Source: Mustelus asterias (Eukaryota). Taken from it: a stretch of DNA of 64,000 nt. The notes beneath the pieces are model-generated. The model was not told where the DNA came from, did no database searches, and saw only the letters and a program-made list of their open reading frames with translations. Shown one piece after another: positions 1-64,000 of the stretch (positions are counted from its first letter, which is position 1; every line of letters starts with the position of its first letter). Where the stretch lies: assembly GCF_964213995.1 (NCBI RefSeq), contig NW_027590147.1, positions 992,001 through 1,056,000 on the forward strand. Reading direction: 5' to 3'. The position numbers were made by a program, and so were the translations under genes.

Positions 1-180
1 CCACAGTCCAAAGATGTGCGGATTAGGTTGATTGGCTATGCTAAATTGACCCTTGTGTGAGGGGGATTAGCAGGGTAAATGTGTGGGGTTATGGGAATAG
101 GGTCTGGGTGGGATGCTGTTTGGTACAGACTCAATGGGCAGAATGGCCTCTGTCTGTACTGCAGGGATCCTACGATCCTT
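1..180 (+). mobile_element. 3' part of HE1-type shark SINE
   Basis: ccacagtccaaagatgtgcgg..aggttgattggc..tgctaaattg body and gggcagaatggcct CR1-like tail, shared with other copies in the window. Confidence 0.7.
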
Positions 181-760
181 TGTTTAATTGGAGACAAAAC
201 TGCACCCAGTGTTCAAGATGCAGTTTCAGTAACGCCCTGTATAACTGAAGCAGAATATCTACTTCTCTGTTCAATTTCTCTCGTAATAAAGGATAGCATT
301 CCATTTGTGAGAACTTTGATTTATTTGAACTAAGATTTATGGGGTTCTCTTGTTTACAATAACTCCATAACTGTAAATCACACCAGGTTCCAGTGACTTA
401 ACCATGTGGCTAGAAAGAATACTTTAAACGGTGAATTCAGGAAGTTTATTAACCATTAAAAATGTAACAAGAAAGATAAAAAAGGAAAGTATCGATTAAC
501 AATGAAAGGAGAAAGTTTAGCTTTAACAATTGAACATATGAACTTATGAAAGGTTATGGGGAGAAGGCAGGAACATGGGGATGAGGAGCATATCAGCCTT
601 GATCGAATGATGGACCAGACTCAATGGGCTGAATGGTCTAATTCTGCTCCTATATGTTATGAACAGACTTCTCTCTATTCTTCTCAGACCAGGACATGAA
701 GTGATGGCTCCGAAAACATGGATAACTTGTAAAATCAACAGCTCCCAACACCTCTCTGTA

Positions 761-1030
761 GGGCACAGTGGTTAGCACTGCTGCCTCACAGTGCCAGGGA
801 CCCGGGTTCGACTCCCAGCTTGGGTCACTGTCTGCAGAGTCTGCATATTGTCCCCGTATCTGGGTGGGTTTCCTCCGGGTGCTCCGGTTTCCTCCCAAAG
901 TCCGAAAGACGTGCTGGTTAGGTGCATTGGCCATGCTAAATTCTCCCTCAGTGTACCCGAACAGGCGCCCGAGTGTGGCAACTCGGGGATTTTCACAGTA
1001 ACTTCATTGCAATGTTAATGTAAGTCAACT
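761..1030 (+). mobile_element. tRNA-derived SINE (HE1-like head)
   Basis: ggcacagtggttagcactgctgcctcacagtgccagggacccgggttcgactccc (A/B boxes), tail tcacagtaacttcattgc. Confidence 0.8.
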
Positions 1031-1034
1031 TGTG

Positions 1035-1292
1035 ACATTAATAAATGAAGTTCCTGGGAAAGTCCCCCAGTCACCGCACTCTGGCATCTGTTCGGGTAAC
1101 ACTGAGGGAGAATTTAGCATGGTCAATGCACCTAACCAGCACATCTTTCGGACTGTGGGAGGAAACCCGAGCTCCCGGAAGAAAACCAGGCAGACACGGG
1201 AACAACATGCAAAGTCCACAGAGTCTCCCAAGCCGGGAATCAAACCCAGGTCCCTGGCGCTGAGGCAGCAGTGCTAACCAGTGTGCCACCAG
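1035..1292 (-). mobile_element. tRNA-derived SINE, inverted copy of the neighbouring element
   Basis: Reverse complement matches 761-1030. Confidence 0.8.
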
Positions 1293-1639
1293 GCCACCCT
1301 AACAAGTATTGTTATGTTTTTTCTATTCTGTTGGCCTCAGAAGGCAATATCTTATAATTCCCACACATTTTAACCATTCTTTATATCTTTATAATTCTAA
1401 ACGTCATAAACGTTTGTGTTCAAATTTACATTTCCAGCCTAACATCTGTATTAATGAATCATTTATTCTTTAATTGTCTCTCAATTCAGGCTGTCCATTT
1501 AACTAATCTCCTGCTTTACAATTGTGGGAACTTCAGTCCACAAATAAGGTAGTAGAATGCATTGTTAAAAGCAGGATGTTCTTTATATAAATAAATAACA
1601 AACTTTAAAAAACAGTGGCAAACAAAAGGAAACAGGAGC

Positions 1640-2960
1640 ATTGGAACCAGCCTGGACTTGCAGACTGAAACCCCGCCCAAAGCCCAGACGTGCTCAGAAG
1701 GGAGAGAGGTTGAGAAGAACACTCTGTAACACTTCTCCTCCCCTTAACTTTCAATCCCCCATCAGGACAGAAATACAACAAAGTAATGTCTTTCACAATA
1801 CGGAAGTCTGTCAGGAGCTTTGTGGTTGCATTGCGACCTGTACAATACCACTGGTAAATCTTGTAATGGTGGATCTGGAATGGGAGATGAAGAGGTAGTT
1901 TGAGAATCTGTACATGAACATTCCTCTTCCACTCCCACAGCAGAGTCAACTGGCAAAGCTGGAAACACAGGAACCACTTCCTGGTGAACATCCACAGCAG
2001 CATGACCCTCTGCCATGTTCTCAGTAATGGTTGCTGACTCTGAAACTGTTCCTGACTCAGGGTCACACCGCAAGTGAATATGGTCTTGGTGTCTGCGAAC
2101 AACTCTTCCATTTTACAGTCTCACCACCCAAGATACTGGACCACTTTGGTTTAAAAGTATTCCCGGTAACCACCTTTGGTTACTCCCAAAGTTTCTGATG
2201 TAAACCTGATCACCCGGTTTGAACTGCCTCTCTTTGGCGCGGTAGTCATGTCCCTCCTTCTGCTTCTCTTGTCTCCTGCTCACTTTTGCTCTGTGATCTG
2301 GATGAAGCAGATCCAGATGAGACTTCAACCTTCTACCTAAAAATTCCACAGGAGAGAGTCCGGTTGTGGATTGTGGTGTGATGCGAAACTGGAACAAAAA
2401 TCTTGAGAGCTTGTTCTTAAAGTATCGCCTGCCATTCTCTTCAATCCCTCCTTCAAAGTTTGAACAGCTCTTTCTGTGAGACCATTTGTACAGTAAGTAG
2501 TTTAACAACACCAGGTTAAAGTCCAGCAGGTTTATTTGTTAGCAAATGCCACGAGCTAACAAATGCATTTGCTAACAAATAAACCTGTTGGACTTTAACC
2601 TGGTGTTGTTAAACTTCTTACTGTGTTTACCCCAACGCCGGCATCTCCACATCATGAAGACCATTTGTAGCCAGATGAAACGATGCAGTACACACATGAC
2701 GTAGACCATTCCTTTACAGGAATTCCTGAAACACCTCACTTGTAAACAGAGTGTTGTTATCTGAAACAAGCCAATCTGGTAACCCAGGGCTTGTGAAAAT
2801 TTGTCAGAGCTTCTCTATTGTCACAGGAGCTGGAATATTACTCATGATCTGTGCTTCCAACCATTTTGAATGCACCATTTACAACGACCAAACACATGTG
2901 ATTCATGAAAGGCCCCCCAAAGGCCACATTTAGTCTGGACCACGGCCTATCAGGCCACTC
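1640..2960 (-). mobile_element. Gypsy-like LTR retrotransposon integrase remnant, interrupted by a Penelope-like repeat
   Basis: ORF 2113-2511 LSRFLFQFRITPQSTTGLSPVEFLGRRLKSHLDLLHPD..FKPGDQVYIRNF..WLPG resembles the integrase C-terminus of Gypsy elements. Confidence 0.7.
2490..2652. mobile_element. Palindromic Penelope-like repeat remnant
   Basis: acaacaccaggttaaagtccagcaggtttattt followed by its inverse aaataaacctgttggactttaacctggtgttgt. Confidence 0.65.
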
Positions 2961-4794
2961 CCAAGGATGAAGTGGTAACGTACCCAGTGTGTTGTGCCTG
3001 ATTCAATTGACAAACAGTTTATTGAGTTACGCCGGTGGGGAGAAGCCACAGGGGCTGACCATGTGCAACTCCACCCAACAAAGAATATCATCAATTCTTA
3101 TCCAGTTACTCAGCTCATCCCGGCTGGACACAATCCAATCAGAATGGTTATAGATTACATACATTATAGGTTCAATAAAATTAGTATCTGGGCATTATGG
3201 GGCTTTGTGATCATCTCATGGACAGGTGCCCCCATCATGATGCTTTCCAGACCCCCCCTTCGGGGGGGGGTCTTTCTTGGGTTTTCTTTGTACATAGACT
3301 CCCTTAGTTAGAAATGGGGTGGATTAAAAGTTCTCAAATGGACGCAGCATCCTTCCTTTGTTTTAATCGAATGACCACATGGTCTGGGAATCATTTCTAT
3401 TTCATGCTCTCTCTTTTTAAACTCTTTTCTTCAGTATCCAATTCCAGAATTTTCCTTTTCATTGTGTTATTTGCGTCAGGAATAAATCTATGGACCTGAC
3501 AGGAAGTTTAACCCAAGATCAATCCAACACAGGATTGGTCAGAATCATTTCACGTGTCAAATTTTAAATAACCATTACAAATTAAAACTCTCATTCTCAC
3601 ATGGGTGAATTGTATCCGGATTAAAATTCCCACATGTTGAGTAAAATATCCTGGAATCCTGTCTCTGGCCAGTAAATATGGCTCCAGGTTCATAACTTCT
3701 GAACAAAAAAAGTTTGATTGATCACACTTCCTTTTTTAAAAATCTGTTTGATTTAAATACCAGACAGAAAACCTCAAAGCTTGAAGCATTCATCCCACAA
3801 ATATCATCCACACACAAACAGAGAAACTTAGCATGTGCTTTACAACAACAATAACCAAAATTAATTACTGAAGTGTTCTTGTGATTCTGTTTTTAAACTT
3901 CCAAAAATGCCTTTAATTAAAGACTCAAGGTGAGGTTAATTCCCCAGAAAGATAAACCTTAACAAATGTAGCCCAAAACAATGATAAAACATATCTACAA
4001 ACATCCACAGAAAACAAACAAAACACACAGATTCTCACAGCTCGTAAATTTCAAACAATGAATCTTCAGCATTCTCTCTCGCAGCTGTAGCTTCTTAAAG
4101 CGACAGAGCACTACAAGCTCACAACTCCTTGATTAAAATAAGATACAAGATCCTTCATTATAATTGAACCTTTTTAAAGCCAACCGACAAGGACTGATTT
4201 TAGAGGCAACATCTTTGTTGATTTAAAATCCCAAACACGTTATAGCCAAACACCGGCAAAATCTTTGTTCTTTATCTGGGGATAAAATTCTCAGTTATTC
4301 CAAATTTCTCCAGGCGATGCTTAATATTTCCGCATTTAACTTATTCCCAGAAATCCTCAGTTATAAACTAAAATAGACACGTGTTTCCGGGCAGTCACAG
4401 GAATGTGGTCAAGATAGTCCAGTCCCACAATGCCTCACATTCAATCTGCAGTCCTTCAATTATAACAGAATATGTGGCTGGATGTAGCTGCCTCGGCCAT
4501 GGTCAACCCCAACCCCAAGGGTGCCTTCTTGAACTGCTGCAATGCCTGAGGTGTAAGTACACCCACAGTGCTGTTAGGGAGCGATTTCCAGCTACACATT
4601 CCAGACTTTCACTAGCCTGCAGGTGGATATCAGATTGATATATTCCATTCAACCACACCCAAGGTGAGTTATTCCAATTCCGTTATTGTCCAGGACAATA
4701 TATTCACAATATCTTTAAAACAGAAATTAAACATTCCCATTTGATTTCAGGTATTAACATATTCTGTTAGTTTGTTCTTTATTGTCAATGTCAG

Positions 4795-5140
4795 ACTGGG
4801 GTTGTTTTCCTTGGAGCAAAGGAGGTTGAGGGGAGATTTGATAGAGGTGGACAAGATTCTGAGAGGTTTAGATAAGGTGGACAAAGAAAAGCTGTTCCCA
4901 ATAGCTGAAGGGACAAGACGAGGGGGACACAGATTTCTTGTTTTGGGTCAGAGATGCAAGAGGGGGAGTGGGGGGGGGGGGGGGGGGTGGAGGGGGGGAG
5001 TGGGGGGCGGGGGGGCAATGTGAGGAAGAATATTCTGATGCAGTGAATGGTAATGACCTGAAACTCACTGCCTACGAGGGTGGAGGAAGTGGAGACCAAT
5101 AAACAATTACAAAGGAAATTGGATGGGCATTTGGGATGTT
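4795..5140 (+). mobile_element. CR1-like LINE 3' fragment with poly-G tract
   Basis: LGLFSLEQRRLRGDLIEV motif of the CR1 ORF2 C-terminus. Confidence 0.75.
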
Positions 5141-5149
5141 CCAAACAGA

Positions 5150-6190
5150 ACGAAGAACAAAGAAAATTACAGCACAGAAACAAGCCCTTTGGCCCTCCAA
5201 GCCTGCAGCAACCATTCTGCCCGTCTGAACTAAAACCCCCTACCTTTCCGGGGACCATATCCCTCTATTCCTATGCTATTCATATATTTGTCAAGACACA
5301 TCTTAAAGTCACTATCGTATCTGCTTCCACTACCTTCCCCGGCAATGAGTTCCAGGCACCCACCACCCTCTGTGTAAAAAACCTGCCTTGTACATCTCCT
5401 TTAAACCTTGCCCCTCGCACCTTAAACCTGTGTCCCCTAGTAACTGACTCTTCCACCCTGGGAAAAAGCTTCTGAATATCCACTCTGTCTTGTAGACTTC
5501 TATCAGGTCTCCCCTCAACCTCCGTCATTCCAGTGAGAACAAACCAAGTTCCTCCAACCTCTCCTCATAGCTAATGCCCTCCACACCAGGCAACATCCTG
5601 ATAAATATTTTCCGTACCCTCTCCAAAGCCTCCACATCCTTCTGGTAGTGTGGTGACCAGAACTGAACACGAGATTCCAAGTGCGGTCTAACTAAGTTTC
5701 TATAAAGCTGCAACATGACTTACCAATTTTTAAACTCAATGCCCCGGCCGATAAAGGCAAGCATGCCGTATGCCTTCTTGACTATCTTCTCCACCTGCGT
5801 TGCCACTTTCAATGACCTGTGTACCTGGACACCCAGATCCCTCTGCCTATGAATACTCTTAAGGGTTCTGCCATTTGCTGTATATTTCCCACCTGTATTT
5901 GACCTTCCAAAATTCATTACCTCACATTTGTCCGGATTAAACTTCATCTGCCATCTCTCTGCCCAAGTCTCCAACTGATCTATATCCTGCTGTATCCTCT
6001 GCCGGTCCCCATTGCTATCCGCAATTCTACCAACCTTTGTGTCGTCCACAAACTTACCAATCAAACCAGTTACATTTTCCTCCAAATCATTTATATATAT
6101 TACAAACAGCAAAAGTCCCAGCACTGATCCCTGAGGAACGTCACTTGTCACAGCCCTCCATTCAGAAATGTACCTTTGCACTGCCAACCT
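5150..6190 (-). mobile_element. CR1-like LINE, 5'-truncated, RT C-terminal half plus tail
   Basis: VPQGSVLG, FVDDTK, LVRPHLE..QFWSP, RGHRFKV motifs; tttgttct tail near 5150. Confidence 0.9.
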
Positions 6191-6438
6191 CTGTTTTCTT
6201 CTGACTAAATATCTCTGAACTTCCTAACACCCTGTCACTCTGTGATCCTTGTGACATTTGAAACCAGGTATTCACAAAAAGACTGAAAGAACATCAGCCC
6301 ACTGGAGGCTGAGACTGGCCAGTCCAGCAGAAAGAAACCCTCTGACCCTTCCCATTGACCAACTGTGAGAATGAACAAAATGCAGTCCTGGATGGAATTG
6401 AGAGCAGAAACAATAACAGCAGAATCCAACTCCTGTCA

Positions 6439-7449
6439 TCACTCATGAACTTGCTGATGTCTCAGCAGCCGGGATGAAACTCTGAATCCCTTCCCACACA
6501 CAGAGCCGGTGAACGGCCTCTCCCCAGTGTGAACTCGCTGGTGTGCCTGCAGGTGGAATAACCGAGTGAATCCCTTCCCACACTGAGAGCAGGTGAATGG
6601 CCTCTCCCCAGTGTGAACTTGCTGGTGTCTCTGCAGGTGGGATAACTGAGTGAATCCCTTCCCACACTGAGAGCAGGTGAATGGCCTCTCCCCAGTGTGA
6701 AGTCGCTGGTGAGCCCGCAAATTGGATAACTGAGTGAATCCCTTCCCACACTGAGAGCAGGTGAATGGTCTCTCCCCAGTGTGAACTCGCTGGTGTGCCT
6801 GCAGGTGGGATGACTGAGTGAATCCCTTCCCACACTGAGAGCAGGTGAAGGGCCTCTCCCCAGTGTGAACTCGCTGGTGTGCCCACAGCTCGGATGACTG
6901 GGTGAATCCCTTTCCACACTGAGAGCAGGTGAATGGCCTCTCCCCAGTGTGAAGTCGCTGGTGAGCCCGCAAATTGGATAACTGAGTGAATCCCTTCCCA
7001 CACTGAGAGCAGGTGAAGGGCCTTTCCCCAGTGTGAACTCGCTGGTGTGTCCGCAGGGTGGATAAACAAGTGAATCCCTCCCCACACTGAGAGCAGGTGA
7101 ATGGCCTCTCCCCAGTGTGAACTCGCTCGTGTGTCCGCAGGGTAGATAACTGAATGAATCCCTTCCCACACTGAGAGCAAGTGAATGGCCTCACCCCAGT
7201 GTGAACTCGCTGGTGTGTCTGCAGGTGGGATGACTGCGTGAATCCCTTCCCACATTCAGAGCAGGTGAATGGCCTCTCCCCAGTGTGAACTCGCTCGTGT
7301 GTCCGCAGGCTGGATAACTGAATGAATCCCTTCTCACACTGAGAGCAGGTGAATGGTCTCTCCCCAGTGTGGCTGCGCCGATGAACTTCCAGCAGGGATG
7401 GGTATCTGTATCCCTTCCCACAGTCTGCACATTTCCACGGTTTCTCCAT
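6439..7449 (-). CDS. C2H2 zinc-finger protein, 12 tandem fingers (last one degenerate), no KRAB
   Basis: Open frame from accATGG (MEKPWKC) to TGA; HTGERPF linkers; 84-bp periodicity; exon acceptor near 7801; non-coding first-exon donor near 9476. Confidence 0.9.
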
Positions 7450-7934
7450 GGTGCAGGTGTCCTTACCTCTCTCTTGGGTGGACAATTAGTTGAAACTTTG
7501 TCCACACACAGAACAAGATTACAGTCTCTACCCGCTGTGAATGGTGTGATATTTATTCAGACTGTGTAACTGGTTAAAGCTCTTTAGTCAGTGCATTGGA
7601 ACACACTCACTCGAGTGTAGCAGTGTGTTGATGCTTTTCCACTCACACTGACATTTCAAATCTTTTCAAATCGACAGACTGAACAATCATTTCTCCTTCT
7701 GGATTCAAAGTCCGATGATATTGAGGTCCCAAGGAATAAGACTCTGTCAGATCGAGACGTGACGTTTGAGATTTCAGCCTGTGATTCCTCTTTCAATATC
7801 CTGTAAAATGAGTTTACAAAAGTCATCAGTGTCAGTACAGGATAGAAATTCAGAACAGACAATTTCTATGGAACATTCTTTCCTCTCTCATTCCCCAGAA
7901 GCTGTAAATCTCCATTCCACACACTCTCTCCCCA

Positions 7935-8122
7935 TTCTCAGCAGGTCTGGCAGCATCTGTATGGAGAGAAAAGAACTGATGTTTCAGAGCTTTGACAAAG
8001 GGTCATCGAGACAAGAAACATCAGCTCTTTTCTCTCCTTACAGATGCTGCCAGACCTGCTGAGATTTTCCAGCATTTTCTCTCTTGGTTTCAGATTCCAG
8101 CATCCGCAGTAATTTGCTTTTA
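7935..8122. mobile_element. Palindromic Penelope-like repeat (second family)
   Basis: cagcaggtctggcagcatctg ... cagatgctgccagacctgctg inverted arms; same family at 39245, 49340, 52050, 62325. Confidence 0.6.
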
Positions 8123-8124
8123 TA

Positions 8125-8840
8125 AGGCTGCAGATACCTCCTCCCAAGTAACATGCGTGTGCCCAAGACATCACCACTTGTTTCCCTTATTTCTTTCGCA
8201 CCCATGGTGCTCTCCGTAGTAAACACAGAGGAGAAGTATTCATTAAAAATCTCACCCATCTCCTGTGGCTCCACACACAGATGGCCATACTGATTTTTAA
8301 GGGGATCTATTCTCTCTCTGGCCACCCTTTTACTCTTAATATAGTGATAGAACCTCTTGGAATTTTCTTTAATCTTACCTGCCAGATCCATATCATACCC
8401 TCTTTTTGTCCTTCTCATTTCCCTCTTCAGTATTTTCTTACACTTTTTATAGTCAGAGTGATTCACTTGTCCCCGATTGCCTAAACCCAATGTATGCTTC
8501 CTTCTTTTACCTGACCAGAGCCTCAATGTCCCTTGTCTGCCAGAGATCCCTAAATTTACCAGTCTTTCCCTGCATCTTAACAGGAATATACTGCCCCTGG
8601 ACTCTTGATATCACACTTTTAAAACCTCCCATTTGCCAGTCATTCCTTTCCCTTCAAACAAACTCACGTAATCGACATCTGCTAGATCCTGCCTAATGCC
8701 CACAAAAGTGGCCCTGCTCCAGTTTAGGGCCTTGACCTGTGGACCTGTCCTATTTTTTTCCAGAACTATTTTGAAACTATTGGTGCTCCCAATAGTGCTC
8801 CCTGACTGACACTTCAGTCACTTGCTCCACCTCATTTCTT
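8125..8840 (-). mobile_element. CR1-like LINE internal fragment
   Basis: KIKENSKRFYHYIKSKRVARERI.PLK..G.LCVEPQEMGEIFNEYFSSVFT is a CR1 ORF2 segment. Confidence 0.8.
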
Positions 8841-9475
8841 AACTGTCTAATAGAAAGTGAGTCCAGGAATTGATGATGAAAAATAAGGAGCTGGGAGATG
8901 AATTGAACAAGTATTTTGCCTCGGTGTTCACAATAGAGGATACAGTTAAAACTCAGAAACAGCTGGAAATCAGAAAACAGAAGTGTGGGATGAACTCTGA
9001 AAAAGGACAATTCCCAGGGAAGTGGTCCTCAGCAAACTGTTGGAGCTGTGGGCTGATGAGTCCTCGGGTCCTGCTGGGCTTCATTCTCGGGTCTTGACAG
9101 AATGAGATAGTTGATGTGTTGTTCAATTTTCTATAATTCCTCATCGGGAATTGGATAAAGGGAAACCGGTGGATGCGTTGTACTTAGATTTCCAGAAGAC
9201 ATTTGATGAGGTGCCGCATCAAAGGTTATTGCAGCAAATAAAAATTCATGCTGCGGGGATGACATATTGGCGTGGATAGAAGATTGGCTAACAGCAAACA
9301 GTGGGCAGAAATGGATCATTTTCTGGTTGAAGAGAGAGAGAAACCTGGGCCAACCTTTCCAGAGTCTGCACGCTCCCTGGATTCACTTCCTTTGCCTTCA
9401 GTTGCTGCAAGTCCCCAATTTCCCCCAGAATGAGAAAAGAAATGGAAAGGATGAGAAAAGAAAGTGTTTTACTCA

Positions 9476-9980
9476 CAGATGTTGGAGACAGGGGGAAGTT
9501 TGAGTCTGTCTGAAGATCAATCTTCATTCACACAAAGCCCACGCTCTGATTGGCTGGAAGACCAGAGTCCTCCCAGTCCTTCAACTCTTCCCATTGGTCA
9601 ACACCTCAGCATGAAGATCAGAGGGTGGGTTCTCCCCCGCACATGTGCAGCTTCCCCTCTCCCTCGCACATTTGCAGTCCCAGGCGGGGGGGGGGGGGGG
9701 GGCGGGGTGCGATCACCGAGCGGCTTCTCGCTCTGGCCGGAGCCGGCAGCCAGTTGTCTGGAAACCGTGGCTGGAAGAGGTGTAGGGGGAGGGGAACAAT
9801 GGGTGGGGGCGGGGCTCCCGGGTCCGCGCGCCCGGGCCTGCGCAATGGAACCCGGAGATGTCACCCGGAGCAGAGAGATTTCTATTGGCTGATTCAGGCA
9901 GGGCTCTATCGTGACGTCACAATGCAGAAGTTGTCCAATGAGCTTCAGAGTGAAACTTCCTCCTCTGGGCAACATCTGGG
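9476..9980. promoter_or_regulatory. Bidirectional CpG-rich promoter with first exons of two divergent ZNF genes
   Basis: CCAAT boxes, GC boxes and CRE tgacgtca (about 9912); flanked by mutually inverted exon-1/intron blocks (9390-9490 versus 9968-10053). Confidence 0.65.
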
Positions 9981-10730
9981 AGGAAATCAATGTTTCCCCC
10001 TTTCCATTTCTTTCCTCATTCTGGGGGAAATTGGGGACTTGCAGCAACTGAAGGGAATGAAGTGAATTCGGTCTGTATATTCCACACATTTTTACTCCAG
10101 TAATGTAGACATTTATCTGTCTGGCAGCCTGCATGGAAATTTCCAGCTCTCTCTGTGTCCAGGACAGGAAGCAGTGAGCATGGATCTGTCAATCAGCCTC
10201 AATCAGCACCTTCAGGAGAATTGGGATGGTGAATATTAGATACAGCAGAGTGAGAATGGAGGGAGAGTGTGTGGGATGGAGATTTACAGCTTTGAGGAAT
10301 GAGAGAGAAAAGAATGTTCCATAGAAATTAGAATTGTCTGTTCTGAATTTCTATCCTGTACTGACACTGATGACTTTTGTAAATTCCTTTTGCAGGATAT
10401 CAGAAAATTTAAAGACGAATATGAAACCAAACTTCACATCAAAATCTAACATAGTCACTCAGTTCATTGGGACCTGAATATCATCGACTTTTGAATCTAG
10501 AATGGAAATGTTTCTCTGCTCTGTCTGCTTCAGGAGATTTGAAACATCAGTGTGACTGGAAAAGCACCGAGACACACACACACTGAAACATGCACACACC
10601 CGAGTGACTGTGGAAAGAACTTTAACCAGTTAAACAGCCTGAAAATACATTGCAGCAGAGAGACCGCACCCATGTTATGTTGTAACTGAACTGATTGTCA
10701 AGCCTGGAGAGTCGCAAGGACACCCGCACC

Positions 10731-11404
10731 ATGGAGAAATTGTGTAAATGTGGGGACTGTGGGAAAGGATTCAGGTTCCCATCTGCACTGGAAACTCATC
10801 GGCGCAGTCACACTGGAGAGAGACCATTCACCTGCTGTGTGTGTGGGAAGGGATTCACTCAGTTATCCCATTTGCAAACACACCAGGGAGTTCACACTGG
10901 GGAGAGACCGTTCACCTGCTCTGTGTGTGGGAAAGGATTCTCTCGGTTAAACAATCTGCTAACCCACCAGCGCATTCACACCGGGGAGAGGCCGTTCACC
11001 TGCTCTGTGTGTGGGAAAGAGTTCACTCGGTTGAACAATCTGTTGACACACCAATGGGTTCACACAGAGAGAGACCGTACACCTGCTCTGTGTGTGGGAA
11101 GGGATTCACTCAGTTGCCCAACCTGTTGAGCCACAAGGTCACTCACACCCAGGAGAGACCCTTTAAATGCTCTGACTGTGGGAGTGGCTTCAAAAGCTCT
11201 CGGGAACTGATGGTCCACCAACCCATTCACACTGACGAGAGACCGTTTAGCTGCTCTCACTGCTCAAAGAGGTTTAGGAGGTCATCCACATGGCGGAGAC
11301 ACCAGCGGGTTCACACCGGGGAGAGACGGTTCACCTGCTCTGTGTGTGGGAAGGGATTCAATCGGTCATCCAACCTGCAGAGACACCAACAAGTTCACAA
11401 GTGA
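10731..11404 (+). pseudogene. C2H2 ZNF paralogue, 8 fingers, with a frameshift near 11070
   Basis: accATGG MEKLCKC start; the frame switches in the linker cacacagagagagaccg; remaining fingers lie in ORF 10748-11404. Confidence 0.8.
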
Positions 11405-11439
11405 TTGCAGGGGTTGGATTCTTTCTCTCTCAATCTTTC

Positions 11440-11597
11440 TCTTCCCCCCCCCCTGCTCTTTCCCAGCCCCCCGCCCCCACTCTTCCCCCCCCTGCTCTTC
11501 CCCCCCCTGCTCTTCCCCCCCCCGCTCTTCCCCCCCCCGCTCTTCCCCCCCCCCCGCTCTTCCCCCCCCCCCCCGCCCCCCTGCTCTTTCCCCCCAC
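11440..11597. repeat. C-rich low-complexity repeat (gctcttcccccccc)n
   Basis: About 9 imperfect 13-18 bp units; the minus strand has G-runs. Confidence 0.85.
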
Positions 11598-11935
11598 CTG
11601 CAGGGTGGATGAATCTCTGACTCCCTTCCCACACTGTGAGCAGGTGACTAGCCTCTCCTCAGTGTGAATTCGCTGGTGTCTCAGCAGATTCGATGAATGA
11701 TTGGTTCCCTTCCCACAAGTGGAGCATATGAACGGTCTCTCCCCGGTGTGACTGCGTCGATGAGATTCCACCCCAGATGGGGCTCTGAATCCCTTCCCAC
11801 AGTCTCCACATTTCCATGGTTTCTCCATGGTGTCTGAGTCCTTGTGTCTTTCCACAATCAGTGAACTGGAACACTCTGATACGGGTGTGAGAATCTCAGT
11901 GCTTTTCCAGTCAAAACCTCTCCTTCCGATATCCA
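11598..11935 (-). pseudogene. Truncated C2H2 ZNF paralogue (about 2.5 fingers)
   Basis: [14 protein letters not shown] from ATG at 11828; the third finger runs into the G-rich tract. Confidence 0.8.
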
Positions 11936-12084
11936 CTGAAAGGAGTTTACAAAAATCACCACTGTCAGCACATGATAGTAATTCAAAACAGACAATTGTA
12001 GTTTCTATGGAACATTCTTTAAATCTCCACCCACGCCCCTCACACATACACTCTCTCTCTCATTCCATTTAGCATTCTGCAGCA

Positions 12085-12335
12085 TGGTGACACAGTGGTT
12101 AGCACTGCTGCCTCACAGTGCCAGGGACCCGGGCTCGATTTCCGGCTTGGGTCACTGTGTGTGGAGTTTGCACGTTCTCCCCGTGTCTGCATGAGTTTCC
12201 TCCCTCATTCTGAAAGACGTGCTGGTTCGGTGCATCGACCCGGACAGGTGCCGGAGTGTGACGACTAGGAGAATTTCACACTAACTTCATTGCAGTGTTA
12301 ATATAAGCCTTACTTGTGACTATTAAATAAACCTT
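12085..12335 (+). mobile_element. tRNA-derived SINE
   Basis: Same head and tail as 761-1030, internally deleted. Confidence 0.75.
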
Positions 12336-12594
12336 AAACTTTAATATACACTACCCAATTCTCCTGAAGGTGCTAATTAATGCTGATCGACACTCACCAT
12401 TTCATGTTCCTGACAGATCGTAAGAAATAGTTAGAAATTCAGCCCACCAAGCTGTTCAATTGAATTCTTTTTATTCATTTATGGGACATGGGTTGCTGGC
12501 TGGCCAGCATTTATTACCCATCCCTCGTTGCCATTGGAGGGCAGTTGAGAGTCAACCACATTGTTGTGGCTTTGGAGTCACATGTTGGCCAGGC

Positions 12595-13385
12595 CAAGTG
12601 TGAGGTATTGCACTTTGGAAGGACAAACCAAGGTAGAACATACAAGGTAAATGGTCGGCACTGAAGAGTGCAGTAGAACAGAGGGATCTGGGAATACAGA
12701 TACATAATTTCCTAAAAGTGGCGTCACAGGTAGATAGGGTCATAAAGAGTGCTTTTGGTACATTGGCCTTTATAAATCAAAGTATCGAGTATGAGAGTTG
12801 GAGTGTTATGGTGAGGTTGTATAAGACATTGGTGAGGCCGAATTTAGAGTATTGTGTGCAGTTTTGGTCACCTAATTACAGGAAGGATATTAATAAAGTT
12901 GAAAGAGTGCAGAGAAGGTTTACAAGGATGTTGCCGGGACTTGAGAAACTGAGTTACAGAGAAAAGTTGAATAGGTTAGGACTTTATTCCCTGGAGCGTA
13001 GAAGAATGAGAGGAGATTTGATAGAGGTGTATAAGATTTTGATGGGTATAGATAGAGTGAATGCAAGCAGGCTTTTTCCAGTGAGGCCAGGGGAGAAAAA
13101 AACCAGAGGGCATGGGTTAAGGGCGAAAGGAGAAAAGTTTAAAGGGAATATTAGGGGGGGGCTTCTTCACGCAGAGAGTGATGGGAGTCTGGAATGAGCT
13201 GCCGGATAAAGTGGTGAATGCTTTTAACATTTAAGAAAAACTTGGACGGGTTCATGGATGAGAGGGGTGTGGAGGGATATGGTCCAAGTGCAGGTCAGTG
13301 GGACGAGGCAAAAAAATGGTTCAGCACAGCCAAGAAGGGGCAAAAGGCCTGTTTCTGTGCTTTAATGTTCTATGGTTCTATGGTC
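12595..13385 (+). mobile_element. CR1-like LINE 3' end
   Basis: LYKTLVRPNLEYCVQFWSP..RVQRRFTRMLPG; ttctatgg tail repeats. Confidence 0.9.
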
Positions 13386-13551
13386 TGAAAACATGTACCA
13401 AACGACTCAAGAACAACTTCTTCCGACTGTCATGTTTGAATGGTCCTATCATATATTAAGCTGATCTTTCTCTTCACCCTACCTGTACCCGCACCCTATC
13501 CTTTCCTTCTCCCCATGTACTCCATGAAAGGTATGCTTTGTCCTAACTGTA

Positions 13552-13860
13552 TGCTAACTGTCCTGGCTGGAGACAATACACATCTCTTTAACCTGTGCTT
13601 AACCCTTTCTCCACTCACATTATCTGTACCTTTAAAGACTTGATTACCTGTAAAGACTCGCATTCCAATCATTATTTTGTAAATTGAGTTTGTGTCTTTA
13701 TATGCCCTGTTTGTGAACAGAACTCCCACTTACGTGATGAAGGAGCAGTGCTCCAAAACCTAGTGGCTTGTGCTACCAAATAAACCTGTTGGACTTTAAC
13801 CTGGTGTTGTGAGACTTCTTACTGTGTTTACCCCAGTCCAACACCGGCATCTCCACATCT
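13552..13860 (+). mobile_element. Penelope-like repeat
   Basis: gactcgcattccaatcattatt...aaataaacctgttggactttaacctggtgttgtgagacttcttactgtg. Confidence 0.65.
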
Positions 13861-13989
13861 TGGAAATATATCGCCGTTCCTTCGCAGTCGCTGGGTCAAA
13901 ATGCTGGAATTTCCTCCCTACCAGCAGGGTGGATGTACTTGCACAACATGGACTGCAGGGGGTTCAGGTCCCATACATCACAAAGGTAG

Positions 13990-14690
13990 ACACTCCTGCG
14001 CCCCCTACAAACATGGCGATCGCACCTGCACCCTGCTGCACATTGCCCCTCACAAAGATGCCGGCCGCACTTGCGCACTGATAGACATTGCCACCGACAG
14101 ATTGACGGCCGTCAGCCCAGGCCCAACACGACAAGTTGCGCCTCCAATTTGGTACCAACAGGACGCCCGGAAAGTTTGAGTTTGGGTTTGAGTTTGAACA
14201 ACATGTTTACGAAGCCTCTCCACCCACCCGCCACATTCACCTCTCTCGACGCGCCGCCCTTTACCTTGAACTGATCTCGGATTCGAGTTAAAACCGTCCG
14301 TCCGCCGCCATTACCCGCACTGCGCATGCTTCAGACCCCTCCCCCTATTCACGCTGGTTGGAGGACCAGCCGCTCCCGCTCGGTCCTCCAGCTCCGCCCC
14401 CTTTTTCTATTGGTCCGGAGCTGCCGTCAATCAGTCCCCGGGCATTGTGACGTTGGGCATGCGCAGTGCGGCTCATGTCCAGGGACAGGCGCTTGTTTGT
14501 CTGATCTTCAGGCGGGGAGGAGGCGGATAAGCGGAGGCAGCGTTCGGGGCAGTGGGTGGGAGGGGAGGCTCCACACACCCAGTGGAGGCTTCAACACCCC
14601 CAATAAGGAACGAGCGGCACCGCCTCGACACCCAACACAACGGCAGCTGCAGCGCTTCCTCCCGGGGCCAGGCCCCAGTGGACAAATGTG
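13990..14690. promoter_or_regulatory. CpG island, probable bidirectional promoter between the ZNF genes at 11.6-11.9 kb (-) and 16.8 kb (+)
   Basis: High CpG density; NRF1-like tgcgcatgc (14322) and gcatgcgca (14457); CCAAT; minus-strand donor caag|gtaaag near 14263. Confidence 0.6.
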
Positions 14691-14719
14691 GCTTCAGGAA
14701 GGAAATGCAGCAATGGGTT

Positions 14720-15920
14720 TGATTTGATTTATTGTCACATGTATTGGGATACAGTGAAAAGTATTGTTTCTTGCGCGGTATACAGACAAAGCATACTGTT
14801 CATAGAGTACATAGGGGAGTAGGAAAGGAGAGAGTGCAGAAAGGGTGAAGAGAAAGATCAGCTTAATATGAGGTCGGTCCATTCAAAAGGAGGAGGCTTT
14901 GGAGAGGGTACAGAAAAGATTTACCAGGATGTTGCCTGGTGTGGAGGGCATTAGCTATGAGGAGAGGTTGGAGAAACTTGGTTTGTTCTCACTGGAACAA
15001 CGGAGGTTGAGGAGTGACCTGACAGAAGTCTACACGATTATGAGGGGCATGGACAGAGTGGATAGTCAGAAGCTTTTTCCCAGGATGGAAGAGTCAATTA
15101 CTAGGGGGCACAGGTTTAATGTGTGAGGGGTAAGGTTTAAAGGAGATGTATGAGGCAGGTTTTTTACACAGAGGGTGGTGGGTGCCTGGAACTCGCTGCC
15201 GGGGGAGATAGTGGAAGCAGATATGATGGTGACTTTTAAGGGGCGTCTTGACAAATACATGAATAGGATGGGAATAGAGGGATATGGTCCCCGGAAGGGT
15301 AGGGGGTTTTAGTTAAGTCGGGCAGCATGGTCGGTGCAGGCTTGAAAGGTCAAAGGGCCTGTTCCTGTGCTGTAATTTTCTTTGTTCTTTGTTTGTAAAA
15401 GTCTGGTGGCAGCAGGGAAGAAGCTGTTCTTGAGTCGGTTGGTTTGTGACCTCAGACTTTTGTATCTTTTTCCCGACGGAAGAAGATAGAAAAGAGAATG
15501 TCCAGGATACGTGGGGTCCTTGATTATGCTGGCTGCTTTTCTGAGGCAATAGGAAATGTAGACAGTGTCAATGGATAAGAGGCTGATTTGCGTGATGGAC
15601 TGGGCCACATTCACACCCCTTCTAGTTTTTTGCACTCTTGGTCAGAGCAGCAGCAACACCAAGCTGTGATACAACTGGATGGGATGCTTTCTGTGGTGTC
15701 CCTGTAAAAATTGGTGAGAGTCGTAGCTGACATGTCGACATGTTGAATTTCCTTAGCCTCCTGAGAAAGTCGAGGCGTTGGTGGGCTTTCTTAACTAAAG
15801 CAGCAGTATAGAGGGACCAGGACAGGTTGTTGTGATCTGAACACCGAGAAACTTGAGCTCTCAACCATTTCCACTTTGTCACCATTGATGTAGACAGGGC
15901 ATGTCTTCCACTACATTGCC
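14720..15920 (-). mobile_element. Rex1/Babar-like LINE 3' fragment, interrupted by a nested CR1
   Basis: KKAHQRLDFLRRLRKF and IIKDPTYPGHSLFYLLPSGKRYKSLRSQTNRLKNSFFP; aatca tail repeats near 14720. Confidence 0.7.
14890..15395 (+). mobile_element. CR1-like LINE 3' end nested in the Rex/Babar element
   Basis: ERVQKRFTRMLPG..LGLFSLE; tttgttct tail; same subfamily as 5150-6190. Confidence 0.85.
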
Positions 15921-16798
15921 TGAAATTTTGTAGATATTCCAGTGATAGTTGGAAGAAGTCCATGCTGACTCTCTGTACATCAATCCACTCAGTCCCATTT
16001 CCCCTCCATAACTCTTTTCCCTTTTTAATTTCTTCACACCTATCTGATTTATTTTTCAAATCATTGATCATTTCTGATTCCACCATGCACAGAAGCAGTG
16101 AGGTCAGGTTGTGACAACTCGTGAATAAAATTGTTCTTCACATCTCCTTTCTATTGCTGATCAAATAATATGTTTAGTAATGTGGACATTGGCTAGTAGC
16201 CTGTATGAAGATTTTCAGGTCTCTTTGTACTGGACGGGAGCATAGGTCTGTCAATCAGCCTGAATCAGCACCTTCAGGAGAATTGGGAGGGTGTATATTA
16301 GGTACAGCAGAGTGAGATTGGAGGGAGAGTGTGTGGGACGGAGATTTACAACCTTAGGGAATGAGAAAGCAAAGAATATTCCATGGAAACTAGAATTGTC
16401 TGTTTTGAATTTCAGTTCTATACTTACACTGATAACTTCGATAAACAGGATATTAGAAGGAGAGAATTTACAGACTGAAATCTCACACCAAACGTCACAA
16501 CAAGATGTTACAAAGTCACTGGATTCATCAGGACCTGAATATAATTGCCGTTTGAATGTATGAGAAGAAATGTTTGTTTGTTCTGTCTGTGGGAAAAGAT
16601 TTCAAACATCAGTGTGACTGGACAAGAATGGAGACCCCACACACCTGAGTGAGAGTGTTCCAGTGAACTGACTGTGGAAAGAGCTTCAACCAGTAACGCA
16701 GCCTGAAAAACATCACCCCATTCACAGCGAGGAGAAACTGTACATACGTTCTGTACTTGGATGTGGAATCAACTGATTATCAAAAGGACACTGGCACC

Positions 16799-17809
16799 AT
16801 GGAGAGACCATGGAAGTGTGGGGACTGTGGGAAGGGATTCCAGTGCTCATCTGCACTGGACACACATCGACGAGTTCGTACTGGGGAGAGGCCGTTCATC
16901 TGCTCCGTGTGTAGGAAGGGATTCAGTATATCAACCACCCTGCTGAGACATCAGCGAGTTCACTCTGGGGAGAGGCCGTTCACCTGCTCTGTGTGTGGGA
17001 AGGGATTCACTCAGTTATCCACCCTGCTGAGACACCAGCGAGTTCACTCTGGGGAGAGGCCGTTCACCTGCTCTGTGTGTGAGAAAGGATTCACTCAGTT
17101 ATCCAGCCTGCTGACACATCAGCGAGTTCACACCGGGGAGAGGCCTTTCACCTGCTCAGACAGTGGGAAAGGATTCAGTGATCGTTCCACCCTGTGAAGG
17201 CACCAGCGAGTTCACCCTGGAGAGAGGCCGTTCCCTTGCTGTGTGTGTGGGAAGGGATTCAGTCATTCATCCACCCTGCAGACACACCATGTCACTCAAA
17301 CGAATGGGAGACCGTTTAAATGCTCAGACTGTGGGCGTAGCTTCAAAAGCTCTCAGACTCTGATGGGCCACCAGCGCATTCACACTGAGGACAGACCGTT
17401 GAGTTGCTCTTACTGCGTGAAGAGACTTAGAACATCATCCCAACTGCTAATACACCAGCGAGTTCACACTGGGGAGACACCCTTCACCTGCTCTGTGTGC
17501 GGGAAGGGTTTCAGTCATTCATCCACCCTGCTGGCACACCAGCGAGTCCATACTGGGGAGAGGCCATTCACTTGCTCTGACTGTGGGAAGGGATTCACTC
17601 AGATCTCCAATCTGCTCACACACCAGCGAGTTCACACTGGGGAGAGGCCGTTCACTTGCTCTGACTTTGGGAAGGGATTCACTCAGATCTCCAATCTGCT
17701 CACACACCAGCGAGTTCACTCTGGGGAGAGGCAGGTCAGCTGCTCCCAGTGTGGGAATAGATTTAAACGGTCGTCTCACTTGCTGAGACACCAGCGAATT
17801 CACAAGTGA
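16799..17809 (+). pseudogene. C2H2 ZNF paralogue, 12 finger units, with a single in-frame TGA at 17195-17197
   Basis: ORFs 16757-17197 and 17243-17809 share a frame; accATGG MERPWKC start; several fingers have lost a Cys or His. Confidence 0.85.
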
Positions 17810-17971
17810 TTACAGGAGTTGGATTCTGCTGTTAATCACATCCAGGACTGAACCATGTTTACTCTGACAGTGTAAGCCCTTCAGAGGGCTTCTGTCTGCT
17901 CACTGTCTGGTCTCATGGCTTTCCTTCAAGTGGGCTGATGTTATTTGAGCCAGGGAGAGCACATTTCCACC

Positions 17972-18312
17972 AGGGTGGCGTGATGGCAGAGTGGTTAGCA
18001 CTGCTACCTCACAGAGGCAGGAAACCCGGGTTCCATTCTGGTCTTGGGTCACTGTCTGTATGGAGTTGCACATTCTCCCCGTATCTGTGTGGGTTTCCTC
18101 TGGGTGCCTAGATTTTGTCCCACAGTCCGAAGATGGTTGGGTGGATTAACCGTGCTAAATTGTCCCTTTGTCACCAAAGATATTGAGGTTGTGTGGGTTA
18201 CAGGGAGAAATGGGTGAGGGGGCTTGGGTAGGATACTCTTTTTAGAGAGTCGGTGCAAACCCGATGGACCAAATGGCCTCCTTCTGCACTGTCGGAGTTC
18301 TTTTATGATTCT
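17972..18312 (+). mobile_element. HE1-type SINE
   Basis: gtggttagcactgctacctcacag head; aaatggcctccttctgcactgt tail. Confidence 0.75.
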
Positions 18313-20599
18313 AAATGATCCACATCTCTAGGTAGATCTAAAATACATTTGGTTGACGTTCCATTGAGTCTACAGCACAGGGCAAGGCCGATCGGCTCAA
18401 TAGGTCTGTGTCAGTATTGATGTTCCACCTCTTCATCTCCCCCCATCAGCATATCCTTCTATTCCTTTCTCCCTCATGTATGTATCCAGCTTCCCCTTCA
18501 ATGTATTCACGCTATTGACCTCAACCAATCGCTGTGGTCGTGAGTTCCACATTCTTGTCACCTTCCTTATTCCTGGAACCATTCTGATAAATCTCTTCTC
18601 CACCTTCACAAGGACCCTCACATCCTTCCTAAAGTGTAATGATCAGAACTGGGCTCCGTATCCTGTTGTGGCCTCACCCACAGCTTTAGAAACTATCAGT
18701 GTAACTTCCTTGCTTTTGTTCTCAATTCCTCGATTTCTGAAACCCAAGACCCCAGATAATGGAAACAGGAACATCAGACTGTTTTGCTAGAATGTAAAAT
18801 GCGTTTTAACAACATTCTTAAAATGGCTAAAGAAAATTTTGACCAATGAAGGAATGAGTTGTTGACACAAACAGAAACCATTTTGACCTTGCTCTCTCCA
18901 AAAGAGAATCCAGAATGTTTGAGTCTGGGAAATGAAATTAAAAATGAAGCTCCAGCTATAACTGAGCTGGAAGAAGACAGTTTCAATGTGGAATTGAGTG
19001 GAATTTTCTCTCTGGATTTAAACAATGGAGGAACTGCAAACATGGAAGAAAATAAATTTCAAAATGTGAACTCTGAACAGACTGTTTTCAAAATAGAACT
19101 TGAAAATTCACAAATGAACAGCAATGAAGACTCTCCTTTTGCAGGAGGAACTTTGGACTATAATTATTGAAAGAAGAAAAGTTTCAGAAAAGACTGCAAG
19201 CAGTAATTTCCATCTTCAGTGGACTGAGATTTCTGGACATGGAACCCAGCAGTGTGCTGTTACCAAGCTGGACTTGTGACTGTGAAGTGGACAATGGAGG
19301 GATTATTATGCCTATTGCAGGTTATAAGATAGATCAACATAGGAAAACAGTGGATTTAGGAACAGGAGGAGGCCATTTGGCCCTTCGAGCCTGCTCCACC
19401 ATTCAATAAGATCATGGCTGTTGTTAAGATATACAGCATGTTGTATATTGTAATATTCTAACTGGGATATTATGAAGGTGATACATTTCCATTTCTTCCT
19501 GTTTTTGTTACAAAAATCTAATTTCATAATTCCTATGTTTTAGAAATATGAATTAGTTGCAAGAATTGCTTTTAAAAAATGGAAAACCTGGATTGAGAAT
19601 CTGATGAAAACACCCTCACGGAATTCGCAGTCACAAAGCATGGTCCATGTTGGTTTAAGAAGTCAAAACTCGAGAGGTAAGAACTGTAAAAGGTCAGCTG
19701 GATCTTTTAGCTGGAGACATTGAGTCTGACAATTATTGTACTGTTTTTGTCAGGTGAATTCTTCATGCAGACCTCAGGGAAAAAGGGTTTAGTTTTGAAG
19801 CTAAATATCTGTCAGATATTCCACCTGGTCTCTGTTACCATGGGGATATGTGATTGAGGGTGGAGCCTTGGTTAGAATTAGACCATAAGATATAGGAGCA
19901 GAATTAGGCTATTCGGCCCATCGAATCTGCTGTGCCATTCGATCATGGCTGATAAATCTCAATCCCAGTCTCCTGCCTTTTCCCCGTAACCTTTGAGTCC
20001 TTTCCAATCAATGACCTGGTTCCACAGATAGACAGCGGACAGTCTGCAGTTAGCTTGGAAGCCACCAGTTGTGGGACCAGGAGCTGTGAACCAGCTGTGG
20101 GACTAGAAGCCTCGAGGACCATTAGAAACCAGGGGTGTTTCCAACATTTAAATCCCTCAGCAAGAATGCAGTGAAGCTCATGTTTGGACTGAGGAGTCCA
20201 CAGTTTGAGAGCTTAAAGGAAAATTGGAGGCTTGTTTCGTGAAAAGATAATGGATGGACTCACATAAACTCTTGGAGCTTGGAGAATATCTGGAGTACTG
20301 GGGAGAATTAAAGTGAATTGTGGAGAGCTTTGACATACCTTTGGGAGGTCCTAGGAACAGAAGTGAATGAACCTTCAAGATATCATTAAGTATAAAGAAA
20401 CTCTTGGGGTGAGGTAAAAAAATAGAACTAGGTTTATATCATAAATCTTTATTGAGTGTAGTATTCAATTTGTAGTGTTGTCTTTTTAAATTTTATTTAA
20501 ACATACAGTAAAGTTTGTTTTTGTTTAACAATGTGGAATCTTGTGATGTAATTCTTTCAGTTAATCACTGGGTGTTCGAATTTCTCTGCAAACGTTAAC

Positions 20600-21230
20600 A
20601 GTCCTGACCGGGATCGCAAAAATTCACACAAACAGTGTTTCAAAACAAATCGAAGAGAAAGATGTTTTTTCTTCTTCAGTACAAACGTTACACATGAAGA
20701 AACCCTCTTCTGGTATCTCCAATAATTTGTTGCTTCGAGCAATTCTTTTCATGGAACAATCAGATAATTGATGACTGAAAATGGAACTAATTGTATCCCT
20801 TTAAAGCAGGAGGGCGATCGCCCGGCACAGAGGGTAATTAGGGATTTCTCCCATAGACCAATTGACAGGGATTCTACCCTCCAACCACCTGAAGTGAATT
20901 CTTTACATGAATCATCCGTGCCAGTGCAGTTATCAACTTGCAGTTTGGTTGATCAGAAAATGCTTTGTTGCTGATTTTCCTTGTGTTAGGAAGTGACAAT
21001 GCCAAGGCCAGATCTTGTTTCCTCCTTGATCGGGATGTAACCCGTGTCCACATCGCCACTTCATTCTTCCACTGGTTGTATGGTTCAGACTCTGAGAGCA
21101 TCAGCAGGTAATCAGACCCTGACAATTCCCACTGCCTTTCAGTCATTTCTCACAAAAGCTGCTGGGATTGGAAGCTTCTGTCTGAAATATACTTTCTTTT
21201 AGTTTCCAACCTTCACCATTAGACAAGCAT
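20600..21230 (-). mobile_element. Degenerate retroelement gag-like fragment
   Basis: SESEPYNQWKNEVAMWTRVTS..KQDLALALSLP resembles N-termini of LTR-type elements; frameshifted. Confidence 0.45.
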
Positions 21231-21469
21231 TTTGTGTTACCATGTTATAATCCTGACAGCCTTGGGGTGGAGTCAATCTTTATTTTGTCTAGATTTGTTC
21301 ACAGAATCAAACATTACAGGTTCAACTCTGACTCCAAGCTATATTAGTGAGTCCCACTTTTTACCTGCTCATTATAACTATCTAATCAGTGCCCTCCATC
21401 TGAATAAACTTCACCTCTATTGATATAATTAACAGCCACAGTCAGAGCATCCAAAAGGTCACTAATGGG

Positions 21470-22745
21470 TGTGACTGCCATGGTGTCTCAGCAGCTTGGG
21501 TGAACAAGTGAATCCTTTTCCACACACTGAGCAGGTGAATGGTCTCAGTTTGGAAACTAAGGGAAAATAAAATTTCAGGCAGAAGCTTCCAATCTGGTAG
21601 GTTTTATGAGAAATCGCTGAAAGTGAGTGGGAATGATCAGGGTCTCTCCCCAGTGTGAATTCCCTGATGTTTCAGTAGGTCAGATGATGTTCTAAACCTC
21701 TTTGCACAGTGAGAGTGCCTGAACGGGGTCTCCTCAGGGTGAATGCGCTGGTCGACCCTGAGGTAGGCTCAGGTTTTAAAGCAGCTCCCACAGTCAGAGC
21801 ATTGAACAGGTTTCTTATTGGGGTCAGTGCCTCAGTATTCCAGCAGACTGGATGATTGACTGAGTCACTTCACACACACACATCAGATGAATGGCCTTTC
21901 CCCAGTGTGTAATCCTTTGTGTCTCAGCAGACTAGATAATTGAGTGAATCCCTTCCCACACTCGGAGCAGATGAATGGCCTCGGCCCAGTGTGAATGCGT
22001 TGGTTTGTCAGTGGGAGGGATGAGTGAGTGAATCCCTTCCCACGCTCTGAGCAGGGGGACAGTCCCTCACCCGTGTGAAATCGCTGGTGGTTCTGCAGGG
22101 TAGATGACTGAGTGAATCCCTTTCCACACACACAACAGGTGAATGGTCTCTCCCCATTGTGAACCCGCTGGTGTGTCAGCACGGCAGACGAATCGCTGAA
22201 TTTCTTCCCACACTCAGAGCAGTTGAATGGCCTCTCCCTGATGTGAAGTCGCTGGTGATTCCTCAGGGTGGATGAATCACGAAATCCCCTTCCAAACTCA
22301 GAGCAGGTGAACGGTGTCTCCACAGTGTGGCTGCATCGAAGGGTTTCCAGCTTCTAGGGACAATTGAATCCCTTCCCCCAGTCCCTACATTTCCATGGTC
22401 TGCGTGTCTTTGTACATCTCCAGGTTCAGATGAAGGTTTGACCCCACAGATAACACATACATGGTCTCTCCTCACTGTGAATCCTTCGATCTTTTCCAGG
22501 CTGTGTAACTGGTTAAAGCTCTTTCCACAGTCAGTTCACTGGAATACTCTCACTCGAGTGAATGTGTCTCAGTGATTTTCTAGTCACACTGATGTTTAAA
22601 CAGTTTGAAGGAACAGACAAACATTTTCCATTCTAGTTTCAAATGCCGATGGTATTCAGATCCTGAATAATTGGGTGACTCTGTCAGGTCCTAACGTCAT
22701 GTTTGTTGAGATTTGTGTCTGTAAATTCTCCCCTTCTAGTAGCCT
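21470..22745 (-). pseudogene. Degenerate C2H2 ZNF paralogue (about 10 fingers, multiple lesions)
   Basis: ORF 21883-22323 contains fingers; stops, frameshifts and a 100-bp insertion; family-type acceptor near 22745 and first-exon donor near 23985. Confidence 0.85.
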
Positions 22746-23431
22746 GTGAAAGAAATTCACAAGAACCATTGCTGCCAGTCCAGGATAAAAACTCAGAACA
22801 GACAATTCTGGTTTCTGTGAAACATTCTTTCCTCTCATCCTTGAAAATTTGTAAATCTCCATCCCAAACACTCTCCCTCCATTCTCACTTTGCTGGACCT
22901 GAAATAGACATTGTCCTGAGGGTGCTGATTCATCCTAATCGACAGATCCGTGCTGACTGTTTCATGTACAGGACACATATTCCTGAAATCTTCACACAGG
23001 GTTGTGTCTAAGCATATAGAAAATTTGCATATTTAGTGGACTAAAAATGTATGCAATATTCAGCACTCTATTACATGATTAGAGATACAGATGGGTGCGG
23101 AAGAACATGACTTGGGGAGCAAGCAATCATGTTCTGGAACTCACTGACAATGAGAGTGGTGGAAGTGGAGACGACCAGTGATTTCAAAATAAATTTGGTC
23201 AGGCACTTGAAGGAATTAAACGTACTGGGGAACAGGGATATCGAGGAAAAATGGCACTGAGTGGATTCCCCGACAGAGACTTGGCACAGAGTCAAGCTGC
23301 TGAATTGATTTATCTTGTGCTCTGCTGACTCTCTGACTGGAAAATATACAGAGTAGTTACAATACTATTCTGGAATTAAACACAATCAACTGTAATACAA
23401 ATCCATAAATAACAAACCTAATATGCACCAT

Positions 23432-23634
23432 ATAGTAAGAAGTCTCACAACACCAGGTTAAAGTCCAACAGGTTTATTTGGAATCACAAGCTTTCAGAGC
23501 GCTGCCCCTTCATCAGGTGAGAAGGAGCAGCGCTCTGAAAGCTTGTGATCCCAAATAAACCCATTGGACTTTAACCAGGTGTTGTGAGACTTCTTACTGT
23601 GCCCACCTCAGTCCAACACCGGCATCTCCACATC
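23432..23634. mobile_element. Palindromic Penelope-like repeat with hammerhead-like core
   Basis: Inverted arms around about 23520; minus strand reads CTGATGA..GAAA. Confidence 0.65.
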
Positions 23635-24000
23635 TTATGCACCATATAACAACACCAGACATATCAATGTTGTTACGATCCTCATGGTCACCTTATAATA
23701 AACAAATTCCCACAAATCCCAATGGAATAAACTGAAAGACAATGTTTCATTTTTAAAAAATTTTACTTTAAAAATTAATCTAAAATTAACATCACTGAAT
23801 CATGCATTAAGAAACAGTATTTGAATAGACAGGATAAATTACACTTTACAAAGTTCAGACAATAAAAACAGGTTCCACAAAATCACAAACATTTTCTCCC
23901 TCAGTATATTTAGCTCTCATTCCAGTTCCAGAGAATTTCTCTGTCTCTGTATTTCCCAGGAGAGAAAGAAAGTGTTTTCCTCACAGATGTGCCCAGAGGA

Positions 24001-24203
24001 TGAAGTTTGAGTCTGGTGAAGTTTGAGTCTGTGTGTGAAGTTTAAGTCTGTGGTGAAGTTTGAGTCTGTGGTGAAGTTTGAGTCTGTGGTGAAGTTTGAG
24101 TCTGTGGTGAAGTTTGAGTCTGTGTGTGAAGTTTGAGTCTGTGGTGAAGTTTGAGTCTGTGGTGAAGTTTGAGTCTGTGGTGAAGTTTGAGCCTGTGGTG
24201 AAG
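24001..24203. repeat. Minisatellite (gtgaagtttgagtctgtg)n, 18-20 bp unit, about 11 copies
   Basis: Directly visible tandem units. Confidence 0.95.
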
Positions 24204-24364
24204 CTACAAACAGAAGCTGTGCTGTTTCAAATCAAACTGCGGGACTTGGAAGAAAATGCTGGGAAGAGATTTTGCAATCCTCCCAGGCAGCGTACTCCAG
24301 ACTGTCACCGCCCTCTGGGTAAACAGGCTTTCCTCACATTCCCCCGAAACCTCCTGTCCCTCAC

Positions 24365-24810
24365 CTAGAACCTATTTTGCCTCATGACTGACCCTTCAAT
24401 TAAGGGGAATAGCTGCTCTTTATCCACTCTGTCCGTGTATCTCATAATCTTGTACACCTCGATCAGGTCGCCCCTCAGTTTTCTCTGCTCCAACGAAAAC
24501 AAGCCAAGCCTACCCAACCTTGCTTCATAACTTAAATGTTCTATCCCAGGTAGTATCCTGGTAAATATCTTCTGCACCCCCTGCATTGCAATCACATCCT
24601 TCCGAGAATGTGGCGACCTGAACTGCACACGGTACTCAAGCTGTGGCCTCACCAAAGTTCTGCACAGTTCCAACATGAGTTCCCTGCTTTTGCAACCTAT
24701 GTCATGATTGACAAAGTGAAGTGTCACGTACGCCCTTTTCACCACCCTACTAACATCCCCTTCCTCTTTCAGACATCTGTGGACAAACACGCCAAGTTCC
24801 CTTCGTTCCA
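24365..24810 (-). mobile_element. CR1-like LINE fragment
   Basis: LVRPQLEYRVQFRSP..LGLFSLEQRKLRGDLIEVYKI. Confidence 0.85.
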
Positions 24811-25214
24811 CAGAACACAAACTACCAAACTTGATGGTCATGTTCTTAACGAGGTCAACACGTTGATTATCAGCCTGTAAATCCTTTCGGTATTGCTGAT
24901 GGCAGGTGATGGGAACGGAACCGATACCTGGTCAACAATACTGCAGAAGTCAATGACAGACCGCTGGAGTACTTTGAAATCACAGAGCGATCAAATGGAC
25001 ATCCATGGTCACCAATGCCCTCTTCGGGCATGGTAACTGGAAGAGGAGGAGGTGGACGACACAAGAGGCTTAGAGAGTGGACTCTATAAATCAATGTCAC
25101 TCGGCAATCTGGATAACCAGGTTTGCGCAACGTTTCTCATCAGTAAACAAACCTTCTTAAAAATAACGGTGTCCAATGATCCTTATTTGTTAACCAACAA
25201 AACCACAGTCTAGA

Positions 25215-25602
25215 AGTGGAAATGAATAGGGTTGGGAAGCATTTTCCGATCAGGGCCAGTGTGATCTCCTGGACTCGTTTCGATCGCCTCAGGGGGTCGG
25301 AGAGGAATTTCCCAGATTTTTTTTTCCCCATATTGGCCCTGGGGTTTTCACTCTGGGTTTTCGCCTCTCCCTGGAGATCACATGGTCTGGAATGGGCGGG
25401 TGGGGGTGAGTTAATAGGTTGTGATGAACAAAGCATCGTAGCTGTGAGGGACAGCTCGGTGGATAGGATATTAGGATGTAGATAGGCTGGAAAATTGGGC
25501 GGGGATCCTGGATTCAGGATTCAATCCTGGACCGGGGAGCGGCGCGGGCTTGGAGGGCCGAAGGGCCTGTTCCTGTGCTGTATTGTTCTTTGTTCTTTGT
25601 TC
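25215..25602 (+). mobile_element. CR1-type 3' UTR/tail
   Basis: Ends in gggccgaagggcctgttcctgtgctgt and (ttgttct)n like other CR1 tails in the window. Confidence 0.6.
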
Positions 25603-26286
25603 TTCCATTATAAGTTAATGTATGTACTTGAAACTTTGATTAAATTAACCCGTCAGCCCTGCTTCGATAGCACCTTCGAAATCCGGAATCTCTTTCATCT
25701 CTCAGGAGAAGAGGAACAGATGCACAAGAACACCACATTCTGCGGCACCACTTCAAGCCACACACCATCCTCATTTTGAACCATATCGCCGTTCCTTGCG
25801 TCAACATTCTGGAAATCGTTTTCTGCTTTGGATTACAGGCAGAGTACAACCAATTAGAAAAGTATGGAAGGAGAAATGAAAGAAAGTGAGACATTACGAG
25901 TGCGAAATACAAAGCCAACTGATGGGGGGAGGACAGAAAGGAAGAGATTCAGAAATGACACAGAATGCACTGTTCTTTCAATTTATTTATATTTCCCTAG
26001 CGTGTGTTTACATAGTTGAATTGTTTGAAAACACGTCTCTCAATAAAAGACCGCTGGAGTCTGCCCATCGACAACCTTGCACTTGCGGACAGTGTCACGT
26101 ACCCTGAGTCACCGTCAGAGGGCGCAGTCGTCACATGTTTCTCCAAACTTGAAATGACACGGACAATGTCTCTGGTACCATTGGCATACCGCTGCTATTG
26201 GCAACAAAGTCCACAGTCTATTTTTTCTGCTCTCTGTCTCCCCCTCTCTCTGGCCTACCTCACGTGTCCTGCATTACTAAATGAGC

Positions 26287-26482
26287 GGCACGGTGGCACA
26301 GTGGTTATCATTGCTGCCTTACAGCGCAAGGAACCCAGATACAATTCCGGCCTTGGATGACTGTCTGTGCGGAGTTTGCACGTTCTCTCCGTGTCTACCT
26401 GGGTATTCTCCAGATGCTACGGTTTCCTCCCACAGTCCAAAAATTTGCAGGTTAGGTGCATTGGTCATGCTAAATTGCCCCT
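26287..26482 (+). mobile_element. HE1-type SINE (5' part)
   Basis: ggcacggtggcacagtggtta..ctgtgcggagtttgcacgttctctcc. Confidence 0.7.
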
Positions 26483-27258
26483 TAGTGTTACGGGGATTTT
26501 TTCCGAACTGTAGAGTCATAGACTCGGGGAGAAGGAAGCAGAACCACAACCGACCTCTCCTCATCAATTTTCTCACTTCTCACTTAGCGTTTCCTTCCCA
26601 ATTGAAAGTAAAGAATATGCTGTTCTCCTGACCGCTGTAACTCAGGCATTGCCATTATTCAAATGATATGAACTCTTTTTAAAAATTATTAATTGGGCGT
26701 CGGTGACAAGACAATATTTCTGTCCATCACCTTTTGTCCTCGAACCGGGCTGGGATATTTGAGAATTCGTTATATTGTTGTTATTCTGCAATCGCACACA
26801 TTCCAGGCCTCGCTAGGATGGCATATTTCCTTCCACAAAGTGCATTAGTGAACTAGGTGGATTTGCAGTGAAAGCGTTCCAGCACCATCAATGCGACTAG
26901 CTTTCAATATCAATTCATCACATTTAAATTTAACCTTGACTTTTCTAAATTTAAATTTTGACCATTTTTCTCCAAAGTCGAATTGAAATATAACGATTTG
27001 ATATGGTGGGAATTGAACTAATTTTCCCAAAGCATTATTCTGGGCCCTTGAACTACTTGTCCAGTGACCCCCATGTTGATAATAATTAATAAGAAAAAGC
27101 GCAAGTTCTTAAAGTTGACTCTTCCCAGTACATTATATCAGAATGGGATCACAACCACACAGTGCATCGGGTTGTCTCTGAGTGGACCTTTGAAGAAACG
27201 GCAATGTCACAATTAGCTGCACCATGACAATTTCCTATCCTAACCCTGCTGATTTCAG

Positions 27259-27380
27259 ACAGTAAGAAGTCTCACAACACCAGGTTAAAGTCCAGCAGGT
27301 TTATTTGGTAGCAAATACCATAAGCTTTCGGAGCACAGCTCCTTCGTCAGATGGAGTGGATATCTGTTCTCCAACAGTGC
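27259..27380 (-). mobile_element. Penelope-like repeat with hammerhead-like core
   Basis: Minus strand ccatCTGACGAaggagctgtgctccGAAAgcTTAtgg. Confidence 0.65.
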
Positions 27381-28102
27381 ATGGCCAGCTTTCAGGACAG
27401 CACCCACAGTACACGCTTTACATTATCTCAGGAATAATATACAGGCAACGAGACTTCATTGATTGATTTCTCTGTACCTTCAGTAAAACAAAGAAGATTG
27501 CATGGTATTCACAGCCCATCCACCGATATCTCAACATTCGAACATAAAAATTAGGCTGCCTGCAAATCTGCTCTAACATTCAGTCAGATTACAGTTCATC
27601 TGATTTTCCGTTTAAATCCACTTTTCTGCCTTGATCTTCTTGAACCGTGGCATACATTTTCGTTAAAATGTTGGTTTCACTCAGTTTTAAAATTATTCAC
27701 TGGCCCACAGCCTCCACCGTTCTCTGGACTCTCACTGAGTCTCAGGCACTAATGCTTGGATGCTAAAATTAAGAGAATGTGCACAGAACATTGATTGGAA
27801 ATCCACCAAATCCATCAACACTCCTTGCTCCTCCGTTCCAATAACAAAATGAAGGTTTTTTTCTTGACATCCCGTTTCCAAAGCGGAACAATTCGCCCAA
27901 CAGTGACACCGAATGTAGTACAGGTCGGGGAGCTTCTATTCACTGATAGTCATCTGAACAGTTACCAATCTCAGGGTGCCACTGGCGAGACACGGAACTG
28001 ACGCATGAGCCTCTGAGAAATGTCGTCAGATTATTAAGGGTGGGGATTTAGAATGGGTGTCTTCAAATAACCAATTCCGCTTTCACAGAGCGGACAGAGA
28101 CA

Positions 28103-28561
28103 ATGAAGATACTCGTCATTTGGATTGTGTGGGGGGCATTTCTAACAGGTATTTCTGGGCATCACGTTAGTTTTCTCATTTCCAAAACTTGGGTGGAATC
28201 TTACTGTTGATTACACATCACTCTTTTCTTTATCTATGTGAACATATTTTCCAGGTCTGAGCCATGGAGATTCTGTCACTCAGCCGCTGTCCTCACATGT
28301 TAAGCCAGAAGGAGACGTGGTGACATTAAACTGCAACTATGATACTGCAGAAACCATCTATAATTTATACTGGTACCGACAGCATCCAGACTCCCAGCCC
28401 GAGTACATTCTGAGAAAGCCCTCGGGGGGTAATGAATATAAAGCAGATTTTGCTAAAATCCGTTTCTCGGCTGACCTCCAAACCTCGAAGAAATCCATCA
28501 GTTTGACTATCTCGGATCTGCAGTTGTCTGACGCGGCCGTGTATTACTGCGCTTTCAGCCT
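28103..28561 (+). CDS. TCR alpha/delta V segment, intact (leader exon 28103-28148, V exon 28255-28561)
   Basis: Leader MKILVIWIVWGAFLT, phase-1 GT..AG intron, DSVTQ..LNC..LYWYRQ..DAAVYYCAFS. Confidence 0.93.
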
Positions 28562-28600
28562 CACAGTGATGGAAAGCAGTCTGACTCCTGTACAAAAACT
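28562..28600 (+). other. 23-RSS
   Basis: CACAGTG + 23 nt + ACAAAAACT. Confidence 0.95.
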
Positions 28601-29796
28601 GTCTCAGCAAGATAAGTCAGAGCTCCTCGCTGCTGTATAGAAGTTCTGGCAGATGCAGCCACAATGAGCAGCGGCGCTGTCAGCCGCTCAAACACAAACC
28701 GACAGGAAACCACATTCACCTCGGATCAACTGTCACCCAACTGTTTCCAGGAGAGGCCGAGAAAATAAACTGCAGAACCGTTTTAGGCCGACAAGTCCAT
28801 CACATAATGAATGTGTCAATTAAATCGTCCCTTCTGCTGCTAATCAACTCTGTATTCCTCTAAAATCAGACCTGGGTGATAAAATCCCAAACATCCGTCA
28901 ACCATGGCCGTGAAGCGCCACACACACAGCAGACGGACAGTTCTCCATGTTTGTGTGACGTCCTCTGATCCCGAAGTCCCTATTTGTCCTTTCCTTATTT
29001 TTCCGTGCCTGCTAACCATATTGAACACCACTCGCTCCATCTCCCTTTTCAGTTTCTGTGGGCCTTTGAGGGTGAGCTGTTCATAGCGTTTATTTGATCA
29101 ATATTGCTACATTCCAGACAGCTTGCACACCCTGAACACATTTCATAAAGTTGTGACTTTGATTTCTCAAACAAATCCGAGCAGCCAATTTCCACATCTC
29201 CCTGACTGTCTCCACCTGATACCAGGGTAGCATTAAACTTCTTATCATATCTGGCTTGTTCACCTGTTTGTCGCTGCTCCGTGATTCTGTAAATCAGATG
29301 AATATTTGAATACTGTTTGGGAAACATTGTGAAATTCAATTGAATGATCAAAGTCAATGAGTTCTGAAATCTGTTCATTTTTCATAAACTGTTTCTGACC
29401 CAACAACACACTCTGATCAAATAAAACCAGAGAACTGGTCTCGGGCCAAAGGCTCCAGAAATCTAAAAGGGGAGATGAGGAAGAGTTGTTTAATGTTACA
29501 GAGAGGCACGGAAACAGCTTCAAAACACGAAGTCAACGAAATAGATCAAATAGATTTATAACGGCGAGTTTAATTATGTACGCGAGTTAAAACCAACTAA
29601 TACAATTCCGCAAGTGTCCCTCACCTCTTCTTGTGGGAAGTTATATTTTGTTCTTTTCGGAAGATTCCTGTGACTCCCAGTGAGTTTAATTCTTGTCCCT
29701 ATTTATCGGTGTGACAGCGTCATCCTCTGGCCACCAACTGGAACTCCCATTCTGGGGAGTTTCGTCTCCTGGATCCGCTCTATGTATCTATGTGTC

Positions 29797-30139
29797 TCCA
29801 TCGCACGGAAATACACGGCACTATTCGACAGAAGATATAAAGGAACTGTTTTGTTTCCCTTCAGCAAATCTGCAGAGAACCTCGGCTTGGGGACCTTTCT
29901 TCACCCCCTAAGCTATATTTCTTCAGCAAATATCTCGGAGCTTCCCCGGAAGACTGCATGTACCAGAGGAGAGCTGGGGTAGTGTAGATTATCAAGTAAC
30001 GGCAGTCCAGTCCACACTGTCCTTCCCGAATTGTCAATTCGAAATGAGCCTGGAACACTGAAGTTTTGCCACTCATTCATGTCACACAAATACAGATTAG
30101 CTCAAAAGTCAGGGTTCAAAAATAACCACTGGATGACAT
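29797..30139 (-). pseudogene. TCR V pseudogene with contiguous leader
   Basis: MSSSGYF*TLTFELICICVT*MSGKTSVFQ..LLWYMQSSGEAPRYLLKK..(frameshift)RFSADLLKGNKTVPL..SAVYFRAME; degenerate RSS cacatag..acgaaact. Confidence 0.75.
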
Positions 30140-31137
30140 GGTTAACATTTAATAATGGACCCGCCGGGCAGCAAGATCATTATAATCAGTAAGGAGCATG
30201 GAGAACACATGGTTTCCGTGTATACATCTCGATACAAAGTAACAAAATGCTCTAATTTGGCCGGTGATTCCAATCCAGTGTAAAGGGTAGCCCCTGTTAT
30301 AATCTGGTTTTATTTTTTGAGAAACTGAGGGGCATTTCCCTGAGACAGGATTGGCTACTCTGCCGGAACTGATGGATATTCCCCGCCAATAAATGAGAGC
30401 TGTGAAGAATCGCATTTTCTGGTTCCTTCTGTGTCTTATGCGACTTTCCTCATAACTCTGTCTCATTGCTTCCGTCTCTCTGTTATACCAACCTCTCATT
30501 TTTTGTAAACCTCCTTATCGCTATCAAATGACTGGAAATTAATTCAAATAATTCAAAGGGTGACAACAGAGTTTGACAAACTCGACAAACAAAGCTACCC
30601 GAAACCACCAGCAGGTGGCGTGACTTACCGTCGTTGCGGTGTTTTCACATTGCTACCTGACAATCAATGTGCCCTTTCTATTTGTCTCATTTAATGAATC
30701 CGTCATTAGTAGAGACCATGAGATTGGCGGTGTAAATAAGAAGCAGATAGCTAAAGTTAGCGACATACATTTAAAGTCACGTGTGTTCTCTGCTCTTGGA
30801 TTGGTTGGAAATGGATAATGTTCACCAGATTTAAGCAGTGATCCTTCCTTGTTGATCAGCCCCACTACTCGCCATCAGCAGTTGCTGAAGCGATTCATTC
30901 CGCTGCTGTCTGCACCCGGGCAAAGACGGTGAAAGCAAAAGTAGTGGAGCAGACCATGGCTGCATTTCGCGTTTTATCGACAGTCATCCAATGGAGCAGC
31001 ACCACCTTACCTTCACTGCTCACATCCGCACAAGGAAGTGTGTAATCCACCAAGGGAATCCTGCAAATCCAAAACATTTGCAGATCGTGCGATGGGCCCT
31101 TCAACCCATCGTGTGTGCTTGGCTGTCATTAATTGGT

Positions 31138-31460
31138 ACAGTGGTGTCACAGTGGTTAGCACTGCTGCCTCATAATTCCAGGAATCCGGGTTCAGTTCCA
31201 GGCTACGTGGAGTTTGCAGATGCTCCCAGTGTCTGTGTGGGGTGCCCCTTTTCCTCCGACAGTTCAAGGATGTGCAGGTTAGATGCATTTAGCATGCCAA
31301 CATGTCAAAAATTTGTGGGTTAGAATAAATAGTCGCGATAAATCTGTGGTGTTACGGTGATGGAGCAGGGGAGAGGAACAGGAAAATATACTCTGTCGGA
31401 GAGTCGCTGCAGACTCGAAGGGTCTGATGGCCTCCTTTTGCACTGTATGGATTCGAAGAC
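31138..31460 (+). mobile_element. HE1-type SINE
   Basis: cacagtggttagcactgctgcctca head; atggcctccttttgcactgt tail. Confidence 0.7.
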
Positions 31461-32590
31461 AATTATTGATCTTTTCATCAACTGCATTCCCTAAACTCCA
31501 TATTCCTTATGCAAACGTAATTGGAGCAGCGCTGGTAAGCTTACTTCCAGCAATGTAACTCAAACAGACATGAGAGTTTCTTTATTGAATTTTCAGTCAT
31601 CTACCTGAATCACTCAAACATTCTGGTTCACAGTGTACCATTCAGGATACCTGTCACTGTATCAAGTGGTTAGCTGATTTCCGTCAAACACTTACTCATC
31701 TCGAACCTCTTAATGAGGAAGGATGATCTGTATTGCTGAAAGTTCCCCTCCAGTTATTTCTCGGATCTGATCTGCTTTCTTCCCGACTACAAGATACAAT
31801 AGCAAATCTTCCCTTGTTGGTGTTTCTTCCAACATTTCGGATTATACAAGCATCTAAAACCAATCGTAGAAGCTATTCGGTTACCTCCTTTACCGACTTC
31901 TTGCATATAATTAATACGAGACAATATAAATCTCCATTACTATTGTTGCATAATTTGTCTGCATATTTCTTCCACTATCTTCCTTCCCGGTGCAGAGACA
32001 TGGTGAGGGACACAATAAGTTCAGAGATAGGGTTGTCGAGGTGAAGAGCTATAGAGTGACACGAAGATGTACAGATTCCGAAAGATACTGAGAAAGAAAC
32101 TCCTGATATTGAGTTTGATGTAACGGTTAAAATGCACTCAGTGTAAACGTTTGCATCCCATCTTCTGATTCTGATTCGCACGCTGTCTCTCAAAGGCAAT
32201 AAAGAAAGACTTCCATTTATATACTGCCGTTCATGACATCAGGACTTCACAAAGAGCTTTACACCCAAAGAAGTCTTCGAATATAGAAGACGTGGCAGTT
32301 AATGGGCGCGCTTCAAACTCCACAAAGAACAAAGTGATAATCAGGTCATCGATTTTAGTGATATAGATTGGAGGGCTGATGGAAAGTGACATCTGTCAGA
32401 AAACCTGTCATTCTGTCATCTAAGTTGCCATTTCCGCTCTTCGGTCGCACAGATATACATTCAAGTTTTCATTTCAGGTTTTGGCTCATTTAGTTCCACT
32501 GTTGAGGTGTCGGGTGGGTGATGCAGGCTTTATAAACCTATTACTAAGGGTCCAAAGCTGTGTTGCTGCTGTGTTCTGCATTCTGATATT

Positions 32591-32940
32591 ATGCATCATT
32601 TTCTCTTTTTGACATCGATATTCATTCTTCTCATTCAGGCCAGTGAGGAAATGGAGGCAGTGTTTCAGGATCCACCGAGTATCAGAGTGAGTTACGGAGA
32701 CAGTGTGAAGCTAAACTGCAATTATTCGACATCACATACTTCTGCTTTCTTCTGGTATATTCAGCACCCAGAGAAACACCCTCAATATCTATTGGAAAAA
32801 AGGAGCACTGGAAAAAATGTGACTGCCTTTGGGAAGCGGCTGCTTTATGCTACTTTAGATAACACAGCAAGAACTGTTCCTTTAAGCATTCACTGTGCGC
32901 AGTTCTCTGACAGTGCGATGTATTCCTGTGTACTGGGACA
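32591..32940 (+). CDS. TCR alpha-like V segment with leader and V in one exon; open frame but aberrant RSS
   Basis: MHHFLFLTSIFILLIQA contiguous with AVFQDPP..LNCNY..FFWYIQ..DSAMYSCVLG; TATAAA at 32531. Confidence 0.85.
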
Positions 32941-32984
32941 CACAGCGTTACCAGGTCAGGTCAGTAGAGACCCGTACAAAAAAT
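32941..32984 (+). other. RSS with 28-bp spacer (23 plus a 5-bp duplication)
   Basis: CACAGCG + ttaccaggtcaggtcagtagagacccgt + ACAAAAAAT. Confidence 0.8.
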
Positions 32985-33377
32985 GTTCCTTCTTTCTAAT
33001 ATGACGTTTTGACTCCACACAAGTTGTGATATTTTGCAACTGCCGCAGCAATGTGATGTACATTCTATTAACTACATTCGACAGTTAAATTTGTCTGTAT
33101 GTGGTTCACTATCTCGTCGGTTGGGCTTTCTCCACCTGCTCAGACTCTTTTCGCAAATCTCTTTATGTGGTTCCCGCATGCCTGACTGTGAGGTTTGTCA
33201 TTCTCTCTCTCTCGCTCGCTCCCACAATCTCAGTTTTCTTTTCTCACATTCCCGTTTTTATCGCCCCATCAGACGCATTGCACTCGGTCTCATCTCCAGT
33301 TGATATGCAATGGTATTAATTATCTCCGAGTATTATCTTCCTCTGGGTTGGCATTGAACAGAAACTGAGCTGGATTA

Positions 33378-33461
33378 TTGTGTGTTTGTGTGCGTGCGCG
33401 TGCGCGTGTGCGTGCGTGCGTGTGTGTGTGTGTGTCTGTCTGTCTGTCTGTGCGTGTGTGT
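33378..33461. repeat. Compound (TG)n/(TGCG)n/(TGTC)n microsatellite
   Basis: Directly visible. Confidence 0.95.
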
Positions 33462-36400
33462 CCCTATTTCTCTTTCTATTCTTTCTGTCTATCGTTTTCT
33501 ATAGTTCTGCCTCTCTATTTTCACTGTTGTTCTCTCAGCTGGACTTATGTCGTGCTCAACGGTTTGCAACTGTAACAGAATTAATTTTCTCTTAACCACA
33601 CCCACTGATCCAATACGTTAGTGCCTAACGGTATTAGATTGCAGTTTACTGGATCAATATTTCTCCTGAATTCGGTGACACGGTTTCTGAACCAGTTTTT
33701 ATTTTATATTGTCCCACAACCGTTCTATTGGTAACATCAATTTCTGATACTATGATCACTATTGCTGAGATTTTCTACTTCATCCACCTCCTTCCACATG
33801 GAATACAATCACAGAATCATTGCAGCACATCCAAGCTTTCGGCCCTTCCATTCCAGGCTCGCTCCTTGCAATAACAATTTACCTATATTCACTAGCCGAC
33901 AGTTCCTAATAACTGTGGAATTTCATTTCATTCAGCTGTTAATGCTATTGCTCTTTGAAAACCATGTGCTCATCGGTCTTTGCCACCAATTAATTTAACT
34001 GTAGACTTAAATCTACCATCCTGCCTGCGCCCCGTATCCTTTGACTCAGTTGTAGATCAGAAACATGTCCAATTCAGCATTCGATCTTTGGAAGGCCACA
34101 AAAAAACATCTAAGAGAAGAAATTCCTCCTAATCTCTGCTAAATTGGAGGCCTCTTATTTTGAAATTGTGCCACGAGTTCTCCTTTCTCCAATCTCCACA
34201 TCTATGTTGTCAAACACGCTGAGAAAAGGTTATGTTTCCAAATGATGGTCTCTCATTCATCTATATTCCAGTGTATGTCGGCACTTCTAACTTAACATAT
34301 TGCTATAATTCAAGCAAATGTTCTCTGGAAATAACGTGGTGAATCTTCCCCGAACAGCTTCCATGCACGTATAACCCTTCTTAATTCAGGACAAGAAAAT
34401 TGTGTTGAGCGATGATTTCACCAACACTCTGTATATTCAGAACATTTTGTTTGCCTTCCTAAATATGTACCGTATCTGCAATGCTAACATGTTGCGATTT
34501 ATGTACATATGTACTTCGGTAACGTGCAGTCTGTAGTCCATCCCAAAATAGTCTTATTTTCTATTCAAACCAGTAATCTGAACAATTTCATTTTTGCCCC
34601 ATTTGCCTCAGGGACAAATGTCAACGTAACCTAATTTTTGGTGATAAACAATTGTTGCTCCCCCAAAGTTCAGTGCTAGTATCACTGTTCTGCACTATAT
34701 ATGTTCCGTGTTCTTGTCATATTCATTGAAATTTCTAAATATTTCGAATTGTGTCACAGATTGAGAATTGTACCTTTCAGCTGCAAACGGACCGGTGCAG
34801 ACTAGCAGAATTGGTAAATGAGTGAAAACTGGAATTTAAGGTGATGCATCTTGACAAAAGGCGTTAACGAGGGCTGATATATGTCAATGCATGGAAGGGG
34901 TTCCAATGAAGGAGGTGGCTTTGCCCTAGATCATGCCACGTTTCATCTTTGTTATTCCAAATGTCGTCCTCAGTTGACTGTGTGCATTCGTTTTCTTCTT
35001 TGTCCACTATCCAGGAGCGGAACTCCCTCTGCACATTCATTTTGTTTTACTTTTATGCCTTTGTTCCATTTCCTAAAGGATAAATCCTTCAGATTGGCAC
35101 AAGGGTTTTCAACACGAGGAGCCAGGAAACAAACCAGAACTGGGAAAAATTTAGATTAGGAATAAACTTATTAAAACAAAAGAAAATTGGGTAATATAAA
35201 TTTAAAAAAGGAAATTTATGAGGACAGCTGAAAGAAGGGGCTATTGATAAGTGAACTAACATGCCAGTCAGAAAAGCAAGGGTTTACATATATGATTGGG
35301 GGAATACAATCAGGTTTGGAAGAGGTAACTTCAATGTGATCGTTCAGGGAATTGGAACTTATATGCTCTAGATGCTCATACAGTTGTATAATATTGGTTG
35401 TTGTTTGGCAATAAGGGGCATGTTAGATTTCAGGAAAAGTTCGTTGTTGGGAAAAAAGGGGTTACTTCATGTTATCGTGCGTATTTATAGCCACTAGTGT
35501 AGTTACGTGCACTGTATTGGTGTTTTATCGTCATGCTTGTCATGTGCTTTTCTTTTTATGTTGATAAATGTTCTTTATTAAATGATCACAACAAGACTTG
35601 ACTGTTCCTCCCGGGTTTGCATATCGTACTAAATGGACACCAAATTGAAATATAAACCATTAAGCACCAGTGTTCCAAGTTACTTTTCTAGGTTCTGGGA
35701 TACCCTCGTATTTAATATTAGCAGGGTACATAACAGATGTGCATTAGAGGCAGAGAATGTGTGAGAATTGCGAAGATTAAGAAGCCACTTGGTTGAAACC
35801 TTGAAGATCCTGAGGGCTGTGACCGGCTGATTTTCTTCCTGATGGCCTGAATGTGTGGAACATTTTCTCAAAGAAAGAGTACCTGCATTTAAACTAGTTC
35901 AATGATTCATGCAAGGACAAATAATCGAATAATGTTTCTCACTGATCTATTTTAGCATTTCACTTCTGACCTCTGAAGACCTTCAAACCGACGAGGTCAC
36001 TTGATACTATCCTTTTTGTATCCGGAGGCAGGAACTGCGAGAGAGACCGGGTGAAAATTGAATAGTATGTGTATAGAGTGTCTGGATTCAGATCATGAGA
36101 AGTTCTCAGTGACATGTTTCAACTCCTGTTTGAAGTTGACAGCGTGAATACTCAGAAGCTATTCTCCATCCAGATAGTGTGAAGGATGAGAGTTTCAGAT
36201 TAATGAAGAAGGACTGGGATGATGAGAAATAGCTGCTCTCAAATTGTTGATAATTTTGGTTTTCACGATGAGATCGCTGTGGTTATTCAATTGTTGAACA
36301 TGTTCAGGGTTGATGTTGATGGATTTTGGGGCACTGAGTGGTTTAAGGGATAAAGGAAGGGACAGAGCAGATTTATTGTTTCATGAAGAAGATTGGTCCC

Positions 36401-36759
36401 TAACATGTCAAATGACAGCACTGATTGGAGGAGCCGAGTGGCCTCTCTTCGGCCGATTCTTATGTTCTTAAGAGGAAATCTCTAAGGAAGGATGGAGACA
36501 GAATGAAAGGGACTGGTCACATCAGCCTGGTGACCAGAAAGCAGCTGCCTTCTTTACATGTGATACAACTGTCTTCAATTGACACCTCAGTGGAATAAAA
36601 GGGATACACGAAGTAGGTTTCTTACAGAGCTGCCAAAGACCAATTTCACCCCACAAGTCAAGGCGAAAAATTCAGTGATTAAAAAGATACATTTCGATTC
36701 GTAATTTAAACCAAACCTTTTGGATTTTCTACTTTACTATGCTTACAATGAGACTGCCA

Positions 36760-38843
36760 ATATATTTTGCTGCTTATTTCAACGCTTTTCTGACTTTCCT
36801 CTACGTCACTGCATGAATACACGTGTTAGCGCAACAGCTCAGCAGCTGTAGCATGTTTCCACTTTCCTGGCGAACGAATTTTGGGTCATTGAAATTGCAT
36901 CCTCCGAAATAATCTTCATTTGTAATTTTCACAGAGAGGAAATCCACAACGTATGTCATCCACAACAGAATGAAACTTCCCGAGATGGCGAAGAGTAAAA
37001 CAACAGATTTCTTCCTGTTCTTCATTTCTGGATCACTCTGATTATCTGCACTGCTGTGAGCCCGGAGTCGACGGCGGGATCTACTGGCCGCCAGGATGTG
37101 TCTGACGGTCAGTACATTAAACAACAAAATCGGAAGGAATGGCAGAATGGGATTTAATATACGTGCAAACCAGTCATTGGCTGTCCATGAGAAGGAAGTG
37201 AAGAACCTTGACTTTATAATTACAAAACCATGGCACATTGTTCATTATACAGAGCGGTCCATACATAAAATACCAGGGAATACTTTTTATATAACTCAAT
37301 GAACAGACCATTCCAATCACCACAGCTGCAGTTTTCACGGTGCAATAGTTTGCTTGCAGTTTCTGGCAGCAAATGGCTACATAACGATCAAAGGTGAAAA
37401 CGACGGTTAACCAGGCAGAACTCTCCGTGGCGGCATAGATTATCACAGTACTCAGAGTACAGGCTGGAGTCAACGACATAAAACTTATTGGAAAATAAAT
37501 GTCAATAATCCGGATGAATATCAAGCGGTGACAACCACAAAGAGATCTGTCACTGCCATGGAAACCAGATACCGAGTGATGCATTTGGAGAGTCCACACC
37601 TTCCTCGGAAGAGGATCACAATAGCCATCAAGTTAACTGAGAGCAAAAGCAAAATTAATTCAACAAATTCCAAGCACACACATGGGTGTGGCGGTTTTTT
37701 TGTGACATTTTTGCCGGTTTATCTTCGTTATGGAAGACAGCTATTGCTGGCTTTTCAAGGTCAATTATATTTCAAAAAGAGCTACAAGGGCAGACTCCAT
37801 TAATGTCGCAAATTTAACGCAAAGTGTGTCTCAAGTCGCTTCACAGGAAAGCAATGCAGCAACATTTGACACCTAATAACATGAGGCGATATTAAGTTAA
37901 ATGCTGAATAACTTGACAATGAGATACACTTAAGGAAACTATGTCATGAGCAGAGTGAGCAAGAAAGGCAATGTGGCACAAGGCGGGAATTGCAAATTTT
38001 AGGACCGAAAGGCTGAAGATCTCCGGGTTGCATGTAAAATTCGGCATTCAAGCTTTGGACCATGTAATAGATAAGCAGAACAGCCTGTAAATATGGTTGC
38101 CATATTAGTTACATCTGTGTGGTTAAAATGTATAATGTGATAAGGATTCGGTTTGGCTTGTTACGATTCCACGGGAATATTTTCAGTAAGTATGATGTGT
38201 CAAATTAACACAATTTAAGGAGCATCAGATGTGTTTTAATCAGAAATCCCGCTTGCTGGGAAAATACATTTCCAATATGTTGAGCAATGACACTAATTGT
38301 TCCGTAATGAGAAGTGAAAAAAAGGATATATATTGTCTGGAGTTTCGAAGAGTGAAGGCGATCCCGTTGAAACAAATAAAATTCTCAAGAGGCTTGACAG
38401 AGTAAATACTGGGAGGTTGTGCCCGCTGATTTTGGAATCATGACCAAAGTTTGTATTGCTGGAAATGTTTTCTCACGTTAACCCCTGTAGCTGAATGCCC
38501 AGGAACTATAGGTTACAAAGATATGAAAAACCTCACCTCGGTATACATATGCTGGCAAGAACAGCCACAGAGTATTGAATGTGTCAGAGACTTAACGAGT
38601 AAGGCTTAAGTTTAAATAAAATACATATTTAAGTGATGGAAAGACAAGCTATCACTGTGCAAATAAGGTTTTAGAAGATATCTGGAAACAATAATGTCAT
38701 GTTCTTTATTACCATAATCAACACTAACTTAATAACTCAATGATGCGTCAAGTTCATGATTTAGTATCACGACTTACCCAGAACTCCAATGGCTGCAATA
38801 TGTGGATAGTAAATGGCATAAACTACACTAGATATTCATGCAT
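36760..38843 (-). pseudogene. GPR139-like class A GPCR pseudogene (exon 1 38778-about 38843, exon 2 from 37636)
   Basis: IYYPHIAAIGVL|VNLMAIVILFRGRCGLSKCITRYLVSMAVTDL..FTFDRYVAICCQKL..LLFAISGSFILLW..LQLLSCCANTCIH; frameshifts near 37530 and 37210, premature stop at 36801. Confidence 0.85.
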
Positions 38844-40344
38844 TCTGTATGAGAAACGATGAGAGTTGAACACAAAGATTCTTTGTGACAAGGTCTAAGG
38901 AACCCACATTAATACTGTTTAAAATCTACAGGGACGCAATTAATTTTCACAATTATTTACACTTACTTGAGCAAACAGATTCAGCACTCATTTTCCATGT
39001 TCATTCTGGGAGGGGTTAGAATATTGCGATCTTCCAGGGAGGTAACGATCTAATCTTTATCTCTCCTGCAGCCTGGTAGTTTTGAATTTAATTACTTAAT
39101 ACTTGGGCGAAAGGAACGCATGCTTATCATGTGAAATGTTCATTATAATGATACAGCTAAAAAATATTATAGCCACGAGGCAGCAGGCAGCATAGCTCAG
39201 TGACATTAGAACAAATGAAAATTGGAATGATGCTAATATTAAAAGATACTACGGAAGCTGGAATCTGGAACAAAAACAGAAAATGCTGGTAAACCCCAGC
39301 CGGGCTGACAGCGTCTGTGGAGCGAAGCGCTCTGACAAAGGGTCATTCAGACTCGAAACGTTGGCTCTATTTTCTCTCTGCAGATGCTGTCAGACCTGCT
39401 GAGATTTGCCAGCATTTTCTGTTTTAGTATCGAAATGACAGTGACAGTCACATGCTATCGAATGGACTCACATAACAGAAGTAGGAGTCCCGTGCATCAT
39501 ATAAGTTCCTCACAAAGTGTAAGTCATTCCCAGACAGTACAAATGATGCCGACAGACTCCATCGACCATCCATGCCACAATAACATTCATTCTCACAAAC
39601 ACATTCACACACCACCAGAAACATCATGAAACTGCCCACGTGGGAGCTGTCAGAAATCAGACAAAAGAACATATGGAGATTAATAGATATGTTTACACCA
39701 GTCCCAGCCCTCTTGACTATTCCAGTCGTTTCGTTCCATGTTTATTTTTCTCTGGACAACATTTCTATTGTGCTGGCTAGATTATCCTTGTTTTTTTGGT
39801 GGCTTTATAGCTCTGGTTATTTATTTAGTAGTCGTTGTGTCATTGATCAATTCACAAGGCTCTCTCTATATTATTGCTTCATCCTGTTTGATTAGGATGC
39901 AGGGATAAACAAGATCGAGATTGTCTCCTCCATCGCAGCATTATCGTGCATAATGGCATGCACCCCTCAGAAAGCATTCATTTTGCTTTGCATGTCGATT
40001 GTTTGAAATCAGTTTTAATGGACCCAAACATTCATGCCCTCCACCACCAATGCAGCCGTCTGCACCATATACACGATGCACTGCAGGAACTCACCAAGCC
40101 TCCTGAAGCGGTACATTTCAAGCACACAACAGCTGAAACCTAGAAGGACACATCGGACCACTATCACTTTCCAGACTTGGAAATGTACTAGATTCCTTCA
40201 CTGTCACTTCGAAAATATTCTGGAATTCTCTCCCTAGCAGCGCTCTGGGTTTACGTACACCACAACGACTGCAACCGTTCAAGAAGGCAGTTCACCACCA
40301 AGTTATCAAGGGCAATTAGAGATCGGTAATGTCTATTGGAATAG

Positions 40345-41722
40345 GCCAGTGAGCCTCAGATCTGTAGTGGGTAAATTGTTGGAATGTATTTTGAGAGACA
40401 GGATCTACAGGAATTTAGAGATGCAAGGGACAGTCAGCATGGCTTTGTGAGTGGAAAATCATGTCTCACAAATTTGGTTGAGCTTTTTGAAGGGGTAACC
40501 AAGAAGGTAGATGAGGGCAGTGCTGTTGATGTTGTCGACATGGACTTCAGCAAGCCCTTTGACAAGGTACCACATGGTAGGTTGTTGCATAAGTTTAAAT
40601 ATACTGGATCCAGGGTGAGGTATCTAATGGATACAAAATTGGCTTCTTGACAGAAGCCAGAGGGTGGTTGTAGAGGGTTGTTTTTCAAACTGGAGGCCTG
40701 TGACCAGCGCTGTGCCTCAGGGATCAGTGCTGGGTCCACTGGTATTTGTCATTTATATTAATGGTTTGGATGAGAATATAGAAGGCATGGTTAGTGAGTT
40801 TGCAGAAGACGCTAAGATTGGTGGCATAGTGGACAGTGAAGAATGTTATCTCCAATTGCAACGGGATCTTGATTGGGCCAGTGGGCTGACGAATGACAGA
40901 TGTAGTTTAATTTAGACAAATGCGAGGTTATGCATTTTGGTAGATTGAACCAGGACACGACTTACTCAGTAAATGGTAGGGCGCTGGGAAGCGTTACAGA
41001 ACAAAGTGATCTAGGGGTATATGTTCATAGCTCATTGAAAGTGGAATCGTAGGTGGACAGAGTGGCAAAGAAGGCATTCGGCATGCTTGGTTTCATCAGT
41101 CACAACATTGAATACAGGAGTTGGGAAGTCTGGATGAAGTTGTACAAGACATTGCTAAGGCCACACTTGGAATTCTGTGTGCAATTCTGGTCACCGTATT
41201 ACAGAAAGGATATTATTAAACTAGAAAGAGTTCAGAAAAGATTTACTGGGACGCTACCGGGACTTGATGGATTGAGTTATAAGGAGAGGCTGGATAGACT
41301 GGGAATTTTTTTCTCTGGAGCGTAGGAGGCTGAGGGGTGATCATATGGAGTCTTGAAAACAATGAAAGGCATAGATCAGCGAGATAGTCAATATCTTTTC
41401 CCAAAGGTGAGGGAGTCTAAAACTAGAGGGCATAGGTTTAAGGTGAGAGTGGAGAGATACAAAAGTGTTCAAAGAGGCATTGTTTTCACACAGAGTGTGG
41501 TGAGTGTCTGGAACATGCTGCCAGAGGTAGTAGTAGAGGCGAGTACAATTTTGTATTTTAAAAAGCATTTAGGTAGTTACATGGATACGATGGGTATAGA
41601 GCGATATGGGCCAAATGCGTGCAATTGGGATTAGCTTAGGGGTTAGAAAAAAAGGGCAGCATGGACAAGTTGGGCCGAAGGGCCTGTTTCCATGCTGTAA
41701 ACATCTATGATTCTATGACTCT
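40345..41722 (+). mobile_element. CR1-like LINE, 5'-truncated, inserted in one arm of the inverted duplication
   Basis: QHGFVSGKSCLTNL..DFSKPFDKVPH..VPQGSVLGP; ctatga tail; the flanks are contiguous in the other arm (about 50915). Confidence 0.9.
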
Positions 41723-42046
41723 CCTGGCATTACCAGCGAAACCCACATCCCCTGAATGAATAACAATAAATAATCTACTCGAGACCAAGTAGAGGATGGC
41801 ACCCACAACTGTCGGTCACCTGCTTAAATTCTGGATTCTCGCTGCCGGGAGTTTCGACTGAAAACTCACAGCTCAACTCCCTATTTAAATACTTGTGTTC
41901 GTTTTAAATGGTGGGCGTGGCCTAATTTCCCGATGTTCGGGTCTGAAGTATTTCAGTGCAGCTCTGAGATCCAGTCTCCCAGAGCAGTCCAGCTCCGTCG
42001 TCTCAGCTCCCTGGCATATAAACCGTCAGCTCCAGACAGCAGAACG

Positions 42047-42524
42047 ATGGGAATCCTTGTTTTCACCGTGTGTGCCTGTTTACCCTGATGAGTACCGATC
42101 AAACTAACCCACATTGTGTGGATTGAATATAAAGCTGCCCCAGTCCATCCTAATTACAGACAATGTCTAGGATTTTAGCCCCTTTGTTGGGTTCGGCTCT
42201 GATGGTCCATTAAACTCTGTGTTTAATTTCCAGGATCTTTCAGCCAGTCAGTGATACAGAGCCTGGCAGCGTTGACCAGGAAGCAGTATCAGTCTCTTAC
42301 CATCACCTGTGTTTTCTATGAGTTTATGATTTAGAAAATGGTAATTCTTTTCAGAAAAATCCAGCCCCGGATAGAGCGGGAGCGGGTCTCCAGCGGAGGG
42401 AGATTTATTGTGTTGGTGAATGAAGCAGAAAAGACATTTTCACTGGAAATTCGGGATGTGAGAGTTGAAGACAGTGCCACCTATTACTGTAAAGTTCAGC
42501 ACTGGTACTACTCACATAGGACAT
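42047..42524 (+). pseudogene. NAR-TCR V pseudogene (cassette A): leader 42047-42086, V exon from 42234
   Basis: Leader MGILVFTVCACLP with broken donor (gatgagt); SLTITCVF..ERERVSSGGRFIVLVNEAEKTFSLEIRDVRVEDSATYYCKVQHWYYSHRT; frameshifts near 42320-42350; RSS CGCACTG-12-ACAAAAACC (42525-42552). Confidence 0.88.
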
Positions 42525-42846
42525 CGCACTGGGAGAGAGATCGACAAAAACCTCAGGACAATCAAAACAGTAATTCCCAGCAATTCCCATGTTCGGTAAC
42601 TTGACTTGTCGGGTTGATGTTATTCCCGTTCAATCTAGTTTAATTTCATTGTAGTTACCACCTATCAGTTATAATTCTTCAAGGTTTTTCGCCGTTAATA
42701 AGAATCTTGCATCTCTGCTCCTGTTCCTGGGAAATTTTACCAGGAACTCCGAGAACAACCAATGTTCATTATTGATTCAAATCTCCTGAATAATCGAGAA
42801 ACACTGATTGTTCGGTAATGGCTGCTCGGCAGTTTGAGGTGTCAGT

Positions 42847-42937
42847 CATTCTTGTGCTGGGCTGACTGAGAGCGCTGACACTGTGGGGAGAATGGAGGTT
42901 GCAGATGGGTCTGGAACGGTGGTGACTGTCACAGCCG
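42847..42937 (+). other. NAR-type J segment (42886-42937) with 23-RSS, cassette A
   Basis: cattcttgt-23-CACTGTG, then GRMEVADGSGTVVTVTA and donor G|gtaagt. Confidence 0.9.
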
Positions 42938-43224
42938 GTAAGTGACTCCTAATCCCATTGTGTTGCAGCCTGTTTAGGTTAGTGTTCACCGTCAGTTTAA
43001 ATTCGTTATCAGTATCATTTCAATTGTCTGCTTCTCAAGCAGGGTGGATTCCTAAGGAAGATTTTCAATTGCAGATTTAGACTTGGGAGAAGAGTAAGTA
43101 ACTGAAGTCGAGTCCGGCTGTGAGACCAGATTGAAGCAGTGTGAGACCCCAAAGGACAGGTATCCTACGGGGAAGGAGTTTCAGCTGATCCTATCTGGGC
43201 TATTATTGGTTTAAGGAACAGCAA

Positions 43225-43755
43225 AAAATCTCACAACACTAGATTAAAGGCCGACAGGTTTACTTCAAATCACGAGCTTTCGGACCGCTGCTCCTTTGTC
43301 AGGTGAGTGCAGAGTTGGTTTCACAAACATGGCAGATATAGACAGAGACGCAATTGCAACAAAATGGTTGGAATGCAAGTCTTTACAGGTAATCAAGTCT
43401 TTACAGGTGCAGACAATGCGAGTGAAGAGAGGGTTAATCAGGTTAAAGACGTTTGAATTGTCTCAAACCAGGACAGATGGTAGGACTTTGCAAGCCCAGG
43501 CAAAATGGTTGAGATTACATGTAGTGTGACATGAACCCAAGATCCTGGTCCTCAAAGACGCGCATTCCAACCATTATCTTGGAATTGCATCTCTGTCTAT
43601 ATATGCCATGTTTGCGAACCCAACTCTCCATTAACCTGAGGAAGTAGCAGTGCTCCGAAAGCTCGTGATTCCAAATAAAGCAGTTGGACTTTAACCTGGT
43701 GTTGTGAGACGTCTTACCGTGCCCACCCCATTCCAACGCCGGCATCTCCAATCAT
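43225..43755. mobile_element. Penelope-like repeat with inverted ends
   Basis: tctcacaacactagattaaagg.. at the left and its inverse at the right; CTGAGGA..GAAAgctc near 43636. Confidence 0.65.
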
Positions 43756-46294
43756 GGTTTAAGGAAGGCATCGGGTAATCCTCACAACATCCTGCACTCT
43801 CACTCTCCTAACTGGTTTCAGTGAGTGTACATTCGGGGAGGTGATGGCCAAGTGGAATTATCGCTGGGCTATTAATTCAAAAACACAGCTAAAGTTCTGG
43901 GAGTCCCGCCAGCGCAGATGGTGGAATTTCAATTCAATAAACATATCTGAAATTAAGAATCTACTGATGATCATGAAGCCATTGTCGATTGTCAGAAAAA
44001 CCCATCTGATTCACTAATGCCCTTCAGGGAAGGGGAACTGCTGTCCTTGTCTGGTCTGGCCTACTTGTGACAGCAGAGCCACAGCAATGTGGTTGACTCA
44101 CAACTGCCTCAGGGTACCTGGGGATGGGCAGCAAGCCAGCGACGACGCCCATGTCACATCAATGAATAAAAATACATTATGGACGCTCCGAACCCTGCTC
44201 CCTGCTCTCCGCTGGGAGAGAGCGGAGCCACCGAGCACAGGATTTCTCTCTGCTCCAGGAAATGATCTAAAAGAGGACAGGAAATGTCAACGAGGTACCG
44301 GGAGCGGCTGGTCCAATACCTGCAGCGGCAGGAAAACGGGAACATGACACAAATAGCTTCGAGAGCTTATTTTATAGTTGTAGGTGACATTTTGTGTGCA
44401 ATCAGTGACTAAAAATAATTATATCCTAACTGATTTTTATTTCCTTCCTATAAACAATCATTTTGGCAGAACTGCGAAAAGTTTGAATTGCATTCTCTTC
44501 CACATATTGATCGCTAATTGTGGACAAATCCGTTTGCATTATGTTTTTTGTCGATTTCAAAAACATGGGATTGCGCTCATTGAAGCATAATGAATCCCTC
44601 AAGGATTGGGTTGTGTCGAGGCTGAGGGAGCTGAACCGTTCCATGGATGGTCAGATCTAAACATTTCTGAATTGTACAGCGGGTCCCCAAGGTGGATTAG
44701 TTATTATCAGCATGAATTTCTTACACTTCTGAGAAAATAAATAATCAATAATGTATATGGATATCGAAAGTTTGGAAAAGCTCTGCCTTTTGTCTTTCGA
44801 AGGCCGGTAAGACATGAAAAAGCAGCACAGAAACACTGAACATTATATTGTAGTTTCAAGGAGCTCCATGTGCAGAAACTGTTCCTTCGGTGGGAGAGTT
44901 GTTCTTTTTTCTTCTTTAATTCATTCGTGTGACATGGCGTCGCTGGTTGGCCAGCATTTATTGTGCATTCCTGGTCGCCCTTCAAATCAATGGCTGGCTG
45001 GGCCATTTTTAAGGGCAGTTGAGAGTCAATCACATTGCTGTGGCTTTTTCTGAACATCGGAAATGGTTTCACGGTCAGCAGCAGATACTTAACTTCAGAT
45101 GTTTTTAAAATTGAAGTCAAATTCCACCAACTGCCGAGGCAGGATTCGAACCAGGGTCCCCAGAAGAAGTAGACATTTATATATGAAATATGAAATGACA
45201 ATCAGAAGAGATAGATACATTCGGGTATATTTACACGGAAACACATCAACATGTGAAGCTCGCTCTTTGGAGAAACGGCGTGATGAATTTATGACACAGC
45301 TTGAAAAATATGGGCGGGAGAGAGGAATAAATAGACACACAGCTCAGGATGAGAGGAGAAGGGGCGTAATAGAACAAGCTTCGATCATCTGGACCAAGTG
45401 GCCTATTCGTGTTAAGTGGAAAGTGTAGAATATAAAACTCAGAGACAATTCTGTTCGGAAAGGACAGGGAACAATCAGCCAATGGACTAAAGGGATTGAA
45501 ATTATCACATCCCCTAAAGGCAGTTCCCAGTGAGTAACAGTAAAACCACTGCGGAAACTGAACAGACTGAACCAACCGATAACTGAGAGAAATTAGGGCA
45601 AGTTTTCATGACGGTTAGAAACCGCCATGAACAGACAGAAAACAACTCAGATGTAGAAATAAAATGAAATCAACTTGCAAATATTTCGAAAAGAAGTAAA
45701 ACGGTAGAATTGATGGACGGAAAGAGACAAATAGCCCAACGGCAGACTGGATTTACCTTGTAATGTTGAAATGCGGCCAAAAGTCGATCTTTGACCCACA
45801 GATTTACATTGTCATTTCTGATTAATAGATGTGGACGAAAATCTCTGTTCTGTGCTGAACCTTGGTATGTACTGAAATATAAGACTGCTGATTTTCCTTC
45901 GGGCAATCAAATCTAGACAGCAATTGATTCATTGAAGAGAAGAGTGAACTTTACGTTTTAGTTTTCTGGTTCGCATTTCACCAATATATTTATTAGCAGA
46001 TATTTAATAAAAATAAAATCATACTCTGCAAAAGAAACATAATTCTGTCAATAATGACAGTAGTTTGAAGGTGCTGCCAATATATCCATTCGTTCTTCTT
46101 TTTGTCCCCACTGGAATCTTGTCCTGTCCCAGAAGTTTTTGCCCCTCAATTGCCCCTCAAGTTAATGTTCAATCTGCTTCCAGAACCACCCTTTCCGCAG
46201 TGCACTTCAGGTGACTGCAATTCTCTGTGAATAAAAGATCTGAAGATCTGCCACGCTTGTTTATTTCCAATAATCAATGCATTTTGAAACACAT

Positions 46295-46625
46295 TCATGG
46301 AATCCCTACAGGACAGAAGGAGGCCATTTGGCCCGTCAAGTCTGTACCGACCACATCCCACCCAGTCCCAGGCAATATTCCCATAACCCCACATATTTAT
46401 CCTTCTAATCTTTCTCGGACACTAGGGTCAATTTACCTTGGCCAATCAACGTAATCTGCACATCTTTGGACTGTGGGATGAAATCGGAGCACCCGGAGTA
46501 AACCCAAACAGACACGGGGAGAATGTGCAAACTCCACACAGACAATGACCCGAGGCCGGAATTGAACCTGGGTCCCTGTCGCTGTGAGGCAGCATTGGCA
46601 ACCACTCTGCCACCGTGCCACCCCC
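46295..46625 (-). mobile_element. HE1-type SINE
   Basis: Reverse complement ggcacggtggcagagtggttgcca..gtttgcacattctccccgtg. Confidence 0.75.
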
Positions 46626-46733
46626 TAATTAAATTAAACAAATTGCCGCAACAGACAGGTATTCATCCGATTGACAAGTTTTCCCGGGTAAACAGTGGCT
46701 CAACAAACAATTCATTTTATTTCTACACTGCAG

Positions 46734-47037
46734 ATTCCAGCTCAGCTGTGTCACCAAGTTCCCTTCTACAAACCTCTGCTGCCGGTGACCGGTTATTTGA
46801 AGCTGCGAATATTCAGGTCTCTTGTCAGTACACAGTACACGTACCCTCAGACCCCAGGACAGGCTCAGAAATACCTGCTTCAGACACACATTTCTGGAGA
46901 GGAGAATAAATCAAACAGGGTCGCGGGGAGGATTTCTGCTTCTATCGATTCTTCCGTCAAAATCAGCCGGTTAAAGATCTCCAAACTTTAACTGAGCGAC
47001 TCCGCTGTTTATTACTGTGAACTGAGTTGGCGCACAG
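46734..47037 (+). pseudogene. Supporting V-delta pseudogene (cassette A)
   Basis: Acceptor ctgcag; CEYSG..CQYT..QKYLLQTHISGEE..GRISASIDSSVKISRLKISKL*LSDSAVYYCELSWRT; frameshifts and TAA at 46989. Confidence 0.88.
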
Positions 47038-47338
47038 CACAATCGCACAGAACACGGAGAGAGCTGTACAAAAACCTGGACATGATGAGGGTTACAGACA
47101 CAGTGACACAGAACACGGAGACAGCTGTACAAAAACCTGAACATGCATTTCAGATTCTTGTGAGCTCACCATGTTCAGGTTTCTGTACACCTCTCTCCGT
47201 GTTCTGTATTACTGTGTCTGAAATCCTCACCAGGTCCAGGTATTTGTACAGCTCTCTCCGTGTTCTGTATCACTGTGTCTGGAATCCTCACCATGTTCAA
47301 GTTTCTGTACGGCTCTGTCCCTGTTCTGCATCACTGTG
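47038..47338. repeat. Array of five 23-RSSs with a 61-bp period (two on +, three on -), convergent
   Basis: +: 47038-47076, 47099-47137; -: 47300-47338, 47239-47277, 47178-47216; each is heptamer + exactly 23 nt + nonamer. Confidence 0.92.
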
Positions 47339-47644
47339 CTGTGCGCCCACTCAGTGCACAGTAATACACAGCGGAGTCGCTCAATCGCAGCTTGGAGATC
47401 TTTAACCAGCTGATTTTTTCGACAGGGTCGACAGAAGCAGAAATTCTCTGCCCGGCAGCGTTTTCTTTGATCGCCTCGCCTGATGTGTGTCTCTTAAGCA
47501 AGTATTTTGGGGTCTCTCCTGGAGAGTGACGGTACCAGTAGAGTGTGTGTTGACAAAATCCTGGATATTCACAGTTTAAAGTAATGGTGTCGTCAGCAGC
47601 ACAGGTTTGGAGAGACGGATTCTGTGACACAGATAAACTGGATT
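47339..47644 (-). CDS. Supporting V-delta of NAR-TCR (cassette B), intact and leaderless
   Basis: Phase-1 acceptor ctgcag; SVSQNP..LNCEYPGFCQHTLYWYRH..DSAVYYCALSGRT; extra Cys in CDR1; no leader exon seen nearby. Confidence 0.92.
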
Positions 47645-49669
47645 CTGCAGAACCTATAAATAATGCACAATATTTCTATGATTCCATTACTTGCGTTGCA
47701 TGTTAGTTTGCCCAGGGAAATATAATCGCGTCAATAGCTCGCCATTTTCCCGTAATTGTTTCATTAAAGGGTGTGCGACATTTATTCACTATAATTAGGG
47801 AGACAGTGGCAAAGTGGTATTATGACTGGATTGCTTAATCCAGAGATTTAGTAATCCAAGTAATACGCTGGGGACACGGGTACGAATGGTGCCACGGAAG
47901 ATGGTGAAATTTGAATTTCAATTCAATATTGAATTGATTTCAATAAAACAAGCATGTTAATTCAAAGATGACTATGAAAACATTGTCGATTGCCGTTAAA
48001 ACCACATGTGTTTCACTAATGTTCTTGAGGGAAGAAAATCTGCCATCCTTATCTGGTCTGGCCTACATGTGGCTCCTGATACACAAAAATGCGGTTGACT
48101 CTTAAATGCCCTCTAAAATGGGCTTCGCAAGCCATCCTGTTCAAAGGCAATTAGGGACACCCACATCCAGAGGATGAATTGAAAAAAAATGGCAAAAGAG
48201 CCGAGGGGCAGATACTTAGATGATTTTTTTTGTACACAGCGAATTTTGCTCATCTGGATTATTTGGAGATGTGTGTTGGAAACAAATTCAACACTCATTT
48301 TCGAACAGTAAATGGAAGAAATATACAGAATCAGATTAGAATTCCGGGGGTTTGATGAGCAGGAAGGTAAAATAGGAAACGTTCAGTAGCACCTGCAAAG
48401 AATGGCCACTTGGTCAGAGTGATGTCCTTCTCTGGTTTCTGATTTTATATTTAGTGTCTGCTTCTGTGTATATTGACGATTTACAAACCTGAGGAAATTA
48501 TATGAAAGTTCACTCTTCTCACTGTAACAATTGCTGTCCAGAGTTGATTGACTGAGAGTAACCCTGCCGTTTTATATGCTGGGTCGCATCAAGATTCAGG
48601 CAAAGACGGTCATACTCGCCCAGCGAAACTGATTAAGCGAAACTGACAATGCATATCTGTGTCAAAGATCAACCTTTGACTACAGTCCAACTCTTTGCAC
48701 AGTTTCGTCCATCAATTCTACAATTTATATTATATATTAGAATGATTTACAGTTAATACCAGTGGATTTATAAATCTGAGTTGTTCTCTTTGTACTGCTT
48801 GCGATTTCTTGCCACCATGAGAACCGGTCCCAGACACTCTCCAATGTCAGTTGAGATCAGCATGCTCAGTTTCCCCGATTGACTTGCTCACTGTTACTCA
48901 CTGTGAAGATTGCCTTTTCAAGGTGCCTGAGATTTTCAATTCCTTCCATCCATTGGTTGATTGTTCCCCATGCTTTCTGGGCAGAATCCTCTCTGTGTTT
49001 TATATTATATAGATTCCACAGAACAGAAGTAGGCCAGTCGGCTCACAGTACGCTTGTCCTTGCACTGCGCACTACTCCCCTCTCACACTCGATCCCTAAC
49101 GAAACCATTGTACACTGAGCACTGTGTCCTTCTCCCTCCTCGATCTTTCACGCCGTCTGAAAAATTCCTTACGCCATTTACTGCAACCACTCCATGTGGC
49201 AGCTCGCTCCACATTCCTCCTAATTTCTTTTTCTTTTATCTCACTGGCATCATATTAAATGTTTCTTTAATCTGAATCATTTTCTCCACACGTACATTAA
49301 TGAATCTATCAATTAATGCTAAAGATTTATATCAACACCAAAACCTGAAAAATGTTGGCAAACCTCAACAGGTCTGGAGACAGAATAGAGTCAACGTTTC
49401 CAGTCTGGATGACCCTCCGTAAGAGCCACAGAGAGAAGCAAAGTTGACACGAGGACAGAAGTCATAGCTTCAAAATGTGGACCCGACTCCAGTTTCCTAT
49501 TCTGCTCCCAAATCTAAAACTGCAATTGAAAATCTTCCACAGAAACCCCCTTCCCCCACGCTGCTATTGTAGTCACAGAGGATTGAAGAGAGGCAGACGA
49601 CAAGAATGAACTGACGGCGAAAACGAACCAGGACATTCTGCAATACGGGGGGGATTTGGAGTCACTTAC

Positions 49670-49761
49670 CAGCTGAGACAGTCACCACCGTCCCAGACCC
49701 GTCTGTAAATCTCCACTCTCCCCACAGTGTCAGCGCTCTCAGTCAGCCCAGTACACGAATG
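49670..49761 (-). CDS. NAR-type J segment (49670-49722) with 23-RSS, cassette B
   Basis: cattcgtgt-23-CACTGTG, then GEWRFTDGSGTVVTVSA and donor G|gtaagt; phase matches the supporting V acceptor. Confidence 0.9.
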
Positions 49762-50092
49762 ACAGACACCTCAAACTGATGGGGAAAAAATTACCGAATA
49801 GTCAGCGTTTATCAATTATTCAGGGGTTATAGATCAATAATGAAGTATGATAGTTTTATAATTCCCATTGGAACAAAGTGTTCCTTGGGACACTCTGAAC
49901 TCTTGGCAAAATGGCCCAGGAACGGAGTGGAGATGGACGCTTCGTAGAAATGGAATAAAAAAGTTAAAGAAAGATAACTGAAGGGAGGAAATTACAACGA
50001 AATGAAATCATGTTGCAACGATAATAACAACAACCCGACAAGCTATGGTCCGTGTCCTGGAAATTATTGCTTCGCTTGTTCAGAAATACTTA

Positions 50093-50120
50093 AGTATTTG
50101 TTCTCCTCTCTTCCACTGTG
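50093..50120 (-). other. 12-RSS of the NAR-TCR V
   Basis: CACAGTG + gaagagaggaga (12 nt) + ACAAATACT. Confidence 0.92.
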
Positions 50121-50602
50121 GTGTCCCATGTGCGTAGTACCAGTGCTGAGCTTTACAGTAATAGGTGGCGGTGTCTTCAATTCTCATGTCCCGAATTTCC
50201 AGCGAAAATGTCTTTTCTGCTTCATTCACCGACACAACAAACCTCCCTCCGCTGGAGATCCGCTCCCGCTCTGTCCCAGTCTGGGTTTGTCTGAAGAAAT
50301 GGCCATTTTTTAAATCATAAACACCATTGAAAACACAGGTGATGGTGAGAGACTGACACTCCTTCCTGGTCACCGCTGCCGGGCTTTGAGTCACTGACTG
50401 ACTGAAACATCCTGGAAATTCAACACAGAGAGTTTAATGGACCATCAGAGCCGAACCGCACAACGGGGCTAAAACCCCAGACAGTGTTTGTAATTGAGAT
50501 GGACTGGGGCAGCTTTATGTTCAATCCACACAATGTGGGTTAGTTTGATCGGTACTCACGGGGTAAATAGGCACACATGGTGAAAACAAGAAGGATTTCC
50601 AT
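50121..50602 (-). CDS. NAR-TCR V segment (cassette B), intact: leader 50560-50602, V exon 50121-50411
   Basis: MEILLVFTMCAYLP|RCFSQSVTQSPAAVTRKECQSLTITC..ERERISSGGRFVVSVNEAEKTFSLEI..DTATYYCKAQHWYYAHGT; IgNAR-like with no CDR2; FR1 Cys. Confidence 0.92.
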
Positions 50603-51594
50603 CGCTCTGTCGCCTGGAACTGAGGTTTGTATGACGGGGAACTGAGACTGCAGAGCTGGACTGCTCTGGGAGACTGGACCTCAGAGCTGAATTGAAATAC
50701 TTCAGACCCTGGTAAGTTAGGCCACGCCCATCCTTCAAATTAAATTCAAGGATTTAAATGGTGAACACGGCTGTGAACTTTCAGTCAAAACTACTCGGCA
50801 GCCGGAATACAGAGACTCATCCCGCGACCCACAGCAGTGAATGTCATGCTCTACTTGCTCTCGAATTGATTATTTATTGTTATTAATCCAGGGGATGTGG
50901 GCTTGGCTGGCGATGGCAGCAGACATTACCAATTTCTAATCGCCCTTGATAAGATGCTGGTGAACTGTCTTCTTGAAGGGATGCTGTCCCTGCGGTGTAG
51001 GTCCACCCACTGCGCTATTAGGGAGGGAATTTCAGTATATTTACCGAGACCGAGGGACAGTAAAGGAACGGAGGATATTTCCAAGTCTAGATAGTGGTCG
51101 TATTCGCATGGCCTTCTAAATTATAGCTTTGTGTCTGAAATGTAGCGCCTAAGGAGGCTTCGTGATTTCCTGCAGTTCATCGTGTATATGGTACAGAAGG
51201 TTGCCACTGTGCATCGTTGGTGGAGCGAGTGAATGTTGGTGCAAGCGGCACCAGTCAAACGGGGCTGCTTTGTCCTGAATGCGACGTCTTGTAAATTGGA
51301 ATCTCAGTGTGCAACTTTAGAACCACCTCCTTTGTCTGAGTAAGAAGGACAGCTTCACCGGAGGCGCATCCTACTAATTATACTTCCTGTTTTATTCAGA
51401 ACAGCTGACTCAGTTTACACTCCTTATTAGCCGGAGTCAAATAGCGGCTGATAGGATTAAATGAGATGAAACCCACAACAGAGATATTAACTGTGAAACA
51501 GCGGGATACTTAGGAAGATTCTAATAGTTCGATTGTAGCTCGACTTCAGGCACCGTTCAAAGTCTGTGGGAAATTCAATTTTGAGGGAACAGAA

Positions 51595-52809
51595 ATGTGA
51601 AAGAATTTATGGGCTCCCGTTTTCATTCTTGTTCTGAAGCTAGGTGAGTTCTTTAGCTTTCATTAGAACGAAGTTTTGTCACATAACTATTGAAGGAGGG
51701 ACGGATGTGTGAACAAGGGGTGAACTATGGGCCTTTAAGGGGATAATAGAGGATGGATGGATGAACAGACGGACAGTAGGATGGATGGAGGAATGGACGG
51801 ATGCGAGTTTTGAGTGACCATTCACTTTGATTGGAGTGAAGTTTACAATAGTTTGCTGCAGTTAAAACTTAGGTAATTGGAGGGAAAGAATATTGGATGA
51901 ATGTATGGAAAATGCTGAAGGTGTTGGTTCAAATTGCACTTTAAAAACCAAATAGAATTCTTGCCTCTATTGATAATGTGCAAATACAAAACAAAAGATT
52001 TATTCACAGATAATCAGGCTTCGGTTGAAGTATGACAACCACGAGAGAAAGAGAGTTAATGTTTCGAGTCCATATGATTCTTCCACAGAATCTGAACAAA
52101 AGTCATATGGACTCCAGATGTTAACTCTGCATTTGTCTTCACAGATGCTGCCAGACCTGCTGAGTTTATGCAGCAGATTCTGTTTATATATGCTGATTGA
52201 AATGTTAGTTAAAGTAAACTTCCTCTTAACAGTTAAGAAACTGCATGAATTTTTGAAGGTAGGAGATTTTCAGTGCAATGCGGAAAGAACAGACTGCGGG
52301 GTAAAATAGTAACTCCATCGTCTGCCAATGCGGGTAATATATACTGAATATTCTCGTTATTTGCTTTAATACTTAATGATTCTATGTCGAGGAGAATGAA
52401 TGAATGTTGACTGAGGTTCCCCATATTTAAACGTATATCTATTTTCTGGTTACCATTTGAAGGACTGTGTTATTCTGATACTGTAAAGCAAACTGCACCG
52501 TCAGTATCATGTTTAGAACAAGAACGCATGGTGTTGCCCTATTCATTCTCCACAGACAGCCGCCGCTATGATCTGCTCTGGCACCGACAAAATCCGGGGG
52601 AGGAGTCGGTATTTTTAATCAAAAGGAATTCGGAGGGAAATACAAAGAAAGCTGAGCGTGTGGGAGGCCGATTCTGGTCAATACTCTGAGTATCAGATCG
52701 TTTCTTCAGTTTCACCCTGGCAGATGTACAGCTGAGTGACAGTGAGGTGTATTATTGTGCGCTGATCATTCACAGTGATACAAACTGATACAAGACCCTT
52801 ACGGAAACT
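51595..52809 (+). pseudogene. TCR alpha/delta V pseudogene (leader 51595-51643, V exon 52463-52770, 23-RSS 52771-52809)
   Basis: Leader M*KNLWAPVFILVLKL; DTVKQT..LPY(Cys lost)..LLWHRQ..IL*..DSEVYYCALI; CACAGTG-23-ACGGAAACT. Confidence 0.88.
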
Positions 52810-53482
52810 ACCACTGGACTGCAACATCAGCCGAGTGATAGGAGTTCACTTTGTGAACTCTGAACCTTCACCTCTGGCAGCTGCAGAATCAGACCGAGAC
52901 CGTTTATTGCTGTGTGAATGTAGTCGGAAGTAGAGATGATCGATGTGAAAAGGCATTCTGAATGACTGAGTTCCTGACAAAATAGGGTGAGAGAAAAGCA
53001 AGGAAAAATAAACAGGAAGATAGAACGGCAGCGAAAAAAGGGAGCAAAAGGCCGTGAGACACAAAGAGGTAGCGCGCTGGACGTCAAGGTGGACGCAGAG
53101 AGTTAAAGAAAGACTCTCTGAGAGTTAGAATCAGAAAAATAGAAAAGAAGAAAGTAAGAGAAGAATATAGAGAAGGGGGAGAGGGAAAATAGGGAGATAA
53201 TAAGAGAGAGAACGAGACAGGGCCTGAGACAAAGGCAGAGAAACAAAATTGCACTTTAACCTCATCTTATTCGATTTCTAATGTGTGATTATATTTTATC
53301 AGTGGCCCCACTAAATATAATCACACATGAGTGGAATAAGATCAGTGGCCCCAGGAAATGAATCACATCCCTCAGTAAAGATAGTTAGCTTGCTGGTTTG
53401 AGTGTACTCACTGAATGACTGATCCCACCAGGAAATATTTAATCCTGTCGGTGAAAGAACATCAGCTCACCCAAGATTAACA

Positions 53483-54995
53483 AGGCGAGGGAAGAGATTG
53501 CAGAGCCTCTGGCGATGATCTTTGCGTCGTCGATAGGGACGAGAGATGTGCCGGAGGATTGGAGGATTGTGGATATGGTTCCTATTTTCAAGAAGGGGAA
53601 TAGGGATAGCCCAGGAAATTACCGACCGGTGAGTCTAACCTCAGTGGTTGGTAAACTGATTGAGAAGATCCTGAGGGACAAGATTTATGAGCATTTAGAG
53701 AGGTTTAGTATGCTCAAGAATACTCAGCATGGCTTTGTCAAAGGCAGATCGTGCCTTACGAGCCTGGTGGAGTTCTTCGAAAATGTGACCAAACACATTG
53801 ACGAAGGGAAAGCAGTAGATGTGGTTTGCATGCATTTTAGCAAGGCGTTCGATAAGGTCCCCCATTCAAGGCTTCTAGAAAAAGTGAGAGGGCATGGGAT
53901 CCAAGGGGCTGCTGCCCGGTGGATCCAGAACTGGCTTGCCCAAAGGAGGCAGAGAGTGGGTATAGATGGGTCTTTTTCTAAATGGAGGTCGGTCACCAGT
54001 GGTGTGCCCCAGGGATCTGTTCTGGGACTCTTGCTGTTTGTCATTTTCATAAATGGCCTGGATGAGGAAGCGGAGGGATGGGTTGGTAAGTTTGCCGACG
54101 ACACGAAGGTTGGTGGGTTGTGGATAGTCTGGAGGGATGTCAGAAGTTACAGAGGGACATAGATAGGATGCAAGACTGGGCGGAGAAGTGGCAGATGGAC
54201 TTCAACCCAGATAAATGCGGAGTGGTCCATTTTGGCAGGTCAAATGGGATGAAGGAGTACAATATAAAGGGAAAGACTCTTAGTACTGTAGAGGATCAGA
54301 AGGACCTTGGGGTCCGGGTCCATAGGAATCTAAAATCCGCCCCGCAGGTGGAGGAGGTGGCTAAGAAGGCGTATGGTGTGCTGGCCTTTATCAATCGAGG
54401 GATTGAGTTTAGGAGTCCGGGGATAATGATGCAGCTATATAAGACCCTCGTCAGACCTCGCTTGGAGTACTGTGCTCAGTTCTGGTCGCCTCATTACAGG
54501 AAGGATGTGGAAAAGATTGAAAGGGTGCCGAGGAGATTTACGAGGATGTTGCCTGGATTGAGAGGCATGCCTCATGAAGATAGGCTGAGGGAGCTCGGTC
54601 TTTTCTCTTTGGAGAGACGTAGGATGAGAGGAGACTTAATCGAGGTATATAAGATGTTGAGAGGCATAGATCGGGTGGACTCTCAGAGGCTTTTTCCCAG
54701 GGTGGAAATGACTGCTACGAGAGGACACAGATTTAAGGTGCTGGGGGGTAGGTACAGGGGAAATGTTCGGGGGAAGTTTTTCACACAGAGGGTGGTGGGA
54801 GAGTGGAATCGGCAGCCGTCAGTGGTGGTGGAGGCAAACTCAATAGGGTCTTTTAAGAGACTCCTGCATGAGTACATGGGACTTAATAGGATGGAGGGTT
54901 ATAGGTAGGCCTAAAAGGTAGGGATATGTTCGGCACAACTTGTGGGGCCGAAGGGCCTGTTTTGTGCTGTAGATTTTCTATGTTTCTATGTTTCT
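53483..54995 (+). mobile_element. CR1-like LINE, 5'-truncated, relatively young
   Basis: Two long RT ORFs (53515-54162, 54120-54908) split by one frameshift; FADDTK; tttctatg tail. Confidence 0.93.
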
Positions 54996-56945
54996 GTAGC
55001 TGTGATCTAACTGCCACCAGGTGGATGCAGAATGCTATGACACGAGTTTCTCGACCACAGCTGGATTTCTCCAGTCCCGCTGCAGTAAACGTAGATTTCG
55101 CTGAGCACCAATTTCTCCGCTGTCGTTCGCAGCGGAATTCCGACCAAAATCTTTCACCCAGTCTGGAAGAATGTGGCGTACAGATGTCAGGACTCCCCTG
55201 AACAAGGTGTTGGCCTGCATCTCCAATTCAGAATGGAGGCCACCCCCAACTTTCGTCCCCAGAACATTATAAGATTTATAAATATAAAGATTTAAATTCA
55301 ACTTTGGATAAAATAAATTGAAGGATTGGATTTTTAAAAGTACACCTGTCTGAAGGGGTTTTTTATCTGCGAATTAGTAAAGCAGCAGGCAAACAAATGA
55401 TTACGTGAGTCACTATGGATTGAAATGAAGAGGTGTAATTAAGATAGCACAACATCAGAAGGAATGGAAACTATAGCCATGGGAGCTGAGTACAGGAGGA
55501 GCGGAAGGGCGACTACCAAAAGCAGCAGCCAGCTGGAAAAAGCAGGCTCTGCAAAAAGGCAATGCACTGCTGTTTAAAAAGAAACTTTAACAGAGAAGAA
55601 CTGCTACGCTGGACTGAAGAAAGTTTTCCCAAATTGGAAAATAATCCGTGGGTGGTCACTATAATCTGCATTATATAATTTCGAATGATGTTCGGGAGAG
55701 GGGCAGTTCTCAGAGGTCAGGAACCTGGACAGCTAGGAAAAGGGGTCAACCTCATGAGATACTTTGTGTGTGTAGCCATTATTGAAGTTAAGGGCCCTGC
55801 TGAAATGCCTTTCTTGCTGTGCCTTAAATTTAATAACTATCCATTATTAATTATTTGCAACAAGGCTGGGCCATGTCTCACTCATTTCCTTTTTGATATA
55901 CATTATGTCAAATTGAAAATTTCCACAATTGAAAATTGGTGTTCCAATTAATCCTTCTGTACTTTGGGATACCCTCACATTTAACATCAGCGAGGTTCTT
56001 AACGAACACCACAACAGTGGGTGCCTTTACAGGTTAAATTGAATCGAGGAGTTCCATTTCGCTGCCCCATAATGTTCCCAGAGATCCATTTTCTTTCTCA
56101 AGAGGCCATCATTCCGGCCTCAGAATTTCTATTTATCTAAAAGAACCCCATCCACCACTCTCAGAGGCAAAGTGTTCTGGATGCTTGGTACTCACTGTGG
56201 AAAAATGTTCCTCCTCCATCACCCTCACCCCCTCCGTCCATTGCCCATAATCTTAAAAAAATGACCCCTTCCATACCCCAGCCTATCTTCCGTTAGGACC
56301 ACCAGCTAATGGGAACATCTTTCCTTTATATACCTGAGAAAAACCTGTCCTACTCTCATCCACTTCGATTACATTTCTCCTCAATCTCCTCCGCTCCATT
56401 GGAGAAGAACTACAGCATCTCGACCTTCTGGCTAATTTGTGAACGTTTCAAAACGCGACTTATTCACAGATATTTCTCCATGGGGTTTAACTAGATTTGG
56501 TCAACTTTTGAAAAACTGCTATCGAGCTGAATATATCTTGTGAACTTCTTAACACTAAACATACTTGAAACAAATTCTTCCCTAGAATTTGACAAGTGTT
56601 GGTCAACTTTTTGGAAACTAGTTTCAGCATTTTCCAAAATAACTTTTCCATACCATCATCTAGACGGCTCCAACTTTTTAAAATATAGCTTAAACTTATC
56701 AAAATGTTTTCCAAACAATATAGCAAACGTTCGTGAAAAGAAACTCGTTTAAATATGTTTAAGGCTAATCTTTCAGTAGAATTTAACTTTAAATAGTCGG
56801 TTTCTGTTGAAAAACAATTACCTAAGATAAATCTCTCGAGAGAAGCAAACTGAAGTTCGTCAGCATTTACCTGAGTGAAACTAATGTTATTAAAGGCAGT
56901 CATCGAAAGTAACATGGAACTTGTAAACTTTTTTTAAAGTTGCAT

Positions 56946-57018
56946 CGAGCAAGCCAGAAGTCGAACCTGGAACCATTTGACCCATAGTCAGACGCATTAT
57001 CCAATGCGCCACTAGCCC
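56946..57018 (-). pseudogene. tRNA-Arg(ACG)-derived pseudogene, anticodon now ATG
   Basis: 73 nt GGGCTAGTGGCGCATTGGATAATGCGTCTGACTATGGGTCAAATGGTTCCAGGTTCGACTTCTGGCTTGCTCG closely follows vertebrate tRNA-Arg-ACG; stem mismatches; no immediate T4 terminator. Confidence 0.8.
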
Positions 57019-57264
57019 ATGTGCAAACTTGCGGCAGATGTTCCATATTGGGTCGACGCTTCAGAATAGGGCAGAAGCTTTGTCAAAATTATTTGTTTAC
57101 TTGTGACGATCGGCTCCACCATTGTGATTTTCTTTGTTCATTTACAGTCATTCCTAATTGCCCTTGAATTGAGTTGCTGAGTTAATCTGCCGTGTTGCAA
57201 TTAAAGAAAATAACACTGCCCAACCACTCACCACTCCCCTCACTGGACCAATTGTCGAATATCA

Positions 57265-57445
57265 CTTGAGGTGGAGATGCCTCGCATTGGACTGGGGTGG
57301 GCAAAGTAAGAAGTCTCACATCAGGTTAAAGTCCATCACGTTTATTTGGAATTTCGAGCTTTCGGAGCGCTGTACCTTCATCAGGTGAGTGATTCCAACT
57401 AAATCTGTTGGACATTAAGCTGGTGTTGTGAGACCTCTTACTGAA
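57265..57445. mobile_element. Palindromic Penelope-like repeat
   Basis: Same family as 23432-23634. Confidence 0.6.
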
Positions 57446-58861
57446 TATTACTTGAAAAGAATATTTTACAAGCGTATGACATTGGCTGTTACATATGCCT
57501 CAAGATGCATTCAGAAAAAAAAAAGAATAGAAGTGCTGAAAATCCACTACACACTGAGCACAAAAAGAAATGCTCATATTGTGGCTCAGCACACATTTTA
57601 TCAGTTCGTGCAGTGGCTACAAGAGCAGGTCAGAGGCTGGGAATCCTGCGGTGAGGAATTCACCTCCTGAGTCTCTAAAACCTGTCCACCATTTACAAGG
57701 CACAAGTCAAGAGTGCGATGAAATATTCTCCATTTGTCTGGATAATGCATGAACTCACCAAATGCATCTTAGAGAGCAGCTTTCAAACCCAGGACCGCTA
57801 CCATCTGGAAGTTCCCCTCCAAGCTAACCACCACACTGACTTGGAAATATATCGCTGTTCCTTCACTGTCACTGGGACAAGGTCCTGGAATAACGAACCC
57901 CTTCCCCCCCCCCGAACCCGTCCCCCCCCCCCCCCAACCCCCACCTCCTACAGCTCTTTGGATGTGCCGAAACCAATCGACTGCAGCAGTTCAAGAAGGC
58001 AGCTCACCACCACCTTCTCAAGAACCAATTAGTGATGCGTAATATTGCTGTCACAACCAGCTACACCCACATCGCGTTGTTGAATAAAAAGAAACATCCA
58101 GTTACTGACCGCGGTTGTGATTATGCAATTCATGTGTCTTTCAGAGTCCATGTACCTCAATACAAGAAGACAACCGTTACTTTCAATGTGCTGCCTCAAC
58201 TTATCTAGAATTTCAAAATATAAAAGCGTTCATCTAGAAAACGTCTGAGGGAGCAATGATTTCTGCTGTAAATCATAGAATCATAGAATCATAGAATATG
58301 CACAATCATTAATACATCATTCTCCTCTTCCGTTGAATAATTTCAAACAGCTCTTTCCAGTATTTGTTCTTTATTCAACATTTACTTTCTATACATTTAA
58401 TTAACGCTATGTCCTCATTCTGAATTGAATATCTCTGAAATATACAACATCGAAATGCAAACATGACTGACTGACAAATGAATTCGAGTCACTGAGTAAT
58501 ACACCTCCCATGATGTTTATTTGAGATTGACCAAAGTCAGTTTTTAAATGAAATCAAATATCTTAAAAGGGAAGAGATTTTAGAATGATCTGTTAGTTAT
58601 ACTCGATCGCTCTTTATTTGTGTGTGAAGCATTCTGGATCGTTCATCTGTAGGAAGTCCAGTAGGTCCGCACTGATTCTCGATTTCCTCATCTGTCTGAG
58701 TGTTTTTTCCCATTTCTTTATTATGAAGAACAATTTTAAAAGATGCTTCTGGGAAGTTTGTGCCATTCCTCTAGTTCAGTTACAGTTTCACTTGTGACTG
58801 TCTTTGTGAGGACGCAATACAATTAGACATGTTTCAGATGATCTTGATCATGTTTCAGCTT

Positions 58862-59715
58862 GATCTTGATCAATTGGGCCAATGGGCTGATGAATGGCAG
58901 ATGAAGTTTAATTCAGATATTTGCCAGCTGATGCATTTTAGTTGATCGAACCAGGGCACGACTTACTCAGTTAATGGTAGGGCGTTGGGGAGAGTTATAG
59001 AACAAAGAGATCAAGGGGTACATGTTCATAGCTCCATGAAAGTGGAGTCAGAGGTGGACAGAGTGGTGAAGAAGGCATTTGGCATGCTTGGTTTCTTTGG
59101 TCAGAACGTTGAATGCAGGAGTTTGGACGTCTTGTTGAATTTGTACAAGACATTGGTAAGGCCACACTTGGAATACTGTGCACAGTTCTGGTTACCCTAT
59201 TATAGAACGGATATTATTAAACTAGAAATAGTGCTGATAAGATTTACTAGGATGCAACCGGAACTTGATGGTTTGAGTTATAAGGAGAGGCTGGATAGAC
59301 TGGGATTTTTTTCTCTGGAACGTAGGAGGCTTAGGGGTGACCTTATAGCAGTCTACAAAATACTGAGGGGCATAGATCATTTCCCCAAAGGTAGGGGAGT
59401 CCAAAACTAGACGGCATAGGTTTAAAGTGAGAGGGGATAAATACAAAAGGGTCGAGAGGGGTATTTCTTTCACACAGAGGGTGGTGAGTGTCTGGAACAA
59501 GCTGGCCGAGGTAGTAGAAGAGGAGAGAACAATTTTGTCTTTCAAAAAGCATTCAGACAGTTACATGGGTAAGATGGGTATTGGGGGATATGGGCCAAAC
59601 GCGGGCAATTGGGACTAGCTTAGGAGTTAAAAAAAGGGGTGCCATGGACAAGTTGGGCCGAAGTGCCTGTTTTCATGCTGTAAACCTCTACGACTCTCTG
59701 TGACTCTTTGATTCT
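58862..59715 (+). mobile_element. CR1-like LINE 3' end
   Basis: LYKTLVRPHLEYCAQFW..LGFFSLERRRLRGDL; same subfamily as 40345-41722. Confidence 0.88.
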
Positions 59716-61354
59716 ATGGCGATTAACATGTTATTCTGCATCTATAAACCCATTAATTTCTGTTGTAGACTGAACGAGTTGAGAATGTGTACAAACAATA
59801 CAAACAATTCTTTCCTGCCACTGCGTTCTAAAATACAGCATTTCTGATTTTCCTAAAGCACTTGAGGCTGAGGTGACACCAGTATAATATGGATGCCACA
59901 TCACGATTCGGATAATCTTTCGCAACGAAATGAAAACATGCAGACGTTGCTCAAGCTTAGCAAAAAATTTCGAATAGTGTTCCTGCCTAGTTTCAAACCG
60001 CGTGGGAGGCGAACGTGACAACCACTATACTCCAGATACTTGGCGACTGATAATCAATAAATGTCTTTCTATTTGCCTCATTCAGTGAATTCATAATGAT
60101 TAGAGAGTATGAGGATGCAGTAGTAAATAGGAAACGGATAAATGAAGTCAGCAGCACCCATTGAAGGTCACTTGTGCTCTCTGCTGTTGCATTGGTTGGA
60201 AATAGATATTGCTCACCTGATGTAAGGAGAGATGGACTTAGGGGCGTAGGATTCACAGAATAATAGGGGGTGAAATGGACAGGAAAAAAATGACAATAAC
60301 AAGTCAGTGAGAGAGTCAGGGGGAGATACAATGAGAGAAGCAGGTAGACAAAGGGAGAAGCAAGGATTGAGACGGCAGAAGAAATTCAAGGAAGGTATAA
60401 AATCAACAATATAAAGTACAATTTGATATGGGAAAGGTTTATCCTGAAATATCATTTAAATTGAATTGTGATTGTGGAGCATAAGACCACTGGTTCATTT
60501 AAATAAATTTAAATTTGGGGCACAGATCAGTGAAGTTGACTAATGTTACAGAGTCCAAAACAAATATAGTGGTCTCCTAACAAGTAGTGCAGATTACAAG
60601 GATGTTTGCGGGTTTCTGAATTGGTGACTTATGATGAGAATAATGAAAGTCCTCATTCCCCAGTGCCATGCGATTTATTGATTGATTAGCTGCAGTGGTC
60701 ATGAAAACGTGATGAATGAGCTCCCTCTGTTGGCGGTGAGTATTAAATGGCCTTCTTTCAGGCGATTCAATGTATTCATTATATTTTCAAAATATGTTTC
60801 TGCCAAATCTTTCCTGATTTGTATTATTGTTATTGTGATGTAACCTGTAGATTGTAGGACTAGTGTGAAGTTGAATGCGAATTGTATTCGACACAGATAG
60901 CTTTGAAATGTGCTGGTGTGTACAATGACGGTGGGTTCAATGTCTCTAATGTTTTGGGAACTCTCCCCAATTAACAAATAAAGCTTTTATTCCCAACCGC
61001 GGTCGCAGACAATGGAAACATTCCCACTACCAGGACATTGAATGTGTCGCAGCTTGAGGTATTTCCATTCACTGTCTCCCAGCTCACCACCGACTGGTGC
61101 AGCAAAACCACAAAAGTGGCATGATTGTCTTTTGGAAGAATGAGTCGAGTATGGTTCTGTGCTGGATCTGCCTGACAGACTGGATTCTGCAGTTTGTTTT
61201 CTCCATTGCTGCTGGAAACAGTTAGGTGCCAGTTTCATCTGAGGTTAACTTGGTTTCCTCTGTGTGTGTTTGAGCGGCTGAAAACTCACTTAACATCTGG
61301 CCATGAGCCTAAGCAATCCACAATCGTCACGGGCTCATCTATCCAGTGTAAGCA

Positions 61355-61393
61355 GGTTTTTGCTTGAAGGTGGGCCTTCTTTCTATCATTGTG
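61355..61393 (-). other. 23-RSS
   Basis: CACAATG + 23 nt + GCAAAAACC. Confidence 0.9.
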
Positions 61394-61853
61394 CGTCTGA
61401 ACGTGCAGCAATAAGCGGCAGCATCAGTTAGGCTCAGATCGAATATATTTAAACTGATTAATTTGTTCGAGGCCTGGAGATCCACATAGAACCGACTTTT
61501 ATAAACATCTTCATATTCATAACCACCAGGATCTTTCCGCACTATAAACATGGGACGCGTGTCTGGATATTGTTGGGACCAGGACAGCCTATAGTCGCTC
61601 TCAGTGGTTTGATAGCTACAGGTTAAATTCACGATTTCGCCTTCTCTCTTAACATCTGATGAGAGCGGCTGGGTGACAGAATCTCCATGTCTCAGATCTG
61701 GAAATAACAAAACAGAAAATGGTCAGACGTGCGTATGATAAAAGTTTGGTCTGGAGCCATGCTTGGGAAATGTAAGAAACGGTGGAATGTATTTTGCACA
61801 TAATTACCTGTTAGGAATGGTCCCCACATTACCCACACACCGAGCAGCCACAT
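61394..61853 (-). CDS. TCR alpha/delta V segment, open frame (leader 61808-61853, V exon 61394-61697); paralogue of the 28.1 kb V
   Basis: MWLLGVWVMWGPFLT|DLRHGDSVTQPLSS..LTC..LSWSQQ..DAAAYCCTFRR. Confidence 0.88.
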
Positions 61854-62324
61854 TGTCGCTGTCCGCTCTGTGTGTTTGAATTTATTGGGTCCAATCCCCG
61901 TCTTCAATAATCAGCTTCCTGTTTCCGGATGTTCTCAGCTCCTTCCCTTCTGTCCCCCGTGGTGCTGTGTGACACCCAGGTGGTGAGATAACAGACAGTA
62001 AACAGACTGTGAGGTGGATTACAATCACTATTCTGACAGAGAACCTCTGGATTTAAAGATTGATTTGGGGAATAATATAGAAAAATGGACTATTGGAACA
62101 TGGGGAGGGCAGTAGGCCATTCTGTCCTTCGATTCTGTTTCGTCATTCAGTTAGATCAGGGCTGTTCAGCCTGAACGCCACATCTCAGCGCCATCTGCAT
62201 AGCCCTTAATTCCAAAAGGCTCCATAAAGCTATTCATTTTTTTGAGCATGCTCAATTAATGACATTCCACAAAAAACGCTTATTTTCTTACTGTGACCCG
62301 GAAGGCAAGGAAGGCAAAATAGTT

Positions 62325-62490
62325 CTGTGGTTTCGAGTCCAGACGACGCTTTATCAAAGCTTTGACAAAGGGTCATCTGGACTCGAAACGTCATCTCTTT
62401 TCTCTCCTTACAGATGCTGCCATAACGGCTGAGATTTTCCAGCATTTTCTCTTTTGGTTTCAGATTCCAGCATCCGCAGTAATTTGCTTT
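62325..62490. mobile_element. Palindromic Penelope-like repeat (second family)
   Basis: gtttcgagtccagacgacgctttatcaaagctttgacaaagggtcatctggactcgaaac palindrome. Confidence 0.6.
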
Positions 62491-63049
62491 TATTTAAATA
62501 TCTCTGTCCTTGTTTTTCCTCAATCCGTGCATGAGCCTTATTATCAGGACAGTTTCAGCCGCGATTCCACTGATTCTCTTTTTCTGTATGTGAGACATGG
62601 GTGCCACTGGTTGGCCAGCATTTATTGCCCATCATTAGCTGAGAGTCAACTACATTGCTGTGGCTCTGGAGTCACATGTCAGCCAGACCGGGTAAAGACG
62701 GCAGATTTCCTTCTCTAAAGCAAAGTGAACCAGTTGTTTTTTTCCGACAACCGACAGTGGCACCATGGTTATCAATAGATTCTTAATTGCAGATATTGCT
62801 TACATTGAACCAGGTCCGCACAACATCAGCTTAGTTTCTGGATTAATAGCCGAGAGATAATACCAATAGGCCATCGCCTCCTCTGTTGTGAATATCAGCA
62901 ATACCGAATATGTATAGAAGCACCACAGATTGAATCATGCTCTATTTAGAGCCCAATATTATTACCATTCTCTGCTCCGTTCACCCTGTCACTCTGCGGC
63001 AGTGTTTTATTTTAAATACCAGGCTCCCTCTGGTTTCTGTCACAATGTG

Positions 63050-63563
63050 TGTCACTCCGCAGTGATACGCCGCGCTGTCCGAATTTCACACATGGTAAAA
63101 TTCCCCTCGCTTTTCGACCTCTCGATATATGAAGAAAGTCGAGTGCCCACTCCCTCTGCACTGGAAATATCTCCCTGATATCTCCCTGACTTTCTCCGTT
63201 CTTTTTGGTGAGAGCCTTCTCTCGGTGCTGGCGGTACAATTGAATGTAATATGCACCAGCTGCTGAGAAGTTGAACCTTTTGGTCACCGAGTCCCATTCA
63301 AACTTCATCGCTGTAGCTGGCTTCTCTGATACGGAGTCTGCTGCAGTGACACCGGCAGATATTTAGAAATATTGAAAGTTAAGATGTTATTGTCATTTTA
63401 CTGTAACTCATAACATCAGAACACGAATCACATTATCATCAGCATCAAAGCGGAATTAAATTACTGTCGACATCGCTTGTAAGAAGAAGCTTATGTCCCT
63501 TGCAGACTTACCAGTCAAGAGAGCTGAAACTGTGAAAAATGAATACAAAATGAGACCCGACAT
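63050..63563 (-). pseudogene. TCR V pseudogene (leader 63512-63563, V exon from about 63353)
   Basis: Leader MSGLILYSFFTVSALLT|gtaagt; acceptor mutated to ccg; DSVSEKP..LYRQH..; frameshifts; SDSAAYHCGV; heptamer-like cacattg. Confidence 0.78.
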
Positions 63564-63814
63564 GTTTGCAGCGAGTTTATTGCGGAATTAAACAGAATGG
63601 GTTCAATCTGTAATTGTTTGTGTGAAGATATTTACATATATATCCGGTCTCTCCAGCGATTGGTTAATTACCAAAAAAGTCAACTGGTGACGACCAGTCA
63701 TCTCCCTGGTTCTCCAATTCATCCAATCAGCTCACAGACCCTTTGTTCTCCAGTTTATTACGTCAGAGCAGGGCCAGCGAATCAATTAAGTTGTTTTCCC
63801 CACAGCGGGACCGA

Positions 63815-64000
63815 AACGAGAATTCACCTTAATGCGCACGAGGAATTTGGATGTGGTTGCGGTGACGGAGACTTGGTTGAAAGAGGGACAGGACTGGCAG
63901 CTGAATATTCCAGGGTACAAGTGTTTTAGGCGAGACAGAGGAGGGGCCAAAAGAGGTGGGGGAGTAGCGGTATTGGTTGGAGAGCATATTACAGCGGTGC
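63815..64000 (+). mobile_element. CR1-like LINE endonuclease region, continuing beyond the window
   Basis: DVVAVTETWLKEGQDWQLNIPGYKCFRRDR..RGGGVA. Confidence 0.8.

Follow-up and report, generated by a model that had tools for sequence, protein, structure and literature searches.

The NAR-TCR is reportedly a doubly rearranging TCR-delta of cartilaginous fish, attributed to Criscitiello 2006, and a partially joined mammalian VH is said to have been described by Wang and Miller in 2012. According to PMC1845163, a NAR-TCR V is marked by a leader, an a-b loop that contains a Cys and the lack of the canonical Trp of WYRK, and the supporting V-delta by the lack of a leader and by a Cys in CDR1; background on this receptor was likewise drawn from PMC5931798, PMC12227049, PMC6795676 and PMC3149040. 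RAG joining in shark germ cells and VD-J IgH clusters are treated in PMC2193156, PMC5192425 and PMC4279169, where neonatal expression of some joined shark Ig genes is also documented. Germ-cell RAG activity in sharks is described in these papers for antibody genes, and one review (PMC5192425) presents it as peculiar to them.

The cassette analysed here resembles these VD-J IgH clusters and the joined L chains, as portrayed in the same papers, in its VD-J layout, retained introns, removal of the RSSs at the joint, apparent fixation in the population and predicted limitation of CDR3 diversity, and it differs from them in belonging to a T-cell receptor. With the species-specific type III IgNAR of nurse shark (PMC4622739) it shares a single-domain NAR V family that has lost a junction to a germline fusion and is thereby restricted in CDR3; type III IgNAR, however, is an antibody whose fusion is D1-D2 and for which neonatal expression has been shown. 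Examples of germline-joined TCR Vs are the marsupial TCR-mu supporting V (PMC3457774) and newt TRD V-J (PMC12698447), which are likewise inherited joined segments in antigen-receptor loci, including TCR-delta-type loci. These joins are complete and the marsupial one, probably retrotransposed, lies in the supporting domain, whereas the join considered here is partial, sits in the tip domain that binds antigen and has kept its introns. No report of a germline-joined NAR-TCR was found in the literature consulted; Criscitiello 2006, Ott 2021, Deiss 2019, Matz 2021, Flajnik 2024 or their supplements may hold an earlier mention; a search of the supplement of PMC3964593 gave 0 matches.

The window (the whole stretch of DNA analysed, 64 kb of Mustelus asterias) carries on its minus strand a NAR-TCR cassette in the order leader, IgNAR-like V, 12-RSS, J with a 23-RSS and leaderless supporting V-delta, the last about 2 kb beyond J (Table 1). 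The V exon is an open frame from 50411 to 50121, in which the YYC Cys codon at 50157 is followed by KAQHWYYAHGT and, 37 nt from the Cys codon, by the heptamer; the V-side and J-side nonamers stand 331 nt apart. In the inverted pseudogene copy (plus strand), QHWYYSHRT is followed by CGCACTG-12-ACAAAAACC at 42525-42552, the CAC of the heptamer being gone. An earlier note on this DNA had described the extension of V up to a 12-RSS, a J 23-RSS about 330 bp away and the same layout in the pseudogene, all of which were recovered when the sequence was re-read. Its description of the cassette as intact applies to the frames and splice signals, which are open, and has to be qualified for the J nonamer with its 4 mismatches. 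When both strands of the 64 kb were scanned at no more than 3 mismatches to the RSS consensus, this J RSS escaped notice, and it surfaced at 4 mismatches; the scan returned two 12-spacer matches, the one at 50120-50093 and one overlapping a 23-RSS at 52771. Within the 2,025-nt intron ahead of the supporting V, four ATG..GT candidates were found, none of them leader-like in hydrophobicity. Tandem 23-RSSs, two to four at a 61-nt period, were seen behind supporting Vs in the window (47178-47338, minus; 47038-47137, plus) and at L096-L098, L102 and L103.

Table 1. Features of the NAR-TCR cassette and its surroundings in the window, and contigs from other sequencing runs that cross the junction.
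Feature	Position	Strand	Remarks
NAR-TCR V leader exon	50560..50602	-	43 nt, GT donor; starts MEILLVF..
IgNAR-like NAR-TCR V exon to native V end	50133..50411	-	V end 25 nt from Cys codon; maybe 27, to 50131
Putative germline junction and D remnant	50121..50132	-	12 nt; last 8 nt TGGGACAC (50128-50121) similar to free D 3' ends
12-RSS CACAGTG-12-ACAAATACT	50093..50120	-	homolog of D 3' RSS in split cassettes
Putative former D-J interval	49762..50092	-	62-65% identity with split-cassette D-J interval; unrelated to split V-D interval
J 23-RSS	49723..49761	+	perfect heptamer, 23-nt spacer, nonamer ACACGAATG with 4 mismatches
NAR-TCR J (GEWRFTDGSGTVVTVSA)	49670..49722	-	GT donor
Leaderless supporting V-delta exon	47339..47644	-	open; CDR1 Cys (CEYPGFCQH); second in-phase acceptor 9 nt upstream
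Three tandem 23-RSSs behind supporting V	47178..47338	-	61-nt period
Inverted pseudogene copy of L-VD-J	42047..42937	+	~77% identity from leader to J; same 37-nt end; frameshifts; leader donor lost
Supporting V of pseudogene cassette	46730..47137	+	frameshifted, with two 23-RSSs; start approximate
X3 contig across junction	49839-50218		organism A; 10 differences
X5 contig across junction	49871-50359		organism B, another study; 12 differences
X6 contig across junction	49736-50169		organism B, same study as X5; 18 differences

All three NAR-TCR marks were found in the window V, namely the leader, the extra FR1 Cys (RKECQSL) and an F where the canonical Trp would stand (GHFFRQ), with KAQHWYY encoded by the V itself. 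The downstream V (47644-47339) bears both marks of a supporting V-delta together with its own 23-RSS. A predicted NCBI protein labelled Mustelus asterias is identical over the window V, and residues ~20-127 of P0008 had VNARs as best single-domain PDB matches; this NCBI model joins V to J via a predicted intron over unrearranged DNA and is not a transcript. In a protein tree of 88 columns, which gives no date for the join and in which 33 of 64 inner forks are open, the window V was placed with NAR-TCR-type Vs of many sharks, apart from the IgNAR Vs of this genome (100/100). Proteins P0051 and P0057 display the layout of a two-V chain on C-delta in other V families. No C exon was located for the window copy; J and C exons trail related cassettes on other contigs. 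As far as the available NAR-TCR descriptions go, the likeness covers the leader and IgNAR-like V, a J of its own, the leaderless supporting V-delta and, apparently, the position among TCR alpha/delta-type Vs. The difference lies in the D: no free D was found between V and J in the window cassette, where the pre-joined VD would meet J directly by 12/23, whereas a free D is present in 15 split relatives of the same genome.

The other V segments of the window are of a type that we take, from their motifs, to be TCR alpha/delta. Ordinary ones were noted at about 28260-28600 (plus; open in the part read), 52450-52810 (plus; carrying a stop) and 61355-61700 (minus; Ser at the conserved Trp). Among them occur C2H2 zinc-finger-like frames with HTGERPF linkers, near 11730 (minus), 16900 (plus) and 21975 (minus), and 23-RSS-like sites with no V frame ahead are found at 4564 (plus) and 40714 (minus). 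Elsewhere in the genome, an IgNAR-like V followed by several Ds was observed at L061 and L062 (G000 C71), on the same 20-Mb contig as NAR-TCR cassettes. L066 (G000 C71:2929530-2929784, minus) is a fully joined IgNAR-like V-J exon without RSS, which we presume may be of the UrIg kind.

A search of the genome with the V returned at least 88 matches, 150 of 831 candidates being scored. Thirty loci from this search and 40 further stretches were read, and L067 (without V at the anchor) and L068 (a duplicate of L030) were left out of the counts. The split layout, V-22RSS, 12-D-12, 22/23RSS-J, was encountered in 15 cassettes; a D 3' RSS pattern matched 18 times (control, 0), in these 15 fully split cassettes and in three one-off rearranged ones, one of which was assigned by position only. 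The fused layout is that of the window, and all 40 scored matches to the window V-J interval (51 candidates) fell at fused-type places, 38 of them read directly. The joined form (40 copies) is therefore more numerous in this assembly than the fully split form (15), with the reservation that the 40 are assembled copies among which both haplotypes may be counted; since 12 near-identical copies represent about seven sequence types, several real loci must exist. Good 22-RSSs also follow the NAR-TCR Vs of L033, L037 and L038, with no matching D or J within ~4.2 kb, and L063-L065 are degraded NAR-TCR relics, the J RSS of L063 having a 12-nt spacer. The ENA protein P0001 carries a fused-type end like that of the second, more distant fused subfamily on a V whose CDR1 is of another kind (GGFFARP type), which suggests either exchange between V families or another species' version.

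Comparison of the two layouts indicates that V and D are very probably joined in the window cassette. Its 12-RSS and interval align over their full length with the corresponding parts of split cassettes, the D 3' RSS and the D-J interval; the interval alignment scored 214, against 58.6 +/- 11.4 for shuffles (maximum 98, n=500) and 64 for the split V-D interval. Upstream of the V end, the cassette is ~84-85% identical to split cassettes. Given D-J homology behind the 12-RSS and homology to the V end before it, what is missing is the V RSS, a V-D interval of ~400 nt and the D 5' RSS, everything else, introns included, having been kept. The left break would lie no more than 4 nt from the native V end and the right break within the D-like tail. 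The same outcome, a whole V end followed by C and a trimmed D, was observed on an unrelated V at L045. In all 22 split-type Vs examined the coding part stops 25-27 nt past the Cys codon and a 22-spacer RSS follows, so that the case held against a join in the earlier note, that of NAR-TCR Vs being natively extended with a 12-RSS, does not apply. The shared joint and the D-J homology bear out its proposal of a germline V-D join older than the duplication, with one somatic junction left in the NAR domain.

The origin of the bases at the junction was assigned differently from that note, which had derived the aromatic core from a D. Seven of the 22 split Vs already end in HWYG, YWYY or YWYW, and in the three tested, 21-23 of 25 positions agree with the beginning of the fused end. 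The bamboo-shark protein P0007 has YWYYT ahead of RSS-like sequence, implying a V end of 27 nt. Because split Vs and P0007 end alike, the aromatic HWYY is V-encoded. The extra bases beyond the V end number 10-12, only 8-12 nt of the fused end coming from D or junction, and the last 8 of them share 7 nt with one of eight free D sequences. The 25-nt D candidate put forward earlier was rejected, its overlap with the eight free Ds being at most 7 nt (TGGGACA). A search for a free D equal to the fused tail gave one pattern match, on an unrelated contig, against one in the control, and no exact free D in the genome.

RAG is the likely agent of this join, as the joint sits at coding ends with RSSs and intervening DNA gone and introns kept, as in the joined shark clusters, apart from 2-4 heptamer-like bases. 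An ordinary germline deletion independent of RAG could also have broken into the V heptamer and rejoined inside the D, the product surviving through its open frame and usable 12-RSS. The leftover bases, CA (or CACA for a V end of 25 nt), correspond to the start of the V heptamer, which is not expected to stay in a clean RAG joint; TGGG comes next, a sequence that is present in D tails and with which, in the form ATGGG, most V-RSS spacers also begin, and the L059/L060 subfamily reads CACAGATGGG here. No P nucleotides were found at the junction. In view of this and of the heptamer-like bases, the joint by itself is no proof of RAG. Nevertheless, we consider such a deletion unlikely: both breaks fall within windows of a few bases at coding ends, no microhomology exists at the exact joint, the assembly contains further RAG-type joints within the same family and, with the 27-nt V end that is seen in 4 of 22 split Vs and implied by P0007, the heptamer coincidence shrinks to two bases (~1 in 16). 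No close split parent of the fused family was found in this genome and, with none surviving there, the joint cannot be reconstructed base by base.

Fourteen of the 40 fused copies look intact and 26 are damaged. Among the 12 near-identical copies, eight are intact with leader, splice signals, open frames and heptamers; of the others, two are without start codon and donor, one is without acceptor and one lacks the Cys of the supporting V. The second subfamily has leader, open frames, splice signals and heptamers in 6/6 copies, the other 22 copies being damaged. Between the two intact subfamilies, dN/dS was 0.41 when V, J and supporting V were taken together (Fisher p 2-4e-5) and 0.35-0.45 when V was taken by itself (p 0.01-0.05), V dN (0.08-0.09) amounting to about half the divergence of the adjacent intron (0.17-0.19). 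In the dead-copy control, six pairs ranged from 0.46 to 2.24 and overlap the intact pair, the pooled value of 1.15 coming from two pairs only. The leader intron lies 9-13% from split Vs vs 17-19% from the other fused subfamily, and gene conversion may be blurring the V. In contigs of the four sequencing runs compared, all with intronic cover, no splice or V-J joint was found.

On these data, continued use of the fused family appears fairly probable. It could instead be decaying cargo of segmental duplications, the window copy being neither rearranged nor expressed, and the proportion of damaged copies and the overlap with the dead-copy control are compatible with this. So are the J nonamers, which show 3-4 mismatches in the fused family vs 1-2 in most split cassettes; that of the window is the weakest among open fused copies, ACAAGAATG being present in 15 of the 18 copies L001-L018. 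Decay of this sort is nonetheless quite unlikely, since leader, splice signals, frames and heptamers persist in the eight near-identical and all six distant-subfamily copies and V dN remains well short of intron divergence.

Fused and split cassettes were separated at 100/98 in an unrooted upstream tree (51 rows) and at 100/100 in an unrooted downstream tree (42 rows), and L045, with its separate V-D joint, was placed with its split twins. These DNA trees were built without L061-L066 and L070 (IgNAR or other V loci), L039/L040/L047 (too degraded) and exact duplicates. The two fused subfamilies are 31-32% apart in the interval, yet only 2-4 of 37 positions differ in the junction end, and we infer a single origin of the fused family. 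Among 32 pieces listed, contigs bridging the junction came from three of the four sequencing runs compared, under two species labels. In 59 longer protein matches from other named genera the fused end was absent, but these are gene models and no real test. On this comparison of copies and animals the join is judged germline and old. A natively long, D-less V with its own 12-RSS, rearranging like a light chain, or a somatic T-cell rearrangement caught in the assembly, as the six one-off rearrangements of split cassettes described below could be, is very improbable: the 12-RSS and interval are D-derived by homology, and a somatic origin is excluded because one junction is common to copies ~30% diverged and to other animals.

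An old germ-cell V-D fusion by RAG, with a single VD-to-J join left to the T cell, is thus regarded as the probable history as a whole. In a germ cell, RAG would have cut at the signals of V and D; once the ends had been trimmed and joined, the fused cassette would have been duplicated many times, often as an inverted pair of an intact and a dead copy. In a T cell, VD and J would be brought together by RAG in one 12/23 step; after rearrangement of the supporting V to D-J-C-delta, a two-V chain would be produced by splicing, the outcome being a three-domain TCR-delta chain. CDR3 variation would arise at one junction rather than two. Since (H/Y)WYY is set back 10-12 nt from the cut end, the motif would be shielded by the D remnant and seldom removed by trimming; the predicted CDR3 is constant and aromatic in its N-terminal half, variable in its C-terminal half and not fully invariant. 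A homology-directed invariant junction was considered and rejected: the longest microhomology between V-D and J ends (4 nt) is out of frame, only two of eight end overlaps (2-3 nt) are in frame, and no sign of a programmed invariant junction was seen. As a blunt VD-J joint is out of frame like this longest overlap, junctional processing would still be required, which predicts a half-fixed receptor. The innate-like specificity suggested in the earlier note is conjectural.

Other rearranged segments were noticed in the genome. Six one-off partial rearrangements of split cassettes (L045, L021, L050, L054, L025/L099 and L048/L100), which could be germline or somatic, comprise a single V-D join, three joins of D to J, a D attached to foreign sequence and an inversion, the last consisting of a V fused to a J signal plus a precise head-to-head signal joint. 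At L092 (~650-720), L094 and L095 (G000 C119, C96 and C436), the supporting V-delta of a split NAR-TCR cassette is fused to what looks like a D, the junction being common to all three; behind it come a 23-RSS that was found only at these three places and J segments, as well as a C exon in the case of C119. A second germline join is the probable explanation, one that recalls the joined marsupial TCR-mu supporting V.

A V-D join that is fixed and amplified in a TCR's antigen-binding domain would extend germ-cell joining to the TCR-delta locus. As a tentative and rather doubtful extrapolation, germline RAG may have repeatedly edited the shark TCR-delta locus, leaving behind the V-D join of the fused family, the separate join of supporting V to D in three cassettes and perhaps also the one-off D-J, V-D and inverted joints, and selection may have multiplied the pre-joined cassette until it became this shark's largest NAR-TCR family, providing early-life semi-invariant T cells with a fixed aromatic (H/Y)WYY face as a counterpart of type III IgNAR and IgM1gj. 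The presence of joined and split cassettes in one genome makes the effect of one lost junction on repertoire, expression timing and cassette choice measurable. Should the fused family dominate in pups, it would open a way to study innate-like T cells in the most ancient group that has RAG-based immunity, as well as the binding targets of NAR-TCR.
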